In this document: one piece after another, positions 1-64,000 of the stretch
Layout of the letters: every line of letters begins with the position of its first letter
Numbering within the stretch: position 1 is the stretch's first letter
Source of the DNA: Marine Group II euryarchaeote MED-G38
GTDB taxonomy: Archaea > Thermoplasmatota > Poseidoniia > Poseidoniales > Thalassarchaeaceae
Length of the DNA: 64,000 nucleotides
Assembly (NCBI GenBank): GCA_002457145.1
Contig: NTJP01000005.1
Span: forward strand, 36,000-99,999
Direction: 5' to 3'
Translations under genes and position numbers: made by a program
Notes under the pieces: model-generated
Told to the model about the DNA's origin: nothing
The model's database searches: none
Seen by the model: only the letters and a program-made list of their open reading frames with translations

Positions 1-2
1 TG

Positions 3-824
3 GTTTCTAGTGCTGAGATTATAGAATCACCAGAGATTAAATTTACTGACATAGGCGGTTTAGATGAACAAATAAAACAAATTAGACAAGCAATAGAATT
101 ACCAATTGAAAATCCTGAGGCATTTGACAAATTTGGTATTGAATCTCCAAAAGGAGTGTTATTGGCAGGCCCGCCCGGAACTGGCAAAACTCTTCTTGCC
201 AAAGCCGTTGCATCATCAACAAATGCTACATTTCTTGGTATTGTTGGGTCTGAACTAGCTCAAAAATATATTGGAGAAGGAGGGAGAATGGTTCGGGAAC
301 TATTTGATCTGGCAAGTAAAAAAGCTCCTTCGATAATTTTTATAGATGAAATTGACTCAATAGGTTCTAAGCGATTAGATTCTACAACTTCAGGTGATCG
401 GGAGGTTCAACGTACATTAATGCAATTATTAGCTGAAATGGACGGTTTTGATTCCGTAAAGAATGTGAAAGTAATAGCTGCCACTAATAGGCCTGAATTA
501 TTAGATGTCGCATTATTACGCTCGGGACGTTTTGATAGGATTGTATCACTACCTCTACCTGAAAAGGAATCTAGAAGAAGCATCTTAGAAGTTCATACTC
601 GTAATACTCCCTTATCTAATAATATTGATTTAAACTTTATTTCAAATAAAACAGAAGGATTTAGTGGAGCAGAATTAAAGGCATTGATAGTTGAAGCAGC
701 CATGAATGCGATTTCAGAGAATAGAAATAAAGTAAATAAGAAAGATATTGTTAAATCAATAGAAATTATAGTAAAAAAGAAAAATGAAAACCCTTCTAAT
801 AGTAATGAAAATCTATACAGATAA
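3..824 (+). CDS. pan: Proteasome-activating nucleotidase (AAA+ ATPase), 5'-truncated by window edge
   Basis: Frame is open from position 3 (..DIGGLDEQIKQIRQAIELP..). Motifs: Walker A GPPGTGKT, pore loop KYIGEG, Walker B IFIDEID, EVQRTLMQLLAEMDGF. C-terminal HbYX motif LYR. Confidence 0.95.
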   Translation, partial: VSSAEIIESPEIKFTDIGGLDEQIKQIRQAIELPIENPEAFDKFGIESPKGVLLAGPPGTGKTLLAKAVASSTNATFLGIVGSELAQKYIGEGGRMVRELFDLASKKAPSIIFIDEIDSIGSKRLDSTTSGDREVQRTLMQLLAEMDGFDSVKNVKVIAATNRPELLDVALLRSGRFDRIVSLPLPEKESRRSILEVHTRNTPLSNNIDLNFISNKTEGFSGAELKALIVEAAMNAISENRNKVNKKDIVKSIEIIVKKKNENPSNSNENLYR

Positions 825-861
825 TCATAATACTCTTCATTGAGATAATGGTCGGATAGCC

Positions 862-1902
862 ATGGTTGAGGTGTTGATTGAATGTGTCCCGAATTTTAGT
901 GAAGGTAGGGATCTTAAAATTATACAATCAATCAAAGATAAGATACTGTCTGTACCTAATGTCAACCTATTAGATATTGACGTGGGCCATGATTTTAATA
1001 GAACAGTAGTTACAATGGTTGGTACCCCAGATTCTGTTTTGGAAGCAGCTGTGGAGTCCTCAAAAGTAGCTTATGAGTTAATTGATATGAGGCAACATCA
1101 GGGCGAGCATGCTAGAATGGGAGCCGTAGATGTCGTGCCATTCATTCCATTATCAAACGCTTCAATTGAACTATGTACAGAAATTGCAAACAAATATGGT
1201 AAGATAATTAGTAAAGAATGCAATATACCAATCTATATTTATGGTGATGCTGCAGAAAAAACTGATCGAATCAGTCTACCAAATATACGCAAAGGTGAAT
1301 ATGAAGGCTTCCCAGAAAAAATAAAACTTGATAATTGGCTTCCTGACTACGGTCCGACAAAATTTAATTATAAGTCCGGAGTTACAGCGTCAGGATCTAG
1401 AAATATTCTGATTGCATACAATGTTAATTTGAATACAAATGATAAAACACTTGCTAATAAAATTGCCGGAAAAATTAGAACAAGTGGTGTTTTTAAGAAA
1501 GATAAAGAAGGTAATAAGATATTCGATAATAATAATAAAGCCATAAAAAAACTTGGTAAATTCCAATATCTTCAGGCTGCAGGATGGATGTTTGATGAAA
1601 ATACTGCACAAGTTTCTATGAATTTATTAAACTATAATATTACTGGCTTACATGACGTAACAGAATCTATTAAACTTGAAGCAAAAAATCTAGGATTAAA
1701 GGTAATTTCTTCAGAACTTGTTGGTTTAGTTCCATTGAATGCAATGTTAAATGCTGGACAATTCTACGCTAAAAATCCTAAACAACAATCAGAATCAGAA
1801 CTAGTTAATGCTGCTATATCTGGTCTTAAACTAAATGTTATAGATGAATTCATTCCGGAAAATAATATTATCGAGTGGACCTTATCCAATAGTAGGAGGT
1901 AA
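862..1902 (+). CDS. ftcD: Glutamate formiminotransferase (FT domain of FTCD)
   Basis: IECVPNFSEGR, DFNRTVVT, IDMRQHQGEHARMGAVDVVPF, IAYNVNL and SELVGLVP; heads the hut cluster. Confidence 0.95.
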   Translation: MVEVLIECVPNFSEGRDLKIIQSIKDKILSVPNVNLLDIDVGHDFNRTVVTMVGTPDSVLEAAVESSKVAYELIDMRQHQGEHARMGAVDVVPFIPLSNASIELCTEIANKYGKIISKECNIPIYIYGDAAEKTDRISLPNIRKGEYEGFPEKIKLDNWLPDYGPTKFNYKSGVTASGSRNILIAYNVNLNTNDKTLANKIAGKIRTSGVFKKDKEGNKIFDNNNKAIKKLGKFQYLQAAGWMFDENTAQVSMNLLNYNITGLHDVTESIKLEAKNLGLKVISSELVGLVPLNAMLNAGQFYAKNPKQQSESELVNAAISGLKLNVIDEFIPENNIIEWTLSNSRR

Positions 1903-1906
1903 TTAT

Positions 1907-2527
1907 ATGAATGAAGGTTATATTGCAGTTCTTGATAAAATATCATCAATATCTCCAACACCCGGAGGGGGGGCAGTAGCCGCATTGGTCCTAGGGCATT
2001 CATATTCATTAGTTTCAATGGTGTCTCAGTTGACACTAAAATCTGATAAATGGATTAAAGGGCATAAGATTAGTAAAAATTTAAAAAATATTTCTGAAAA
2101 GGGAATTTTACATTCTATAGATTTAGCTAATAACGACTGTATTGCGTTTGATAATGTCATGAATTCCTATAGGTTACCCAAAAATAATGAAGAAGAAATT
2201 TCAATAAGAAAAGAAAAAATCATCGAGGCTTCCTTAGAGGCCACTACAGCACCTTATGATATTGCGGAAAAATCTCTAGATTTACTATTATTATTACCTG
2301 ATTTCGCTAAATATGCTAATAAAAATGCTTTGACTGATTTAGCATCAGCATCACAACTAGCAGAATCTGCAGCCTATATTGCATCATTAAATGTTAAAAT
2401 TAATACACCTAATTTGTCAAAAGAAGACAGTAGAAAATATAATATAAAAATAAAAAATATATTAAAAGAGAGCAAATCATTAAATGAAAATATTCAAGAA
2501 ATATGTTCCTCAAGAATAGGGTGGTAA
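1907..2527 (+). CDS. Formiminotetrahydrofolate cyclodeaminase (FTCD_C domain)
   Basis: SPTPGGGAVAAL, D..AF..VM..YRLPK, NALTDL and LNVKIN motifs. Start moved to ATG 1907, which follows GGAGGT at 1895-1900. Confidence 0.9.
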   Translation: MNEGYIAVLDKISSISPTPGGGAVAALVLGHSYSLVSMVSQLTLKSDKWIKGHKISKNLKNISEKGILHSIDLANNDCIAFDNVMNSYRLPKNNEEEISIRKEKIIEASLEATTAPYDIAEKSLDLLLLLPDFAKYANKNALTDLASASQLAESAAYIASLNVKINTPNLSKEDSRKYNIKIKNILKESKSLNENIQEICSSRIGW

Positions 2528-2528
2528 A

Positions 2529-4529
2529 ATGATTTTTTCAGAAGAAATATCTATTGGAATTCCTCATGAATTACCAGAATTCAAAAAATTGGATTTAAAA
2601 ATAGATCATGCTCCAAAAAGACCACTTAATCTATCGTTAAAAGAAAAAAGGCTTGCTATAAAAAATTCGCTAAGATACTTTCCTAAAAAGTGGCATAATA
2701 TACTCGCAAAGGAATTTTTAGAAGAATTAGAAACCTATGGTCATATATACATGTATAGATTTAGACCTGATTATGATATGTATGCAAGGCCTATACAAGA
2801 GTATCCTGCCAAATCCCAATCTGCAGCATCTATTATGCACATGATACAAAATAACCTTGATCCTGATGTGGCACAATATCCTCATGAATTGGTAACCTAT
2901 GGTGGTAATGGGACAGTTTTTCAAAATTGGATTCAGTATAGATTAGTTATGTTTTATTTATCTAAAATGGACGATACACAAACACTTGTAATTTATTCAG
3001 GACATCCAATGGGATTATTTCCCTCAGACAGTAATTCTCCTAGGGTTGTAGTAACTAACGGTATGGTAATACCGAACTATTCTAGTCAAGAAGATTATGA
3101 TAAAATGAATGCTATGGGTGTTTCACAATATGGACAAATGACGGCCGGATCGTACATGTATATAGGCCCACAAGGAATAGTACATGGTACAGCAATAACT
3201 ATTCTAAATGCTGCAAGAAAATATCTTGGGATAAAAGATGAAAATGGATTAGGTGGGACTTTATTTGTTACATCTGGTCTTGGTGGAATGTCAGGTGCAC
3301 AGGCTAAAGCCGCTGTTATCACAGGAGCTGTTTGCGTAATTGCTGAATGTAACCCCTTTGCGGCACGCAAGAGACATGAACAAGGTTGGTTAAATGAAAT
3401 TTTTACAGATTTAGACCAATTAGCAATTAGAATTAACAATGCTAAAAGAAATAAAGAAGCTGTTTCACTTGGATATGTTGGTAATATTGTGGATATGTTA
3501 GAATATTTTATTTTTAAAGGGATTGTACCCGATTTGGGAAGCGATCAAACTAGTCTCCATAATCCATGGTTAGGAGGCTATATGCCAGTAGATTTAACTT
3601 ATGAAGAAGGATTAGAATTATTATCTAAAGACCCTGATAAATTTAAATTAAAGGTTAAAAATTCTCTTAATAGGCATGCAAATGCTATAAATGTACTAAG
3701 TAAAAAAGGGATGTTTTTTTGGGACTATGGTAATGCATTTTTGCTTGAAGCTAGTCGTGCAGGGGCTAAAGTAATAGAAAATGATTCTTTTACCTATCCA
3801 TCATATGTCGAAGATATAATGGGTCCGATGTGCTTTGATTATGGTTTTGGACCTTTCAGATGGGTTTGTGTATCTGGTAAAAAATCAGATCTTGATAAAA
3901 CAGACCAAATAGCATTAGATGTCCTGAAAAATCTATCCAAAAAATGTCCAAAAGAGATTAAACTACAATATATGGATAATATTAGATGGATATCTGAAGC
4001 GGATAAACATAATTTGGTAGTTGGTAGTAAAGCGAGAATTCTCTATGCTGATGAAATAGGGAGAACAAAGATTGCTATTGAATTCAATAATGCAATTAGA
4101 GAAGGGAAAATTTCTGGTCCAATAGTTCTGGGGCGTGACCATCATGATGTTAGCGGAACAGATAGTCCATACAGAGAAACAGCCAATATCAAAGATGGTT
4201 CTATGTTTACTGCAGATATGGCAGTACAAAATTTCGTCGGAGATTCATTTAGAGGAGCAACTTGGATTAGTCTTCATAATGGTGGTGGAGTAGGTTGGGG
4301 AGAGGTAATCAATGGTGGATTTGGAATGTTAATTGATGGTTCTAAAAAGTCTCAAGAAAATATTGAATCAATGATTTCATGGGATGTTAATAATGGAATC
4401 GCTCGTAGGTCTTGGGCTAGAAACGAAGGTGCTAAATTTGCAATTAAAAGAGCTATGGATAGGAATAAAAAATTAGAAATAACAGTTTCTAATCTTGTTG
4501 ATGAGGATATTATAGATTTTTTGTTATAA
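2529..4529 (+). CDS. hutU: Urocanate hydratase (long ~670-aa form)
   Basis: ELVTYGGNG, YGQMTAGSYMYIGPQGIVHG, GLGGMSGAQ, DQTSLHNP, GRDHHDVSGTDSPYRET and HNGGGVG. Confidence 0.97.
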   Translation: MIFSEEISIGIPHELPEFKKLDLKIDHAPKRPLNLSLKEKRLAIKNSLRYFPKKWHNILAKEFLEELETYGHIYMYRFRPDYDMYARPIQEYPAKSQSAASIMHMIQNNLDPDVAQYPHELVTYGGNGTVFQNWIQYRLVMFYLSKMDDTQTLVIYSGHPMGLFPSDSNSPRVVVTNGMVIPNYSSQEDYDKMNAMGVSQYGQMTAGSYMYIGPQGIVHGTAITILNAARKYLGIKDENGLGGTLFVTSGLGGMSGAQAKAAVITGAVCVIAECNPFAARKRHEQGWLNEIFTDLDQLAIRINNAKRNKEAVSLGYVGNIVDMLEYFIFKGIVPDLGSDQTSLHNPWLGGYMPVDLTYEEGLELLSKDPDKFKLKVKNSLNRHANAINVLSKKGMFFWDYGNAFLLEASRAGAKVIENDSFTYPSYVEDIMGPMCFDYGFGPFRWVCVSGKKSDLDKTDQIALDVLKNLSKKCPKEIKLQYMDNIRWISEADKHNLVVGSKARILYADEIGRTKIAIEFNNAIREGKISGPIVLGRDHHDVSGTDSPYRETANIKDGSMFTADMAVQNFVGDSFRGATWISLHNGGGVGWGEVINGGFGMLIDGSKKSQENIESMISWDVNNGIARRSWARNEGAKFAIKRAMDRNKKLEITVSNLVDEDIIDFLL

Positions 4530-4564
4530 GATTCGATGAGTATATCTGTATGATGCCCTGAGGA

Positions 4565-6094
4565 ATGGTTATGAGTGATCTGCATATAGATGGTTATTCA
4601 CTTAAAATTGAAGATGTGGTATCTTTATTTAAAGAATCTAGAAGAGTTAATTTAACAGATGATGCGAAAAATAAAATGAATAAGTCTAGAAAAACTATAG
4701 AAAAAATAATTGAAAATAATAACGTGGTATATGGAATAAATACAGGATTTGGATCATTATCATCAGTAACTATTGATGCCAATAGTTTAGAAGAATTACA
4801 ATCCAATCTAATACGTAGTCACGCTTGTGGAGTCGGTGAAAGAATGGAACCAGAACATGTATTGATGATGATGTTAATACGTGCAAATTCAATAGCAAAA
4901 GGCTATTCAGGTACGAGAATAGAAGTGATAAATTTATTGATTTCTATGATAAATAATAAAATTGCCCCCGTAATCCCAAGAATAGGATCCTTGGGTGCAT
5001 CTGGAGACTTAGCTCCTTTATCTCACTTAGCACTCGCAATGATGGGCGAAGGAGAGTGTAATGTCTTAATAGATGGAAATTGGGTGGTAAAAAATGCAAT
5101 TGATGCACTACAAATATATAATTTGAAACCTATAATATTTCAAGCAAAAGAAGGATTATCTCTAATAAATGGAACTAGTCAGATGTGTACGTATCTATCA
5201 ATCGCGATATCAAATATGGAACATTTAGTATTCGCTGCTGATGCCTCTGCATCATGTTCTCTAGAAGCTATTAAAGGATCACATTCGCCCTTTGACCCAC
5301 GTATACATGATGTTAGACCTCATTTAGGTCAAAAAATATCATCTGCTAGGATTATGGGTTTTCTCTCGAATTCAGATATTCAAAAATCTCATGTAAATTG
5401 TGATAGAGTACAGGACGCATACTCATTTAGGTGTGCTCCACAAGTACATGGTCCTATAATTGAAATTTTAATTGAAGGACGTAGAATGTTAGAAATAGAA
5501 TTAAATAGTGCAACTGACAACCCTTTAGTATTCAGTAATGAAGAAAAATGGGATGTAATCAGTGGCGGTAATTTCCATGGTCAAAATTTATCATTGATGA
5601 GCGATTATCTAGCGATAGCATGTCATGAATTAGCATCTATATCGGAAAGACGGATAGAACAAATTTTAGACCCAAGATGGAGTGGTCAAAAAGCATTTTT
5701 AACTAATAAAGAAGGTTTGGAAAGCGGTCTGATGATTGTACAGTATGTATCTGCATCACTAATTTCAGAATTAAAGTTACTTTCTAATCCTACATCAGTA
5801 GGCAACGTACCTGTTAGTAATGGCAAAGAAGATCATGTTTCCATGGGTGCGACTGGTACTTACAGAACATTTATTTCCACAAAATACTTATCACTAGTGT
5901 TGTCAAATGAATTAATTTGTGCCAATGAAGCACTAAATCGAATTTCAGAAGATCCTGGAAATGGAGTCCTAATTATTAATAATTGGCTAAGTAAATTAGT
6001 GAAACCTCTCACAAATGATAGATCAATGACAAAAGATTGTGAAGAAGTATCTAAAAATTTACTATTGGGTAATTTATCTAATTTATTTAGGTGA
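4565..6094 (+). CDS. hutH: Histidine ammonia-lyase
   Basis: VYGINTGFG, MIO-forming GSLGASGDLAPLSH, KEGLSLINGT, VQDAYSFRCAPQVHG, SGGNFHG and EDHVSMG. Confidence 0.97.
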   Translation: MVMSDLHIDGYSLKIEDVVSLFKESRRVNLTDDAKNKMNKSRKTIEKIIENNNVVYGINTGFGSLSSVTIDANSLEELQSNLIRSHACGVGERMEPEHVLMMMLIRANSIAKGYSGTRIEVINLLISMINNKIAPVIPRIGSLGASGDLAPLSHLALAMMGEGECNVLIDGNWVVKNAIDALQIYNLKPIIFQAKEGLSLINGTSQMCTYLSIAISNMEHLVFAADASASCSLEAIKGSHSPFDPRIHDVRPHLGQKISSARIMGFLSNSDIQKSHVNCDRVQDAYSFRCAPQVHGPIIEILIEGRRMLEIELNSATDNPLVFSNEEKWDVISGGNFHGQNLSLMSDYLAIACHELASISERRIEQILDPRWSGQKAFLTNKEGLESGLMIVQYVSASLISELKLLSNPTSVGNVPVSNGKEDHVSMGATGTYRTFISTKYLSLVLSNELICANEALNRISEDPGNGVLIINNWLSKLVKPLTNDRSMTKDCEEVSKNLLLGNLSNLFR

Positions 6095-6098
6095 GATT

Positions 6099-6809
6099 AT
6101 GCAGGAAAAAATGCATCTAAAATGCCATCCTGGTACCAATCCAAAACCCTTCAAAGCTAAAATAGTTAATATTGAAGATAATTATTTAATGTTTGATAAT
6201 TCATATTGCTTTCCTCGAGGAGGCGGCCAACCAGGCGATATCGGAACTATCATATTAGGAGAATTAGAAAAAGAATTTCATGAAACACTACCAGGAGAAT
6301 ATATCAAACATCCCATAGATTCCGTAGATCAATTTAAAATAGGTGATAATATCAAATGTATTATCGATAAAGAAAATCGAAATAGAAATGCTAAAATGCA
6401 TACAACTCAACATATAGTCTCAGCGTTGGCTAATGATTTGTTTGGTGCTGAGACTATAGGAAATCAAATAGGAACCGAATTTACCAGAATAGACCTAAAA
6501 TTTCAAGATAAGAATAAATTCAATATCGAAGATTTAGAATCCAGTTTCAATGATATATTATCTACCAATGCACCAGTTAATGTATATGATTGGGACAGAA
6601 ATACTATTTTATCACATAATAAAATGAGACATACAAATTTTTTGGATCGTATTCCAAGTTCTATAGAAAAATTAAGAGTAGTAGAAATAGTAGATATAGA
6701 TTTGTGTCCGTGTGGAGGAACACATGTAAAAAATATCAATATATTAGACGATTTAAAAATCAATAGAGTAAAATCAAAAGGTTCAGGAAAATTAAGAATT
6801 TCATATTAG
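6099..6809 (+). CDS. alaX: Alanyl-tRNA editing protein (AlaX-M type)
   Basis: FPRGGGQPGDIG, HTTQH (HxxxH) and CPCGGTH (CxxxH). Start ATG 6099 follows GGTGA. Confidence 0.9.
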   Translation: MQEKMHLKCHPGTNPKPFKAKIVNIEDNYLMFDNSYCFPRGGGQPGDIGTIILGELEKEFHETLPGEYIKHPIDSVDQFKIGDNIKCIIDKENRNRNAKMHTTQHIVSALANDLFGAETIGNQIGTEFTRIDLKFQDKNKFNIEDLESSFNDILSTNAPVNVYDWDRNTILSHNKMRHTNFLDRIPSSIEKLRVVEIVDIDLCPCGGTHVKNINILDDLKINRVKSKGSGKLRISY

Positions 6810-6841
6810 GTGAATAATCTTATAATTAGTTTTGTAACTAT

Positions 6842-6917
6842 TGGTGGGCTCGGCAGGAATTGAACCTGCGATCTCCACCATGTCAAGGTGGCGTCATAAC
6901 CCCTAGACCACGAGCCC
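6842..6917 (-). tRNA. tRNA-Val(GAC), CCA encoded, no intron
   Basis: Reverse complement is GGGCTCGTGGTCTAGGGGTTATGACG-CCACC-TTGACAT-GGTGG-AGATCGCAGGTTCAATTCCTGCCGAGCCCACCA, a full cloverleaf. Confidence 0.97.
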
Positions 6918-6973
6918 TAGGTATCCCTGCCGAAATTGACTTTCCAAATGAATCATTCTAATTAAATTAAATA

Positions 6974-7129
6974 TCATGAGATAATTTTTGAGATTTTTCC
7001 TGAACAGTTTTTTTCTGAACATAGTCCTGCGGCCCTCGTACGTCCATTTTTCATCACTATAAAATGAACATTTGAAATTAATCCATACTTTTTACATCTT
7101 AAACAGAGTCCACTGATTGATGGATCCAT
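6974..7129 (-). CDS. Small Zn-ribbon protein, DUF5679-like (51 aa, not in ORF track)
   Basis: Translated by hand: MDPSISGLCLRCKKYGLISNVHFIVMKNGRTRAAGLCSEKNCSGKISKIIS. Pattern CxxC..MKNGR..G.Cx4C..K. Confidence 0.75.
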   Translation of the reverse strand: MDPSISGLCLRCKKYGLISNVHFIVMKNGRTRAAGLCSEKNCSGKISKIIS

Positions 7130-7247
7130 AAGCTGGGACACATGTCTCAATTTTCAACCCTATTGTAGGGTCAAACAATGAAAAATAATAATAATTGTCA
7201 AAAACGTTATACTGCTGTACAATTTCAATAAACATAATTAAAACTAA

Positions 7248-7271
7248 TTCTGATAACTATGATTATCAGAA
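7248..7271. promoter_or_regulatory. Perfect 9-bp inverted repeat TTCTGATAA-N6-TTATCAGAA (possible operator or terminator hairpin)
   Basis: Seen in the AT-rich gap between the hutI 3' end and the start of the Zn-ribbon gene. Confidence 0.35.
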
Positions 7272-7385
7272 ATATGATGTTTGATGAGTTTATAATATAA
7301 TGTAGATTTTCTATTATGTAATGTAATTATTGACAATGAAATATTATATAGGTACTTTCATATCTATAATTATTTATTAACAATT

Positions 7386-8681
7386 TTATATCGTCTTATT
7401 TGAATTTACAATAATTCCATTAATCATTGTTTTACTTATAGAATTAATACCAGGGGTCTGACACCAACCATCAATATATGATGACGCAATAATATTCAAA
7501 TCAGCAGGTGAACCTATAGATAGAGTTCCTCTCATCTCATTCGAATCAAATAATGTTGAAGCTGGATTTCTAGTTGATGCTACTAAAGATGTTAATGGAT
7601 TAATATCCAATCTGTGCGTTAGAAGACTACCAATGAATGGCATAGACAATGAAGAGTAGTTAGGATTAAAATCAGATGCAATAGCAAAATTCCAACATTC
7701 ATCAATACATTTCTGTATTGGTAAATCTATTTTTTTTCCTAAAATATATGGTGTACCGGGTAAAAAAGTTTGCATTGTACCATTTTTTGAGGCTAAATTT
7801 CTAGAATCATCATTTGAAAATGCCACATGATCGCCACTTACTGATCCTAATTCAGAAGCAAGTTTCAAACCATTAGAATCCACAAACTCATCTACATGTA
7901 ATCTAGATTTAAGTCCCACTTCATGCGATGCCTTAACAATTCTTTCAGTATCTTCTAAACTAAACCAACCAGGCTCACAAAATACATCGACCCATTTAGC
8001 TAACTTATTTTCATATACATTAGGTAATTGAATTTCAATTAATTCTTCAATGTATTCGTTTTTATTTTTGTCTGTAGGAAAGTCATGTGCCCCTAACCAT
8101 GTCGAAAATATATTACAATGTGAGGTCTCGGCTAATGATGATACAACCTTTAATAATATATCTTCAGTATTATTAGACAATCCATATCCACTTTTTGCTT
8201 CCAAAGTCGTAGTACCATGCATCATTGCAATATCTAATCTTTCACTAGCTTTTGATAAAAGTTTAGAGAATTTGGTATTTCTTGTACTCTCAACAGTTTT
8301 TTTTATGCCCCCTCCTAATTTAGATATATCGTGATAAGATAAGCCTTGTTGTCTCATAGATAACTCATTATATCTATCTCCCGACCAAACTAGATGTGTA
8401 TGGCTATCAACTAATCCTGGTATAATCGCTTTTCCTTCAGCATCAATAATATCATACCCACTTCTCTTGATATTTCCTCCTTCATACCATGGTATGAATT
8501 CGTCTATTACTACATCATTTTGATTAATTGTCTTAATTTTACCATCTTTGATAATTATAGCGTTATCCTTAGCATATACAAGGGATTCCTTATCTGACAT
8601 TTCATAACCTGAAATTGGCTTAGTAATATCTCCTGTGGATAAGTGGGCGATTTCACCACAGTTCGTGATGATGGTAGTCAT
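7386..8681 (-). CDS. hutI: Imidazolonepropionase
   Basis: PGLVDSHTHLV, GGGIKKTVESTR, GTTTLEAKSGYGL, DVFCEPG and ASDFNP. Confidence 0.95.
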   Translation of the reverse strand: MTTIITNCGEIAHLSTGDITKPISGYEMSDKESLVYAKDNAIIIKDGKIKTINQNDVVIDEFIPWYEGGNIKRSGYDIIDAEGKAIIPGLVDSHTHLVWSGDRYNELSMRQQGLSYHDISKLGGGIKKTVESTRNTKFSKLLSKASERLDIAMMHGTTTLEAKSGYGLSNNTEDILLKVVSSLAETSHCNIFSTWLGAHDFPTDKNKNEYIEELIEIQLPNVYENKLAKWVDVFCEPGWFSLEDTERIVKASHEVGLKSRLHVDEFVDSNGLKLASELGSVSGDHVAFSNDDSRNLASKNGTMQTFLPGTPYILGKKIDLPIQKCIDECWNFAIASDFNPNYSSLSMPFIGSLLTHRLDINPLTSLVASTRNPASTLFDSNEMRGTLSIGSPADLNIIASSYIDGWCQTPGINSISKTMINGIIVNSNKTI

Positions 8682-8731
8682 GTCTTGTGGGAGCAGTTAT
8701 ACTTCAAAGGGATAACCCCCTACGGGTAAAC

Positions 8732-9739
8732 ATGAAGGGTGCGGTGTTAGGTATTGAAAGTACAGCACATACTCTCTCGTTTGGAATGGTCGATATGGAT
8801 GGAAAACTATCATCCTCATTTTCAAATTTATTTAGACCAGAAGAAGGAGGCATTCACCCAAGAGAAGCAGCTGATCATCATTGTCTAAAAGCTTCGAATT
8901 TACTAGAAAATATAATGTCCACTGAATTTTTTAATAGCAATGAAATTGAAGCAGTAGCATTTAGTCAAGGCCCGGGTTTAGGGCCATGTTTGAGAGTGGG
9001 TGCAAGTATTGCGCGTACTCTTTCAAAAGTATGGAATGTCCCTCTAATAGGAGTAAATCATTGTGTGGCTCATATTGAAATTGGTAAAAATCAAACAGGA
9101 TGTAAAGATCCTGTTCTGTTGTACGTAAGTGGAGGAAATACTCAGGTTATAGCAAGCTCTAGGAATAAGTATAGAGTCATGGGTGAAACATTAGATATCG
9201 GAATAGGAAACATGTTAGATAAGTTTGCAAGAACACAAGGAATTCCATTTCCTGGAGGTCCAGAAATAGAGATTTTAGCGAATAGATTTGCATTAAATCA
9301 TGATATCAATGCTAATTTTATTAATCTTCCATATGGAGTTCAAGGCATGGATATTGGTTTTTCAGGTATGTTAACTGCAGCCGAAAGAAAAATTATTGAT
9401 GGAAATTCTCTCGAATCCATATGTTGGTCATTACAAGAGCATGCATTCGCTTCATGTATTGAGGTTGCAGAAAGAGCGATGGCACATACAGGTAAGAATG
9501 AATTACTATTAGGAGGAGGAGTGGCGTGTAATTCCAGAATTCGGGAAATGGCAGAAATAATGTGCGAAGAACGCGGTGCCAAAGCATATTGGCCAGAAAA
9601 AAGATTTTGTATTGACAATGGTACTATGATTGCTGAATTAGGAAGATTATTGCATAAAGTAGGATATAGTACTAATTTAAGTGATAGTGCTATTAATCCT
9701 ATGTTAAGGACAGACCACACAGAAATAATATGGGATTAA
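8732..9739 (+). CDS. kae1: KEOPS t6A synthase Kae1 (not fused to Bud32)
   Basis: LGIESTAHT, GGIHPREAADHH, SQGPGLGPCLR, VNHCVAHIEIG, LYVSGGNTQV and IDNGTMIA. Start at ATG 8732. Confidence 0.96.
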   Translation: MKGAVLGIESTAHTLSFGMVDMDGKLSSSFSNLFRPEEGGIHPREAADHHCLKASNLLENIMSTEFFNSNEIEAVAFSQGPGLGPCLRVGASIARTLSKVWNVPLIGVNHCVAHIEIGKNQTGCKDPVLLYVSGGNTQVIASSRNKYRVMGETLDIGIGNMLDKFARTQGIPFPGGPEIEILANRFALNHDINANFINLPYGVQGMDIGFSGMLTAAERKIIDGNSLESICWSLQEHAFASCIEVAERAMAHTGKNELLLGGGVACNSRIREMAEIMCEERGAKAYWPEKRFCIDNGTMIAELGRLLHKVGYSTNLSDSAINPMLRTDHTEIIWD

Positions 9740-9789
9740 GAAGACTTATCAAACCCTATTAATTGGAGAGTACGGAGATTGATTAAAAG

Positions 9790-10608
9790 GTGCAGCGTAG
9801 AAGGAGGCCTAAAGTAGCACCACGTAACGTTTTTGGAGGTAATATACCTCCAAGACCTCAAAAAAAATCTAAAGATTCAGTTGCTAACAAAAATGTTAAG
9901 AAACCTAGTCAAGGTACATTAAAGGCCCCATTACCACCTAAAATTGTTCAGAAAGAAGAGCCAAAAAAACTTAGTGAAAATGAAATTATTATTAATAAAA
10001 GTAAAGAGGATAAAACTCTAATAAAAGACCATGAAGAAAATTTAGAAATAGAAAAAACTCAGAAGGATAATCTAACTGTAGAAGATAAGTTATCAGAAGA
10101 TAATAAGATAATAGAAGAAAATATACTTGGTAGAAAATCTAAAAAGAAAAGTATAGGATTACAGAAGAAAGTAGAGCATGAAATTGAAGAAGAAGTGGTT
10201 TTACCTAGTTCAAAGGCCATGGAATTGATAGAAAAAAGTAGAATCCGAGCAACTGAAAAAACACAGATAAAAGTGACAGATAAAAAGCCCAAAACAGTTA
10301 CTGAAGTAGTAAGAAAACCTAGACCTAGATCAAGGCAAAAAACATATCAACCAGCAACTAGGTTAAAACGTTTAGATAGAAGTAAACATATGGAATATAA
10401 GTATGAAATGCGTGCATTATTAGTTGAAATAAATGTAATGGAAGAATACAGATCAAATCTTTTAGCAAGTATTTGGGCAAAGGGAGAACGTAAATCTACA
10501 AAGGAAGCCAAAGGTTACATAGATGAAAAGCTACTCGAAGGTATTTTAGATGAAAAACAACATAAATCATTATCAAGAGTGATAGAGAACTATACAACAA
10601 GAAGGTGA
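9790..10608 (+). CDS. Hypothetical protein: Lys/Glu/Pro-rich disordered N-terminus, helical C-terminal domain
   Basis: 272-aa ORF in line with flanking genes; no family recognised. Confidence 0.75.
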   Translation: MQRRRRPKVAPRNVFGGNIPPRPQKKSKDSVANKNVKKPSQGTLKAPLPPKIVQKEEPKKLSENEIIINKSKEDKTLIKDHEENLEIEKTQKDNLTVEDKLSEDNKIIEENILGRKSKKKSIGLQKKVEHEIEEEVVLPSSKAMELIEKSRIRATEKTQIKVTDKKPKTVTEVVRKPRPRSRQKTYQPATRLKRLDRSKHMEYKYEMRALLVEINVMEEYRSNLLASIWAKGERKSTKEAKGYIDEKLLEGILDEKQHKSLSRVIENYTTRR

Positions 10609-10612
10609 TTAT

Positions 10613-11092
10613 TTGAAAATAGAAAAAGATAAAGTAGTAACGGTACATTATACAGGAACATTTCCGAATTCTGATGAAATATTCGATTCAAGTAAAGATA
10701 GAGAGCCTATGGAATTTTTAGTTGGTCATAATAATATGATAATGGGCTTCGAACAAGAACTTTTGGGAGCTCAAAAAGGAGAAAAAAGAGATTTTACATT
10801 GATACCAGAACAAGCATACGGACATCGAAATGAAGATGCAATACAAGAAATGCCCAAAGATCAATTTCCTCCTGATTTAGAGGTTGGAATGATGTTCCAA
10901 GCGCAAAGTGACCAGGGGCCAATGCAATTTTCGATAAATGAAATATTAGAAGAAACAGTCAAAATTGATTTTAACCATCCTATGGCAGGTAAAACATTAC
11001 AATTTAGTGTAGATGTAATAAGCATAAGAGATGCAACTGAAGAAGAAATATTACATGGTCACTCGCATGGAGCAAATGGGCACCAACATTGA
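10613..11092 (+). CDS. slyD: FKBP-type peptidyl-prolyl isomerase (SlyD-like)
   Basis: VTVHYTG, FDSS, PEQAYG, DFNHPMAGKTLQF and a His-rich tail HGHSHGANGHQH. Confidence 0.93.
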   Translation: MKIEKDKVVTVHYTGTFPNSDEIFDSSKDREPMEFLVGHNNMIMGFEQELLGAQKGEKRDFTLIPEQAYGHRNEDAIQEMPKDQFPPDLEVGMMFQAQSDQGPMQFSINEILEETVKIDFNHPMAGKTLQFSVDVISIRDATEEEILHGHSHGANGHQH

Positions 11093-11130
11093 ACGCATAT
11101 TTCATGACCAATTGCCTCTCCGATAGTTCT

Positions 11131-12633
11131 ATGGGAAATATGAGTAGTCCTGGAAAACCACCTTTTACGAGTGGTATTTATCACGAAATGTACCGTAAAA
11201 AAGTTTGGACAATGAGGCAATATGCTGGTTTTTCATCTGCAAAAGAAACTAATTCGAGGTTTTTATCATTATTGACTAACGGGCAAACTGGCCTCTCTGT
11301 AGCATTTGATTTACCAACACAATTAGGACTTGATTCGGATGATGATTTATCATTAGGAGAGGTTGGTAAAGTGGGTGTCGCCATAGATTCTATTCATGAT
11401 ATGAAAATATTATTCAAAGATATCAACTTAGGAGAAATATCAACGTCTATGACGATTAATGCACCGGCAACCACATTATTAGCGCTTTATGTAGCACTTG
11501 CAGATGAAAAAGGCATACCTAGGAAAGAACTGAGAGGAACTGTACAGAATGATATATTAAAAGAATATATTGCAAGAGGATTATACATTTTTCCTCCTGA
11601 ACATTCTTTAAGACTCACTACAGATTTAATGAAATGGTGTAATAAAAATACTCCTAAATGGAATACTATTTCTATAAGTGGTTATCATCTTAGAGAAGCT
11701 GGTTGTACAGCATCCGAAGAGTTGGCCTTGACTCTTACAAACGCTTTATATTATACTCGATGTGCAATCAATAGTGGACTAAAAATTGATGAATTTGCAC
11801 CACGTATGTCATTCTTTTTTGGATGCCACAATAATTTCTTTGAAGAAATCTGTAAATTTAGGGCTGCAAGAACTTTGTGGTATGATATCATGTCGGAATT
11901 TAATCCCAAAAATATTAAATCTTCGATGCTTAGATTCCATACTCAAACTTCTGGAGTAACATTAACAGCACAGCAGCCAATGGTGAATGCAATTAGAGTG
12001 GCATACCAAGCATTATCAGCAGTACTTGGAGGAACACAATCATTACACACCAATAGCTTTGATGAAGCATTAGGATTACCGACTGAAGAGTCAGCTACTC
12101 TTGCATTAAGAACTCAACAAATAATTGCATCTGAAATCGGAATAATAGAAAATATAGATCCATTGACTGGATCTATAATGATAGAAAATAAAACTAAAAA
12201 TATCATGGCTGAGGTTAGGAAGATAATGTCAGAAATTGAGGATAATGGGGGTTCTATGAATTGTATTATTTCAGGATATCAACAAAAAATGATTCATGAG
12301 AGTGCGTGGAAACATATGAAAAATGTAGAAAATAAAGATATTGAGGTTGTAGGTGTCAACAAATATGAAGAAAATAATAAAGAAGATTTTGAAGCTCAAC
12401 GATTGGATATAAATAATACTAGAAAGCAAATTATTCACTTACAAGAATTGAAAAAAAATAGAAATGAAGACGCCATCAAGAACGCATTACAAGAATTAAG
12501 TAGAGTATGTAAGAGTGAAGAAAATATTATGGATTCAATTATATCAGCAGTGAAGGCTGAAGCTACAGTGGGTGAAATTAATAATGTTATGAAAGACGTT
12601 TTTGGGACCTGGATATCTCCGAGTGGTGTTTAA
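11131..12633 (+). CDS. Methylmalonyl-CoA mutase, substrate-binding (large) subunit
   Basis: WTMRQYAGF, GLSVAFDLPTQLG, GTVQNDILKEY, TISISGYH and QSLHTNSFDEAL. No B12-binding domain. Start uncertain (11089, 11131 or 11140). Confidence 0.92.
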   Translation: MGNMSSPGKPPFTSGIYHEMYRKKVWTMRQYAGFSSAKETNSRFLSLLTNGQTGLSVAFDLPTQLGLDSDDDLSLGEVGKVGVAIDSIHDMKILFKDINLGEISTSMTINAPATTLLALYVALADEKGIPRKELRGTVQNDILKEYIARGLYIFPPEHSLRLTTDLMKWCNKNTPKWNTISISGYHLREAGCTASEELALTLTNALYYTRCAINSGLKIDEFAPRMSFFFGCHNNFFEEICKFRAARTLWYDIMSEFNPKNIKSSMLRFHTQTSGVTLTAQQPMVNAIRVAYQALSAVLGGTQSLHTNSFDEALGLPTEESATLALRTQQIIASEIGIIENIDPLTGSIMIENKTKNIMAEVRKIMSEIEDNGGSMNCIISGYQQKMIHESAWKHMKNVENKDIEVVGVNKYEENNKEDFEAQRLDINNTRKQIIHLQELKKNRNEDAIKNALQELSRVCKSEENIMDSIISAVKAEATVGEINNVMKDVFGTWISPSGV

Positions 12634-13035
12634 ATGAGTAATGTTGAAGTAGATCATATAGGAATAGCCACGGAGTCTATAAAACATAGTAGTGTATTTT
12701 GGGAGTGTTTAGGATTCACTAGTTCGGGGGAAGAAATAGTAGAGGAACAGGGCGTAAAGATTAGATTTCTTACTGGAAAACAAGGTTCAAAGATAGAATT
12801 ACTAGAGCCTCTAAAAGAAGATACTCCGATAGGAAAATTCATTAGAAATAGAGGCCCAGGAATACAACAATTAGCAATTAAAGTAGTTGATATAAATAAA
12901 ATTGTTTTAGAATTAAAAAAGTCAGGTATAAGAATAATTAATGAAAAACCAAGTATAGGTGCAAATGGGAAACTAATCTCATTTATTCACCCTTCCTCTA
13001 CTGGAGGAGTCCTGGTAGAATTAATTCAAGATTAA
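12634..13035 (+). CDS. mce: Methylmalonyl-CoA epimerase
   Basis: VDHIGIA, EQGVKI, IELLEP and FIHPSSTGGVLVEL; abuts the mutase gene. Confidence 0.93.
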   Translation: MSNVEVDHIGIATESIKHSSVFWECLGFTSSGEEIVEEQGVKIRFLTGKQGSKIELLEPLKEDTPIGKFIRNRGPGIQQLAIKVVDINKIVLELKKSGIRIINEKPSIGANGKLISFIHPSSTGGVLVELIQD

Positions 13036-13074
13036 ATTAACAATAATCAAAAGTAAAAGACACTGGGCCGTATT

Positions 13075-13374
13075 ATGGAAACACTAATATGTCGTTTTGA
13101 AAAATTAGAAAATATCAAATCTGAAGTATTGGATAATGAAATTATGTTTCTGGCTGATACCTTAGAGATGTTAAGAATAACAGATGAAATATCTAACGAT
13201 GCATTCTTAGATGCTGGTATGATACAAGGTGGATTATCGATAATATCTAATCTATTATCTCAAGGCCTTAATCCAGAAGATGTTCGAAACCAAATAAATA
13301 GATTAAAACAAAAAAGTATTGCATTATCAAAAACTTATCCAGAATTAGATAAATTGATTGAAGAAAGAAGATAA
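13075..13374 (+). CDS. Hypothetical helical protein (99 aa)
   Basis: ORF filling the gap; no motif recognised. Confidence 0.7.
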   Translation: METLICRFEKLENIKSEVLDNEIMFLADTLEMLRITDEISNDAFLDAGMIQGGLSIISNLLSQGLNPEDVRNQINRLKQKSIALSKTYPELDKLIEERR

Positions 13375-13414
13375 TACTTAGGTAATATTCAGGTAATACT
13401 TGAGTAATATTTAA
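13372..13414 (+). promoter_or_regulatory. Four 11-bp-period direct repeats; candidate RHH operator
   Basis: TAATACTTAGG / TAATATTCAGG / TAATACTTGAG / TAATATTTAA, ending about 25 bp upstream of the RHH gene start. Confidence 0.6.
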
Positions 13415-13438
13415 TAATAAAATCTAGTTCCAATAATT

Positions 13439-13612
13439 ATGCCTAAAGTTAGTTTAGATATGCCTCAACAAATTATTGAGGACCTAAGAAAACATGTTGG
13501 AGACGATAGGAAATATGTAAGTTTGGCGGATGCCATTAGAACAGGTTGTAGAAAATTGTTAGATCAATTGGATGAAATTGACGCACGTCATGGGAGGATT
13601 GAGAATGAATAA
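13439..13612 (+). CDS. Ribbon-helix-helix (CopG/Arc-like) regulator (57 aa, not in ORF track)
   Basis: MPKVSLDMPQQIIEDLRKHVGDDRKYVSLADAIRTGCRKLLDQLDEIDARHGRIENE. Alternating beta strand, then two helices with the Y.S..DAIR motif. Its stop overlaps the folE start. Confidence 0.85.
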   Translation: MPKVSLDMPQQIIEDLRKHVGDDRKYVSLADAIRTGCRKLLDQLDEIDARHGRIENE

Positions 13613-14180
13613 TATAGGACGAAAAGAAGCTGAATCTGCAATTAAGACTTTACTGAAATACTTAGAAGATGACTTTAATAGAGAAGGACTAAAAGAAACT
13701 CCTAAAAGAGTCATAGATTCATTTGATGAGATATTTGCTGGTTACCAGCAACGACCATCAGAGGTTTTAGCATCAACGTTTAATGCAGAAGGTTACGATG
13801 GAATCGTTCTTCTGAGAGATATTGAATTTTATTCTACATGTGAACATCATTTACAACCATTTAGCGGTCGAGCACATATTGCTTACATACCCACAGATAG
13901 AATTGTTGGGATCAGTAAATTAGCAAGGATTGTAGAATTATACGCGAGAAGATTACAGAATCAAGAAAGAATAACAATATCTATTGTAGATGATATTGTT
14001 GAAAATTTAAATCCATTAGGAGCAGGGGTGATATTAGAAGCAAGACACGGATGTATGCAATGTCGTGGCGTATCCAAACAAAATGCTGTTATGACAACCA
14101 GTGCTATGAGAGGGGTATTTTTCGAAGATTCTGGGGCCCGTTCTGAATTAATGCAATTAATCAGGAGTAGGGAACTGTGA
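13605..14180 (+). CDS. folE: GTP cyclohydrolase I (type IA)
   Basis: REGLKETPKRV, STCEHHLQPF, GISKLAR, RRLQNQER and HGCMQCRGV. ATG 13605 follows GGAGG. Confidence 0.96.
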   Translation: MNNIGRKEAESAIKTLLKYLEDDFNREGLKETPKRVIDSFDEIFAGYQQRPSEVLASTFNAEGYDGIVLLRDIEFYSTCEHHLQPFSGRAHIAYIPTDRIVGISKLARIVELYARRLQNQERITISIVDDIVENLNPLGAGVILEARHGCMQCRGVSKQNAVMTTSAMRGVFFEDSGARSELMQLIRSREL

Positions 14181-14773
14181 GCACCTACCCCATTGTTGAG
14201 ATATTTCACTCAGTTCAAGGTGAAGCATTTCATACTGGGGTTCCACATGTATTTATCAGATTTGGTAACTGTAATTTAAGATGTGAATGGTGTGATACAG
14301 ACTTTCTAACATTTCATGAAATGTCGTTAGAACAAATAATCAATCAAGTAGTATCATACAATTGTAAAAGAGTTATTTTTACAGGTGGAGAACCTTGTAT
14401 GCAGGATTTGAATACAATAGGTAAAGAATTAAAGAAATATGATATTCATCTCTCTGTCGAAACCAACGGAACTATAAGAGTCCCAAATATCATAGATTGG
14501 ATTTGCGTCTCTCCAAAAGATCAAATTTATCCAAATGTGAATATTGAACAACGTACTGGAGACGAATTAAAGGTTGTTTATTGTGGACAAGATCTTTCAA
14601 TTTATGATGATATTAAAAAAGGATTCAAACATCATTACATACAACCTTGTTACATAGAGAACGATAGTATTGAATCGAATGGAAGAAGTTTTAGTATAGT
14701 TGAAAAAGTGGTAAAGTCTAATCCGGGATGGAGACTATCATTACAAACTCATAAATGGATGGGAGTTGATTGA
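14177..14773 (+). CDS. queE: 7-carboxy-7-deazaguanine synthase (radical SAM)
   Basis: EIFHSVQGE, FIRFGNCNLRCEWCDT, TGGEP, ETNG, VSPK and WRLSLQTHK. Confidence 0.95.
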   Translation: MSTYPIVEIFHSVQGEAFHTGVPHVFIRFGNCNLRCEWCDTDFLTFHEMSLEQIINQVVSYNCKRVIFTGGEPCMQDLNTIGKELKKYDIHLSVETNGTIRVPNIIDWICVSPKDQIYPNVNIEQRTGDELKVVYCGQDLSIYDDIKKGFKHHYIQPCYIENDSIESNGRSFSIVEKVVKSNPGWRLSLQTHKWMGVD

Positions 14774-15862
14774 ATGAGAGTAGTTATGGCATTAAGCGGA
14801 GGAATGGATTCTACAGGGCTATTACTACGTCTTTTATCAGATGGATATAAAGTGACATGTTTAATATATGATTATGGTCAAAAGCATATTATAGAAATTG
14901 AAAGGGCTCTTCAGAATTTAACTTATATAAATAATAACGGGATCAAAGTAGACCATAAAGTAGTAAATCTATCTAGTGTAATGGGATTATTTCATTCATC
15001 ATTAATTAAAAATAATGAAGAAATTCCTGAAGGCCACTATGAGGAAGAACAAATGAAATCAACAGTTGTGCCAAATAGGAATGCGATTTTCGCCTCAATT
15101 TTGTATGGTTATGCGTTGAGTATTGGATTAAAAGAAGATACTAATGTAAAAATAGCATTAGGAGTTCACTCAGGAGACCACGTTATATATCCAGATTGCA
15201 GACCAGAGTTTTATGAGTTATTAGAACAAGCCTTTGCAAAAGGCAATTGGAACTCCGAAAAAGTTTCTTTGCACTTGCCTTATATTGATGGAAATAAAGA
15301 AACAATATTAAGGGATTCTATCAATTCATGTAGAAAATTAAGACTTGATTTTGATACTGTTTTTGCTAATACGAATACCTCTTATAACCCTGATTCTAAT
15401 GGTAGATCTTCGGGCACTAGTGGTGCCGATATTGAAAGAATACTAGCATTCTATTCTATTGGTAAGAAAGACCCAGTGGAATATGTAAAGCCATGGGAAA
15501 ATGTATTATCTGAAGCTTTAAAAACTAAATTAAGATATAATGTAATGAAAGAAAATGGAACCGAGCAGCCATTCACAGGTGAGTATGATAAACACTTCAA
15601 AGAAGGGGTTTATACCTGTTATGATTGTGGTAAGAAATTATTTTCATCTAAATCTAAATTTGATTCCGGATGTGGCTGGCCAGCATTTTCTGAAGAATTT
15701 GATAATGCAGGTATAATAAAAATAAATGATAATTCCTATGGAATGAATAGAATTGAAGTAAGATGTAGTGGATGTGAATCACATTTAGGCCATCTTTTCC
15801 ATGAATCAAAAGGTCCAAGATATTGCATAAATTCTATATGTTTAAAATTCGAGGGAAAGTAA
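14774..15862 (+). CDS. queC: 7-cyano-7-deazaguanine synthase fused to C-terminal methionine-R-sulfoxide reductase (QueC::MsrB)
   Basis: N-terminal part has SGGMDST, YGQKH, TVVPNRN and YPDCRPEF. From about 15530: GTEQPFTGEY, CYDC, KFDSGCGWPAF, EVRCSGCESHLGHLF and RYCINS. Confidence 0.92.
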   Translation: MRVVMALSGGMDSTGLLLRLLSDGYKVTCLIYDYGQKHIIEIERALQNLTYINNNGIKVDHKVVNLSSVMGLFHSSLIKNNEEIPEGHYEEEQMKSTVVPNRNAIFASILYGYALSIGLKEDTNVKIALGVHSGDHVIYPDCRPEFYELLEQAFAKGNWNSEKVSLHLPYIDGNKETILRDSINSCRKLRLDFDTVFANTNTSYNPDSNGRSSGTSGADIERILAFYSIGKKDPVEYVKPWENVLSEALKTKLRYNVMKENGTEQPFTGEYDKHFKEGVYTCYDCGKKLFSSKSKFDSGCGWPAFSEEFDNAGIIKINDNSYGMNRIEVRCSGCESHLGHLFHESKGPRYCINSICLKFEGK

Positions 15863-16318
15863 ATGGTAACTAAAATAATGAGATGGGTAGAAACTGATAC
15901 AGGGCATAGAGTTCCTAATCATAAAAGTAAATGTAGACATTTTCATGGCCATAGATATAGATGGGAGGCCGTTATTGAGGGTGATGTTGTTAGTCAAAAA
16001 GGTGTTTCTGATGAAGGTATGTTAATGGATTTTTCAGATATTTCAATTATTCTTAATACGGAGATACACGACATAGTAGATCATTCATTCTTAGTTTATG
16101 AGAATGATTTGGAGGCGCTTAAAGCACTAGAAATATTGGAACCGGGACATAGAACCTTGGTATTACCATTCATCCCAACAGCTGAAAACCTAGCCAGATG
16201 GGCTTTTGAAAAAGTTGAGAAACATATTAAAAGTTCGTATCAAAACAAGTTAAGGTTAGTTTCTTTTAATGTTAGAGAAACCCCCAAATCATGGGCTAGT
16301 TGGACTCCTGATCTTTAG
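15863..16318 (+). CDS. queD: 6-carboxytetrahydropterin synthase
   Basis: GHRVPNHKSKCRHFHGHRY, GMLMDF, PTAENLA and ETP. Confidence 0.93.
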   Translation: MVTKIMRWVETDTGHRVPNHKSKCRHFHGHRYRWEAVIEGDVVSQKGVSDEGMLMDFSDISIILNTEIHDIVDHSFLVYENDLEALKALEILEPGHRTLVLPFIPTAENLARWAFEKVEKHIKSSYQNKLRLVSFNVRETPKSWASWTPDL

Positions 16319-17048
16319 TAAATGACTTATTTGCACTTTTAATTACTCCTAAAATACGATGTATTTCATCGTCTTTAGGTAGACCTCTTAAGATTACTCT
16401 AAATAGCGTTTCTTCAATACCTTTCTTTGAATGAGATTTTACAGGGAGTACTTGTGATAATTGAAAAATTTCTTCTCTTAATTGCTTTCTTAGGTCAGGA
16501 GATAAAATTCTGTCTGTAGCAATATTATCAGCATTCTGAAACCATTCATAGCATATTATTGAGACTGCATGGCTCAAATTCATTATAGGATATCCTTCCC
16601 ATGTAGGAATTGATAGTAGAATATCACATTTTTGCAATTCTTCATTTAATAAACCGATACCTTCTGGACCAAAAATTAATGCTATTTTATTATCACTTTT
16701 TTTTAAATTATTGGATAGTTCTTTGGGGTCGAGAAAATGTCTAAAAGATATTTTACTGCCAAATTCTCTTTTACCTGAAGTACCAACCAATAAAGAACAA
16801 TCTTTGCTTGCACTTGGAATGTCATCAAAGAATGATGTATTATCTAAGACACTTTGAGCGTGTTTAGCCCTATTTCTGGTTTCATTTGACCAAGATTTAG
16901 AATTTCCTATGATACGAAGATCTGTTACACCAAAATTTAACATTGAACGTGCAACTGCGCCAATATTTCCATCAAATTGTGGTCTTACTAGTATTATACA
17001 CAATTTATTCCCATATTCAGGAAGTGGAACTTCAAGCCTTTCACCCAT
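16296..17048 (-). CDS. trmJ: SPOUT tRNA methyltransferase, TrmJ family
   Basis: ILVRPQFDGNIGAVARSMLNFG, ALIFGPEGIGLLNEEL and YPIMNLSHAV. Confidence 0.9.
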   Translation of the reverse strand: MGERLEVPLPEYGNKLCIILVRPQFDGNIGAVARSMLNFGVTDLRIIGNSKSWSNETRNRAKHAQSVLDNTSFFDDIPSASKDCSLLVGTSGKREFGSKISFRHFLDPKELSNNLKKSDNKIALIFGPEGIGLLNEELQKCDILLSIPTWEGYPIMNLSHAVSIICYEWFQNADNIATDRILSPDLRKQLREEIFQLSQVLPVKSHSKKGIEETLFRVILRGLPKDDEIHRILGVIKSANKSFTKDQESN

Positions 17049-17072
17049 ATGTACTCTCCTAATAGGAGTACC

Positions 17073-17288
17073 TTAATCAACACGTCTTTGTTTATATCGC
17101 GTAATATATCCTGCTATCCAGTTACGCATTTTCTTATTTGTAACTTCTTCTCCTTCGGAATTACCTAAATCTGTATACATAGAGACATATTTCTTGTTAT
17201 TTTCAAAATCACCGGTGAATTTGTCTGGATAATCATCCACCAATCTTAATGCTCTAATTTTAATAAAAGAAGGTCGAATATTACCCAT
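17073..17288 (-). CDS. rps17e: 30S ribosomal protein S17e
   Basis: [20 protein letters not shown] and [13 protein letters not shown]. Confidence 0.95.
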
Positions 17289-17289
17289 A

Positions 17290-17556
17290 TTATTCCTCCA
17301 TTAATTTAACTTCAAGGATATTAAAACCTTCTTCTCTAGTGCAAATGACTCTTATTTTTCGAGGAGGTTTTTGTGCTCCTCTTGCCCAAATAATTTTATT
17401 TATTTCTTCATCAATCCAAACCTTTTCGTCTTCAGTTTTCTTCATATGTTGCGAAACATGTTTTTTAATTTCAGAAATGGCTCTGTTGGCTCTATGATTT
17501 CTTGTAACGCTCCAGGCCGCCCTCAATGGGATTGTTAATTCTCTAACTTCTGCCAT
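17290..17556 (-). CDS. rpl31e: 50S ribosomal protein L31e
   Basis: TIPLR, RANRAI and [19 protein letters not shown]. Start moved to ATG 17556. Confidence 0.93.
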
Positions 17557-17561
17557 ATCTT

Positions 17562-17717
17562 TCATCTCTGTAATTTGGAACGTCGCCACATATGTCTTTT
17601 GGGATGTGTACTGGTATTTCGGTTGGTACGTAGCATGACCCAAACAGGTACCCTTCTATTTTGATTTGTTACTTTTATCAATCGCTTCTTTTTAGCATAT
17701 GGTTTATTTCTTGCCAA
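17562..17717 (-). CDS. rpl39e: 50S ribosomal protein L39e (not in ORF track)
   Basis: TTG start after GAGGTGA; [51 protein letters not shown]. Confidence 0.95.
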
Positions 17718-17729
17718 ATAATCACCTCA

Positions 17730-18200
17730 TTAATAATTTGAAAGTCCTGGATACTTCTCTTCTGCAACTTTTCTTACGGAATGTGCTACATTGTTGAGTA
17801 ATTTATGTCCTTCCGGAGTAAGTATTTTTCCATAATTTACGGTTCCTGCCGCATTATGGGAACTAGTAATAAGACCAGAATCAGTTAATTGTCGTAGAAT
17901 AGTTCTAGCAATATTCCGTGAACCCGCTGCAGCCCTGTTGGGTTTCACGCCTCTATCTCTTGGTCCACCAAATTCTTGAGCCATGTGATTTGTACCAATT
18001 GGTCCTTTAAATGCTACTTTACGCAGTATTGCTGCAGATCTAATTAACCACCAATTCTCTTGATTAGGTGGTCTTTCTCTATGAGTACCTGTTTTTACAA
18101 ATGCAGCCCAATCAGGTGCTACTATGGAATCGAATGATGACAATTCCTCTAACAAACCGTCAATTAGAATGTTAGCAGGAATATCGTTGAATGTCGTCAA
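17730..18200 (-). CDS. rps19e: 30S ribosomal protein S19e
   Basis: PDWAAFVKTGTHRERPP, WWLIRSAAILRK and GSRNIARTILRQL. Confidence 0.96.
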   Translation of the reverse strand: MTTFNDIPANILIDGLLEELSSFDSIVAPDWAAFVKTGTHRERPPNQENWWLIRSAAILRKVAFKGPIGTNHMAQEFGGPRDRGVKPNRAAAGSRNIARTILRQLTDSGLITSSHNAAGTVNYGKILTPEGHKLLNNVAHSVRKVAEEKYPGLSNY

Positions 18201-18322
18201 AGCATCACCTATTGTGAACGCCCGTCTTAGGGAGTCTATTTAATCGTGATGACTGAACCATATTATAAAAATGAATAATTGTATGAACAAGTATTCAAAA
18301 AAAGAGACCACTACCAACACCT

Positions 18323-19117
18323 ATGAAGAAGTCATTAGCGAAGAATCCTAATATGCTTAGGACGATGATTGGAACTGGTCTAGTTCTAGTATTGATACTA
18401 TCTTATGCTGTGTATTCTAATACCTTAGATTCGGAATATTATGGATACAATACTACTAATGAATCAGAAACTATAAACCTCCAGTCAAATGAAGAAGGAC
18501 AAGCTAATTGGTATTTTACCTCTAAGGAGGCCATTACATGGATTAACGTTACAATTGAAGGAGTAGGAGCAGAATCCTCTACACTGATTATCGAAGCATC
18601 TGGAGTGGAATGGTATTATTCATCTTTATTGGGCATCGAAGGTGCCGACTTCTTCAATTGTGAAGACGGGGGATTTTCTGAAGTATCTGAATCTTGTTTG
18701 AGAGCATCTGTTCACGAGATTCCCATTGATAATGAAGGAGAACAGATAATCCATGGCAGAGTTTCATTAAATCTTCCCATTGAAGGACTAGGATATATTC
18801 AGAGTGATAATACTGCATTAGCAGAAGAAGAAGCTAGAAATATAATAGATAATGAAAAGAAAACTGTAACATGGAATTTAAAGGTTGTAAATAATGGAGG
18901 AGTTATTTCCGATGACAATATTACAATTAGTACTAGTATTGTCAAACATGAATTTGTTTCTATTGAAGAATTCAAATTAAATCCAGTTCAAGAATCTATT
19001 TACAGTCTTGCAACTTTAATTGGCTGTTTCTTCTTGCTTCTTTTTGTTCCATTAACAATATATTTCTCAGCACTGTATAAATCTAAAAATGATGATAAAT
19101 TAAGACTTGAAAAGTAA
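18323..19117 (+). CDS. Hypothetical membrane protein (N- and C-terminal TM helices, acidic extracellular domain)
   Basis: Hydrophobic segments at both ends; no family recognised. Confidence 0.8.
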   Translation: MKKSLAKNPNMLRTMIGTGLVLVLILSYAVYSNTLDSEYYGYNTTNESETINLQSNEEGQANWYFTSKEAITWINVTIEGVGAESSTLIIEASGVEWYYSSLLGIEGADFFNCEDGGFSEVSESCLRASVHEIPIDNEGEQIIHGRVSLNLPIEGLGYIQSDNTALAEEEARNIIDNEKKTVTWNLKVVNNGGVISDDNITISTSIVKHEFVSIEEFKLNPVQESIYSLATLIGCFFLLLFVPLTIYFSALYKSKNDDKLRLEK

Positions 19118-19122
19118 AAAAA

Positions 19123-19497
19123 TTAATCACTATATTCCCCTATATGCCAAGAAATATATGCCTTAGGTTTAACTATAGTGCACAAACGAAGATCTATAAA
19201 ATTTATTATAGATGTTTTGATCCTTTGTTTTGAGGGTAATATTTGCTCATTAAATTCTAATTCCATAATTTTTACAATTTCTACAAAACTATTTTTACCG
19301 TCCATCAAAAACCATAATCTTGAATTCATTAAATCTAAACGTCTTTTAATATATCTAGGAGATTTAAGTAAATTTGAAAGGATTGATTCAAGATTAGAGA
19401 AATCTTTCTTATACTCAATTATTATTTCATTTGATATGGTATCATAATACCATTTAACTGGCAACCTTACAGGTATATCATTATCTAAAATTAACAT
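19123..19497 (-). CDS. PqqD-family / RRE-like winged-helix protein
   Basis: RLDLMNSRLWFLMDGKNSFVEIVKIMELEF matches the PqqD pattern LD..g..iW..lDG..t..EI. Confidence 0.65.
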   Translation of the reverse strand: MLILDNDIPVRLPVKWYYDTISNEIIIEYKKDFSNLESILSNLLKSPRYIKRRLDLMNSRLWFLMDGKNSFVEIVKIMELEFNEQILPSKQRIKTSIINFIDLRLCTIVKPKAYISWHIGEYSD

Positions 19498-19679
19498 TAA
19501 TTATCACCAAGTATCCAAATTAGCAATGATACCATAGATGAAACTCCTAACCATGCAAAGAATTTTGTTATATGGATTTTTTTTGTAAAATTTGATGTCC
19601 ACCAAGTTATAGAAGCAGATATAGCAGAAATTAATAGTAAAAATTCACTTCCATGAGGTAATGAAGTCAAATGATACAC
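19497..19679 (-). CDS. Small two-TM membrane protein (60 aa)
   Basis: Two hydrophobic stretches; abuts or overlaps both neighbours. Confidence 0.65.
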   Translation of the reverse strand: MYHLTSLPHGSEFLLLISAISASITWWTSNFTKKIHITKFFAWLGVSSMVSLLIWILGDN

Positions 19680-20225
19680 CTAACGTCTTAGCTTTAATGA
19701 ATTAGAATTAAGTGATTCAGCGAATTTAATTAATCTATCATTCAATTTTTCATCTATTATTTGACCGTTATCATTGAAGGAATTTTTTATATCAGCCATT
19801 ACCAATTGTTCAGGAATAGTCCAGCCATGCATCCAACGTACAGAAGTTCTCATATGGTTGAGTGTAGTAGTATTAGATTGACCTCCGAGAGTACTAATAA
19901 GGCCGAAAACTTTTCCAGATGTTTGATCAAAGGAGAGCCAGTCTATGGAATTTTTCATGACACCACTCATAGTACCATGATATTCAGGACTAGATAAAAT
20001 AAATGCATCAACTGAATTAGCCATTTCTTTGAATAATTTCACATTGGGATGTTCCCAACACCCATCTTCACCTACAAAAGGTAATGGATTTTTTTCATTA
20101 TCCCAAATAACTACTTCACAACCTAATTTTTTACATTCTTCTTTTACTAAATTAATCATATGGCCATTTGCTGATTCAAGACTGTAGGAACCACAGATTC
20201 CCATAATACGAATAGACTCAATCAT
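19680..20225 (-). CDS. NADPH-dependent FMN reductase (SsuE/ArsH-like)
   Basis: GICGS and SPEYHGTMSGVMKNSIDWL. Confidence 0.9.
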   Translation of the reverse strand: MIESIRIMGICGSYSLESANGHMINLVKEECKKLGCEVVIWDNEKNPLPFVGEDGCWEHPNVKLFKEMANSVDAFILSSPEYHGTMSGVMKNSIDWLSFDQTSGKVFGLISTLGGQSNTTTLNHMRTSVRWMHGWTIPEQLVMADIKNSFNDNGQIIDEKLNDRLIKFAESLNSNSLKLRR

Positions 20226-20340
20226 ATATTACCGTAGGGTACATAATTATTCAACCCATTCATTAAAATATTAAATATTGATAATTATGATAAAATCATA
20301 ATCAGAAAATACTTATGGATAATGTGTTAGGCGTGGAATC

Positions 20341-21600
20341 ATGACGAAAGTAGAATCGGCTTCAGATTCTAGCATCACAGAGATTATTCAAGAAGCATTA
20401 GAACTCTATTCAAAAGGAGAACATTCAAGATCATTAGAACTGTATAATTCTATACTTTTAATAGATAAAAATAATGTAAATGCTCTATATTCCAAAGGTG
20501 TAATCAAGGTACATCAAAATAAGATTAATGAAGCAATAAAATATTTTGAGAAAGTTAATTTTATTATGCCAAATCATCCCCCAACAATAGCTAATCTTTC
20601 TTACCTTTTAGAGAACATTTCTCCAAAAAAAGCTTCAGATTATGCCAAAATAGCATTAATTACTTATCCTGATATGGTTGAATTAAAAAGAATATCTAAC
20701 ATTAAGATAAAAGAATTAAAAGATCATATTCACGATGACGGTTTGGGAATACAAAACCAAAAATTAGTTGAATCTCCTGTTACTGTAGAAAAAGAAGAAG
20801 AGGAACAAGAAGAAGTGTTATTAATTTCCAAACCAGTTCAAAATGAAGACATAGATGTTTTGGACCTATTAACATTGAATCAAAAGACCTCTGAAGAAAA
20901 AGCTAGAGAATTAAATGATATAGGAGATTATATTGGTGCTGTAAAAATATGGAAAGAGATACTTGAAAGAAAATCTAAATCTCCTGAAGCATGGAATGGA
21001 CTTTCTGATTCATTACAAAAGGCTGGTTACATTGAAAAAGCGATACAATGTAAAAATAAAGCAAAAATGTTAGAGGCCGAGAATAAATCCACAAATATAG
21101 AAAACAGCATTAAAAATAACATGGAAAATGAGTCAGAAGAAATATTGTATCATGAAAAAATTGAAGAAGATTTGAATTACAAAGAAAGTGTAAATACCTC
21201 AATTGAATGGTACAATAAGGGAATAAATTTCCTTTCAGAAGAAAAAAGTAGTGACGCATTAAGTTGCTTCGAGAAGTCTATTGGAGGCTGCCCTAAAGAA
21301 GAAAAAGAACTACGTGTGAGAAGCCAGAATGGTCGTGGAGATGCATTATATCAAATGGGGAAATATTCAGAAAGCATTCTAGCATACCATGCCGCGATAT
21401 CTCTAGAACCTTCTTTTCTAACTGGTAGAACTCTGTATAATATGGGTCAATCATATGCTTTTTTAGAGTTATATGAAGATGCATTAAAATGTTTTGAACA
21501 ATCAATCGGAAGAGGATTAGAAAAGGATGGAATAGAACTTTGTAAAACCCAAATAAATAGATGCAAGTTACTTTTAAGGGAACAAAATAAAAGAAAATAG
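20341..21600 (+). CDS. Tetratricopeptide repeat protein
   Basis: Repeated TPR patterns (ALYSKG..AIKYFEK, WYNKG..ALSCFEK, LYNMGQSY..ALKCFEQ) separated by acidic linkers. Confidence 0.88.
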   Translation: MTKVESASDSSITEIIQEALELYSKGEHSRSLELYNSILLIDKNNVNALYSKGVIKVHQNKINEAIKYFEKVNFIMPNHPPTIANLSYLLENISPKKASDYAKIALITYPDMVELKRISNIKIKELKDHIHDDGLGIQNQKLVESPVTVEKEEEEQEEVLLISKPVQNEDIDVLDLLTLNQKTSEEKARELNDIGDYIGAVKIWKEILERKSKSPEAWNGLSDSLQKAGYIEKAIQCKNKAKMLEAENKSTNIENSIKNNMENESEEILYHEKIEEDLNYKESVNTSIEWYNKGINFLSEEKSSDALSCFEKSIGGCPKEEKELRVRSQNGRGDALYQMGKYSESILAYHAAISLEPSFLTGRTLYNMGQSYAFLELYEDALKCFEQSIGRGLEKDGIELCKTQINRCKLLLREQNKRK

Positions 21601-21603
21601 TTT

Positions 21604-23886
21604 TTATTCAATTGATTTACTAATAGTTATTATTACAGATTTACTAGTTGGGGTGTTACTCCTATCTGCTACGCTATCTAATGGTATCAAAGAATTAGAC
21701 TCAGGAAAATATGTTGCAATATTACTTTTAGGAATGTCATACGGAATGACAAACCATTTATGTGAAATTCTATTTTCACCTCGAAAATGTGAGGTTAGAT
21801 CAACTAACTGAAATTTTTCAAAGTTATTATCTTTAATATCTTCGGGATTCATAAATACTACTCTCCTTCCATTAGAAATACCCCTATATCTATCATTTAA
21901 ACCATATATTGTGGTATTATATTGGTCATGAGAACGTATTGTCATCATTAAGAATTGATTTAATTTGGCCTTCTTACTTGAGATATTGTGTTTAACAAAC
22001 TCAGCTTTACCCGATTTAGTATTAAATGTCAAACTATCTCTAGGAGGATTTGGTAAATAAAAACCTCCATTATTTCGTAGTTTATTGTTGTAATTATCAA
22101 AACCACCAATACAAGAACTAATTAGATTTCTAATGTTATCGTAATCAATAGATAAATTATGCCACTGTATTTTATTACGAGAGATTTTATTCTCTAAAGA
22201 TAAAGCAATACCTGCTACTATGGCAGTTTCTGATTTTAAATTATTACTAATTGGTTTAGAATTACCACGTGATGAGTGAACAACACCCATTGAATTTTCT
22301 ACTGAAATAATCTGATTACCTTGAGAAGTGTTGTCTATTTCTGTCCTACCCAAACATGGTAATATCAATGCTTTTTTCCCAGTAACAAGATGAGATCTAT
22401 TAGGTTTTGTAGAAATTTGAACTGTTAACTTACAATTTTTTAGTGCACTTGCAGTTAATTTAGTATCTGACATTGCAGATAAAAAATTTCCTCCCATAGA
22501 TAAAAATACTGTGTTATTATTATTTTTCATTAATTTTACTGCACCCACAGTATCGACACCATGATCAATTGGTGCATCTATTCCTGTATTTGCTGTTAAA
22601 GATGATAAAAAATCTAAGTTAGGTTTATGATTTATCCCCATTGTTCTATCTCCTTGGACATTAGAATGGCCTCTGACCGGACAAATTCCAGCGCCAGGAC
22701 GGCCTATGTGGCCACCTAATAATTGTAAATTAACTATTTCTTGAATTGTAGCAACAGAATTTTTATGTTGTGTAATACCCATTGCCCAACAAACTATAGT
22801 AGATTTTGATTTGGAAATTATTGCACCTAATCTCTTGATATCTTGTATACTAACTCCGGAATGAACAGATATCTCTTCCCAATCGGTATTAATAACTTCT
22901 TCCAAATATTCATTAAAACCATTAGTATATTTTTTAATAAATTCTTTATCATAATTTTCCCCTTCAATTATAACTTTTGAAAAACCTCTGAATAATGCCA
23001 TATCTCCATTAATATTTACGGAAATATGCTCATCAGAAATTTTAACACCTTTACCCAATAAGTCTAATGGTTTTTGAGGGTGCTTGAATCCTACCATTCC
23101 TGTTTCTTTTAATGGATTGATACTTATTACTGAAGCTCCAGATTTCTTTGCATCACTTAATGCTGAAAGCATTCGAGGATGGTTAGTTCCAGGATTTTGG
23201 CCTATTACTATAATTAAATCAGCCTTGTTAAAATCATCTAATTTTACTGTTCCTTTTCCTATTCCTATAGATTCAGTTAATGCTACCCCGGAAGATTCAT
23301 GGCACATATTTGAACAATCAGGGAGGTTATTTGTACCGAACCATCTAGCAAGTAACTGCCATAAAAAAGCTGCTTCATTACTAGTTCTACCAGATGTATA
23401 AAAAATTGATTGATTTATATCTTCTAAACTAGCTAGTTCGGTAGCAATAATATCGAAAGCTTCATCCCAACTTATTTTAGTATAATGCATACTGTTGGGC
23501 ATTAAAACCATTGGATCGGTTATTCTACCTTGTTTATTTAACCAATTATCTGATTTTAGAGATAGTTCATTCACAGACCAATTTGACCAAAAATCCGGAT
23601 CTGCCTTATTACTAGTTCTTTCATCGGCAACAGCTTTAGCACCATTCTCACAAAATTCAAATCGTGAACGGTGATTATCAGGGTCGGGCCATGCGCACCC
23701 AGGGCAATCAAAACCTTGGAACCTATTCACTTTAGATAAATTATAAATTGAGGAGACAAGATTATTACTCACACTATGAGAAAACGAAGCAAGAACTCCT
23801 GGGATTCCGGCCGCTGTCGATTTAGGTTTACTCAACTTTGGAGGATTTTTTTCCAAAGGTGTAAGCTCATTTACAGGACCCCTCAT
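21604..23886 (-). CDS. FdhF/YdeP-family molybdopterin oxidoreductase
   Basis: GFDCPGCAWPD, EFCENGAKAVA, YTSGRTSNEAAF, NNLPDCSNMCHESSG, RGHSNVQGDRTMG and RSHDQYNTTIYG. Confidence 0.93.
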   Translation of the reverse strand: MRGPVNELTPLEKNPPKLSKPKSTAAGIPGVLASFSHSVSNNLVSSIYNLSKVNRFQGFDCPGCAWPDPDNHRSRFEFCENGAKAVADERTSNKADPDFWSNWSVNELSLKSDNWLNKQGRITDPMVLMPNSMHYTKISWDEAFDIIATELASLEDINQSIFYTSGRTSNEAAFLWQLLARWFGTNNLPDCSNMCHESSGVALTESIGIGKGTVKLDDFNKADLIIVIGQNPGTNHPRMLSALSDAKKSGASVISINPLKETGMVGFKHPQKPLDLLGKGVKISDEHISVNINGDMALFRGFSKVIIEGENYDKEFIKKYTNGFNEYLEEVINTDWEEISVHSGVSIQDIKRLGAIISKSKSTIVCWAMGITQHKNSVATIQEIVNLQLLGGHIGRPGAGICPVRGHSNVQGDRTMGINHKPNLDFLSSLTANTGIDAPIDHGVDTVGAVKLMKNNNNTVFLSMGGNFLSAMSDTKLTASALKNCKLTVQISTKPNRSHLVTGKKALILPCLGRTEIDNTSQGNQIISVENSMGVVHSSRGNSKPISNNLKSETAIVAGIALSLENKISRNKIQWHNLSIDYDNIRNLISSCIGGFDNYNNKLRNNGGFYLPNPPRDSLTFNTKSGKAEFVKHNISSKKAKLNQFLMMTIRSHDQYNTTIYGLNDRYRGISNGRRVVFMNPEDIKDNNFEKFQLVDLTSHFRGENRISHKWFVIPYDIPKSNIATYFPESNSLIPLDSVADRSNTPTSKSVIITISKSIE

Positions 23887-23939
23887 AGTAGTTGACAGTG
23901 ATGACGTGTACATCAGGTCTTTTATAGAAATGTATAAAA

Positions 23940-24740
23940 TTATTGAATTCTCTTGGAACCTGAAAAAATTGTTATCTTATTTTTCTTAGCGAATCCAATT
24001 AGTGTCATTCCATGTTCTGTGGCTAAGTCAATTGCTAAACTACTTGGTGCACCTATGGCAATCATTATTGGAAACCCAGCCCTAAGAGATTTTTGGACAA
24101 GTTCAAAAGAGGCTCTGCCAGAGATGACTACGATTTCTTCTCTTATAGGTAAATTATCATTATTTAATGCATCTCCAATTAATTTATCCATGGCATTATG
24201 CCTTCCTATGTCTTCTGCAATGGAGATTAATGAACCTGAAATATCTATTCTGGCGCATGCATGAGTTCCGCCAGTAGAAGAAAAGAAGTTTTGTCCATTC
24301 TGCAGAGCGGACAATGCATTAGCGATTATATTGATATTAATATGAATATTATCCGATAGTTCGGGGCCATGAAGGTGTATTAAATTAGATATAGATTCCT
24401 TACCACAAATGCCACAAGAAGATGTCATGGTTAGTTTTCTATTGTGTTCTTGTGGGTTAAATTCTACATTATTAGATAAAATTACTTTATTATAATCAGT
24501 ATTTTCTATTATTTCAATTATGTCAGACTTAGATGAGATTATTCCCTCATTGTACAACAATCCTTTAATTAGATCGGAGTCATTTCCAGGTGTTCGCATC
24601 AATAAACCTAGTGAAAAATCTAAGTTATCTTTACTAGAAATTTTTATTGACAATGGAGATTCTACAGAAACATAATCTATATCTCTTTTGATTGAGTCAT
24701 CTTCAATTCTAATTATGTCCCTAGATTCGATGCCTTCCAT
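23940..24740 (-). CDS. fdhD: Formate dehydrogenase accessory sulfurtransferase
   Basis: MRTPG, SSCGICGK, TGGTHA, EDIGRHNAMDKLIG, SGRASFELVQK and APSSLA. Confidence 0.95.
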   Translation of the reverse strand: MEGIESRDIIRIEDDSIKRDIDYVSVESPLSIKISSKDNLDFSLGLLMRTPGNDSDLIKGLLYNEGIISSKSDIIEIIENTDYNKVILSNNVEFNPQEHNRKLTMTSSCGICGKESISNLIHLHGPELSDNIHININIIANALSALQNGQNFFSSTGGTHACARIDISGSLISIAEDIGRHNAMDKLIGDALNNDNLPIREEIVVISGRASFELVQKSLRAGFPIMIAIGAPSSLAIDLATEHGMTLIGFAKKNKITIFSGSKRIQ

Positions 24741-24830
24741 GTTACTCCGCAGAGGGTTTTCCGTTATGATTAATGGGTAGAGGAAGTATCAAACACAATT
24801 ATTCAAATAACCCCTACACTACAGCGATAT

Positions 24831-25217
24831 ATGGGTCTGTTAGATGGTTCTGGATTTTCATTACCAGTTTTCTCAGAAGTTAATGTAGTAGATGTTCAAA
24901 TTGATGTTACTGAATCAGCTCAGTTAGCAATGAAAAAATCGATGGAGGGAGATGAAAACACTCATGTATTGATAATAAGTGCTGAAGCAGGTGGATGCTC
25001 AGGATATTTATATGATATGAAAATTACTGAAGATCCGAAAGATGATAATTTCCAAAGAATAAGAATTGGAAATGTTAGCATACTAATTCACAATAAAGAT
25101 AGTTCATTATTAAACGGGATAAAGCTAGATTACAAAGACACCCTTATGGGAGGTGGATTTCAAATTGAAAATCCTAGTGCTGATCGGGAATGTGGTTGTG
25201 GACAATCATTCGGCTAA
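24831..25217 (+). CDS. A-type Fe-S carrier (HesB/IscA family)
   Basis: GGCSGYLY and NPSADRECGCGQSF. Confidence 0.93.
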   Translation: MGLLDGSGFSLPVFSEVNVVDVQIDVTESAQLAMKKSMEGDENTHVLIISAEAGGCSGYLYDMKITEDPKDDNFQRIRIGNVSILIHNKDSSLLNGIKLDYKDTLMGGGFQIENPSADRECGCGQSFG

Positions 25218-25231
25218 GGTGTTGAAAATTC

Positions 25232-26167
25232 TTGTTAAATTTATATCCCACAGATTTTTATTATGAAATAAAATCTAGTTATACAATTATCCGAGGAAAA
25301 GATGGAATTAAACATCTGGAAAGAGTACTGACAACCAAAATTGAGAATATTGAATTTGGAAATAAGCATGAGTCGCTTTTGTGTGATTTAAATGGAAGGG
25401 TTATTGATCTTTTGACCATATACATTATTAAAAATGAATTATTAATTGTTGGTAATTCTATAAAAGGAGACGAAGTAAGAAGAATATTATCAACAGGAAT
25501 ACCGTGGAATGAAGATATAATTGTACTAAATGCGGACGAAAGTATAAGAAAAGTTATATTATCAGGTGATAAAATAAATAGAATATTTAAAAATATTTAT
25601 GATTCCATACTAAAATTAAAAGATTTTGACTGGTTGGAAAGTGGAGATAATATTATTTCCACGAATAATCGACATAAAATTACTTCAATAGAAATTTTAA
25701 TGCCTAAAAATGAAATGAATATTATTAAAGAAAAATTGATAGAAAATAAATTTAAGATGATTAATGAAAAAGAATGGAATAAGTTTAGAATAGACGTTGG
25801 AATTATCAATCACAAAGAAATAGACAATAGGATACCATTTAATGTAGGGATGAAAGAGTTAGTTAAGATGGATAAAGGATGTTATCCGGGGCAAGAAATA
25901 CATGCTCGACTAGAAAGTCGGGGAAAATTAACAAAAACCCTAGTTAGGTTAAGCTGTCAAAATTTTCTGAAGGAAGGAGAATATAAAATTGATGGGGGCG
26001 GAAAAATAATAATTACAACTGCATATGATGGAAAAGGTAATAAATCTAAATTCTTAGGGATTATACCCATTAAATATGTTGAAATGGATAAAATAGTACT
26101 AACTAATGGAATTGAAATGGTAATAGAAGAAGTCGTTAGTTTTCAATCTCTAAATTTTCACCGCTAG
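25232..26167 (+). CDS. ygfZ: YgfZ/GcvT-like folate-binding Fe-S maturation protein
   Basis: Signature KGCYPGQEIHAR; adjacent to the IscA-family gene. Confidence 0.85.
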   Translation: MLNLYPTDFYYEIKSSYTIIRGKDGIKHLERVLTTKIENIEFGNKHESLLCDLNGRVIDLLTIYIIKNELLIVGNSIKGDEVRRILSTGIPWNEDIIVLNADESIRKVILSGDKINRIFKNIYDSILKLKDFDWLESGDNIISTNNRHKITSIEILMPKNEMNIIKEKLIENKFKMINEKEWNKFRIDVGIINHKEIDNRIPFNVGMKELVKMDKGCYPGQEIHARLESRGKLTKTLVRLSCQNFLKEGEYKIDGGGKIIITTAYDGKGNKSKFLGIIPIKYVEMDKIVLTNGIEMVIEEVVSFQSLNFHR

Positions 26168-27200
26168 ATATCCATTCAGATAAAGGCATGACTGGAGACA
26201 AGTGCAATGAACCTTTATCCCTGGTAAATAGGTATAATGTAGGTTTGAAGATGTCAATCATTTGTTTTTGGAAAGAATTCCTTACTGAGGACCCTCTTAA
26301 CCTGAAAAATATTAATTCAACTGTTATTCCTATTACTGTGGCCGTATAAAGAACAAGTAGAACACTTATTGAGAATGCAACGGGATCTGACAAGGATTGA
26401 TCTGCTCTTATCTGACCTCCATACATCAATTGCCTTGATAATAAAAATAGTAATCCAACTCCAACCCATGGACCTAATGCATTTTCAACGAAAGTATCCA
26501 TAGGAATTAGTCTACGATTAGTTGGATCTGCAAAAACCAATGAGCTCGCCGTTGCCGCTCTAATAACCGAAATAAATGAAACTAAAAAAATATAAACAAT
26601 TGCACTAACTAACATAATATTCTTTGCACTAATGGGCATGTATGATATAATCAGATAAGTGAATAATCCCAAAAAAACTGTAATTGGCATCCTATGTATT
26701 GAGGCTAAAACTCTGTCTAATTCTTTGGCACCATCATCCAATCTAGGTATTCCTATAATTTCCCAACGTGTTAATTTTTGAACAATTCTGGCAACCATAG
26801 ATAAGAGTGATTTTTCTATTAATAACCATTCAATTAATCTTAAAACGGGCATCATTGGTAATGTTATTATAGCCGCAAATAATCCTACTAATGGCCAAAC
26901 TATTAGGCTAGGGAAAAGTAAAAAATGCGATAATCTGAGAGGGTGTAAAAGGTCTGATTCTATACGTGCCTGTCTGTCAGAAGTTAAGTGAACTTTACGG
27001 GCCTCTGCATCTAATTGGGATCGATATTTACGAATGGGTATCCCTGCATCCAATACTCTTCTTACTTTCTCCCTGTAATCTTCTTGTTCAGGCTCCATCC
27101 CTACCCACCAGCGCCATGCAAAAGATACTGGAAGAGCAAGAATAACCGGACCTAATAGAATGAGTACTGCTGTAAAAAGTGTCTCAAGTGATTCCGCCAT
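26136..27200 (-). CDS. Hypothetical polytopic membrane protein
   Basis: About 6-7 hydrophobic segments; no family recognised. Confidence 0.8.
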   Translation of the reverse strand: MAESLETLFTAVLILLGPVILALPVSFAWRWWVGMEPEQEDYREKVRRVLDAGIPIRKYRSQLDAEARKVHLTSDRQARIESDLLHPLRLSHFLLFPSLIVWPLVGLFAAIITLPMMPVLRLIEWLLIEKSLLSMVARIVQKLTRWEIIGIPRLDDGAKELDRVLASIHRMPITVFLGLFTYLIISYMPISAKNIMLVSAIVYIFLVSFISVIRAATASSLVFADPTNRRLIPMDTFVENALGPWVGVGLLFLLSRQLMYGGQIRADQSLSDPVAFSISVLLVLYTATVIGITVELIFFRLRGSSVRNSFQKQMIDIFKPTLYLFTRDKGSLHLSPVMPLSEWISSGENLEIEN

Positions 27201-27304
27201 GTGTCACGCTGAAGATGTCATAGTCAATAATAAAGCGGTTAGAAAATCAATTAATTGTATGATTATAGATAAAGTTCATTGAATAGGCACCAGTGAGAAT
27301 CTAC

Positions 27305-28279
27305 ATGGCTAGAATATTAGTTAGTGATGGTATGGCAAAAAAAGCTATCGAGAGGCTTAAAGAAATTGGCTTTGAAGTTACGGAAAAACATTATTCACAT
27401 GAAGAATTATCATCTGGAATTCTAAATAACTATGATGCGATAGTAGTTAGAAGTGCTACAAAACTAACTGAAAAGGTATTATCAACTATTGAAAATGAAA
27501 AAGGTATTAGATTTATTGGTAGAGCAGGTGTTGGAATTGATAATATTAATCTTGAAGAGGCATCTAGAAGAGGTATATTAGTGTGTAATACCCCCCAATC
27601 ATCCACGCAAAGTGTTGTTGAGTTGACAATAGGACACCTAATCACATCTACTAGACATATTGCTACAGGAGATAGAAAATTAAGAGAAAATAACTGGGCA
27701 AAAAAAGAATTAAGAGGTACCGAATTGTCAGGAAAAAATTTGGGATTAATTGGGTATGGAAGGATTGCCCAAGGAGTAAGTGGAGTTGCAAAGGCCTTTG
27801 GAATGAATATTCATTGTTATGATCCATATATATCTAAGGAGTTCGCAAAAAAGGATGATTGTATTATTCATAAAAATATTGATGATGTATTTAAAAATTG
27901 TACTCACATATCAATACATTGTAATCTTAACGAAGAGACATATCATTTAGTCAATGAAGAAAGAATAGAAATGATGCCCGAATATGGCTCAGATGGAATG
28001 AAATGTGGAAGGCATATTGTAAATTGTGCCAGAGGGGGAATTGTTGATGAGGAATCAATAATAAGAACACTAAAGAATGGAGTTTTATCTTCTGCGGCAC
28101 TTGATGTTTTTGAGCAGGAACCATTGAATTTAAGTTTATTATTAGAGCAAGAGAACTTTCATGGTACACCTCATATTGGGGCTTCAACAATAGAAGCCCA
28201 AAGTAGAATTGGTGATGAAATGGTGATATTACTAAAAGATTTTTTCAATGGTGAGAGACCTCATTCAGCAATTAACTAA
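27305..28279 (+). CDS. serA: D-3-phosphoglycerate / D-2-hydroxyacid dehydrogenase (no ACT domain)
   Basis: VVRSATK, GRAGVGIDNI, GLIGYGRIA, VNCARGG, LDVFEQEP and TPHIGAST. Confidence 0.85.
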   Translation: MARILVSDGMAKKAIERLKEIGFEVTEKHYSHEELSSGILNNYDAIVVRSATKLTEKVLSTIENEKGIRFIGRAGVGIDNINLEEASRRGILVCNTPQSSTQSVVELTIGHLITSTRHIATGDRKLRENNWAKKELRGTELSGKNLGLIGYGRIAQGVSGVAKAFGMNIHCYDPYISKEFAKKDDCIIHKNIDDVFKNCTHISIHCNLNEETYHLVNEERIEMMPEYGSDGMKCGRHIVNCARGGIVDEESIIRTLKNGVLSSAALDVFEQEPLNLSLLLEQENFHGTPHIGASTIEAQSRIGDEMVILLKDFFNGERPHSAIN

Positions 28280-28280
28280 A

Positions 28281-30755
28281 TCATTCTAGATTATGCATCC
28301 TTACTAAAGCAACGGATATTATTTCAAGTTCTTTAGGAATTTCTACACCAGAAATTGCAGATTTTAAGGAAAGCCCATTATCTTTCTTTTTCTTCCAAAC
28401 GGAAGAATTGAAATCTATTATAAGTTGGGATATAGTATCTAAATTTATAAAGTGACTAGGTACATTGAGATCTAAATTTGGATATTTATCTGCTGTAATA
28501 CTGCTTTTATTATATAATGTTAAAGATATATGGTGGCAAAAGAATGGGCAAATAGGTGTAAAAACAGTAATTATATCCTTTACAATCCTATGTAACGTCC
28601 ATGAAGCATTTGCGTCATCGGAATATAATCTGGTTTTAGCCATCTCTAACCAATGGCTTGGAAATATCCCAGTTGCAAAATTCTTAATTGATTGAGCAGC
28701 GGTATATATATCAATATCTATCCAGGATTTATGTATGTTTTCCATATTTCTAATATGTTCAGATAAAATCCAAATGTCTTCTGCCGGTAAATCTACAGGT
28801 TGAGTATCTAGATTAATAGGTACATCAAACTGGCTAGCAAATCTTGCAACATTAAATATTTTAGTTAAAACTCCAAAATATTTTGATTCAATTTCTTCTG
28901 GGTTGATATGGAAATCATCGCCAACCTGAGCATCACATGCTTTCCACAAACGAAAACATTCACTACCTATTTTCTTAGCTTGCAAATGAACCTGTTTACC
29001 GTCTGGACCCTTAATTTTCCATGAGCCGGTTCTACCTCCAAAGCCACATTCTAAAACAGAATTTGCATCTATGCCGTTACCAACAGATTTAGACATTTTT
29101 CTGCCCCAAGGATCCATTCCTAGACCATCTATCCAAATATGATTAAATGCAGGTTTGTCTAGTAAGAGTGTACTCTTTAGCATTGTATAATAAAGCCAGG
29201 TCCTTACTATTTCTTTACCTTGAGGTCTGAGGGCTGTTGGAAAAGATCTTCTAAATAAGTCATTATCGTTTAGATATCCTGAAACAAATAAATTAGAGTT
29301 TGATGAGTCCATCCATGTATCAAAAACTTTATTTTCACCTTTAATCAATCCAAGATGTGGAAGATCTTTATCATATTTGCAGATAAATTCTCTAGATTTT
29401 CTATCCAATACTTCTGAGCCTGCAGGTGGTAAATCTTTCCATGGCTGGACATATTTTCCCGTAGGAGGAAGAATTATTTTAGTTCCATCTTCAGAATACC
29501 AAATAGGTATTTCTGTGTGATACCAACGTCTTCTACTTATTGGCCAATCTATTGAAATACCCTCCATCCAGTCATTAAGAAATTGTCTATTTCTTTCAGG
29601 TATTACACGACTTTGTTTTGAAAGTTCTAGAATTCGGTTCTGTATATGAGTTTGTTTCACGTACCATTCTTTTAGTAAAATTATTTCTATAGGATTATTT
29701 CCTCTTTCACTTACAGGAATTTCTTGTATATGATCTTGAATTGTGGAAATTAAATTATTATCTGACAATAGTTCAATGGCCTTATCACGCGCATCCATCA
29801 CCGATAGGCCAAAAAGAGGTCCGGAAATAGATGTCAATTTACCTTCTAAGTCTATAGCTTGAAATGGTTTTAATTTTAATTCTCTGAATATAGATACATC
29901 ATTTTGATCGCCGAAAGAACAGACCATTAAAACACCAGAACCAAAATCCATTTTTACTGATGGGTGTGAAACGATTTTTACAGTTTTTGTTCTATTTTTT
30001 ACCTCAATTGGTAAAAAAATATTTTTACCAATTAATTCTTTGTATCTAGAATCTTCTGGATGTACAACTACTACGCCACATGCACAAATCATTTCCGGCC
30101 TTGTTGTTGTAATTATTACTTCTTGATTATCTTCAGTGAACCATCTTACATCGCATAATTTAGTATTTCTTTTAACTCTATGAACTTCTGCATCAGCTAT
30201 TGTAGTTCCTTCTACTGGGTCATATATATTTGGTCTTAAATCCTCAATAATCTCTCCTTTTTTGAATAAATCTACGAAAATTGCCTGTGTAATGGCCCTA
30301 TAATTTGGAGAATCTGTATGATATTCCTTATCAAAATCACATGATAATCCTACTCTTTTAGCGGTAAGTTTCATTTCCTGTGTATATCCTTCTATGGTTT
30401 CTTTACATAAATTTAGGAATTCTTCTCTATCAAATGTTCGCATCTTTCGACCCATCTTTTTTTCTACAGTAAATTCTATATTTATTCCATTTCTATCAAC
30501 TCCCCATGGAAAAAATACTTCTTTACCAAGGAGTCTTTGACTTCTGGCTATGACGTCGATCATACTATATTGTGCAACTGCACCAATATGCCAGGTTCCA
30601 CTTGGATATGGCGGAGGAGTATCTATAACGAATATCTCTTTCTTACTTTTTGGATTAAACGTATATACATCACCTATGTCATTGTAATGATTTTCTTGAA
30701 TTATCTTTTCCAAATCTATTGACCATCTCTTTTCAGAAATTTTGGGATTACTCAT
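28281..30755 (-). CDS. valS: Valine--tRNA ligase (archaeal type)
   Basis: IDTPPPYPSGTWHIG, TTRPE, FGSGVLMVCSFGD, DWPISRRR, FDTWMDSS and KMSKS. Confidence 0.95.
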   Translation of the reverse strand: MSNPKISEKRWSIDLEKIIQENHYNDIGDVYTFNPKSKKEIFVIDTPPPYPSGTWHIGAVAQYSMIDVIARSQRLLGKEVFFPWGVDRNGINIEFTVEKKMGRKMRTFDREEFLNLCKETIEGYTQEMKLTAKRVGLSCDFDKEYHTDSPNYRAITQAIFVDLFKKGEIIEDLRPNIYDPVEGTTIADAEVHRVKRNTKLCDVRWFTEDNQEVIITTTRPEMICACGVVVVHPEDSRYKELIGKNIFLPIEVKNRTKTVKIVSHPSVKMDFGSGVLMVCSFGDQNDVSIFRELKLKPFQAIDLEGKLTSISGPLFGLSVMDARDKAIELLSDNNLISTIQDHIQEIPVSERGNNPIEIILLKEWYVKQTHIQNRILELSKQSRVIPERNRQFLNDWMEGISIDWPISRRRWYHTEIPIWYSEDGTKIILPPTGKYVQPWKDLPPAGSEVLDRKSREFICKYDKDLPHLGLIKGENKVFDTWMDSSNSNLFVSGYLNDNDLFRRSFPTALRPQGKEIVRTWLYYTMLKSTLLLDKPAFNHIWIDGLGMDPWGRKMSKSVGNGIDANSVLECGFGGRTGSWKIKGPDGKQVHLQAKKIGSECFRLWKACDAQVGDDFHINPEEIESKYFGVLTKIFNVARFASQFDVPINLDTQPVDLPAEDIWILSEHIRNMENIHKSWIDIDIYTAAQSIKNFATGIFPSHWLEMAKTRLYSDDANASWTLHRIVKDIITVFTPICPFFCHHISLTLYNKSSITADKYPNLDLNVPSHFINLDTISQLIIDFNSSVWKKKKDNGLSLKSAISGVEIPKELEIISVALVRMHNLE

Positions 30756-30885
30756 ATTCTTCCCCTCTATTATTATATGTGGCATACTAAGTTACTCTTG
30801 ACCGTTACCAATCATTCATAGAAATATAGACCTTTTTTGAATTGAACAGACGAGAGGTTGAAGTTCTTGGTTCATACAGGTAGCA

Positions 30886-33771
30886 TTGAGTGGCATGGTT
30901 GTTGGAAGCGATGACACTAGTTTAATTATTGATAAACTTAAATATTTTATCAATGATATTAGGAGAAAATCTAGAGATTTGACTCCGAATAAGGCATTAA
31001 CAATGTTTCCAGCCATACCAGTTGTGATATGTTTGATTATAACAGGATTTTTTACTGCGCATTCTGGTGTGAACGACTGTAGAGATGGTTATGAACCATC
31101 TTGGTGTAGCGAAGAAGGAGCATTAAATGTTAATGGGGAAATGGAAATTTACCTTCCTGAATCTACTGATCCCATTGGTTCAAAGAATTTACTACAAGAA
31201 GTTGGAGAAAACTGGACTACAAATATAATGGTGATATATGTCGAATCCGAAAATTATAATGTTACAGATACAAGAATACTCGATGAAATAGACATTATCG
31301 AAAGAAGCGTTAACAACATCAGAGACGATGCTGGAGATGAAGATTCAATAGTTTATGTATTATCAATCTCTACAGTGATTAAGGAAGTTAACTCAAGTGC
31401 AGGTAGAGTTACTAAAGCGTTCTTTAATGGATTAGCAGAAGCAACTGGTAATGAGGATCTATCAGAAAATATTAACGAAACCATAGATCAACAATCGGAT
31501 ATATTAGGAAATTATGCAATACCCGATGAGCAAGACAGGGTTGACAGGATTTTAGCTGAGATGCCACAAAATGCCCTAGATAAATTAGTTAGAGATGTAG
31601 GTACATTTGATGCCGAAGGAAATCAAGTCAATATTTCATCCAAAAAATGGAATAGGGCTGTTATTATAATCGGTATTTCAGATAATCTAGATAAAAATGG
31701 AGATGGGATAGAGGATATTTCAATACCTGATATAATTCAAGAAACCCAAATGAACATTGATAAATTATCAATAGAAAATGACTGGGAAGGAAAAAATCTC
31801 ACAATGACTTTAACTGGACCAGTGCCACTAACTAATGCAATTACTGAGGAGTCTTTCAAATTATTTTGGAAGGTTTTTCCTTATGGAGTAATTGCAGTGG
31901 CTGCAGGATTATTCATTTTCCATTGTGATATTTTACAAACCGGAAGACCCAGAATAGTACAAGGCATAAAAACAGTAATTATCACTGGATTACCTACCTT
32001 ATGTTCAGTTTGGGTAACTTTAGGCATAATAGGATTTTCAGATTATGAAGTAACAATGACTGTTATTATTGTAGGCCCGATAGTCTTAGCATTGGGTGTA
32101 TCTTATGGATTACACATTACAAATAGATATGCAGAGGCCAAAGGAACTCCTAAGGATAAAATTAATGAAGCTTTAAATTCTACAGGAAGAGCAGTTTTTC
32201 TCTCAGCAATTACGACTATAATTGGATTTATTTCTTTAGTTTTTACTCCGATGAGGCCTATACAAACAGTTGGTTGGTCTTTGGCAGGAGGAATAGTAGT
32301 AGTATATTTTATGACTATGTTAATGGTTCCTAATTTAACATTATTATTAGATTTAAAGAAACCTTCACATCCCCCTCCTAAACTATTTACTTCTGCAGTT
32401 AACGTGCCAGTAAATTGGACAAAGACTAGTTTGAGTATATTTGTCTTATTATTATTACTTTCTTCTGGAATTTCTAGACAGAACATTGAAGAAAATATTG
32501 ATCTTTTAGATATGGCACCAGAAGAAGTTGGTGCAGTTCAAAAAATGAAAGTATATTCTAACGAGTTCGAGTCGGGGCAACCTGGATTTATTTTGGTTAA
32601 AGCACCAATTGGGGCAGAACCTTCATTCTCATTTACTGCCGAACATCCATATGCCAATTTAGAAGGTATTGAAAATTTAGAAACAGAATGTGATAGAGTT
32701 GACAATACTACAGCGGTTTCTATAGTATTTTTAATGAAAGCCATTGCCGTTGGCGTAAATTTATCTGGGTCTCCGATACTGGACATTATAGACAATTCTC
32801 CGGTTCCAGTACCATCTCCAATACAAGATGTAGCAGAATTGATATTTGACAGAGAAGCATCAGGTAATGCATCTTTTTGGGCTGCTTTAGATACTTTAGA
32901 TGCTCAAGAAGATGATGGAGGAAGACAAGTACAAAATTTCCTCTTATATGTCTTTTACAATAGCTTAACAACCGAAATGAGAGAATTATTTATATCATCA
33001 GATTTTTCAAGAAATTTAATTTATGTAGATATGCCTTTTATGGACAGTAAAACTACAGATATCGCTGTAACAGAATTAAATTTAAAAACAGAAGCGGCAG
33101 GTAAAAATGAAAACTCGATAGATGCATCAAGTTTAATCGGAGTAGCTCCAATAACGATAGAAATTAATCAACTCATAGTAGGCTCACAATGGAATTCGTT
33201 ATTTTTTGCATTGGCATTTACTGTAATTACTTTAGCATTAGTATTTAGAGACCTAAGATATGCATTATTGACTACAATGCCTGTAGGATTTACAGTGGGA
33301 ATGCAGTGGATCGTTATGGATTCTAACGGCGTACCATTAAATTTGGTAACAGTCATGATTGGTTCGATACTTGTCGGCGTTGGAGTAGATTTTTCAATCC
33401 ACATAGCAAATAGGGTTAAAGAATTAGGAGGTACATTAGATGCTATAAAAACAGCTTGTGCAAGCACCGGAATGAGTTTAGCAGAAGCAACTACTGTAAC
33501 TGCATTAGGAATGTCTTGTGCATTCCTAATACCAATTCCAGCAATTCAACCATTTATTGCAGTAATTATCATATTACTAATTGTTGCTGCTCTATCTGCG
33601 TTATTATTATTACCTGCAATTTATGCTATTATGGTAAAGACGAATTGGGGCCTAACTGGAGGAGTAGAAAATATGGTGAAAAGTGCTGGACTTAGAAGGG
33701 CTATCGCTAGAGATGAGATTGATGCCTTAGATGCATCTTTAATTTTGGGTACTTCAGAAGACGCGTGGTAA
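30886..33771 (+). CDS. RND/MMPL-family transporter
   Basis: Two TM bundles with GVSYGLHITNRY..TGRAVFLSAITT and GVGVDFSIHIANR; large acidic extracellular loops. Confidence 0.92.
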   Translation: MSGMVVGSDDTSLIIDKLKYFINDIRRKSRDLTPNKALTMFPAIPVVICLIITGFFTAHSGVNDCRDGYEPSWCSEEGALNVNGEMEIYLPESTDPIGSKNLLQEVGENWTTNIMVIYVESENYNVTDTRILDEIDIIERSVNNIRDDAGDEDSIVYVLSISTVIKEVNSSAGRVTKAFFNGLAEATGNEDLSENINETIDQQSDILGNYAIPDEQDRVDRILAEMPQNALDKLVRDVGTFDAEGNQVNISSKKWNRAVIIIGISDNLDKNGDGIEDISIPDIIQETQMNIDKLSIENDWEGKNLTMTLTGPVPLTNAITEESFKLFWKVFPYGVIAVAAGLFIFHCDILQTGRPRIVQGIKTVIITGLPTLCSVWVTLGIIGFSDYEVTMTVIIVGPIVLALGVSYGLHITNRYAEAKGTPKDKINEALNSTGRAVFLSAITTIIGFISLVFTPMRPIQTVGWSLAGGIVVVYFMTMLMVPNLTLLLDLKKPSHPPPKLFTSAVNVPVNWTKTSLSIFVLLLLLSSGISRQNIEENIDLLDMAPEEVGAVQKMKVYSNEFESGQPGFILVKAPIGAEPSFSFTAEHPYANLEGIENLETECDRVDNTTAVSIVFLMKAIAVGVNLSGSPILDIIDNSPVPVPSPIQDVAELIFDREASGNASFWAALDTLDAQEDDGGRQVQNFLLYVFYNSLTTEMRELFISSDFSRNLIYVDMPFMDSKTTDIAVTELNLKTEAAGKNENSIDASSLIGVAPITIEINQLIVGSQWNSLFFALAFTVITLALVFRDLRYALLTTMPVGFTVGMQWIVMDSNGVPLNLVTVMIGSILVGVGVDFSIHIANRVKELGGTLDAIKTACASTGMSLAEATTVTALGMSCAFLIPIPAIQPFIAVIIILLIVAALSALLLLPAIYAIMVKTNWGLTGGVENMVKSAGLRRAIARDEIDALDASLILGTSEDAW

Positions 33772-33790
33772 TTTATAATATCATAATATA

Positions 33791-34285
33791 TTGGATAGTG
33801 AGATAAAAATGAGAAAGTATTGGCTTATGAAAAGTGAACTAGATGTTTATCCATGGGAGGCATTAGTTTCCGAAGGTAGGACGCATTGGGATGGAGTTAG
33901 AAATTATCAAGCTAGAAACATGATGAGAGATAAAATGAAAAAAGGAGACTTGGTATTATTTTATCATTCAAATTGTAAACCACCACACATAGCAGGTATA
34001 GCAAAAATAGTTAGAGAATCATATGCAGATTTCACATCCTGGGATGTAAAATCGAAATATTTTGACCCTAAATCTACTCCTGAAAATCCAAGATGGTTTA
34101 TGGTTGATATAGAACCCTTAATAAAAATTGATAATATTGGTTTACCTGATTTAAGATCTAACCCTCTTTTAGAAGGTATGCCGCTTCTTAAGAAAGGTAG
34201 TAGATTGTCAGTTCAACCAGTACCAGAAGAATATTTTAGTGTAATATGTACTATTAGTGGAATAAATAATTTCGAAACATTATAG
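33791..34285 (+). CDS. EVE domain protein
   Basis: YWLMKSE, WDGVRNYQARN, FYHSNC, YFDPKS...PRWFMVD and RLSVQPV. Confidence 0.95.
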   Translation: MDSEIKMRKYWLMKSELDVYPWEALVSEGRTHWDGVRNYQARNMMRDKMKKGDLVLFYHSNCKPPHIAGIAKIVRESYADFTSWDVKSKYFDPKSTPENPRWFMVDIEPLIKIDNIGLPDLRSNPLLEGMPLLKKGSRLSVQPVPEEYFSVICTISGINNFETL

Positions 34286-34609
34286 TGGGCATGTTCTCGG
34301 TGGACGTACGTTGCCAAAAATGTTGAGACATCAATCTCCTCAGCCCCGCTATCCCAAGGCATCCAGCATCCCCGGTCGGGTTGCTCGCTTCCGCGCCTGA
34401 CCTGGTTCCCGGGTATAAAAAAGTCAATTCTTCCCTCCGGAAGGACATCCTATCAACCTGGATCTCTTGGGGGCGAAGCGTCGACGTTAACTGATGAGAC
34501 ATCAGAGGCTCGTCTACGCCGCCCTCGAACTTCAGGCCACCATTATCAACGATTTGTGGAAAATAGAACACGTCAACGCTCCCCCTAGCCCGTGCTAGGG
34601 ATAAGCCCA
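34285..34609 (-). ncRNA. ffs: Archaeal signal recognition particle (7S) RNA
   Basis: GC-rich island. Minus strand has helix 8 CAGGCGC-GGAA-GCGAGCAAC, helix 6 CTTCC-GGAG-GGAAG, Alu-like loops TGACG/CGTTG and terminal TGGGC/GCCCA pairing. Ends approximate. Confidence 0.92.
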
Positions 34610-34633
34610 TCACGTATCAATTAATCCATTTGT

Positions 34634-35023
34634 TTAAGAATCAACTGTCTCATATTTAGAAGGACATCCGGTGATAACTTCAGAAGCTTGAATATTCCAA
34701 GAATTATTGATTTTAACTAACTTTCCTTTAACAGCAACTGGTAAACCCTCTTGAAATCCCTCTGGTATTGATGCAGCAGAAAAATCAATAATTAAATATT
34801 GATTAGTTCCGGATATCGTGAATATATTTTCTTCAATAATCAGACTATTATTTAGCACATCACCTCTGACAAATAATTCCTTATTTTCATAATTATCTGG
34901 GTTAGTCATTATTTCATCGACTGAATATTGAACCTCGGGTTCCACTGATATAAACATCAATAAAAGTAATGAAGACATTGCTATTGAGATAATAATTAAT
35001 TTAGTTTTTTTATTTGCTACCAT
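34634..35023 (-). CDS. ccmE: Cytochrome c maturation heme chaperone CcmE (Cys type)
   Basis: N-terminal TM, OB-fold VRG.V...IPEGFQEG..V.VKG, and C-terminal CPSKY. Confidence 0.88.
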   Translation of the reverse strand: MVANKKTKLIIISIAMSSLLLLMFISVEPEVQYSVDEIMTNPDNYENKELFVRGDVLNNSLIIEENIFTISGTNQYLIIDFSAASIPEGFQEGLPVAVKGKLVKINNSWNIQASEVITGCPSKYETVDS

Positions 35024-35046
35024 GTCGCACAACTCTAAAAAAATAA

Positions 35047-36147
35047 TCACTTATGTTTGTATCCTACTGCCTCGGAAATACTACTAAAGCCTTCTTCGAT
35101 ACGTTTCTCTTTAATCCCTTTAACAATTGTAGATACAACAGATGGTCCTTGAAAAACTAAGGATGAATATAATTGTATTAGAGAAGCTCCGGATGTTATT
35201 GAAGACCACGCGGTTTCTGGAGATTCTATTCCTCCAACTCCAATGATGGGGATTTTCCCATGAGTATGATTAAAAATTAATTCTATTACTTCCTTTGATC
35301 TATTATGAAGTGGCCTTCCTGATAGGCCGCCTTCTTCTGAAAAAATACGTCTAGATTGGGCATTAGTAGGATTAGGTTTTACTACAGTAGTATTTGTTGC
35401 CACAAAACCATCTATATGATTTCTAGTTGCAACATTAAGAGAATCTAATATCTGATCATTTGTCCTGTCGGGAGATAATTTCAATAATATAGGTTTATGT
35501 TCATTCATGTGGCGTATGTGGTTGCATTCTTTTAGGATAGAATTGAGATAAGTTTCACCTTGAAGATCTCGTAAGTTAGGCGTATTAGGGGATGATACGT
35601 TTAATACAAAAAAATCAGCATAATCCCATAGAATTTTCAACGTTTCGGAATAATCATTTGGGGAGTCTGTATTTGACACTTTACTAGACCTCCCAATATT
35701 AGCAGCAATTGGTATATTGGGCCAATTATTAGATAATTTACGTGCAAGTAATTTATCTTTAATTGCCAAGGCCCCGGGATTATTAAGTCCCATTCTATTT
35801 ACCAATGCATTTTCTTTATTTGCCCTAAACATCCTTGGTTTTGGATTACCTTCTTGAGGGAATCTAGTTATCCCCCCATACTCCCCCCAGGAGAAGCCTA
35901 AGGCTGGCCAAGAGGATAATGCATCCGCCCCTTTATCGAATCCAGCTGCCAAACCTAAAGGGTGTTGAAATGACGTATTGAAAACATCTATTGGTTCTGG
36001 TGATGCCGCATATGCAGAATTTAGAATTTTTTGTCCGATATTTTTTTGACCGAATTTAGTGAGTAAATTAATACTCATTTTATGAGACTTTTCTGAACTA
36101 AATCCTCTGAGTAGCGGAAATATAAGAGTTCTGTAAGGCAGACCCAT
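35047..36147 (-). CDS. pyrD: Quinone-dependent dihydroorotate dehydrogenase (class 2)
   Basis: PLGLAAGFDK, QEGNPKPRMFR, NRMGLNNPG, NVSSPNTPNLR, GGLSG and IIGVGGI. Confidence 0.95.
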   Translation of the reverse strand: MGLPYRTLIFPLLRGFSSEKSHKMSINLLTKFGQKNIGQKILNSAYAASPEPIDVFNTSFQHPLGLAAGFDKGADALSSWPALGFSWGEYGGITRFPQEGNPKPRMFRANKENALVNRMGLNNPGALAIKDKLLARKLSNNWPNIPIAANIGRSSKVSNTDSPNDYSETLKILWDYADFFVLNVSSPNTPNLRDLQGETYLNSILKECNHIRHMNEHKPILLKLSPDRTNDQILDSLNVATRNHIDGFVATNTTVVKPNPTNAQSRRIFSEEGGLSGRPLHNRSKEVIELIFNHTHGKIPIIGVGGIESPETAWSSITSGASLIQLYSSLVFQGPSVVSTIVKGIKEKRIEEGFSSISEAVGYKHK

Positions 36148-36181
36148 TGATAACCCGAGAAGGCAATATTCTTCAATAGTT

Positions 36182-36622
36182 GTGTATCATAGTTATATTA
36201 TGTCCTCTTCTGCATACGATTTATCTCTCTGGGAAATTTCTCGAAGAGCATTAAGATCTGAAAAATTAAAATTTTCTTTTGATGAAAAAACCAAAATAAA
36301 TATACAAAAATTAAGTAATCTTATTTCGGACTCAGCACCATCGATAATAATTGAAATGAATAAAGATGGATATGGCAAAAATAATCATATTGAAATCTTT
36401 AATAATGAAAAAAGAATAGGAATTATAGGTCTTGAAGAACCTAATAATATTGATTGTTTATGGATTCCGACAGATATTAGTACATTTTGGGAAGATTTTG
36501 AAAATAAAATATTACATTTAGTTGAAGCAGGATATCCTGGTTGCATTGGATGTGGCGGGCCTGGTTCAGAAGAGGTATGGAATGAAAATAAATACCGAAT
36601 TCAAATTCGAGAAAATAAGTAA
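36182..36622 (+). CDS. Hypothetical protein with C-terminal CxxC (GYPGCIGCGGPG)
   Basis: ORF only; the start may be ATG 36200. Confidence 0.7.
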   Translation: MYHSYIMSSSAYDLSLWEISRRALRSEKLKFSFDEKTKINIQKLSNLISDSAPSIIIEMNKDGYGKNNHIEIFNNEKRIGIIGLEEPNNIDCLWIPTDISTFWEDFENKILHLVEAGYPGCIGCGGPGSEEVWNENKYRIQIRENK

Positions 36623-36726
36623 GCTAAAAACTATGGTTATCAATAATGGATAGTTACTCACATTTATACATAGAATATTATTCGACAATTAATAGTGAGT
36701 ACCATAGATAAGGAGGATGAAGTGAT

Positions 36727-38991
36727 TTGAAATTGATGATTATGGAATCTGGTGCTAAAGCTAAGACTGTTAAAAAATATCTAGGAAAAGGTTGGATTGT
36801 TGATGCATGTGGTGGTCACATTGACAGATTACCGTCAAAAAAAGGAGAGAAGGGTAAAAATGAAGCTATGTGGAAATCTGAGCCTGATAAACTTCCGGAT
36901 GCACCTTGGACCTCAGATAGAAATAAAAAAGAAAAAATTAATAAAATTATAAAAAATGCAAAATCTAAAAAAGTTGATGAGGTATTTATTGCTACAGATC
37001 CCGATAGAGAAGGAGAATTTATTGCATGGAGATTAAGTGAAACTTTTATCAAGGCAGGATTTAAAAATCAAAGAAGAGTTGTATTTAATGAAGTTACTGA
37101 GGAATCTGTACTAGATGCTCTAACAAGAAATGATGGAATAGATTTCAAGATAGTTGATGCGGCAAAAGTTAGAATGTTTATGGATCGCCTAATAGGATGG
37201 GAATGTGCTAATGTTAGTAGAAGATCTGGTATTGGATCCATGGGCCGTGTGCAAACGCCAACATTAGGTTTCATAGTTGAAAAAGAGTTAGAAAGAGAAA
37301 GTCATATTCCAAAGAAATATCATAGTGTTAATTTTAATTCAGGTGAAGTTAAATTCAAAATCAGATTTCATGAAAAGAATGATAAGAATGCTTGGATAGA
37401 TGATTCAAGCACAAAACCTAAACATTTCCCTGACAGAACCTTTGACTTAGATTTGGCTGAAAAATCAATTAAATTACTTAAGGAAAATAAAAAAATTCAA
37501 CTAAAATCTATTAAAAATAGTAAACAACATAGAAAACCGAAACCTCCCTTTACCACAGATACGTTATTACAAGCATCTAATTCTTCATTGGGTTGGTCAT
37601 TGAAGAAGACTAGTGATATAGCTGGAGAATTATATAATTTGGGGCATATTACCTACATAAGAACGGATTCAACTAGAACTAATCAAGATGCTCGTAAAGA
37701 AATTAAAGAATATATATCAAATGAATTTGGTAATGATTATATTGGTCAAGGAGTACTAGGGAACGATACCAAGAAGGAATCATCAAAAATTCAGGATGCT
37801 CACGAGGCTATAAGACCAACTAGACCTAAAATTAATGAAATAGATGAAAAAGATGATGATTTAAAGAAGTTATATAGACTAATTTGGTCACGTTTCGCAG
37901 GAAGTCAAATGTCTGATTCAATTAGAGAGAATAGATCAATAAATGCCGTCACAAAAGGTTTGGACAAGGACATTACAGGATCTCTTTCTTGGAGAATTCA
38001 TTCAGGATGGGAAGAAGTATTTCAAGAATATCATGGAAAAGTAAGAACAAAACCTCCTGAGAATAAATTAGAAATTGACGAAGTATGGTCAATTGATATA
38101 AACAATGATAATCCAGAATTAATTAGTGAACAAACAAAACCCCCGAGAAGATATTCAGAAAGTTCCATAGTACAAGAAATGAAAAGAGCAGGAATTGGTA
38201 GACCGTCAACCTATGTTTCTATGGTTCAAAGAATACTTGCAAAAGGATATGTTGAAAAGAAAAATGGTTCATTAATTCCTACTGAAAATGGAAAGAGGTT
38301 GTGGTTAGAAGTAGTTCCATTGTATAATAATCATTCAGAGAAAGTTGAATTATTTAGTACTAAATTTACATCAATAATGGAGTCTAAGCTAGATAATATA
38401 GCTAATAATAATGATAATTCTTCTAAAGTATGGCATGAATTTGTTAAAGATTTTTATAATATACATACTAAAGCAGATGATGATTCCAAAAACATACCCT
38501 CTATAAAGCAAATTAATCTTCTAAAAGATCTTTTGAGCAATATAAGTAAAGTAGAACAGGAAAGTATGTTAAGAGGGAAAGAAATAAATTTATTGACCAG
38601 GGATGAAATTAAACCGATTATAGATAATGCAATTAAAATATCTGGACCAAGGAGAGCGAGTAAAAAACAGATTGATTTGATAATTAAAAAATGTAATCAA
38701 TTAGGAATAATTTTAGATGATTTTCTAAATGAAAATAACGTAGATGATTTAGAGTCTTTGACTGGAGGGAGTAACGGAACAGCAAGCCTAATCATTGGAC
38801 AATTATTTGATATTGGTGGTAAAGAACCAGCAACTGAAAATCAAATAAAAGCAATTAGAAATATATCAAAATATCTAGAAATTAAAATAGAAGATGCAAT
38901 GGCAATAGTAAAAGCTACAACAATTGAAGAAATTAATAAAAAAGATGCTAGTGATTTGATTGGGAAAATGAAGAAAATGAAAAAGAAATAG
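36727..38991 (+). CDS. topA: Type IA DNA topoisomerase
   Basis: TOPRIM ESGAKAK/ATDPDREGE, GRVQTPTL, catalytic ITYIRTDS, QDAHEAIRPT and GIGRPSTY. Confidence 0.96.
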   Translation: MKLMIMESGAKAKTVKKYLGKGWIVDACGGHIDRLPSKKGEKGKNEAMWKSEPDKLPDAPWTSDRNKKEKINKIIKNAKSKKVDEVFIATDPDREGEFIAWRLSETFIKAGFKNQRRVVFNEVTEESVLDALTRNDGIDFKIVDAAKVRMFMDRLIGWECANVSRRSGIGSMGRVQTPTLGFIVEKELERESHIPKKYHSVNFNSGEVKFKIRFHEKNDKNAWIDDSSTKPKHFPDRTFDLDLAEKSIKLLKENKKIQLKSIKNSKQHRKPKPPFTTDTLLQASNSSLGWSLKKTSDIAGELYNLGHITYIRTDSTRTNQDARKEIKEYISNEFGNDYIGQGVLGNDTKKESSKIQDAHEAIRPTRPKINEIDEKDDDLKKLYRLIWSRFAGSQMSDSIRENRSINAVTKGLDKDITGSLSWRIHSGWEEVFQEYHGKVRTKPPENKLEIDEVWSIDINNDNPELISEQTKPPRRYSESSIVQEMKRAGIGRPSTYVSMVQRILAKGYVEKKNGSLIPTENGKRLWLEVVPLYNNHSEKVELFSTKFTSIMESKLDNIANNNDNSSKVWHEFVKDFYNIHTKADDDSKNIPSIKQINLLKDLLSNISKVEQESMLRGKEINLLTRDEIKPIIDNAIKISGPRRASKKQIDLIIKKCNQLGIILDDFLNENNVDDLESLTGGSNGTASLIIGQLFDIGGKEPATENQIKAIRNISKYLEIKIEDAMAIVKATTIEEINKKDASDLIGKMKKMKKK

Positions 38992-39000
38992 TTGATATTT

Positions 39001-40206
39001 ATGATTTATAATTATGATGTAGTAGTAATAGGGGCAGGACCGATTGGAGGTTACCTCTCCAAAAATCTTTCTGAGCTTGGCCATAGTGTACTATTAATTG
39101 AAGAGCATGCAGAAATAGGTAGACCATTTCAATGTGCAGGATTGGTTAACCCAGGAGCAATGGAAAAAGTCAATTTAGAAGAAACTGCACTGACTAGAAT
39201 TTGGGGGGCAAGACTACATAGTCCTTCGGGTTCTTTTATAGAGATAGGAGATCCTTCCATAACTAGAACCTGGTCAGTATGTAGGAAATTATTCGATGAG
39301 CAGGTGGTGATACAATCAATTAAATCCGGAACTGATTTGTGGTTGTCGAGCAATCCAATATCGGCAGTTGTAAAAGAAGATTATGTGGATTTAATTATAA
39401 ATGTAGATGGTTCAAAAACAGAAGTAAGAACCAAATTATTATGTGGAGCCGATGGTGCACACTCGTGGGTAAGACGGTATTTCAAAATGGGACGGCCGAA
39501 AGAGATGATGATCGGTTTACAAATAGAAGTTACCGGATATGAATCTCAAGACGGCCGTTTGGAATTATTTACCGGAGATAATATATCACCAGGTTTTTTT
39601 TCTTGGGCGATTCCTTCAGGAGATACTACTAGGATTGGAGTGTGGAGTAAACCAAATTTACTTGGTGAAGAATCATGTGAAAATTTCTTAAATAATTTAA
39701 TGAATAATTCTCCATGGAAAAATAAATTTTCTGAGTGTAAAGAGGTTGGTAGATTTTGTGGGCCAGTTCCCAGCGGGATATTGAAAAAGACAATGATAGA
39801 AAGAGTAGCATTATTTGGAGATGCAGCCGGAATTTGTAAACCTACCACTGGAGGAGGCATTGGCCCCGGGTTTAAGCAAGTAGATATTTTGGTTCCCTTA
39901 TTAAGTAAAGCAATTTCAGACAATAAATTATCAAACAAGAAAATGATACAAATGTCTAATAGTTTAAATGAAATGAAAAGAAATCATAGAAGAAAAAGAG
40001 CGCTAAGAGATGCATTTCTAACAGAAGTGAGCCAAGAAGAATTGGATAACATTTTTGAAATTTGGTCAAGACCTGAAGTGATTAAATTAATAAATGAATT
40101 AGGAGATATAGAAAATCCTATTCCTTTAGGGCTGAGAATGTTAAAGGATGTTCCGGAATTTAGAAAATTTGCAAAAAAAGCTGCAATGGCTATTTTATGG
40201 GGATAA
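39001..40206 (+). CDS. Geranylgeranyl reductase family FAD oxidoreductase
   Basis: DVVVIGAGPIG, IGRPFQCAGL, GADG, FSWAIP and GDAAGICKPTTGGGI. Confidence 0.9.
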   Translation: MIYNYDVVVIGAGPIGGYLSKNLSELGHSVLLIEEHAEIGRPFQCAGLVNPGAMEKVNLEETALTRIWGARLHSPSGSFIEIGDPSITRTWSVCRKLFDEQVVIQSIKSGTDLWLSSNPISAVVKEDYVDLIINVDGSKTEVRTKLLCGADGAHSWVRRYFKMGRPKEMMIGLQIEVTGYESQDGRLELFTGDNISPGFFSWAIPSGDTTRIGVWSKPNLLGEESCENFLNNLMNNSPWKNKFSECKEVGRFCGPVPSGILKKTMIERVALFGDAAGICKPTTGGGIGPGFKQVDILVPLLSKAISDNKLSNKKMIQMSNSLNEMKRNHRRKRALRDAFLTEVSQEELDNIFEIWSRPEVIKLINELGDIENPIPLGLRMLKDVPEFRKFAKKAAMAILWG

Positions 40207-41297
40207 ATATGAATAAGTATATTCAAAAAATAAGATATCCGCCCTTTGAATATTCACATGTGAATGCAAATAAAGTTCCCTTAATTGAAGTCGTTATAGA
40301 ATCTGAATGTGAATTGGATAATGAATTTAAGATAGGTGAAGAAGATTCTTGGTATGTTGAATGGAGTAAATTTAGAGAAGAAAATGGTAATAATCTAACT
40401 AAAATAGAATGTGAAGTGAAGAAAGATGTTTTACCCTTTTTAATGAAGACAAGAAATGGTTGGTATATTAGTCCCGACCCATTACATCAAATTTCAAGAA
40501 AAATTATTCCTCCGACAGTAATTATTCTAATTTTATCAATATTAATTCATGCTACTGAACCAGGATTATTGGAATTAGGGATTATTTCTAATTCATTCGC
40601 TGGATCTTATCGTTTAGGCCCGTTAGACTATCCAAAATTACTATTATTCTCTTTCCCTATTTTTTTATTGCCTATATTTTTTCGAATGATTGCAAACATG
40701 AGAGATATTTCAAAACAGAATAATTTTAAAAAAAATCCATTAAAGGCTCCGGAAATAAATATATCAAAGGGGATTAATACTATCACTATAATTATAAACA
40801 ACATTCCAGAAAAAATTAAACTAAAAAAAGCTAGATTACAGGTCGGTGTTGCTGTTCCTGAAAGAGAGAAAATATTGAATGCTCTTGGAAGAACTGAGGG
40901 GAAACAACCTGCCCCCGGAATGTCTACTAAACCACCAGAAAAAAGAATAAGTACTGGAGATGAAATTGGTACTGGCGTAGGAGAAGCAACGCCTATGGCG
41001 GTTACACACAGAAGGTCGTTGATGTTAGAGTCATTGAGAGTTCTAGATTCAGGAGACTGGGTAAAAATTAATCAAATTGGTAGTCAAATGATATTAAAAG
41101 GGCCAAAAGAATGTTGGCCGAGTTCCATTTATTCATCTTTAATTACCATACATTGGGAACTTATGATAGAAGCCATAAAAGACGACGGTACAAAAATGAA
41201 ATGGGTAAGGCCGGTAATAATGAAATCAGAAAATAGTAATATAAATATTTCAAAACTACCAGTTAGGAGCGGAAGAATTGAAATGTCGGATTACTAG
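40197..41297 (+). CDS. Hypothetical membrane protein (two TM helices plus a soluble domain)
   Basis: ORF coupled to GGR; the start may be ATG 40209. Confidence 0.75.
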   Translation: MGINMNKYIQKIRYPPFEYSHVNANKVPLIEVVIESECELDNEFKIGEEDSWYVEWSKFREENGNNLTKIECEVKKDVLPFLMKTRNGWYISPDPLHQISRKIIPPTVIILILSILIHATEPGLLELGIISNSFAGSYRLGPLDYPKLLLFSFPIFLLPIFFRMIANMRDISKQNNFKKNPLKAPEINISKGINTITIIINNIPEKIKLKKARLQVGVAVPEREKILNALGRTEGKQPAPGMSTKPPEKRISTGDEIGTGVGEATPMAVTHRRSLMLESLRVLDSGDWVKINQIGSQMILKGPKECWPSSIYSSLITIHWELMIEAIKDDGTKMKWVRPVIMKSENSNINISKLPVRSGRIEMSDY

Positions 41298-42460
41298 TTT
41301 TGCACTGGTATTATTGCTGAGATATTATTATCTGGAGTAACAATAACAGGTATTAAATTGTATTCCGAATCACGTTTACTGGGAATAAAACCTGCCCGTA
41401 AAATTGTTCTCTGAAGCTCTATTTCATTTGCCTGAGTTTTATCAGTACCAGATGCAGAGACAACGTTTTCTTCCATCATAGTTGAACCGGCATCATCCGC
41501 TCCAGCAAAAAAAGCCATTTGGGCTATTCCCAGTCCCATTGTAGGCCATGATGCTTGGATATGATCTATATTATCGAAAAATAATCTAGAAATCGCAACA
41601 TGTCTCAAATATTCTTTGGGCCCTGTTTCTAACTCTAACCTATTATTTCCTTTATTTCTTTTTCCAAAAACATTATTCTCTAACTGAACTGGCCAAGATA
41701 TGAAGGAAGTAAAACCAAGAAAACCATTTTTGATAGTTGAGTCTTGTAACTTTCTAATTTTGTCCATATGAGATATTCTATCACCGTTAGTTTCGCCAAA
41801 TCCTATTACATTAGTTGCTGAAGTAACTAGCCCCAAAGATTGTGCTTCTTCCATTATTCTCAACCAATTTTCAGAGCCGCCTTTTTTTGGAGATATATCC
41901 AACCTAATATCATCAACTAATAATTCAGCACCTCCGCCAGGTAAACCATGTAATCCTACGTTTTTCATTTTTTCAAGTACTTCGAATGTAGATAAATTGC
42001 AAACTTCAGCTATTCCTTCAATTTCAATTGGAGAGAAACAATCTAACTCTATTGATGGATGGTTTTTTCTAAGACTTTTTATTAAATCAAGATACCAATT
42101 TAATTCTAAATCAGGATTAACACCTCCTTGCATTAAAATTCTTGATCCTCCTATTTGTTCCAATTCACTAATTCTAGTGCTAATTTCTTGGAATGTTTGA
42201 GTGTAAGTTTCGGAATGGCCAGGTGGCCTATAGAAAGAGCAAAATTGACAGTTGATAGTACAAATATTTGTATAATTAATATTCCTATCTACTAGATATG
42301 TTATTTTGTTTCCTGGCACTTGTTTTCTTCTACGAGATAATGCAGCATCCATCAAATCGTTTAAGTCTGATTCATCATAAAGAATATTAGCATCTTTAAT
42401 TGTAAGTCTAGGAGGATTAGCAGAGATTTGTTCTTTAAGTATATTTTTCCAATTTGTCAG
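41294..42460 (-). CDS. mqnC: Radical SAM protein of the MqnC/CofH family (probably cyclic dehypoxanthine futalosine synthase)
   Basis: TYLVDRNINYTNICTINCQFCSFYR, LPGGGAELL, FTSFISWP and GSTMMEENVVSASG. The frame stays open 35 codons beyond the tracked start, up to CTG 42460. Confidence 0.82.
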   Translation of the reverse strand: MTNWKNILKEQISANPPRLTIKDANILYDESDLNDLMDAALSRRRKQVPGNKITYLVDRNINYTNICTINCQFCSFYRPPGHSETYTQTFQEISTRISELEQIGGSRILMQGGVNPDLELNWYLDLIKSLRKNHPSIELDCFSPIEIEGIAEVCNLSTFEVLEKMKNVGLHGLPGGGAELLVDDIRLDISPKKGGSENWLRIMEEAQSLGLVTSATNVIGFGETNGDRISHMDKIRKLQDSTIKNGFLGFTSFISWPVQLENNVFGKRNKGNNRLELETGPKEYLRHVAISRLFFDNIDHIQASWPTMGLGIAQMAFFAGADDAGSTMMEENVVSASGTDKTQANEIELQRTILRAGFIPSKRDSEYNLIPVIVTPDNNISAIIPVQN

Positions 42461-42461
42461 A

Positions 42462-43853
42462 TTAATTCCCTCCTCTAATTATATTCTCTATTTCATCAAC
42501 TTCTTTTGGACAGTTAGTTAAAATCACGGGACCATCATTTGTAATCAAAATATCATCTTCTACTCTAATGCCGATTCCAGCATATTTTGATGGAAAATTA
42601 ATATCTGTGCGCCAATCAGCAAAATATAATCCGGGTTCAACAGTCAGGACCATACCTGCTTCTAATCTTCGTCCATGTTCTTCATTATTAGGAGAAATTA
42701 TGCCAACATCATGTACATCTAGGCCCAAAGAATGACTAGTTCCATGCATGAAAAAGTTTCTGAATGGGCCATCATAATTATCCCCCAATGCTTCTTCTAG
42801 AGTGCATTCAAGTATTCCTAATTGTATCAATCCTTTTGCGATAACTTTGGAAGCAGCATAATGTGAAGATTTCCAATTATTTCCTACCTGGCATGCTTTA
42901 ATACCTGCTAATTCAGCATCTAAAACTAGTTCGTAGATTTCTCGTTGTTCTTTGGAAAACTTACCATTTATTGGCCAAGTTCTAGTTATATCTGATGCAT
43001 AACCATCTATTTCACATCCAGCGTCAATTAAGACCAAGTCACTATCATTTATCAAAGAATTATTAGATGTATAATGTAAAATTGTTCCATTAGACCCTCC
43101 TCCAACAATAGAGCCGTAACTGCATCTACTCTTATTAGAAATAAAGTGGCTTTCTATAATTGCCTGTATATCCCATTCTGCATCTCCTAATTTAGATTTT
43201 GACATTGCATTATAATGCGCTTGAGAAGCTATATCCGATGCTTTTTGCATTATTTCAATTTCTTTATTAGATTTAATAAGTCTTAATTCATCTAATATGT
43301 ATGAAGGATCTCCTATACTTACTGGACCCTTTCCATTAGTATTTCTCTTTCTGGATTTATTCGTTAATGAATGATTAATTAAGTTATCCAGCTTAGAATT
43401 TAGACCTTGAATAATGAATACATTTTTTGATTCATTAACTAAATCCTGAATGGCATCAAAACTATTTGTAATTGAATAAGCATTATTAACGGGCAAATAT
43501 TTCATAGCATTTTTAACACCTATTCTTCGACCTTCCCATATCTCTGCTAGATGGTCATTTGGTTGAACATAAATAGCGGTAGTCCAAGAGCCAGATAGGT
43601 TAGAGCTGACAAAAATTGCTTCAGGATATCTCCAGCCACATAAGTATAACATGTATGAATTTGCCCTGTATGGGAAATTTGTATCATTTGATCTTTTTGC
43701 ATATGGATTACTGGGGATTATCACAATACTATTTTCAGGTAGTTGAGAATGTAATTTAGACTGACGCGCATGATATTCATCTACTTCAAAAGGCAGAGTT
43801 AATATGTCATCCACATTTATATCTGGAATACTCCCATTAATAGGTGTATTCAT
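42462..43853 (-). CDS. pepP: Xaa-Pro aminopeptidase (aminopeptidase P)
   Basis: EIWEGRRIG, LRLIKS, LIDAGCE, YASDITRTWP, HGTSHSLGLDVHD, TVEPGLY and GIRVEDD. Confidence 0.95.
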   Translation of the reverse strand: MNTPINGSIPDINVDDILTLPFEVDEYHARQSKLHSQLPENSIVIIPSNPYAKRSNDTNFPYRANSYMLYLCGWRYPEAIFVSSNLSGSWTTAIYVQPNDHLAEIWEGRRIGVKNAMKYLPVNNAYSITNSFDAIQDLVNESKNVFIIQGLNSKLDNLINHSLTNKSRKRNTNGKGPVSIGDPSYILDELRLIKSNKEIEIMQKASDIASQAHYNAMSKSKLGDAEWDIQAIIESHFISNKSRCSYGSIVGGGSNGTILHYTSNNSLINDSDLVLIDAGCEIDGYASDITRTWPINGKFSKEQREIYELVLDAELAGIKACQVGNNWKSSHYAASKVIAKGLIQLGILECTLEEALGDNYDGPFRNFFMHGTSHSLGLDVHDVGIISPNNEEHGRRLEAGMVLTVEPGLYFADWRTDINFPSKYAGIGIRVEDDILITNDGPVILTNCPKEVDEIENIIRGGN

Positions 43854-43871
43854 AAGAAATATATACAAAAA

Positions 43872-45359
43872 TTACCATTTAGGAATTTTTTCTTCATTAA
43901 CACTATATCTTTTATATAATCCATATGATACAAATAATAGAGAAAACAGTAAAAGGGCGAGTGCGAAATAAGTACTATTCCTTGATGAGTCTGATGTGAT
44001 AATCACAGATATTTGTGAAATAATATTATCGTTATCTGAAACTTCAAGAGACAATGTAAACTCTTTCGATTCTACAGAATCTGGCCATGAAAAAGTTCTA
44101 ACACAGCCTTCATAAAAAGGTACATTATTAACTTTCCAAATACAACTTAATGAGTTTATATCATTTTCTGTATCGGTCGACCCAGATGCATCTAATTCTA
44201 ATTCCTCATCAGCAAGTAGTTCAATTGATTCACCATTAAATACTTCTAATTGATTGATAGATAATCTAGCTACGGGGGCCATATTAATTATAGAAAAAGA
44301 TATCGAAGACGAATTACTAAGTCCGCATTCATCAGTAACTGTTAGAATTAAAGTATAATTACCCGCATTAAGTTCGTTAATTAAAAAAGTTCTTTCATCA
44401 CTTCCTGATGTAACATTTCTTACTTCCATGTGAAATTTATCGTCATTGATATTTGGAATTATCTGACTAAGAACCCATACAAAATTTAGATTTGCACGAC
44501 CAAAGAATGGATCTGAAGAAATACTGCCATCAAATAAAATCGGGTCAAACCCTTCTAAAATAATTAAATTATTTTGGGCTTGTATTTCTGAAGATGGTGC
44601 ATTATTATCTATCTTTACAAAAGAGCAATGCAATTTAGAATTTAGTTGTTCGGAATCAATTATAATATTAGACCATGTATATAATGAATAATAACCATCT
44701 TTAAGGTCGGATATATCTAGACTAGACTGGAATGTATTTGAATCTTGGTAAGGAGATATTAGTTTAATTGAATTAGTTAAAATTTGAGATATTTCAACAT
44801 CACATGATGCTGCGTTTGAATTGGTTTGGAAAATATTCCAGTAGACATCGGGAAGATAACCATTCGGTGACCACGAACTTCCATAAATAGGAATATTTCC
44901 TGAGAATAAATTATTTTCGGACTGTTTAGATAGTATAAAGGCAGGATTGAATATTTGTTCAGTAGATGAATAAAAAATTGGTTTTATTATCGATTGAGGA
45001 ATTTCAGATTCTAAAGTAACTGTTAGATAGCAGGTGCAATCAATTCCATAGGATGAAAAATCTAAGAATATTTCCCACTGATAGGTTGGATTCTGTAAAC
45101 TTTCCGATAAAAAGTCAAGTGATAGTTCTCCAGTATCTATAATAACGTTTGAGGATTCAAGTTGCCATGTTATCATTATTGAAATTTCACTAGAAGTAGC
45201 GAAACCAGATACTATTGTAGAATTATCAACTTCTGAAGGAGAATTTGAGTTAAAGGAAATACTTTGATATAAACCGTCATCTTCCGCATTTACTTCATTT
45301 AATATTGGATTTGTTACATTCAGAAATAAGAAAATCATAAATAATCTTACATATTTCAT
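43872..45359 (-). CDS. Surface protein with PKD/Ig-like domains and C-terminal TM anchor
   Basis: Signal peptide; FDGSISSDP..FVW..AGNYTLILTVTD and LDASGSTD..LEVSD; C-terminal TM followed by IPKW. Confidence 0.82.
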   Translation of the reverse strand: MKYVRLFMIFLFLNVTNPILNEVNAEDDGLYQSISFNSNSPSEVDNSTIVSGFATSSEISIMITWQLESSNVIIDTGELSLDFLSESLQNPTYQWEIFLDFSSYGIDCTCYLTVTLESEIPQSIIKPIFYSSTEQIFNPAFILSKQSENNLFSGNIPIYGSSWSPNGYLPDVYWNIFQTNSNAASCDVEISQILTNSIKLISPYQDSNTFQSSLDISDLKDGYYSLYTWSNIIIDSEQLNSKLHCSFVKIDNNAPSSEIQAQNNLIILEGFDPILFDGSISSDPFFGRANLNFVWVLSQIIPNINDDKFHMEVRNVTSGSDERTFLINELNAGNYTLILTVTDECGLSNSSSISFSIINMAPVARLSINQLEVFNGESIELLADEELELDASGSTDTENDINSLSCIWKVNNVPFYEGCVRTFSWPDSVESKEFTLSLEVSDNDNIISQISVIITSDSSRNSTYFALALLLFSLLFVSYGLYKRYSVNEEKIPKW

Positions 45360-45410
45360 GTTTTTGGGACGTAAGGCATATTTAATTAAACCAGTGTATT
45401 ACTGATTACT

Positions 45411-46472
45411 TCATCTTTCAGAAATTTGCATGCGCCATGATAAGTCATCAAGCCATAATGAAAGTGAGTCCTTAGAGATAAATTCCTTAGAAGTTGCTGC
45501 TGATAATATGCAGTCACAGGCTGCAGATGCTAAAGTAACTGATTCTTGTAATTTAAGACCATTGCCCAGAGATATAGCCAAAGCGGCTGCAGCTGCATCA
45601 TGGAGGCCAATTTGTTGTTCTGGTGAGCTTGCATTACAGGGAAAATATATATCTTCATCATTATTTGTGTAAAGAGTCATGCCTTCTATTCCACCAAGAA
45701 CTAGTAGAGAACCCCAACCATAATTGTCGATGAGATATTGGGCGGTTGCTTTACTATCAACTAGGTCTAAACGACGTTGTAATAATTCTAAACCTCTTAT
45801 CTCAAATAATACAATTGTAGCTCCTCTACTCTTCTCAAGTCCAGTTAATTTTGGATCTACAATAATCGGAATTTTTTTCATTTTAGCCTTTTCAATTAAA
45901 TCTAATGCCCCTTCTGTAGAAATTACGCCTTTATCATAATCTGAAATAACTAAAACGTTGCTGTTATCTAAAGAATTCATTGCTTTTGAAACTAATTCAG
46001 AACTAATATCCCTAGATAAGGGAATTAAAGACCCTCTATCTGCCTGTAGAAGTATCTGACTATTTTTTAATAGACTCTCTCGGCTACCATAAAATCTTAT
46101 TTTAGTAAGAGTTTTATGATCATCAATAACTAAAATATTAGAAACATCAACACCGGTTAAAGATAGTTTTGTTAAGATAGATTTACCTTCCAAATCATTA
46201 CCTACACATGAAAAAAAATCTAATGACATTCCAAGAGAATTCAAACTTAAAGCTATGTGAGCAGCAGCACCTGGAGACTCCTCGGAATCTGTTATTTTTA
46301 GGACTGGAACTGGTGCCGTAGATGTTAGATTATTTGCAAATCCATGATGGTATCTATCTAACATAATATCTCCAATTAGCGTTACTCTGGATTTATTAGT
46401 TTTATTTAGTAAATTTCTTAATTTTTTTAGTGTTTTAGATTTCAAATCTTGCCCCGGGTCCATTTTAATCAA
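45411..46472 (-). CDS. PfkB/RfaE(HldE)-kinase-like carbohydrate kinase
   Basis: LIGDIMLDRY, APVPVL, PGAAAH, TLTKIR, ISDYDKGV and IVDPK. Confidence 0.82.
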   Translation of the reverse strand: MIKMDPGQDLKSKTLKKLRNLLNKTNKSRVTLIGDIMLDRYHHGFANNLTSTAPVPVLKITDSEESPGAAAHIALSLNSLGMSLDFFSCVGNDLEGKSILTKLSLTGVDVSNILVIDDHKTLTKIRFYGSRESLLKNSQILLQADRGSLIPLSRDISSELVSKAMNSLDNSNVLVISDYDKGVISTEGALDLIEKAKMKKIPIIVDPKLTGLEKSRGATIVLFEIRGLELLQRRLDLVDSKATAQYLIDNYGWGSLLVLGGIEGMTLYTNNDEDIYFPCNASSPEQQIGLHDAAAAALAISLGNGLKLQESVTLASAACDCILSAATSKEFISKDSLSLWLDDLSWRMQISER

Positions 46473-46546
46473 TCAGCCGTGAGAGTCATTACGAATGATA
46501 TTTGGGGGAACCAATGGTATGAAATCATGAACATATACCCGTAAAC

Positions 46547-47569
46547 ATGGAGTCGGATATGGGAGGATGGGAATATAAGGGCTCAGCTTCTAATAGATTG
46601 TGGCATAAATCCGCTTTGGGGAAAGTAATCTCTGAAGAAATCTTATACTTGACAGATGCAGAAGTTATTTTTTGTCATGAGCATAGAAATATTCAATTGC
46701 CATATGAAGAATGGATCACAGAATGCATAAAGAGAAATCCTTCGATTTTAGATGAATACACAATTCTGGAGTCTTTAAGAAAACCTGGTAACAAGATAAT
46801 GATTACTGAAAATGCTGATTTGTATAATTTTAAGGAAGAATATAATACTTGGGGCCTAAGATGGCCTTCTGATATTCATCCTAGAGATGGAGAGCCAATT
46901 GCTGAAATAAGATGGTTTCACTCGTCAGAGAAATTAGATATAGAAGAGATTTTTTCTTGGGCATCCAATATAAGAGATAAGAATAGGATTGCTGAAATAT
47001 TAATAATTGATAATGAATTATCTGTAGTTACTTACAGAATAGAAATAATTAATCCAAAAGGTAATTTGATTATTCCAACTTTGAAAGATTATATTGAAAT
47101 AGAATCTATTGAAGAAAAAATTAAACTCAATAATGATAATATATTTATTCCAAATAATATCGAATGGAAACATGAAAATATAGGAATTCCCTACTCAAAT
47201 GGAAGAATATTAGATGGCGACACAAAAAGAATGATATATAATATTACTAATCAAAAAGAACATGAGATGGATATTTCAGAAAGTATAATTTATGATTTAC
47301 TAAAAAAAGGACTTCATCCAAGGCCAGGTTTCAAGTATGGATCTAAATGGAGATGTTATGAAACTGGTATTGAAGAAGATCACGCGCCATGGTTAGTTGT
47401 TCATCCTGATGATGGCCCTAAAAACTGGGAGGAAGCATGTTTAATCTCAAGACTTACAGCAGGAGTGAATAAAAAGTGGCTATTTCCAATAATGAAAGAT
47501 AATTGGTTTTATGTGTCAATAACTAGACCACCAGCAGATTCAAGGTGGAATAACCCCATCAGAAGATGA
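46547..47569 (+). CDS. endA: tRNA-splicing endonuclease (two-unit, alpha2-like)
   Basis: C-terminal unit YDLLKKGLHPRPGFKYGSKWRCY..HAPWLV..RLTAGVNKK (Tyr/His/Lys triad); degenerate N-terminal unit. Confidence 0.85.
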   Translation: MESDMGGWEYKGSASNRLWHKSALGKVISEEILYLTDAEVIFCHEHRNIQLPYEEWITECIKRNPSILDEYTILESLRKPGNKIMITENADLYNFKEEYNTWGLRWPSDIHPRDGEPIAEIRWFHSSEKLDIEEIFSWASNIRDKNRIAEILIIDNELSVVTYRIEIINPKGNLIIPTLKDYIEIESIEEKIKLNNDNIFIPNNIEWKHENIGIPYSNGRILDGDTKRMIYNITNQKEHEMDISESIIYDLLKKGLHPRPGFKYGSKWRCYETGIEEDHAPWLVVHPDDGPKNWEEACLISRLTAGVNKKWLFPIMKDNWFYVSITRPPADSRWNNPIRR

Positions 47570-49534
47570 TTTATTTTTTATGGATTTATTCCCTATTAGA
47601 GATAATGCAGCTAAAATACAAATTATGAATATTCCGTTAGAAGGTTGTGAAATCCAAGGTAGGATACCTTTCCCTATAAAAGGAGATTCGCTTTGTAATA
47701 TAATAGGAATTCTTTCTTCCATTGAATTAGAATCTGTAAGTATCAAATCTCCTTTAGCAATCATGCCTTGTTTCAGTAATCCATTTGGAGATACTGCAAT
47801 AACTATGGGGTCACCAGGGCTAATATTTCCCTGAGTTATGGGTGTACAAATCCTACTTATAGCACCGGATAATGAAATTGTATATATTCTTGAACCGTTA
47901 CCTATAAATTCAGGATGAAGAATTACTTCTGAATCTTCATCCCATGGAATGATTGTTTCTATGGTATCATTACTTATCTTGTGACCAACTTTAATCCAAT
48001 CAAGATCAATATCTAATAGATTAGAATTTTTACATCCCATTTGGCCCCTTAAATGACCTTTGGATTGAGAAAATATGGATGAATTAATAATTTCAATAAT
48101 ATTCTTGCCTGGAATAATATCAATATATTTAGTGATATAATTTCCCTGTGAATTTAAATTTATATACAACTCACATTCTTCTTCTGCCTCTACTATTGCA
48201 TAGGATTTATCATTAGGCAGTAATAGAATTGGAGTTCTTGGAGTAAGTATTTCTAAATTTTCAATGGGTTGGTTTACGAATGAAATGGTAGCTTCATTCC
48301 AAGAGCCATTCTCAGAGATATTTGCATTTATAATCGATGCTGCCCATGTTACTAATCGACCTCTATTATCTCTAATTTGGACGCCCTCGTTTCCAAAAGA
48401 ATCTCCTAACGAAAATAAATCTCCAACCTCGCCAGAATTTCTTCCCCTAATCAATGCGTCATTACCATCGGCTTCTATGATTTTAACCCAAGCCACTTCT
48501 GGATCTATATTCACAAGGTTATTATCTAAATTACCATTATTCTTATCTTGATATTCTACTAAAATACCTGACCCAGGAAGTTCGGAATCGAAACCACCTG
48601 AGCGTAAGGAAATATGTATTTTCTCATTGGGTGCAATATCAATAGTAATTGAGTTTCCTCCTGAAGATAATGGGTAAATTGAAACCGAATTATCATTTGG
48701 TATAACATTGAAAGATCTTTGAGAACCAATTAATTCCAGAGTAGATGCACTAGGTAACGCAGGCACCATTCCATCACCATTCCAGTTACCACTTGCCATA
48801 ATATCCCAATCTCCAAGACCGTTCCAATTAGAAGTAGGAGTATCACTGTGAACATCATATAAATCGACCGCTCCCATTTGATGCAACATTTCGTGCATTA
48901 AAGTTCCTAAACCTGAAGATAGTGAAACCAAAGTATAATGCTCAACTGACCACTTAGAAATTTCTATTGGTTCATCGAGTCCTGAAAAATGACTCCAAAT
49001 AGATGACGATTGTCCATTAGATTCTTGTGCAGATCCAGAATGTAATATTAATAACCTGTCTAAAGTACCATCATTATTAAGATCCCATTTAGATAAATCG
49101 ATATCATTTAATAGATATGGGACTGAACTATGAATTAAATCTTGGATTCCATTTTCAACACCTACATCCCTTCCATCCTGGGAATCTTGACCCCAAAATG
49201 AATCTGATTTTGGTGAATCCCAAGATTCTTCGATAATTGTAACGTTTAATGAAGAGTTTTTATTTAAAGATTTGATATATTTTTCAGCAGAGTAAGGGCC
49301 TTCAAATAATTTATTCAATTCATTGGAGTCAAATGGTTTATTTGGGAATGAAATCTTTAAAATTAGCCATTCTTCATTATCTTGTAAGTTTAATAAATCA
49401 TGATTAGAATTATGTATATGATTTCTTTCTAATGCGTCATCGACGTAATTAGGGTTACTGTATGACAATAGGCCAACGATTAATAGTAAAAGAGCGAATA
49501 CTACTCTAACCTTGCCCATATACGCACGAGACAT
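47540..49534 (-). CDS. Membrane-anchored M6 / immune inhibitor A metalloprotease
   Basis: DLNNDGTLDRLLILHSG, IWSH, HEMLHQMGAVDLYD and WDIMASGNWNG; N- and C-terminal TMs. Confidence 0.9.
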   Translation of the reverse strand: MSRAYMGKVRVVFALLLLIVGLLSYSNPNYVDDALERNHIHNSNHDLLNLQDNEEWLILKISFPNKPFDSNELNKLFEGPYSAEKYIKSLNKNSSLNVTIIEESWDSPKSDSFWGQDSQDGRDVGVENGIQDLIHSSVPYLLNDIDLSKWDLNNDGTLDRLLILHSGSAQESNGQSSSIWSHFSGLDEPIEISKWSVEHYTLVSLSSGLGTLMHEMLHQMGAVDLYDVHSDTPTSNWNGLGDWDIMASGNWNGDGMVPALPSASTLELIGSQRSFNVIPNDNSVSIYPLSSGGNSITIDIAPNEKIHISLRSGGFDSELPGSGILVEYQDKNNGNLDNNLVNIDPEVAWVKIIEADGNDALIRGRNSGEVGDLFSLGDSFGNEGVQIRDNRGRLVTWAASIINANISENGSWNEATISFVNQPIENLEILTPRTPILLLPNDKSYAIVEAEEECELYINLNSQGNYITKYIDIIPGKNIIEIINSSIFSQSKGHLRGQMGCKNSNLLDIDLDWIKVGHKISNDTIETIIPWDEDSEVILHPEFIGNGSRIYTISLSGAISRICTPITQGNISPGDPIVIAVSPNGLLKQGMIAKGDLILTDSNSMEERIPIILQSESPFIGKGILPWISQPSNGIFIICILAALSLIGNKSIKNKSSSDGVIPP

Positions 49535-49567
49535 TATTGGGATTTTAATTAGATGTAAAGATGCATC

Positions 49568-50668
49568 CTAAGAATAAGAATCCTCTAAGGAGTTAAGTTT
49601 CCAAGAAATATCACTAGAAAGTTCTGAATCAAGCCATTCTAAACCTTTTAAATTACAATTATGATTATTTAAGGAATTTTGAAAAAAACTTGGTATTGGC
49701 TTTCCATCACACCCTGTAATAATAAGTGATGAAATATCATAATTAACTACTAGATCTAATAAGGAATTTTGTTCTTGTGGATATAAGCACAGGGCTTTAC
49801 ATGTTGGAATAGCAATTCCTTTTTTTTCGAAATTTTCTGGCATTTTAGGACAGGCCCCTTCGCAATTACAATCAACTATTGCTATACGATTACATTCACC
49901 ACTACTGGAAATAATATCATCTACATTGAAAGAACGTAAACCCAATGGTGATGAAGGTAAAGTTCTTGAAACTAGATCAGAAAGATAAATGATGAATAAT
50001 GCGATGACTATACGAAGGCCCTCGAATTCATTCGGTAGAGAAAGGATGACCAGACTGCAAGAAACTGTGACTATTTTTAATTTCATAGTTGAATTTTTAA
50101 TATCAAATACTCCAATTAGTCTAGATAATCCCAGAGAAATACTACTTAAAGAAAAAAGAATGAAAATCCATGAAAATCCTAGAGTTAGTTTGAAAATAGC
50201 AGATGCGTCATAATTTTTACCAACTCCTTCAACAGAGCTCAAAGTATCAAAAGATGAGAGAAAGTTAGGTAGAAAAAATATCCAGGTAATGATTAATATT
50301 AATGGGATTACAAACAATGTAAATATTAACAAAACTGTAAACCATATCTTTTCTTTAGGCAATAATCCAATGGTAGTAAATTTAAGAAGTGAATAGGAAA
50401 TAGATGGCATTGTAGATATAATTGCCAATAAAAACATCGTAGACCATTGTATTTCTATCCAATCATATGGCCCATAAATGGAGAGATTGAGAGACAAATC
50501 TGATAATGGAATACTATGTAACCATTTTGAAATTAAATCTTCTATAAAAAATGACCATATAATTGAAAAAAATATGAATAAAAGTATATTAATTTTTATT
50601 ATTTTAATCAATTCATTCATGTGTTCTGTGAAGGGTGCGGGAATATCATTGGAAACAGAAATGACCAT
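49568..50668 (-). CDS. tatC: Divergent TatC-like protein with a C-terminal Cys-rich domain
   Basis: PFTEHMNEL, GLLPKEK and six TMs, then a ~110-aa tail RIAIVDCNCEGAC..CKALC..LIITGCDG. Confidence 0.7.
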   Translation of the reverse strand: MVISVSNDIPAPFTEHMNELIKIIKINILLFIFFSIIWSFFIEDLISKWLHSIPLSDLSLNLSIYGPYDWIEIQWSTMFLLAIISTMPSISYSLLKFTTIGLLPKEKIWFTVLLIFTLFVIPLILIITWIFFLPNFLSSFDTLSSVEGVGKNYDASAIFKLTLGFSWIFILFSLSSISLGLSRLIGVFDIKNSTMKLKIVTVSCSLVILSLPNEFEGLRIVIALFIIYLSDLVSRTLPSSPLGLRSFNVDDIISSSGECNRIAIVDCNCEGACPKMPENFEKKGIAIPTCKALCLYPQEQNSLLDLVVNYDISSLIITGCDGKPIPSFFQNSLNNHNCNLKGLEWLDSELSSDISWKLNSLEDSYS

Positions 50669-50669
50669 A

Positions 50670-51731
50670 TCACAAAATATCCTTAACTTTAGGTTCTCTG
50701 CTAGCGGCTAATATAGTTCTGTAAACTCCATACGCAAACCATGCACTGATAAAAAAGAAGCACCCGATAATAAATACCGTTAGATCTGTCACTTCTGCAT
50801 CGGGACCAACAATGGAAGGAGGAGGAAACTGTATTACTGCATCATTTATTGTCCATCTGTAAGCCATGATAAATGTAATTATTGAACCAAGTGACCTACG
50901 AATTGCTTGGGGAATGGCTAATTCCCTAGCTAAGTATTCAGGGCCTTCATCGTAGCGTCTTTCTAAGATTTCTCTCTGAAAAGCACCCCCTACAATTAAT
51001 GCAACAAGACTAGTCCAGAAAAATAAATTACCTTGTTTAAAAATTTCATGTGAAAGTTTGTTTTGGCGCTCTTGTTCTAATTGTTCTTCTGTTATTTCTA
51101 GAACAAAGAGAGAATCGTAATCTCCTACTGATATGGTTCTAGTTTGTAATGTTGAATCTGATTCAGTAGTAGTAATTGTTCCGGGTTCGTTTATTGAAAA
51201 TGAGACCAGGTTCCAATAATCATTTTCATCAGGTATTCCAGCTCCATCCACTGAATTACCGGCTAGCCAGAAGTTAACTTGGCCAACATTTTCTGATGGT
51301 GCGGTCCACTTGAAGTCCCAAACTCCATCTGAATCAGTTTCTGAATGAGATATATCATCTGGTCTATCTTCGGCCTGTCTTATATCCTGATCATCGTTCC
51401 ATGAAAATATCCCTACTGCATCCGAAGATAATAAAAATCCTGCTTTCACATTACCATCTCCTCCAGATAATGTTAGGGAATCTGCAACTCTTACGGTCAA
51501 ATTATAAGTCTCTGATAAGTCATACATTATTGGGACACCAGTTATCATTACTACTACTCTTGGGGATGATGCCCCGTTATTATGACAATTACAACCATAT
51601 TTGACTGTTAATTCTTCGTCTGAATTTAATGCAGAGGGGCCGCCACTTAAACCATATACTGGTATAATTAGTAATCCCATTACGAGTAAAATAATACCAA
51701 AACGAGGAATGGTCTTATTCATTGGCATCAC
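50670..51731 (-). CDS. Secreted / membrane-anchored Reeler (choice-of-anchor V-like) domain protein
   Basis: Signal peptide, GCNCH, AGFLLS, WDFKWTAP..VNFWLAGNSVDG and three C-terminal TMs. Confidence 0.75.
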   Translation of the reverse strand: MMPMNKTIPRFGIILLVMGLLIIPVYGLSGGPSALNSDEELTVKYGCNCHNNGASSPRVVVMITGVPIMYDLSETYNLTVRVADSLTLSGGDGNVKAGFLLSSDAVGIFSWNDDQDIRQAEDRPDDISHSETDSDGVWDFKWTAPSENVGQVNFWLAGNSVDGAGIPDENDYWNLVSFSINEPGTITTTESDSTLQTRTISVGDYDSLFVLEITEEQLEQERQNKLSHEIFKQGNLFFWTSLVALIVGGAFQREILERRYDEGPEYLARELAIPQAIRRSLGSIITFIMAYRWTINDAVIQFPPPSIVGPDAEVTDLTVFIIGCFFFISAWFAYGVYRTILAASREPKVKDIL

Positions 51732-51800
51732 CTATTATTATATTCGGAGGAGTAAGTCTCATAACTATTACCCGTAAGTCCTCTCCTAAATACCTAAAAT

Positions 51801-53225
51801 CTATATTTCCTTGATTGCTGAGTTTAAACTATTCATCATAACCTTTCCATCTCCAAATAACATCATTGTTTTATCTTCATAAAATAAATCATTATCCACT
51901 CCTGCATATCCTACAGATAAACTTCTTTTTATTATTACAACTGATCTTGCTTTATCTGCATCTATTATAGGCATACCCGCCAAAGGCCCTTCACCACTTC
52001 TTGCTGCGGGATTACATGTATCATTAGCACCAATAATTACTGCCATATCACATTCTGAAAATTCTTGATTTATTTCCTCCATTTCTATCAATTGTTCATA
52101 TGGGACATTAGCCTCTGCAAGTAATACATTCATGTGACCTGGCATTCTTCCAGCCACAGGATGTATAGCAAATTTTACCTCGGTATCAAATTTTTCTTTT
52201 AGTAAATCTGCAAATTCTTTAACTTGATGTTGACATTGACTAACTGCCATACCGTAACCAGGGATAATGATGACTTTCTGTGCGCCATCTATCATCATAG
52301 CTACTTCTTCAGAGTCAGCACCAACTTTTGTCCTAGTAAGTACCTCCTTTTCTGAACTACCAAATGATTTGAAAAGTACATCAATTAAAGATCTATTCAT
52401 AGCTCTGCACATTATGAAAGTAAGAATAAGCCCTGATGCGCCTACGAGTGAACCAGCCACTATCAATACACTATTTGATATAATGAATCCAGTAAATGCA
52501 GCCGCTATACCTGAAAGAGAGTTTAGTAGAGATACAACAACTGGCATATCTGCACCTCCAATTGGAAGTACCAATAATAATCCCAAAATACAAGATATTA
52601 TGATAATTGCCCAGAGAAATGTTGCATTTGTGGGGTCATTTAGTGAAAGATAAATGAATACTATGATACTTAAAAAGAAAACAATTTTTATAGAATTTAG
52701 CCAACTAGGGCCCCATGTTGGAGTTCTGAACCATTTACCAAATACAGTAACTCCCCCTTTGAGTTTATACATTGCTAGTATGGAACCAGTCAGTGTCATC
52801 CAACCCACAAGAGCAGAAAGTCCCGCTGCAATATATATCACAGTCAAATCCAAACCTGTAGGGATATTATTGGATTCGTATATATATCTCCAACTTTCAG
52901 ATAAAGCAACTAAAGCAGAAGCAGCACCTCCAAAACCATTGAATAATGCCACTAGCTCAGGCATTCCGGTCATTTCTACTCTTATTGCCATTATATAGCC
53001 AATTATTGAACCAATCAATAATCCAGAAATTATCAATTCCCAACCGATTATTCCTTCACCAACAAGATTCATTTCTAAAATGGTGGTAATAATTGCAACT
53101 GCCATTCCAGAAGCCCCGAGTAGATTGCCACGAGGTGCAGTTTTGGGATGACCTAGATTTTTGAGACCAAAGATGAATAAAGATGCAGATATAAGATAAC
53201 CAAGTGAAATCCAATCTTCGAACAT
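51801..53225 (-). CDS. pntB: NAD(P) transhydrogenase subunit beta
   Basis: MTGMPELVALFNGFGG, IGGADMPVVVSLLNS, PGYGMAV and IHPVAGRMPGHMNVLLAEA. Confidence 0.97.
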   Translation of the reverse strand: MFEDWISLGYLISASLFIFGLKNLGHPKTAPRGNLLGASGMAVAIITTILEMNLVGEGIIGWELIISGLLIGSIIGYIMAIRVEMTGMPELVALFNGFGGAASALVALSESWRYIYESNNIPTGLDLTVIYIAAGLSALVGWMTLTGSILAMYKLKGGVTVFGKWFRTPTWGPSWLNSIKIVFFLSIIVFIYLSLNDPTNATFLWAIIIISCILGLLLVLPIGGADMPVVVSLLNSLSGIAAAFTGFIISNSVLIVAGSLVGASGLILTFIMCRAMNRSLIDVLFKSFGSSEKEVLTRTKVGADSEEVAMMIDGAQKVIIIPGYGMAVSQCQHQVKEFADLLKEKFDTEVKFAIHPVAGRMPGHMNVLLAEANVPYEQLIEMEEINQEFSECDMAVIIGANDTCNPAARSGEGPLAGMPIIDADKARSVVIIKRSLSVGYAGVDNDLFYEDKTMMLFGDGKVMMNSLNSAIKEI

Positions 53226-53226
53226 A

Positions 53227-53535
53227 TTAATTCCCCTTCTTTTTACCTGCAATCATATTTAGCATTCTATTTGTAACTGCAAATCCACCAATAACATTTA
53301 TCATCGCTAGAACAATAGCAATAAAGGCTAAAATTCCAGAGGTATTTGTATCCAATCCATTAAATATTACATTAGCGCCTATTAGTGCTCCTACAACGCT
53401 AATTCCAGAAATAGCATTTGCGCCACTCATGAGAGGAGTATGCAACATTGCAGGGACTTTAGTGATTAATTCAAAGCCAAGGAAAATTGCCAAAACAAAC
53501 AAGGTAATTGAACCAATTAATAATTCTGGAGTCAT
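53227..53535 (-). CDS. pntAB: NAD(P) transhydrogenase alpha2 (membrane part)
   Basis: LHTPLMSGANAISG and INVIGGFAVTNRML. Confidence 0.95.
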   Translation of the reverse strand: MTPELLIGSITLFVLAIFLGFELITKVPAMLHTPLMSGANAISGISVVGALIGANVIFNGLDTNTSGILAFIAIVLAMINVIGGFAVTNRMLNMIAGKKKGN

Positions 53536-54695
53536 TAAAGTATTCCTCCTAGTCTAGATTGTTTAGAGTGCATATTACCATTTTGACAAATAAGAACCCC
53601 TCCCATGCCAGGAATATGAAATTCAGATTCTTCTGGGGCACCAACTAATATATCATCTTCTTCAGAAATAATTATTTCACCATCTTTGAAAATTGATGTT
53701 ATGAAATTAGTAAGATTATTGGAATAAAGCATACTTGCTGTATTTGCAAGAGTACCAGGTAAGTTAGAAGTTCCAACGACTACAACTCCATTATCTGTTG
53801 TAATAATTTTTCCTGCTTGAGTTATTTCGCAATTACCTCCTACATCGGCATTCATATCTACTACTACTGCCCCAGATTTGAATTTAGATATAGCACTCTC
53901 AGGAATAGTAATAGGAGCAGGTCTGCCAAATATCCTTGCCGTGGTAATTATTATATCTGCATCTGAAGCAACATCGCATACTTTATCATTGACTTTTTGA
54001 ATAAATTCTGGAGTAAGAGGTTTTGCATATCCAGATTCATCTTCAAAATCATCCATCCCATCTACTTCAATAAAACGCCCTCCAACAGACTCTATTTGCT
54101 CAGCTGCAGATTTACGAACATCTGACGCATAAACTACTGCCCCTAGTCTTTTTGCAGTTGCAATGGCTTGTAATCCCGCTACACCACTACCCATTATGAC
54201 AATTTTTGCAGGCCTTATAGTTCCTGCAGAGGTAGTCATCATAGGTATTCCTCTAGAAACATGAGCGGCCCCAAGTAGGACCGCCTTATACCCAGATAAA
54301 TTATCTTGACTGGAATTGACATCCATAGATTGTGCACGGGAAAGTCTACGAGGAATCATATCCATAGAAAATAATGTAATTTTATTATCTAATGATGAAT
54401 TAACTTTCTCAGGATGTCTAAATGGATCGGCAATACATGCTAATACCAATCCATGTCTAAGCTCATCATTTTCTAACATATTAATTGTAATTAAAATATC
54501 TGATGCCAATACTTCGGTTCTTGAGCCTAATTTAGCACCTGAAGCAGAATATTCTGCATCTGAATAATTTGCATTTATTCCTGCACCTTTTTCAAAAATA
54601 ACATTGAAGCCGGATTTTATGAGTTTTTTAACTGAATTAGGTACAATTGCTACTCTATTTTCTCCATCAGGTTCTAACAAAATTCCTAGTAACAT
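53535..54695 (-). CDS. pntAA: NAD(P) transhydrogenase alpha1 (dI)
   Basis: ENRVAIVP, SRAQSMDV, GSGVAGLQAIATAKRLGA, GYAK and GGNCE. Confidence 0.96.
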   Translation of the reverse strand: MLLGILLEPDGENRVAIVPNSVKKLIKSGFNVIFEKGAGINANYSDAEYSASGAKLGSRTEVLASDILITINMLENDELRHGLVLACIADPFRHPEKVNSSLDNKITLFSMDMIPRRLSRAQSMDVNSSQDNLSGYKAVLLGAAHVSRGIPMMTTSAGTIRPAKIVIMGSGVAGLQAIATAKRLGAVVYASDVRKSAAEQIESVGGRFIEVDGMDDFEDESGYAKPLTPEFIQKVNDKVCDVASDADIIITTARIFGRPAPITIPESAISKFKSGAVVVDMNADVGGNCEITQAGKIITTDNGVVVVGTSNLPGTLANTASMLYSNNLTNFITSIFKDGEIIISEEDDILVGAPEESEFHIPGMGGVLICQNGNMHSKQSRLGGIL

Positions 54696-54800
54696 TTACA
54701 AAAACCTCGTATATTCTACTCACGGTGACTTAATATATCTTTATCGAAAAGAATACACTTATTGAAACCGCCGGCGAGTAGTTATCAAACAAATTAAAAT

Positions 54801-55376
54801 TTACATGAAAAGTACACGAAATCCAATTGAAAAAACAACTATATCACATATTGCATGTGATAACCAACATACCCATATTGATTCATATTTCAAATATAAC
54901 CATGACCATATCGCAGCAGCGGTTAAAAGACCGAAGGAAGCAATAAATATTTGCCAAAATATGAAACCAAAGAAATATAACGCTATAGCATGATGTAGTG
55001 TAAATAGAAATGCTGAAAAGATTATTGCATAGTAATCATTCCCAAATAAAATACTTGCCTTGGTGGTGATAAACCATCGAAAAACATATTCTTCCAAGAG
55101 GCTATTAATAAAAATCCAATAAATCATTCCGAAAACGTATAGATAAAAATTAGAAAGACCTTGGGATTCTAAAATAACTTTCATTTCATCCAAATTTATA
55201 GAGTTTTCAAAAATTAACCATGTGATTATGATAATTATCGACATTCCAACTCCAGTTATGGTACCCATTTTTAATCCATCAATAGTTGGTAATGATCTTG
55301 AAAAAATATTATTATCAACCTTTAGATACCAAATAGTGGGAATTATAAATATCCAAAATTTACATAATATGAACAA
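54801..55376 (-). CDS. CPBP/CAAX (Abi) intramembrane protease; true start probably further upstream
   Basis: NSLLEEYVFRW, FTLHH and SHAICD. The frame stays open, with another TM segment, to about 55496. Confidence 0.85.
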   Translation of the reverse strand: MFILCKFWIFIIPTIWYLKVDNNIFSRSLPTIDGLKMGTITGVGMSIIIIITWLIFENSINLDEMKVILESQGLSNFYLYVFGMIYWIFINSLLEEYVFRWFITTKASILFGNDYYAIIFSAFLFTLHHAIALYFFGFIFWQIFIASFGLLTAAAIWSWLYLKYESIWVCWLSHAICDIVVFSIGFRVLFM

Positions 55377-55594
55377 AATTTGAGAGTGAACTTCATTTTC
55401 AAAAATTTTAATTCCAAATATAACAGAAATTGAGGGTACGAATGCAACTAAAAGGATTGCAATTAAAGGATTATTATGAACTCTGATATATACTCGTCAT
55501 ACTACCTGTAAAAAAAATTTTCCACTGCATCAATTTCTGATATAGCATTACCAAAGGCTAAGTCCTGTGTCTCAATCGTAGCGTTTGAATTACC

Positions 55595-56533
55595 ATGGCG
55601 AGAGGTTCGAGAAAAGTAGCAATAATTGGAGCAGGGAATGTTGGAGCAACATGTGCATTTGTTTTAGCCGAAAGAAAAATTGGAGAAATAGTACTTTTAG
55701 ATATATTTGAAGGATTTGCAAAAGGAAAAGCGCTTGATATGAGTCAAGGCGGTAAAATTCTAAATTATGATGGAAAGATAATTGGAACAAAAGATTATGC
55801 CGATATAGCAGGTTCTGAAGTGGTGATTGTTACATCTGGCTTTCCAAGACAACCTGGTATGAGTAGAGAAGATTTGATCGGTAAAAATGCTGAAATAGTT
55901 TCACAAGTTGGTGAGGGCATTAAAAAATATGCTCCCGAGTCAATAATTATTATGGTTACAAATCCTCTTGATTTGATGACATATCATATGCAAAAAGTGA
56001 CTGGTTTCTCTCACAAAAAAGTAATCGGACAAGCCGGGATATTAGATTCTGCAAGAATGACACATTTTGTGGCTGATGCATTAGGATGTAGTAATGAAGA
56101 TGTACAAGCAATGGTACTTGGAGGCCATGGAGACACTATGGTCCCACTGCCTCGATACACTACTGTTGGAGGAATTCCTATAACTCAATTACTTTCACGA
56201 GAAGAAATAGAGGCAATAAGTACTAGGACGGCAAATGGCGGTGGAGAAATAGTAAAATTATTGGAAAGAGGTAGTGCTTTCTATGCTCCTGGTAGTGCAG
56301 CTGCAATAATGGCTGAATCAGTACTTAATGATCGAAGGAGACTACTACCTTGCAGCGCATATCTAAATGGAGAATATGGCATGGAAGATGTTTACATTGG
56401 CGTTCCAATAATATTAGGTAAAAACGGAGTTGAGGAAATTATTCAATTAGATCTTAAGGAAATAGAAATAAACAAATTACAAAATTCTGGTTCATTCTAC
56501 AAAGAGCAATTACAGAGTATTTTACAATATTAA
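55595..56533 (+). CDS. mdh: Malate dehydrogenase (LDH-like)
   Basis: IIGAGNVG, GKALD, PRQPGMSREDL, VTNPLD, LDSAR and GGHGD. Confidence 0.95.
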   Translation: MARGSRKVAIIGAGNVGATCAFVLAERKIGEIVLLDIFEGFAKGKALDMSQGGKILNYDGKIIGTKDYADIAGSEVVIVTSGFPRQPGMSREDLIGKNAEIVSQVGEGIKKYAPESIIIMVTNPLDLMTYHMQKVTGFSHKKVIGQAGILDSARMTHFVADALGCSNEDVQAMVLGGHGDTMVPLPRYTTVGGIPITQLLSREEIEAISTRTANGGGEIVKLLERGSAFYAPGSAAAIMAESVLNDRRRLLPCSAYLNGEYGMEDVYIGVPIILGKNGVEEIIQLDLKEIEINKLQNSGSFYKEQLQSILQY

Positions 56534-56538
56534 TTTTA

Positions 56539-57321
56539 GTGAGACATATGGAAATAGGAAATAAATATCTATATCTAGAACATGATGGTAAAATATTGTT
56601 AGTTGATAACTATGGAAGAGGGCCTATGATACCCAAAATGGGCAGAATAGAATATGAAAATAGTAATGGTATGCTAAGACTTCCGACCGTAGAAGAAGTT
56701 CAAGATATGAATATTGATTGGAAATATGTGCGAACCAATAATCTTACATTTGGAGATAAAAAATATAATGTTACCATGGGTGAACCAAACATAAGTTGGC
56801 CAGAAAATTGGGCATGGAAAGATGGTGTAATTAGTGATAATAATGTAGAGCCACTAGTACGAGAATGCGTATATAGAACCATTCATAGAATAGTCAGTAA
56901 GGTTATAATTATTAATGAAAAAAAAGAAATACTAATGGCGAAGGTATCAAGAGGATTTTTCAAAGGTTTTTGGACTTTACCTGGAGGGTTTGTAAACTAT
57001 GGGGAACATCCACGTAAAGGTGCTGAAAGAGAGGTTTTAGAAGAGTTAGGAATTAATATAAAAATTGCTGATAATAATGGCGAATCGGGCAATATTATTC
57101 AAGGAGATGATGGTCTGTTTATTCAGCATGAAATTTTTAATGAAGAGGGGATTAGCTGGGTTTCTTTTACTTACAGGTGTGAAGTTGATATAGATATCGA
57201 CTTTAAACTAAAAGAAGATGAAATTGAAGAAGTAATGTGGTTTGAGGTAAGTACTGCTATGCAAAATGCAGTATCAGCTTTTGATATTAATGCAATTAAA
57301 TATTTAATTAATAAAAATTAG
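56539..57321 (+). CDS. NUDIX hydrolase with N-terminal extension
   Basis: Nudix box WTLPGGFVNYGEHPRKGAEREVLEELG. Confidence 0.9.
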   Translation: MRHMEIGNKYLYLEHDGKILLVDNYGRGPMIPKMGRIEYENSNGMLRLPTVEEVQDMNIDWKYVRTNNLTFGDKKYNVTMGEPNISWPENWAWKDGVISDNNVEPLVRECVYRTIHRIVSKVIIINEKKEILMAKVSRGFFKGFWTLPGGFVNYGEHPRKGAEREVLEELGINIKIADNNGESGNIIQGDDGLFIQHEIFNEEGISWVSFTYRCEVDIDIDFKLKEDEIEEVMWFEVSTAMQNAVSAFDINAIKYLINKN

Positions 57322-57430
57322 TGATGTGGGAACCGAATATCAAGCGGACGAAAACATAACTAAACAATCCACCCGGACATATCCGGCCCCCGGTTTTTTG
57401 TCCGGGCAGAGTTAGGTGAAGATACATCAT
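57322..57430 (-). ncRNA. Putative structured non-coding RNA of unknown family
   Basis: GC-rich intergenic island with nested stems TGATGT/ACATCA, CCCGGACA/TGTCCGGG and CCGG/CCGG. G-U extension of the main stem favours the minus strand. Confidence 0.45.
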
Positions 57431-57625
57431 GCTTAAGTCCTGTTAAGAGAAGTTTTACTCAAAGGTTAAAAAAAGTAATATAATGATAAAAATAATAATT
57501 AACCATAAAAATGGTTTGATACTTTTGACAAAACCGATAAAAAATGATACCACTGAACTAGTATTTCCCACGTTTACAGATGGGGGTGTTAGATATAGCA
57601 TCTATGGAAATTTTAAAAAAAATTA

Positions 57626-57703
57626 TGGTGGGCCTGCCTGGATTTGAACCAGAGTCTGTTCGTCCCAAACGAACAAGCATAGACCAGACTAACCCACAGG
57701 CCC
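57626..57703 (-). tRNA. tRNA-Pro(TGG), CCA encoded, no intron
   Basis: Reverse complement is GGGCCTGTGGGTTAGTCTGGTCTATGCTT-GTTCG-TTTGGGA-CGAAC-AGACTCTGGTTCAAATCCAGGCAGGCCCACCA. Confidence 0.96.
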
Positions 57704-57742
57704 GTGGTAAGCCGTCCACTAACTGATATCTCATGAAGGTTA

Positions 57743-58180
57743 CTAGAGCCAGGTCCATTGATTGATACCTGAACGAATGATGTAACCTTCAGATTCAGAT
57801 ATTTGTATTAATTCTTCGGCACCTATATTCTCAATAGAATTATTCTTTAGTACTAGTTTTAGATTATCTAAAGTTAAAATTCCAATCTTATTGGTGGCAT
57901 TTTTCATTAAAATTTGTAATTTTGTAATATTTCCATTCTCAAAATTATTTTTTCTTCTTTTTTTCTCTATTTTTCTTAACTTTGAATTAATTATTTGGTT
58001 GATTTCATCTGGTGCATTTGCAGCCGATACTGCAGAATGTAGTTCTTTGGATGTAGAGAAAGTATGTGAAATAATAAATTCATTTTTTCCGCCGCACCTA
58101 GAACAAGAGATACGTGAGTTCTTCTTTACCCCATAGTAATTACCGCAATCACATTTGACTAATAACCACTCTAGTGCCAC
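57743..58180 (-). CDS. Zn-ribbon protein with a C-terminal winged-helix-like domain
   Basis: CDCG..CSRCG at the N-terminus; ELIQISESEGYIIRSG at the C-terminus. Confidence 0.75.
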   Translation of the reverse strand: MALEWLLVKCDCGNYYGVKKNSRISCSRCGGKNEFIISHTFSTSKELHSAVSAANAPDEINQIINSKLRKIEKKRRKNNFENGNITKLQILMKNATNKIGILTLDNLKLVLKNNSIENIGAEELIQISESEGYIIRSGINQWTWL

Positions 58181-58271
58181 AAATACCTGTAAATATCATA
58201 GTTCAATAATTTGTCTGAGATTTAGTCAAAAAAAGGCTGTGTTATTGAACTAAGTACTTCCGGACTGTATT

Positions 58272-58544
58272 ATGATGCCAAGTAGGGCGGTCGTTGGAAG
58301 TGTCATATCTATAATTTTGATTTTATTATCAATATATAACTTTACTGTAGATAATACATCATCAACTCAAGCATGGAGTTATCTTTTATTAACTCCTTTA
58401 CCGCTTATTTTTGCTTTTACTCCGTATAAATTTTCCAAAACCAACAATGTAGAAGATATTTACGATTGGGAAGAAGAAACGGAAGAAATTGAAAACAAAA
58501 ATATTGATCCAATAGAGTCTGGGTACGATGTACCAATATTATAA
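58272..58544 (+). CDS. Small two-TM protein with acidic tail
   Basis: Two hydrophobic helices; ends DPIESGYDVPIL. Confidence 0.7.
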   Translation: MMPSRAVVGSVISIILILLSIYNFTVDNTSSTQAWSYLLLTPLPLIFAFTPYKFSKTNNVEDIYDWEEETEEIENKNIDPIESGYDVPIL

Positions 58545-60461
58545 TTATGATAATCTAAGTGTTTCTAGATTATTTGGAGCATATGTTTGGACTTTGAATT
58601 TCTCTCTTAACCCTTGTCTAAATGCATTACATGTCTGAGGATCTCCATGATGACAAATTATTTTCCTGGGAGTAGGATGTAAAGCAGAGACATAATCCAT
58701 CAGTTGATTTCTATCTGAATGGCCACTGAATCCATCTATAATAACCATATTACAATTTACTTCTATCATTAATGTTTGGCCTCTGTCCATTAAAGGTACT
58801 TGTGCATGACCATCTTGTAATCTACGCCCCAACGTTCCTGAGGCTTGATAGCCTACAAAACAAAGAGTATTTCCATGTTCAGGGGCCCAGTGTTTGAAGT
58901 ATTCGACAATAGGGCCTCCGGTCATCATACCACTAGTTGCTAAAACAATACATGAGTTGGTATCCAAAAGTATAGATTCTCTTTGCTTATGAGATTCAAC
59001 CTGTTTAAACCAAGGTGAATTGAAAGGGTTTTGATCACCGCCTTTCAGCAGCTGTTTCCTTAATTCTCTGTTTAAGAAATTAGGATGACTTGAATGTATA
59101 GCAGTTGCTTCTGATATCATCCCATCAAGCCACACTGTAACTGGTTTTACTTTACCGGATTTAAACAATTCATCAATAGCAATCATCACTTCCTGAGATC
59201 TCCCAACTGCAAAAACTGGACTGAATATTTTACCCCCTCTATTTAGAGTATCTATAATTAAGTCCTGGAGTTCATGACTTGCTTGTTGTCTAGTTGGTTG
59301 GATATTTTGAGGACCGCCATATGTAGATTCTATAACTAAAGTATCAACTTTAGGGAAGCGAACAGTGGCCGCATCAAATAACCAAGACTTTTCATACTTT
59401 ATATCACCAGAGAATAATAATTTATGCTCATAGTTTCCTTCACCTATTTGGGTATAAACGCTTGAAGAACCAAGAATATGTCCTGCATTTTCGAGAGTTA
59501 TTTTAACATCTGGAGCGATGTCAGTCTTATCTCCCCATTCAATATCAATGGTATGTTTTATGCACTCTTGTATATCAGCCTTAGAATATGGAGGATCATT
59601 TCCCTCTGCCTGTGCCACTTTTATATAGTCAATTTGTAATAAAGTCATTAAATCCCTAGTTGGAGGAGTACAATACACAGGACCTCTGTATCCATATTTG
59701 AATAAAACGGGCAACATCCCTATGTGATCAACGTGAGCATGAGTAATTACTATAGCATCTAAATTGTCCAATGGTAATAGCTCTGGAGCTGAAAAGAATG
59801 GTTGTGTTTCATTTCTATTAGTAGTTGGTTTGGCTCCACAATCAATAAGAATTTTTGATTCATTTGTTGTAACTAAATGCATAGCTCTTCCAACTTCCCT
59901 GTAGGATCCAAGTGCAGTTACTCTTACCCATGGGACACTATTCCGTTTTGGACGATAAATTCTAGTACCAAATTTACGTAAAAGAGACTTGCGATCATCA
60001 GACATTTCTTTACGATACCTACGAATATCATGCTGAGTTCTACTTGCAATAGCAGGAGCCCTAACTACCTTTACTAACCAACCTATTTCATCCCTGAGGG
60101 ATTGAATATTAATTCCTTTGGGGCCTACTGCTGTAGAAGGATCATCGCATTCAAGGATAATTTCAGATAAAGCTGGATCTAACCAAGTATTAACAATGCC
60201 TACTTCTGGCGGGATGAATTTTGTTATTGCTTGATGAATTGATGCTTCATCAGCTAGAATACTTGAATGTGGACGGATTACAACTCGCCGTTTAATCGAC
60301 TTTGCTATTTGAACAGTTAAACTATCCCCACTTCCGATAAATAAAGAAGGTTTTTTAGTAATTATTGATATTGAACCTGCTTCTAAATCTACCTCGTAAT
60401 CAATATCGCTAGGTATTAATTTACTTATTCTTTTTTTAATCTCAGTTAATGTTAAACGCAT
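58545..60461 (-). CDS. fttA: aCPSF1 / FttA beta-CASP ribonuclease (KH-KH-MBL)
   Basis: KH motif VGPKG, LGSYREVGR, THAHVDH, AGHILGS, ESTYGG, AVGRSQE and DGFSGHSDR. Confidence 0.96.
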   Translation of the reverse strand: MRLTLTEIKKRISKLIPSDIDYEVDLEAGSISIITKKPSLFIGSGDSLTVQIAKSIKRRVVIRPHSSILADEASIHQAITKFIPPEVGIVNTWLDPALSEIILECDDPSTAVGPKGINIQSLRDEIGWLVKVVRAPAIASRTQHDIRRYRKEMSDDRKSLLRKFGTRIYRPKRNSVPWVRVTALGSYREVGRAMHLVTTNESKILIDCGAKPTTNRNETQPFFSAPELLPLDNLDAIVITHAHVDHIGMLPVLFKYGYRGPVYCTPPTRDLMTLLQIDYIKVAQAEGNDPPYSKADIQECIKHTIDIEWGDKTDIAPDVKITLENAGHILGSSSVYTQIGEGNYEHKLLFSGDIKYEKSWLFDAATVRFPKVDTLVIESTYGGPQNIQPTRQQASHELQDLIIDTLNRGGKIFSPVFAVGRSQEVMIAIDELFKSGKVKPVTVWLDGMISEATAIHSSHPNFLNRELRKQLLKGGDQNPFNSPWFKQVESHKQRESILLDTNSCIVLATSGMMTGGPIVEYFKHWAPEHGNTLCFVGYQASGTLGRRLQDGHAQVPLMDRGQTLMIEVNCNMVIIDGFSGHSDRNQLMDYVSALHPTPRKIICHHGDPQTCNAFRQGLREKFKVQTYAPNNLETLRLS

Positions 60462-60527
60462 AAGAAGTCCTCTAGATAAATCCTACAGTATTATGTGCAC
60501 CCAAATTGCACTAAGGAAGGAATGTGA

Positions 60528-61154
60528 TTATAGTGAAGAAACTAGATTCGTTAATTCATTCTCAGATAATAATTGGAAACCATTGTCCATGGTTATTACG
60601 GCTAAGTCCATACCATTTCCACTTGCCGCATCTCTTTGAGCGGAGGCTAACAATGATTTGGCTGCTACTCTAAGTGCTTCGTCTTTTGTCATATTATCTT
60701 TATACTGATCTTCTAAAACACCATACATAAAAGGGCTACCAGAACCAGTAGCACAATAAACATCTGGTATTGAACCTCCCGCGGAATCTATGCTGTAGAC
60801 ACTAGGTCCACTATCATCCACTCCTACAATAAGCAATTGTACATGATGTGGTCTACCCACTAAAATATTGGCAGTGAGAGTGGCGGCTCCTTTCACAGAC
60901 ATTGGAGAATCTCTCTTCAACTCATATAACCTTAATTCAGACGCTAACGTTCTTGAAAGAGATTGAGCATGCCCAACTAATCCTGCTGTGGTAAGAGCAA
61001 TGTTTTCTGATATCTTGAAGACTTTTTGAACACTTTTATTTGCAATAAAGTGACCCATGGTAGCTCTATGATCTGCACCAACTACTACACCTCCATCAAA
61101 TGTAATTCCTATAGTGCTAGTTCCAGTTTTTATCGCTTGAGAAGAGGTATCCAT
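60528..61154 (-). CDS. psmB: Proteasome subunit beta
   Basis: Propeptide MDTSSQAIKTG|TSTIG, ATGSGSPF and RDAASG. ATG 61154 follows AGGTGA. Upstream of aCPSF1, as is usual in archaea. Confidence 0.96.
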   Translation of the reverse strand: MDTSSQAIKTGTSTIGITFDGGVVVGADHRATMGHFIANKSVQKVFKISENIALTTAGLVGHAQSLSRTLASELRLYELKRDSPMSVKGAATLTANILVGRPHHVQLLIVGVDDSGPSVYSIDSAGGSIPDVYCATGSGSPFMYGVLEDQYKDNMTKDEALRVAAKSLLASAQRDAASGNGMDLAVITMDNGFQLLSENELTNLVSSL

Positions 61155-61317
61155 AAAAATCACCTGTCGGGGAAGAGTTCCCAACAAACTCTACTGAAAT
61201 CCGACCCTTTATGAATGCGACGGGAAAATAAGTCTTAAAATATAAAAGAGTAGTAAAACATGAGTTGAAGTTTTAATATATAGAAGGAGTCAAGTCTGTG
61301 AGATAAGTCGAGAGTAC

Positions 61318-61704
61318 ATGGCTAGAAGAGAAGAGGGCCCTCGTTGGATAGAAATGTCCCAAACCTCCAATTCTAATGAAGCAGATATTGCCCCAGGAGA
61401 AAATTATCATGACTTAGGTTCAAAATATCCTGATGCACCAATACCGAGAGAATTTGGTGATGTAATAATAAGAAGGTCTGTACTTGAAGACTTGACTGGT
61501 GTCTCGACCATAATGAATTGGACCTCTGATGGTGACTTGGTAATTGTAGAAATGTCTGCATTGATGAAAAGAGAAACAGAATTGCACATAGCTGTTAGTA
61601 AAATTAAAGATTTTGTTGAGTTGGATTTAGGAGGTAGTCTATTGCAATTGGGGAAAACTAGGCTGCTAATATTACCACCAGATTTTGATACCAATGAGAT
61701 GTAA
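61318..61704 (+). CDS. sepF: Cell division protein SepF-like
   Basis: GDLVIVEM..L..AVSKIK..LGGSLLQLG..LLILPP; adjacent to ZPR1. Confidence 0.75.
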   Translation: MARREEGPRWIEMSQTSNSNEADIAPGENYHDLGSKYPDAPIPREFGDVIIRRSVLEDLTGVSTIMNWTSDGDLVIVEMSALMKRETELHIAVSKIKDFVELDLGGSLLQLGKTRLLILPPDFDTNEM

Positions 61705-61713
61705 AGAGAATAT

Positions 61714-62328
61714 TTGAAAGGAATGAATATGGAAAGTATTATTGATCAATCTTGTCCGATTTGTTCATCGAAAAAAGGTTTAAAATTGTATGTTCATATT
61801 TCAGAAATTCCATATTTTGGAGAACACACCCAAATGACAATGATGTGTGATTCCTGTGGATGGAAGAATACTGATTTTATACCTGCAGAAGGTAAGAAGC
61901 CAGGAAGTTGGTCATTGAGAATTAATAATGTCGAACACATGTCGGCTAGAGTTGTGAGATCTTCGTCATGTACAATAAGGATAGAGGAGATAGGACTGGA
62001 GGTTGAACCGGGAGGAAATTCGAGTGGTTATATTACAAATATTGAAGGAGTATTGAATAGATTTAGCGATATTGTAAAGATGATATTAAGACAAGCAAGA
62101 AGAGATGGAGAAGAAACTGTTGAAAATTGTATGTTACTTCTAGAAAAAATATATCAGATTAAGAATGGAGAGAGAGAAGTTGATATGATATTATTAGATC
62201 CTATGGGACATAGTCAAATTTTACATGATGATGCTATATCAAGAGAATTATTAGAGGATGAGCTTTCAGATTTAGAAATTGGCAATAGTATCCCAGTTTT
62301 TGATATCAATAGTGAAGAGATTCTTTAA
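61714..62328 (+). CDS. ZPR1 zinc-finger protein
   Basis: CPIC, IPYFGE, CDSCGW, ARVVRSS, YITNIEGVL and LDPMGHS. Confidence 0.93.
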   Translation: MKGMNMESIIDQSCPICSSKKGLKLYVHISEIPYFGEHTQMTMMCDSCGWKNTDFIPAEGKKPGSWSLRINNVEHMSARVVRSSSCTIRIEEIGLEVEPGGNSSGYITNIEGVLNRFSDIVKMILRQARRDGEETVENCMLLLEKIYQIKNGEREVDMILLDPMGHSQILHDDAISRELLEDELSDLEIGNSIPVFDINSEEIL

Positions 62329-62334
62329 TTAACA

Positions 62335-63717
62335 CTAAATTGAATCGTTTGCTAGAAATTCATCTAATCTTCCTGACCACTCATCTCTTTTCTCGGAAAT
62401 ATCGTTTAGCCAAATTGTTGCCTTATCAATACAAAGTTGTTTCATTTCACCGGCTAAAATTCTACCACTTTCATAATTTTTTCGTATTTTTTCTAATTCC
62501 GTATCATCACTTTCGAAGAAAAATTGGAGATATTGAAACGCTACATCTTTGGAACAATCTCCGCCGAGACGCCTATGTTCTTCGACAGTAGATTGTCCAC
62601 CACTGTGTGCTCTTTTCACTTTCCTTGACATAATTTCTATGGAATCATCCATGAAAATTGTAGTTTCTGGTTTTGAAGAGGACATTTTATCACCCGTCAT
62701 TCCAACAACAAATCGATGATATGTAGAACATGGAGGTAACAAACCCATACCACCTAAACTTCGTTCTAAAGTCAATAATTCGATTTTTAATTTATATTTA
62801 TCACTCGAAGTTGCCCCTGGAATTGTTATTGTACCATGTTTAAGATTTGATAAAATATCAGCATAACCTAACTTTAAAATACAATTTTTTATTTTTTCAA
62901 AAATAATTTTTCTATCTTCAAGAACTAGTTTACCATTGTTGGATATTCCAAAAATTTTTTCATTTTCAGGTTGAATAGATAGCGCAATAATTAGTCCTCC
63001 ATTTTTTTGGTCTTTCAGATTAAACCAATTTGTTTTACTTACTAAACCCCTAGTTAATCTCAAATGAGGATCTTGATCTACTCCAACAGGTACAACTACT
63101 GGACGTAATCCTCCAAATTCTTCTAATTGTGGATGAGTAATATCTCCGGCTTGTATGAGAGGTGATTGAACGTGAGCAAGATTGGTATCGCCTTGGAAGC
63201 CATAAATGGATTCTAATTCTGAGAGATTTGTTTTACGGCCCAAGGTAAATGCTAGTCTTTGTACTTCTGATCTCTTACTTTGAAAATATACATTAGTGGT
63301 TTCAGGCCTTAAACCTAAGGCAGCGTAGTTAATTATGTAATCTTCAATTGCGGTTTTACGGCCTCCTTCAAGAGATTTAGAGCGTGTAGCCAAAGCCTCT
63401 AAATCTGCTACAGCTACATTAATATCACCTCCATGTTGCTGAAACCATTTTACCTGTTGAATAACCATACTATGGCCAAGATGCATTTTTCCACTTGGCA
63501 TTAAGCCAGTTAAAACACCAAAATTTTCATTATTTTTTATAGAATTTAATATTAAATCAAAATCTCTATGTGCGAATATTATTCCCCTTCTATGAAGCAT
63601 GCTAGGATTAGGTATCAATGATAAATCAATAGACCCTAAACCAAATTTTTGAATTAATCTTTGATAATCTGTAGACTGTTCAGACGACCAAGGATCAATC
63701 CGCTGGACATCTTCCAT
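62335..63717 (-). CDS. trpS: Tryptophan--tRNA ligase (archaeal type)
   Basis: IDPW, RRGIIFAHRD, TGLMPSGKMHLGH, VPVGVDQDPHLRL and KMSSS. Confidence 0.96.
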   Translation of the reverse strand: MEDVQRIDPWSSEQSTDYQRLIQKFGLGSIDLSLIPNPSMLHRRGIIFAHRDFDLILNSIKNNENFGVLTGLMPSGKMHLGHSMVIQQVKWFQQHGGDINVAVADLEALATRSKSLEGGRKTAIEDYIINYAALGLRPETTNVYFQSKRSEVQRLAFTLGRKTNLSELESIYGFQGDTNLAHVQSPLIQAGDITHPQLEEFGGLRPVVVPVGVDQDPHLRLTRGLVSKTNWFNLKDQKNGGLIIALSIQPENEKIFGISNNGKLVLEDRKIIFEKIKNCILKLGYADILSNLKHGTITIPGATSSDKYKLKIELLTLERSLGGMGLLPPCSTYHRFVVGMTGDKMSSSKPETTIFMDDSIEIMSRKVKRAHSGGQSTVEEHRRLGGDCSKDVAFQYLQFFFESDDTELEKIRKNYESGRILAGEMKQLCIDKATIWLNDISEKRDEWSGRLDEFLANDSI

Positions 63718-63811
63718 AGCAATGGGCTTACGATATATGAAATCAATCCATCGATGAGGATATCAAATAAACACAGTTAAAACAATAACCCTTATCATTT
63801 TGTCACAGTAT

Positions 63812-64000
63812 ATGGCGATCATTCATTGTTTAGGCGTCGGACTTGTTGGATCATATGTGGCTAAGAAATTATCTGCTAATGGGCATCAAGTTCATGCTCA
63901 TGATTTGAATCCAGATAATGTATTTTCAGAATATCCAAGAATTATTATTCATAAAGGAGATGTTCTTGAGAGTTCTAAAGATAAAAATAATTTTGGAGAA
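63812..64000 (+). CDS. NAD(P)-binding Rossmann protein (saccharopine dehydrogenase-like), 3'-truncated by window edge
   Basis: MAIIHCLGVGLVGSYVAKKLSANGHQVHAHDLN with a GxGxxG motif; open to the window end. Confidence 0.65.
   Translation, partial: MAIIHCLGVGLVGSYVAKKLSANGHQVHAHDLNPDNVFSEYPRIIIHKGDVLESSKDKNNFGE

Follow-up and report, generated by a model that had tools for sequence, protein, structure and literature searches.

The question raised by this locus is how the supply of preQ0 is controlled in an archaeal operon whose first gene, a short one preceded by phased repeats, had escaped annotation. The locus lies in a window (the whole stretch of DNA that was analysed) of 64,000 nucleotides. 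The product of the small gene is likely to be an archaeal repressor dedicated to preQ0 synthesis and uptake, which would act by covering the core promoter; computation established the gene, its fold and the boxes, and showed that boxes, regulator and preQ0 genes occur together in three phyla.

The ribbon-helix-helix (RHH) gene is followed on the + strand by folE (13605..14180, 191 aa, GTP cyclohydrolase I of the bacterial FolE type; PF01227 E 3.8e-68, TIGR00063 above cut-off), queE (14177..14773, 198 aa, radical-SAM 7-carboxy-7-deazaguanine synthase; PF04055, and TIGR04508 E 1.2e-39, below cut-off), a queC::msrB fusion (14774..15862, 362 aa; PF06508, PF01641) and queD (15863..16318, 151 aa, 6-carboxytetrahydropterin synthase; PF01242 E 9.5e-27, and TIGR03367 E 8.5e-22, below cut-off). 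These enzyme names, assigned in the original prediction, were confirmed by Pfam and TIGR profiles, and the four junctions read as it had claimed: ATGAATAA, GTGA, TGA abutting ATG, and TAA abutting ATG. A Shine-Dalgarno-like GGGAGG (13592..13597, +) within the 3' end of the RHH gene would serve folE. In the fusion, QueC spans about 1-240, with its C-terminal cysteine motif replaced, and MsrB about 247-360; the junction is covered gap-free by one contig, and among 40 loci msrB was fused to queC in 20, separate in 12 and not seen in 8. Downstream of preQ0, TgtA of the window genome passes TIGR00432, and an ArcS-like gene is present (E 2e-70, under cut-off). RNA runs of one study gave contigs with pieces of all five genes, which do not show start, strand or level.

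The 57-aa gene (13439..13612, +), proposed earlier although it was unannotated, proved to be real, as it is present in single copy in 55/61 genomes of Poseidoniales, and the identity per codon position over 40 orthologues is 0.76/0.88/0.45. The window protein itself obtained no RHH match in Pfam, the homologues P0026, P0037, P0139 and P0244 pass the RHH_1 cut-off, and the PDB sequence search gave no match. A first, shallow monomer model gave no useful fold match; the deeper one, from 68 sequences, reached pLDDT 90.5, and the top rows of its structural alignment are mainly RHH chains, antitoxin domains included (8u12, Z 6.1, rmsd 1.3 over 48; PutA52, Z 5.4, rmsd 1.5 over 44; also SvtR, NikR, Arc and Omega, the Z values being modest). 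Foldseek with this model also returned RHH chains, but only at E 3-10. Sequence pattern and modelled fold place the protein in the RHH superfamily, with K3, S5 and D7 as strand residues. The loop residues G21 and K25 and the C-terminal D48, G52 and R53 are invariant, H19 and H51 are nearly so, and no recognised ligand-binding domain was found. It is not of the NikR type, as it has 57 aa, matches confined to the RHH part and no C-terminal nickel-binding domain, which is not annotated in any of the 16 longer forms either; nor is it placed like a type II antitoxin (ParD/TacA-like RHH), since folE, queC, queD or yhhQ lies downstream and no toxin gene. Five of the 16 longer forms are apparent RHH::FolE and RHH::Vut_1 fusions, which resemble long-read gene calls broken by frameshifts, in part with garbled tails, and were counted solely as hints of gene adjacency.

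The repeats reported at 13372, 13383, 13394 and 13405 were recovered by a repeat search (family D1, spacing 11, 11), and their unit is better taken as a palindrome with the core RTAWTAY and a period of 11 bp. The array (13369..13412, no strand assigned) comprises four boxes with cores ATAATAC (13371), GTAATAT (13382), GTAATAC (13393) and GTAATAT (13404), at -68, -57, -46 and -35 from the RHH ATG, and relatives within Poseidoniales conserve the boxes at -57/-46/-35. Each box is a predicted binding site for one RHH dimer. A matrix built from 29 other Poseidoniales loci, some of them from close relatives, gives the boxes 9.3, 10.0, 11.2 and 10.6 bits, and their sum of 41.1 bits exceeds that of any other place in the 1.37-Mb genome (runner-up 11.6; maxima 3.4-23.8 in 20 block shuffles). 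G000 carries one array in its genome. The best other promoter pair in G000, C17:1362 (15.3 bits), was rejected as a second array site, as it is not kept beyond the genus (11.6 bits in one congener, below 0 in four others); the product of the gene behind it presumably resembles the ribosome maturation factor SBDS.

The earlier layout requires one correction: box 1 includes the stop codon of a 99-aa ORF upstream, and box 4 overlaps the start of the TATA-like element TTTAATAA (13410..13417, +), 29 nt upstream of the RHH ATG. The last box sits on the BRE position, and TTATA is conserved in the columns just past it in 29 relatives. TATA-like words show a small genome-wide peak at -31 to -29 from the ATG, and the position of this element suggests a leaderless or very-short-leader RHH transcript. 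In line with the expected control by a protein, the Rfam scan of 12900-16500 found no riboswitch, its one match (E 2.9) being due to chance.

Conservation of synteny and boxes, on which the original prediction had been made to depend, was observed in Poseidoniales: folE lies right behind RHH in 54/54 genomes examined (out of 55 with an RHH match), and at least 10 bits are reached upstream of the orthologues in 23/25 held-out loci, with the best triple of the entire locus within 120 bp upstream of RHH in 24/25. Among Thermoplasmatota beyond Poseidoniales, RHH occurs in 1/8 sister-group genomes, with one marginal match besides, and the RHH-folE order was also seen in one genome of the sister group. 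Genomes that lack RHH also lack a QueC match in 4/5 sister-group and 4/5 Poseidoniales cases, the fifth Poseidoniales case stopping at a contig break. No viral copies were found in IMG/VR (with the Poseidoniales patterns) or GenBank phages.

The link between regulator and boxes was also seen in a Halobacteriota sample (121 genomes), where the matrix trained on Poseidoniales only was applied. Phased triple boxes were found upstream of queC in 31/38 genomes with RHH vs 1/59 without, although Fisher and rank p-values for this co-occurrence overstate it because the genomes are kin; seven of the 38 have no 10-bit array at queC, and wrong-spacing controls (8, 9, 13, 14 bp) reach at least 10 bits in 1/38. 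The boxes are retained even in GC-rich halophiles. RHH lies within 400 bp upstream of queC in 16/46 RHH genomes. In Methanosarcinaceae with unlinked RHH, the best triple is just 5' of queC in 5/5 (29.5, 23.4, 23.2, 23.0 and 10.4 bits), and in G283 and G284, which lack RHH, the queC array is also absent. A strict box pattern was not retained as evidence: it matched 33/41 Methanosarcinaceae genomes, but just 12 of the 30 loci inspected lie at queC, and the rest include simple repeats. No array was present at the Methanosarcina yhhQ promoters (0/4).

Other contexts point to uptake. Among RHH genomes without a QueC match, yhhQ directly follows RHH in 7/8, and all four such genes scanned pass TIGR00697 (queuosine precursor transporter); 1/7 of these promoters reaches 10 bits (scores from -12.6 to 11.1). 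The family occurs in 33/61 Altiarchaeota genomes, where 19 of the 20 loci fetched lead to queD and one to yhhQ, with 17 at 10 bits or more, and in 1/61 Hadarchaeota genomes. Isolated copies (L340, L392, L394, plasmid H26) and a preQ0 operon without an array in an RHH genome (L354) were also seen. Enzymes vary by lineage while regulator and box persist (FolE or MptA; a QueC 24% identical to Methanosarcina QueC). The RHH family spans Poseidoniales, Halobacteriota and Altiarchaeota, tied to preQ0 supply despite enzyme exchange, among the 600 matches listed by the genome scan and in a lineage sampling that excluded Thermococci, Methanococci, Methanobacteria, Thermoproteota and bacteria. The proposal of a protein-based, autoregulated switch is strengthened by the tie to preQ0 genes, which extends to two further phyla and also acts in trans, but autoregulation is not general, as no array above 5.0 bits precedes the RHH gene at any of 58 mostly Methanosarcinaceae loci.

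We are confident that RHH binds the boxes, and repression in the window genome is likely. One dimer would occupy each palindromic box (consensus about AGTAWTACT), and as the three to five boxes recur at every helical turn, the dimers would share one DNA face, allowing cooperative binding. The array would cover BRE and the TATA edge in the window genome, whereas in most Halobacteriota and Altiarchaeota it would stretch from TATA to the start site; since the core promoter is so covered, bound protein would block TFB/TBP or polymerase loading. Repressed targets would be the genes of preQ0 synthesis (folE or mptA, queD, queE, queC) or uptake (yhhQ), and in Poseidoniales RHH would also repress its own gene, first in the operon. 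The preQ0 product would feed archaeosine via TgtA and the ArcS-like protein. The regulator probably answers to preQ0; most likely the conserved loop and the C-terminal helix would bind preQ0 or a close precursor, which would tighten repression as SAM does for MetJ. That a 7-deazaguanine ligand is bound directly falls just short of an even chance.

The sign of control is where an alternative has most to offer. It holds that the same protein and sites activate in Poseidoniales, with distal dimers recruiting TBP/TFB to a weak promoter and the proximal "box" being mostly BRE, which we regard as unlikely. A TATA-like word lies solely downstream of the array in 15/38 Poseidoniales loci and solely upstream in one, and A occupies the middle position of the proximal box in 27/29, as BRE would demand, compared with about half in other boxes. 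This array-upstream-of-TATA layout resembles that of the archaeal activator RbkR, whose sites, placed 1-12 nt before promoter elements, are interpreted as activating (PMC5397151), and most CdrS sites are given as 41-110 nt before the start (PMC8406309). However, the BRE position lies under the proximal box, and in five Poseidoniales loci (L057, L066, L067, L070, L072) the array slides toward the start codon, which would not fit a fixed activator geometry. Arrays also lie over or behind TATA in Halobacteriota (TATA-like word solely at the upstream edge in 12/31, solely downstream in none) and Altiarchaeota (10/17 and none). By the strict pattern, 44/86 arrays have no TATA on either side, and many arrays reach down to the start codon.

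Returning to repression, its input could be something other than preQ0, namely zinc, GTP or a protein (TgtA, for example) bound by the C-terminal helix, a variant that differs from the main explanation in the signal alone and is quite improbable. In its favour, zinc is used by both FolE and QueD, toxins are the partners of antitoxin RHHs, and antitoxin domains are among the top structural matches; H19 and H51 hardly vary, and a ligand domain is absent. Against this, the targets found are preQ0 synthesis and the preQ0 transporter only, with one array in G000, and a sensor of zinc or GTP should also control genes of metal uptake or of purines; a pathway enzyme common to all contexts is also lacking, as QueC was not found in yhhQ-only genomes.

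It is very improbable that the protein is instead the Poseidoniales counterpart of CdrS or aCcr1, with many single-box targets and the que operon as one target or a chance neighbour. The haloarchaeal RHH CdrS (NF058555) is the nearest named family by sequence (hhalign probability 96.5, E 9.5e-10, 41 columns), and no separate CdrS match exists in G000 or G038. The Sulfolobales cell-cycle regulator aCcr1 (NF053762) is likewise a small stand-alone RHH that, in the available text, binds AGTATTA by EMSA and mutagenesis, has the aCcr1-box A(T/G)G(A)TA(G)A(T/G)TACN, a 9-bp palindrome nearly equal to the window box, and represses via sites between TATA and start codon (PMC9976892, PMC9976878); the consensus of our predicted sites agrees with its AGTAWTACN-type box. 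However, the window protein scores 19.4 bits and homologues up to 31.7 against the CdrS cut-off of 100, and with the aCcr1 cut-off of 60, 24 Poseidoniales members gave no match and distant homologues 17-27 bits. CdrS lacks the HVGD..KF loop and D..RHGR tail of the preQ0 RHH family, which has D/E instead of R at strand residue 7. CdrS precedes ftsZ2, with 18 ChIP sites and no queC in the main text (PMC8406309), whereas folE follows RHH in Poseidoniales, and halophile G377 has a true cdrS-ftsZ locus and the preQ0 RHH family at separate places. The aCcr1 regulon described is global, and its promoters carry one or two boxes (PMC9976892, PMC9976878), in contrast to arrays of three to five boxes, strictly phased at 11 bp and confined to preQ0 genes, a context kept across three phyla; the sole other promoter candidate in G000 is lost outside the genus. 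Finally, that another factor binds the boxes, or that they are promoter by-products with RHH as a passenger, is hardly credible: AT-rich words are frequent in these promoters and RHH binding is a prediction, but boxes and RHH are gained and lost together even if unlinked, and the boxes keep their strict 11-bp phase against wrong-spacing controls and persist in GC-rich halophiles.

For the repressor, the working model by analogy is MetJ, a bacterial RHH repressor of about 100 residues with tandem palindromic 8-bp boxes, SAM as corepressor and a regulon of methionine synthesis and uptake; dimers on tandem palindromes and a pathway product as signal would be shared, and MetJ gave no sequence match in family scans of the RHH protein. 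In many bacteria, preQ1 riboswitches with the aptamer in the leader control the same target set, que synthesis genes and precursor transporters; here there is no Rfam match and probably no space for a leader. RbkR offers an archaeal likeness, as a protein regulator of synthesis and transport genes where bacteria use a riboswitch, although it is described in the available text as a proposed activator with winged-helix and kinase domains, not a 57-aa RHH without an enzyme domain (PMC5397151). Tentatively, and at rather less than even likelihood, all this could be read jointly as a 57-residue 7-deazaguanine sensor, an ancient archaeal regulator whose role outlasted the replacement of the enzymes and which governs supply for tRNA archaeosine and, beside dpdA, for DNA modification. 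Its preQ0 pocket would be the H19-G21-K25 loop with the D45/D48/R50/H51/G52/R53 tail, giving the preQ1 riboswitch an equivalent in protein form, and its sign may have flipped in Poseidoniales by the array moving to the other side of TATA.

The literature searched (subscription journals, regulon databases and supplements being outside its scope) holds no description of this regulator or of how archaea tune archaeosine or preQ0 supply. The new element is that the RHH family reaches Halobacteriota and Altiarchaeota, tied to preQ0 supply through enzyme changes, which yields a named candidate regulator, a precisely defined operator and a predicted regulon of few genes across three phyla. Poseidoniales are hard to grow, but copies occur in Methanosarcina, Methanococcoides, Methanolobus and Halorubrum, all of them cultivable (the sample did not extend to H. 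volcanii and M. acetivorans), and the proposal is therefore testable at once. The RHH association supports archaeal yhhQ genes as preQ0 importers. If preQ0 is sensed, the protein would be among the very small sensors of a 7-deazaguanine base and could serve as a biosensor and as a marker for further preQ0 transporters and dpdA islands.

The phased repeats, the 57-aa open reading frame (13439-13612) and all four gene junctions were re-read in the sequence and match the original prediction. The small open reading frame is a real gene encoding an RHH protein, missing from the ORF track but borne out as predicted by its orthologues, by homologues passing the Pfam RHH_1 cut-off, by an alignment of the family with CdrS (probability 96.5%) and by a structure model (68 sequences) with RHH structures throughout the top of its match list, with modest Z of 5 to 6. 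The window protein itself received no RHH call against Pfam. The gene is single-copy in 55 of 61 Poseidoniales genomes, and in the orthologue comparison codon position 3 is far more variable than positions 1 and 2. Identification as CdrS, aCcr1, NikR or an antitoxin failed in each case on that family's own tests; databases label the family only as RHH/CopG, and it is a separate, unnamed one. Outside the DNA-binding core, H19, G21, K25, D45, D48, R50, G52 and R53 are kept over 68 sequences, also in copies without a same-direction downstream gene, and therefore matter at the protein level; going by this conservation, they may line a ligand pocket or lie where neighbouring dimers touch.

The repeat unit (four boxes, 13369-13412) is a palindrome with the core RTAWTAY, placed at -68, -57, -46 and -35 relative to the RHH ATG. 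When 29 other loci are used to train a symmetric 11-bp matrix, this array gets the top score in the genome, both for three boxes (31.8 bits, runner-up 16.4) and for four (41.1, next 11.6; shuffle maxima 3.4-23.8). Since close relatives sat among the training loci, 25 held-out loci were tested, and the best triple of the locus lay within 120 bp before RHH in 24 and reached at least 10 bits in 23; the window array is not due to chance. RHH is followed by folE in 54/54 Poseidoniales genomes examined (55 with an RHH match), so both the synteny and the repeat conservation proposed as checks of the original prediction came out in its favour. The array consensus is nearly equal to the box of aCcr1: binding of that protein to AGTATTA was reported by EMSA with mutagenesis (PMC9976892), and its box is described as a 9-bp palindrome between TATA and start codon (PMC9976878). 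A 99-aa open reading frame (13075-13374), with no match in family scans, has its stop codon inside box 1 and stands upstream of RHH in only part of the family; a single RNA contig ends at 13374, too little for calling a transcript end.

The decisive evidence comes from outside Poseidoniales. The RHH profile search yielded 132 representatives, including a second, more distant group, and a genome scan at least 579 loci; the top 80 were retained, and these come from Methanosarcinaceae, halophiles, Archaeoglobus, Altiarchaeota and one Hadarchaeota. In Methanosarcinaceae the RHH gene is unlinked to que genes and no array was found at it in 58 loci (highest score 5.0 bits), yet with the Poseidoniales matrix all 5 genomes examined show the array immediately ahead of queC. 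Among 121 Halobacteriota genomes (RHH in 46, QueC in 97), whose kinship deprives a p-value of its weight, a triple of at least 10 bits lies within 1.5 kb upstream of queC in 31/38 with RHH versus 1/59 without, while wrong box spacings reach that score in one of the 38; a clear array at queC was not found in seven of them. The sole RHH-less genome with the array, G285, has a Methanosarcina-like promoter, and its assembly may be incomplete. Two genomes of the Methanosarcinaceae sample have neither RHH nor array. Between queC and queE, Methanosarcinaceae loci (L177-L180, L198-L224) carry a conserved gene of 185-193 aa, presumably DUF366, which stands under the same array. A record labelled Saprospiraceae bacterium (L126), whose RHH and neighbours match Methanococcoides loci, is probably misbinned.

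Where a QueC match is missing, yhhQ stands directly behind RHH in 7/8 RHH genomes, with promoters of at least 10 bits in just 1/7. Four of these RHH-linked yhhQ genes were scanned, and all score above the cut-off of the queuosine precursor transporter model; for E. coli, transport of preQ0 and preQ1 by the YhhQ family has been demonstrated (PMC11130926). In Altiarchaeota, RHH occurs in 33/61 genomes; 19 of the 20 loci fetched lead to queD and one to yhhQ, with arrays of at least 10 bits in 17. Enzymes and gene order vary between lineages (FolE or MptA), one QueC being only 24% like that of Methanosarcina, and regulator and box stay constant. What all these contexts share is preQ0 supply rather than GTP cyclohydrolase or folate. 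In one Halobacteriales (L174) and in Hadarchaeota (L164/L375), a dpdA-like gene, above the NF041059 cut-off in L174, lies directly upstream of RHH, and what comes next is either folE-queD-queE-queC or yhhQ together with a primase-like gene; possibly these are mobile DNA-modification islands with the regulator on board.

The window genome, 75% complete and that of a marine archaeon read as Poseidoniales (marine group II) from the original prediction, from Thermoplasmatota labels and from seawater runs, encodes behind RHH, according to family-model scans, FolE, QueE, QueC fused to MsrB, and QueD, whose four steps are described as leading from GTP to preQ0 (PMC5699537). Rfam families gave no match in the operon region. 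Archaeosine is most likely the end product, because tgtA and an ArcS-like gene are present elsewhere in the genome; it was reported absent from H. volcanii queC and queE mutants in defined medium, with salvage proposed from rich medium (PMC3017900). QueC (14774-15493) lacks the C-terminal cysteine motif, with TSY..P....G.SSG.SG.D in 40/40 Poseidoniales loci (L056-L095) versus SCY......CGECESC in Methanosarcina, which suggests a zinc-free form; its top match among phages is QueC of a Flavobacterium phage (42%), and its origin is perhaps bacterial. The MsrB domain (15512-15862) retains GCGWP and RYCINS; of the same 40 loci, 20 have it as a QueC fusion, 12 have it as a gene of its own placed after queC and before queD, and 8 showed no msrB, and no tie to the operon was seen in the other phyla. 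A SpoU-family RNA methyltransferase gene (TrmJ-like; 16296-17048, minus strand) is convergent with queD and overlaps its end, a pairing retained in most Poseidoniales loci. Three loci (L084, L085, L072) hold extra DNA, of ~1.3 kb between folE and queE (two genomes) or ~0.55 kb between queE and queC (one).

RHH proteins bind as one dimer per palindrome, cooperatively at one helical turn. By analogy, each box would take one dimer of the window protein and neighbouring dimers would cooperate, in a manner like that of MetJ. A TATA-like word only at the upstream edge of the array was found in 12/31 Halobacteriota and 10/17 Altiarchaeota arrays, and one only downstream never; many arrays of these lineages end at the start codon, a layout that points to repression in both. 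No strict TATA pattern was found at 44/86 arrays. In Poseidoniales the word lies only downstream in 15/38, so that there the array covers the BRE, and several arrays slide further towards the start codon. The main rival reading is activation by RHH in Poseidoniales, for which RbkR is cited as a precedent (PMC5397151); we consider it likely that the bound array in the window genome would instead occlude the core promoter and repress.

Several points speak against the reading as a preQ0 supply regulator: stand-alone RHH copies, the seven RHH genomes in which queC has no clear array, a patchy presence (no match in 75/121 Halobacteriota genomes sampled) and near absence from Thermoplasmatota other than Poseidoniales. 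The literature searched, which covered few subscription journals, gave no description of an RHH preQ0 regulator. RbkR fills for riboflavin the role proposed here for preQ0 supply. Halorubrum (L157-L176) offers a ready test system, as its RHH start is immediately preceded by a two-box site and its divergent yhhQ/queD promoter contains another array. Synthesis and uptake in one predicted regulon suggest the product of the pathway as the regulator's signal.

Follow-up and report, generated by a model that had tools for sequence, protein, structure and literature searches.

QueC converts CDG to preQ0, the precursor of archaeosine and queuosine, in a reaction that uses ATP and ammonia, and MsrB reduces methionine-R-sulfoxide with thioredoxin; we know of no link between nucleobase biosynthesis by QueC and repair by MsrB. 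In GAT-QueC of Crenarchaeota, a QueC-family protein is fused to a partner from the deazaguanine pathway. The same holds for a QueC-QueD protein (P0182), in which QueC is likewise joined to a second catalytic domain. MsrB is joined to another enzyme in the MsrA-MsrB fusions (PDB 3E0M, 5FA9, and 7E43) and in the Trx-MsrA-MsrB protein PilB, and there the partners belong to the same repair pathway. Stand-alone zinc 2-Cys MsrBs (E. coli 6SYM and human MsrB3 6QA0) are free proteins with two CxxC pairs, the GCGWP, RYCINS, and HLGH motifs, and an N-terminal helix that begins within MsrB itself. Canonical QueC (PDB 3BL5 from B. subtilis, and 2PG3) has a PP-loop Rossmann fold and is encoded in an operon with queD and queE. 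A 2026 survey of the family regards QueC (Cluster 1 of PF06508 in that survey) as a metalloenzyme that depends on zinc, takes SGGxDS and C(x)8CxxCxxC as its defining motifs, and gives YxQxHxxE, VPxRN, YPDC, and an essential tyrosine in the zinc region as further features (10.64898/2026.04.08.717055).

We analyzed a stretch of 64,000 nucleotides (the window) from the marine group II euryarchaeote MED-G38 (contig NTJP01000005.1). Because marine group II archaea, which rank with the most abundant archaea of the surface ocean, have not been cultured, little besides features such as gene fusions can hint at the wiring of their enzymes. An initial annotation of the window had described one uninterrupted ORF of 362 aa composed of QueC and a complete MsrB, without an obvious ribosome-binding site inside it, and had suggested searching it with the profiles PF06508 and PF01641. 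The ORF, its two Pfam domains, and every motif named in that annotation were recovered, as follows:

14774..15862, + strand: queC::msrB fusion ORF of 362 aa, with an ATG start and a TAA stop
14780..15454, + strand: QueC domain, residues 3-227 (Pfam PF06508, E 1.1e-39, 136.5 bits)
15527..15853, + strand: MsrB (SelR) domain, residues 252-360 (Pfam PF01641, E 1.7e-42, 144.4 bits)

Both domains passed their Pfam cut-offs (22 for QueC and 24.9 for SelR), and no internal stop was found in the ORF. At NCBIfam, the MsrB half reached 143.3 bits with TIGR00357 (MsrB; cut-off 113.05), and the QueC half reached 128.7 bits with TIGR00364 (QueC), below the equivalog cut-off of 150.3. The SGGMDS, VPNRN, YPDCR, CYDC, CSGC, GCGWP, and RYCINS motifs were all present. 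Within the QueC half, SGGMDS occupies residues 8-13, YGQKHIIE residues Y33-E40, VPNRN residues V99-N103, and YPDC residues Y139-C142, with Tyr Y204 next to the first zinc position. In the MsrB half, C282, C285, C331, and C334 are the zinc cysteines, C300 is the resolving cysteine, and C351 is the catalytic one; HLGH is shared with the stand-alone MsrBs as well. Pfam matched QueC and SelR alone on the 362-aa ORF, with neither MsrA (PMSR) nor a thioredoxin domain; unlike the MsrA-MsrB and PilB proteins, MsrB is here joined to a nucleobase-biosynthesis enzyme.

The closest-fitting solved MsrBs share 44-50% identity with the MsrB half, which matched MsrB3 (6qa0) in the PDB by sequence (E 3.7e-32). 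In Foldseek, the fusion matched solved MsrBs with a probability of 1.00 and TMt up to 0.83, and the best-fitting chains superposed with an rmsd of 1.3-2.0 Å over approximately 113 columns. The QueC half aligned with 2pg3 (TMt 0.72) and 3bl5 (TMt 0.76), and its PDB sequence matches ended at residue 172 or 150. No recognizable ribosome-binding-like sequence was seen, on reading the sequence, before any ATG preceding the MsrB part. M258, which is conserved in 118 of 122 fused sequences, would be a candidate internal start for a free MsrB, but no such sequence was seen ahead of it. In the 1.37-Mb genome (75% complete), the fusion was the sole QueC match and the sole SelR match; with no second QueC or MsrB found, it is the only visible source of both activities at that level of completeness.

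The initial annotation had also placed the fusion in a preQ0 operon of a marine archaeon. The neighboring genes bear this out:

13572..14180, + strand: folE (GTP cyclohydrolase I), the first gene of the operon (Pfam GTP_cyclohydroI, E 4.7e-68)
14177..14773, + strand: queE, a radical-SAM 7-carboxy-7-deazaguanine synthase of the Cx14CxxC type (Pfam Radical_SAM, E 8.2e-11)
15863..16318, + strand: queD (6-carboxytetrahydropterin synthase; Pfam PTPS, E 9.5e-27)
16296..17048, - strand: convergent gene for a SpoU-family RNA methyltransferase (Pfam SpoU_methylase, E 9.2e-25)

The genes of this folE-queE-queC::msrB-queD operon all abut or overlap: the end of folE overlaps the start of queE by 4 nt, the queC ATG directly abuts the queE stop, and the TAA of the fusion is followed without a gap by the queD ATG. 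The product of folE exceeded the NCBIfam FolE cut-off (235.8 against 174 bits), the best NCBIfam match of queE was TIGR04508 (queE_Cx14CxxC; E 1.2e-39, 136.3 bits, below the cut-off of 240), and queD scored 77.4 bits with TIGR03367 (QueD), below the cut-off of 89.25. The 3' end of the SpoU gene overlaps queD, and this gene occupied the same position in 47 of 59 related loci. Genes for the archaeal ribosomal proteins S17e, L31e, and S19e lie just downstream of the operon, and the sequencing runs that contain the stretch are marine or aquatic metagenomes. An Rfam scan of 13000-17200 gave no family at the gathering score, so no riboswitch in that interval explains the operon. Elsewhere, the genome has one arcTGT of 718 aa with TGT, C2, and PUA domains, one ArcS-type DUF5591 protein, and, on another contig, one separate MsrA gene. 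Judged by its gene content, the source genome encodes a complete archaeosine route.

Linkage of queC and msrB was examined in 42 genomes of the same order, which were chosen as those with two or more matches and are not a random sample. In 33 of them, queC was followed immediately by a separate msrB in the same orientation, and in five the two genes were fused. Three further genomes had them non-adjacent as assembled (G208, and G196 and G258, in which msrB is on another contig than queC), and one lacked msrB (G281). The 59 loci selected for a tree and a junction table, again picked by the author and not at random, comprised 24 fused, 29 split-adjacent, and six without an adjacent msrB. The complete order folE-queE-queC-msrB-queD was present in 46 of the 53 loci holding msrB, and the remaining seven had no folE or queD match within the fetched stretch. 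Among the split loci, the msrB ATG overlapped the queC TGA as ATGA in 15 of 29, and further loci had queC/msrB overlaps of 8-17 nt. In two others (L051 and L052), the genes were in the same frame and parted by a single stop, with the ATG one codon later. Split states with an overlap or one in-frame stop are those expected just before or after a fusion. Adjacency was found in none of the 38 genomes from other orders of the phylum for which both genes were listed (93 searched); the two genes sat on separate contigs or at distances of 221 kb and 607 kb, and QueC identity was 29-42%. The queC-msrB linkage is older than the fusion, and its order-wide adjacency argues for co-expression.

We infer that the ORF is probably a genuine bifunctional fusion of translationally coupled neighbors that keeps both activities, and that its main effect would be to fix 1:1 co-expression of two enzymes that were already co-transcribed. 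The fusion would have arisen because msrB lies, across the order, directly downstream of queC within the folE-queE-queC-msrB-queD operon. In the proposed sequence of events, msrB would first have adjoined queC, often translationally coupled by the ATGA stop/start overlap, and loss of the stop or a small change of frame would then have merged the reading frames. Subsequently, a deletion of approximately 16 residues would have removed the linker and the start of the MsrB N-terminal helix, giving the compact 362-aa form in which one predicted helix may bridge the domains rigidly. Parsimony on a quick QueC-domain tree counted six changes between the fused and unfused states, and the AU test did not reject a topology that unites the 24 fused rows (p-AU 0.093). 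On the quick QueC tree, 12 short-linker rows nested among long-linker rows and a second short-linker lineage (L019 and L061) stood apart. Five genera (g1, g4, g13, g17, and g21) each contained more than one state; proteins of g17, a genus of another family, were 70-74% identical to the window protein, and some proteins of its own genus were 57-59% identical. These mixed states within genera, together with the closeness of g17, suggest that the locus has been exchanged among members of the order.

The fusion is widespread in the order and is not confined to this assembly, as shown by a survey across relatives of the kind proposed with the initial annotation. The best 120 protein clusters listed, drawn from NCBI, JGI, ENA, Logan, and Tara, all had both Pfam domains (120/120) at 69-99% identity to the window protein. 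Of 301 same-order genomes sampled, 262 had a match, and at least 136 had a single match that crosses the domain boundary; this minimum comes from the 150 matches listed, beside which 208 more exist. Among the matches listed, those spanning the junction came from nine genera in two of the order's three families. In a library of 1.84 billion proteins, three of the best 150 representatives had both domains (P0121, full-length at 381 aa, and two junction fragments), and with just these three, no second fused lineage appeared among the 150.

Across 122 fused sequences aligned to the window protein, the MsrB residues C282, C285, C331, C334, C300, H337, H340, and R349-Y-C351-I-N-S were present in 122/122, as were the GCGWP residues C300-P303; the residues within the CxxC pairs vary. 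SGGMDS, YGQKHIIE, VPNRN, and YPDCR of the QueC half were equally invariant (122/122). Complete retention of the catalytic and zinc residues of MsrB and of the catalytic motifs of QueC indicates that both halves are under purifying selection.

The initial annotation had regarded the junction as structurally integrated, with the last QueC helix in the place of the W..L..Y.V helix of MsrB, and had suggested a structure prediction. AlphaFold2 modeled the window protein (105 aligned sequences) with a mean pLDDT of 93.8 and a pTM of 0.88, and placed a single helix over the junction:

15494..15550, + strand: junction helix, residues 241-259, predicted by AlphaFold2 to run from the QueC C-terminal helix straight into the MsrB core

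This helix was continuous over residues 241-259 (block pLDDT 96/94). The long-linker fused proteins (approximately 378-394 aa) resemble a plain concatenation of both proteins. Against them, the window form lacks 16 alignment columns, covering the QueC tail and the start of the MsrB N-terminal helix, so that, where stand-alone MsrBs have their own helix start, the QueC C-terminal helix stands instead. The continuous predicted helix and the 16-column deletion agree with an integrated junction, whereas the proposed register failed, as the W/L positions are misaligned with W..L..Y.V of MsrB. For one long-linker form (G003, 384 aa; pLDDT 96.2, pTM 0.89), the model had a helix at 243-265 followed by MsrB's own helix at 268-275. 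With two domains in the chain, a pTM of 0.88 suggests that their relative orientation is fixed, although pTM is an indirect sign of this, and the predictions suggest that both fused forms are rigid two-domain bodies. W241, A248, L253, and V257 at the junction were invariant in the 122 fused sequences, and V244, L245, and L249 were kept in 119-121 of them. For the separately encoded QueC (260 aa) and MsrB (141 aa) of another relative (G031), a complex prediction gave no verdict (score 0.00 in two runs without controls), which counts neither for nor against a complex.

The initial annotation had proposed that deazaguanine synthesis is coupled to oxidative repair or redox sensing, for example to protect QueC or QueE. 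Such a dedicated functional coupling, in which the MsrB module would work for the deazaguanine pathway, is the strongest competitor of simple co-expression, although we consider it unlikely. Acting in cis, MsrB might restore oxidized methionines of the QueC half, such as the invariant one in SGGMDS, or it might repair those of QueE or QueD; alternatively, the disulfide state of Cys300/Cys351 might serve as a redox switch that adjusts the supply of preQ0 and archaeosine under oxidative or light stress. Such a role would fit adjacency or fusion as the rule in the order (33 + 5 of 42 genomes, and at least 136 junction-spanning matches) and its order-specificity (0/38 in other orders), the ATGA coupling in 15/29 split loci, the conserved junction residues, the two rigid predicted structures (pTM 0.88 and 0.89), and the fact that the fusion holds the only MsrB found in the genome. 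Against it, three loci of one genus (L015, L016, and L018) have the same zinc-motif-less QueC without a neighboring msrB, three genomes that are 96-98% complete (G002, G005, and G015) gave no MsrB match with this query, and msrB is on another contig in G196 and G258. MsrB also has many unrelated fusion partners, such as a redoxin (P0253) and a GNAT domain (P0242), and the literature searched describes no chemistry that joins both reactions. A more specific version, in which a zinc-free QueC is kept active or switched by its own MsrB so that archaeosine and preQ0 are tied to oxidative stress, appears somewhat less likely still; if true, it would be the first mechanistic link between an enzyme of the 7-deazaguanine pathway and protein oxidative repair. 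We infer no substrate-level coupling between the QueC and MsrB reactions. The order-wide position of msrB, the translational coupling, and the rigid predictions exceed what a purely neutral fusion needs, and leave room for a partnership. A conserved operon linkage that has become a single protein is a "Rosetta stone" clue of the classic type, and here it ties tRNA modification to the repair of oxidative damage, two processes without a known connection.

The QueC half departs from canonical QueC in one region, which is listed below. The loss of all four hallmark zinc cysteines of QueC had been overlooked in the initial annotation.

15380..15430, + strand: degenerate QueC zinc-motif loop, residues 203-219, with S203, S213, S216, and D219 in place of the four cysteines

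Canonical QueC has C(x)8CxxCxxC, whereas the fusion has S203/S213/S216/D219, a sub-cut-off NCBIfam score, and the C-terminal MsrB. Three relatives that keep the four zinc cysteines (P0130, P0131, and P0147) served as the basis of this comparison. The four replacements were invariant in 122/122 fused sequences, and the four cysteines were missing from every QueC examined in the order.

A QueC that lacks the zinc motif and falls below the equivalog cut-off could differ in its chemistry, for example by stopping at the amide ADG or by using another carboxylate, and the end of the PDB QueC sequence matches at residue 172 or 150 would be compatible with such a change. The retained residues speak against it, as YxQxHxxE, VPxRN, YPDC, and the zinc-region tyrosine (Y204) are all kept in the fused QueC beside SGGxDS. 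The protein is, moreover, the sole QueC-family match in a genome that has queD, queE, arcTGT, and an ArcS-type protein, and its operon context is canonical. With these catalytic motifs and this context, a changed reaction is possible but improbable.

That MsrB, with its Cys4 zinc site, was recruited to stabilize a QueC that had lost its zinc-ribbon cysteines is less probable again, and we give this little weight. Such compensation would agree with the absence of the four cysteines from all QueCs examined in the order and with the predicted rigid packing of the two domains. Cysteine-less QueC, however, occurs without any MsrB in genus g10 (L015, L016, and L018), where queC is directly followed by queD, and in the unrelated metagenomic clusters P0122, P0124, P0127, P0128, and P0140. 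The g10 loci without msrB and the lack of an MsrB match with this query in G002, G005, and G015 mean that this QueC does not need MsrB, and the invariant S/S/S/D replacements suggest that the loop is stabilized in another way. As far as the sequences tell, the zinc-cysteine motif regarded as the hallmark of the family is apparently dispensable for a QueC, which matters for annotating and understanding that family.

Neither the QueC-MsrB fusion nor a que-operon QueC without the zinc motif was described in the literature searched. No mention of MsrB or SelR was found in the main text of 10.64898/2026.04.08.717055, and its supplementary neighborhood table might contain one. The locus represents a new combination of domains from two well-known enzymes together with a new QueC variant, and not a new kind of system.

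Sequence data over the junction, which the initial annotation had singled out for inspection, came from independent assemblies. Seventeen DNA runs from seven studies each contained at least 97% of the words sampled from 14400-16300. In four runs examined further, contigs from three different studies crossed the junction with 0 gaps and no indels listed (X12 record 9 over 14400-16300, X14 record 20 over 15287-16300, and X11 record 6 over 15093-16300), and the sole variant at the junction was 15509 T>G, which changes S246 to A. An ORF created by loss of a stop, by a frameshift, or by chimeric joining of separate genes could be imagined from relatives whose split forms differ by only one stop or by 1-2 nt of frame, and from one (G267) whose QueC part is interrupted by an in-frame TAG, but an assembly or annotation artefact is excluded for practical purposes by the agreement of the three studies' contigs, the 120 two-domain clusters from NCBI, JGI, ENA, Logan, and Tara assemblies, and the at least 136 junction-spanning matches in other genomes. 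An RNA run (X18) added a 151-nt contig over 15496-15646, which is weak evidence since DNA is possible in such libraries and split genes of one operon would be co-transcribed anyway.

In public databases, the fused homologues are named either "7-cyano-7-deazaguanine synthase" or "MsrB [Candidatus Poseidoniaceae archaeon]". As these names give QueC or MsrB and not both, metabolic reconstructions of the group miss the function that goes unnamed.

The QueC domain of the 362-aa queC::msrB fusion lacks the canonical C(x)8CxxCxxC motif (window 15380-15430, residues 203-219), and the four zinc cysteines are likewise missing from QueC across the whole order, including the queC loci L015-L063 fetched from sampled genomes. 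All 122 fused sequences examined have S, S, S and D at the aligned positions; the corresponding region reads TSY..SSG.SG in the fetched split and stand-alone QueCs. The remaining catalytic motifs of this cysteine-less QueC are intact. Loss of the zinc cysteines was also common to the metagenomic clusters P0122, P0124, P0127, P0128 and P0140. Some QueC relatives carried additional domains: in P0123, P0125, P0152, P0247 and P0245 an intein or homing-endonuclease domain (Intein_splicing, Hint, LAGLIDADG) breaks the sequence close to residue 140, and P0134 had an HNH domain at its N-terminus.

QueC identity to other orders of the phylum was only 29–42%, and the nearest relatives outside the order, among the best 150 representatives of the global library, reached 46–59%. 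The folE of the operon encodes a type I enzyme and its queE is of the Cx14CxxC type. The operon as a whole may have come from a donor outside the phylum.

Within the order, the fused gene did not mirror taxonomy, as judged from protein identities among the matches listed and from the QueC-domain tree. Among those matches, genomes of g17, a genus of another family, were 70–74% identical to the window protein, and three genomes of the same genus as the window (G087, G159 and G101) were just 57–59% identical. More than one locus state (fused, split-adjacent or without an adjacent msrB) was found within each of the genera g1, g4, g13, g17 and g21. Taken together, the identities at odds with taxonomy and the mixed states per genus suggest that the locus has been exchanged within the order.

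In two loci, L051 (genome G020) and L052 (G102), queC and msrB lie in one frame with a single stop (TAG or TAA) between them and an ATG one codon later, a state midway between separate genes and a fusion. A fused homologue in L010 (G267) has an in-frame TAG within its QueC part. This TAG could mark a pseudogene or a recoded codon, or it could be a sequencing error. Two further copies may be rearranged or interrupted: in G115, the N-terminal part of QueC (residues 1–136) and the remainder lie on different contigs, and in G173, the neighbouring msrB was matched only in two pieces inside a 257-aa frame.

The operon is flanked on its queD side by the following gene:
16296-17048, minus strand, SpoU-family RNA methyltransferase, converging on queD so that the two genes overlap at their 3' ends
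Its position beside queD was kept in 47 of 59 related loci. The methyltransferase is possibly another tRNA-modification gene retained next to the operon.
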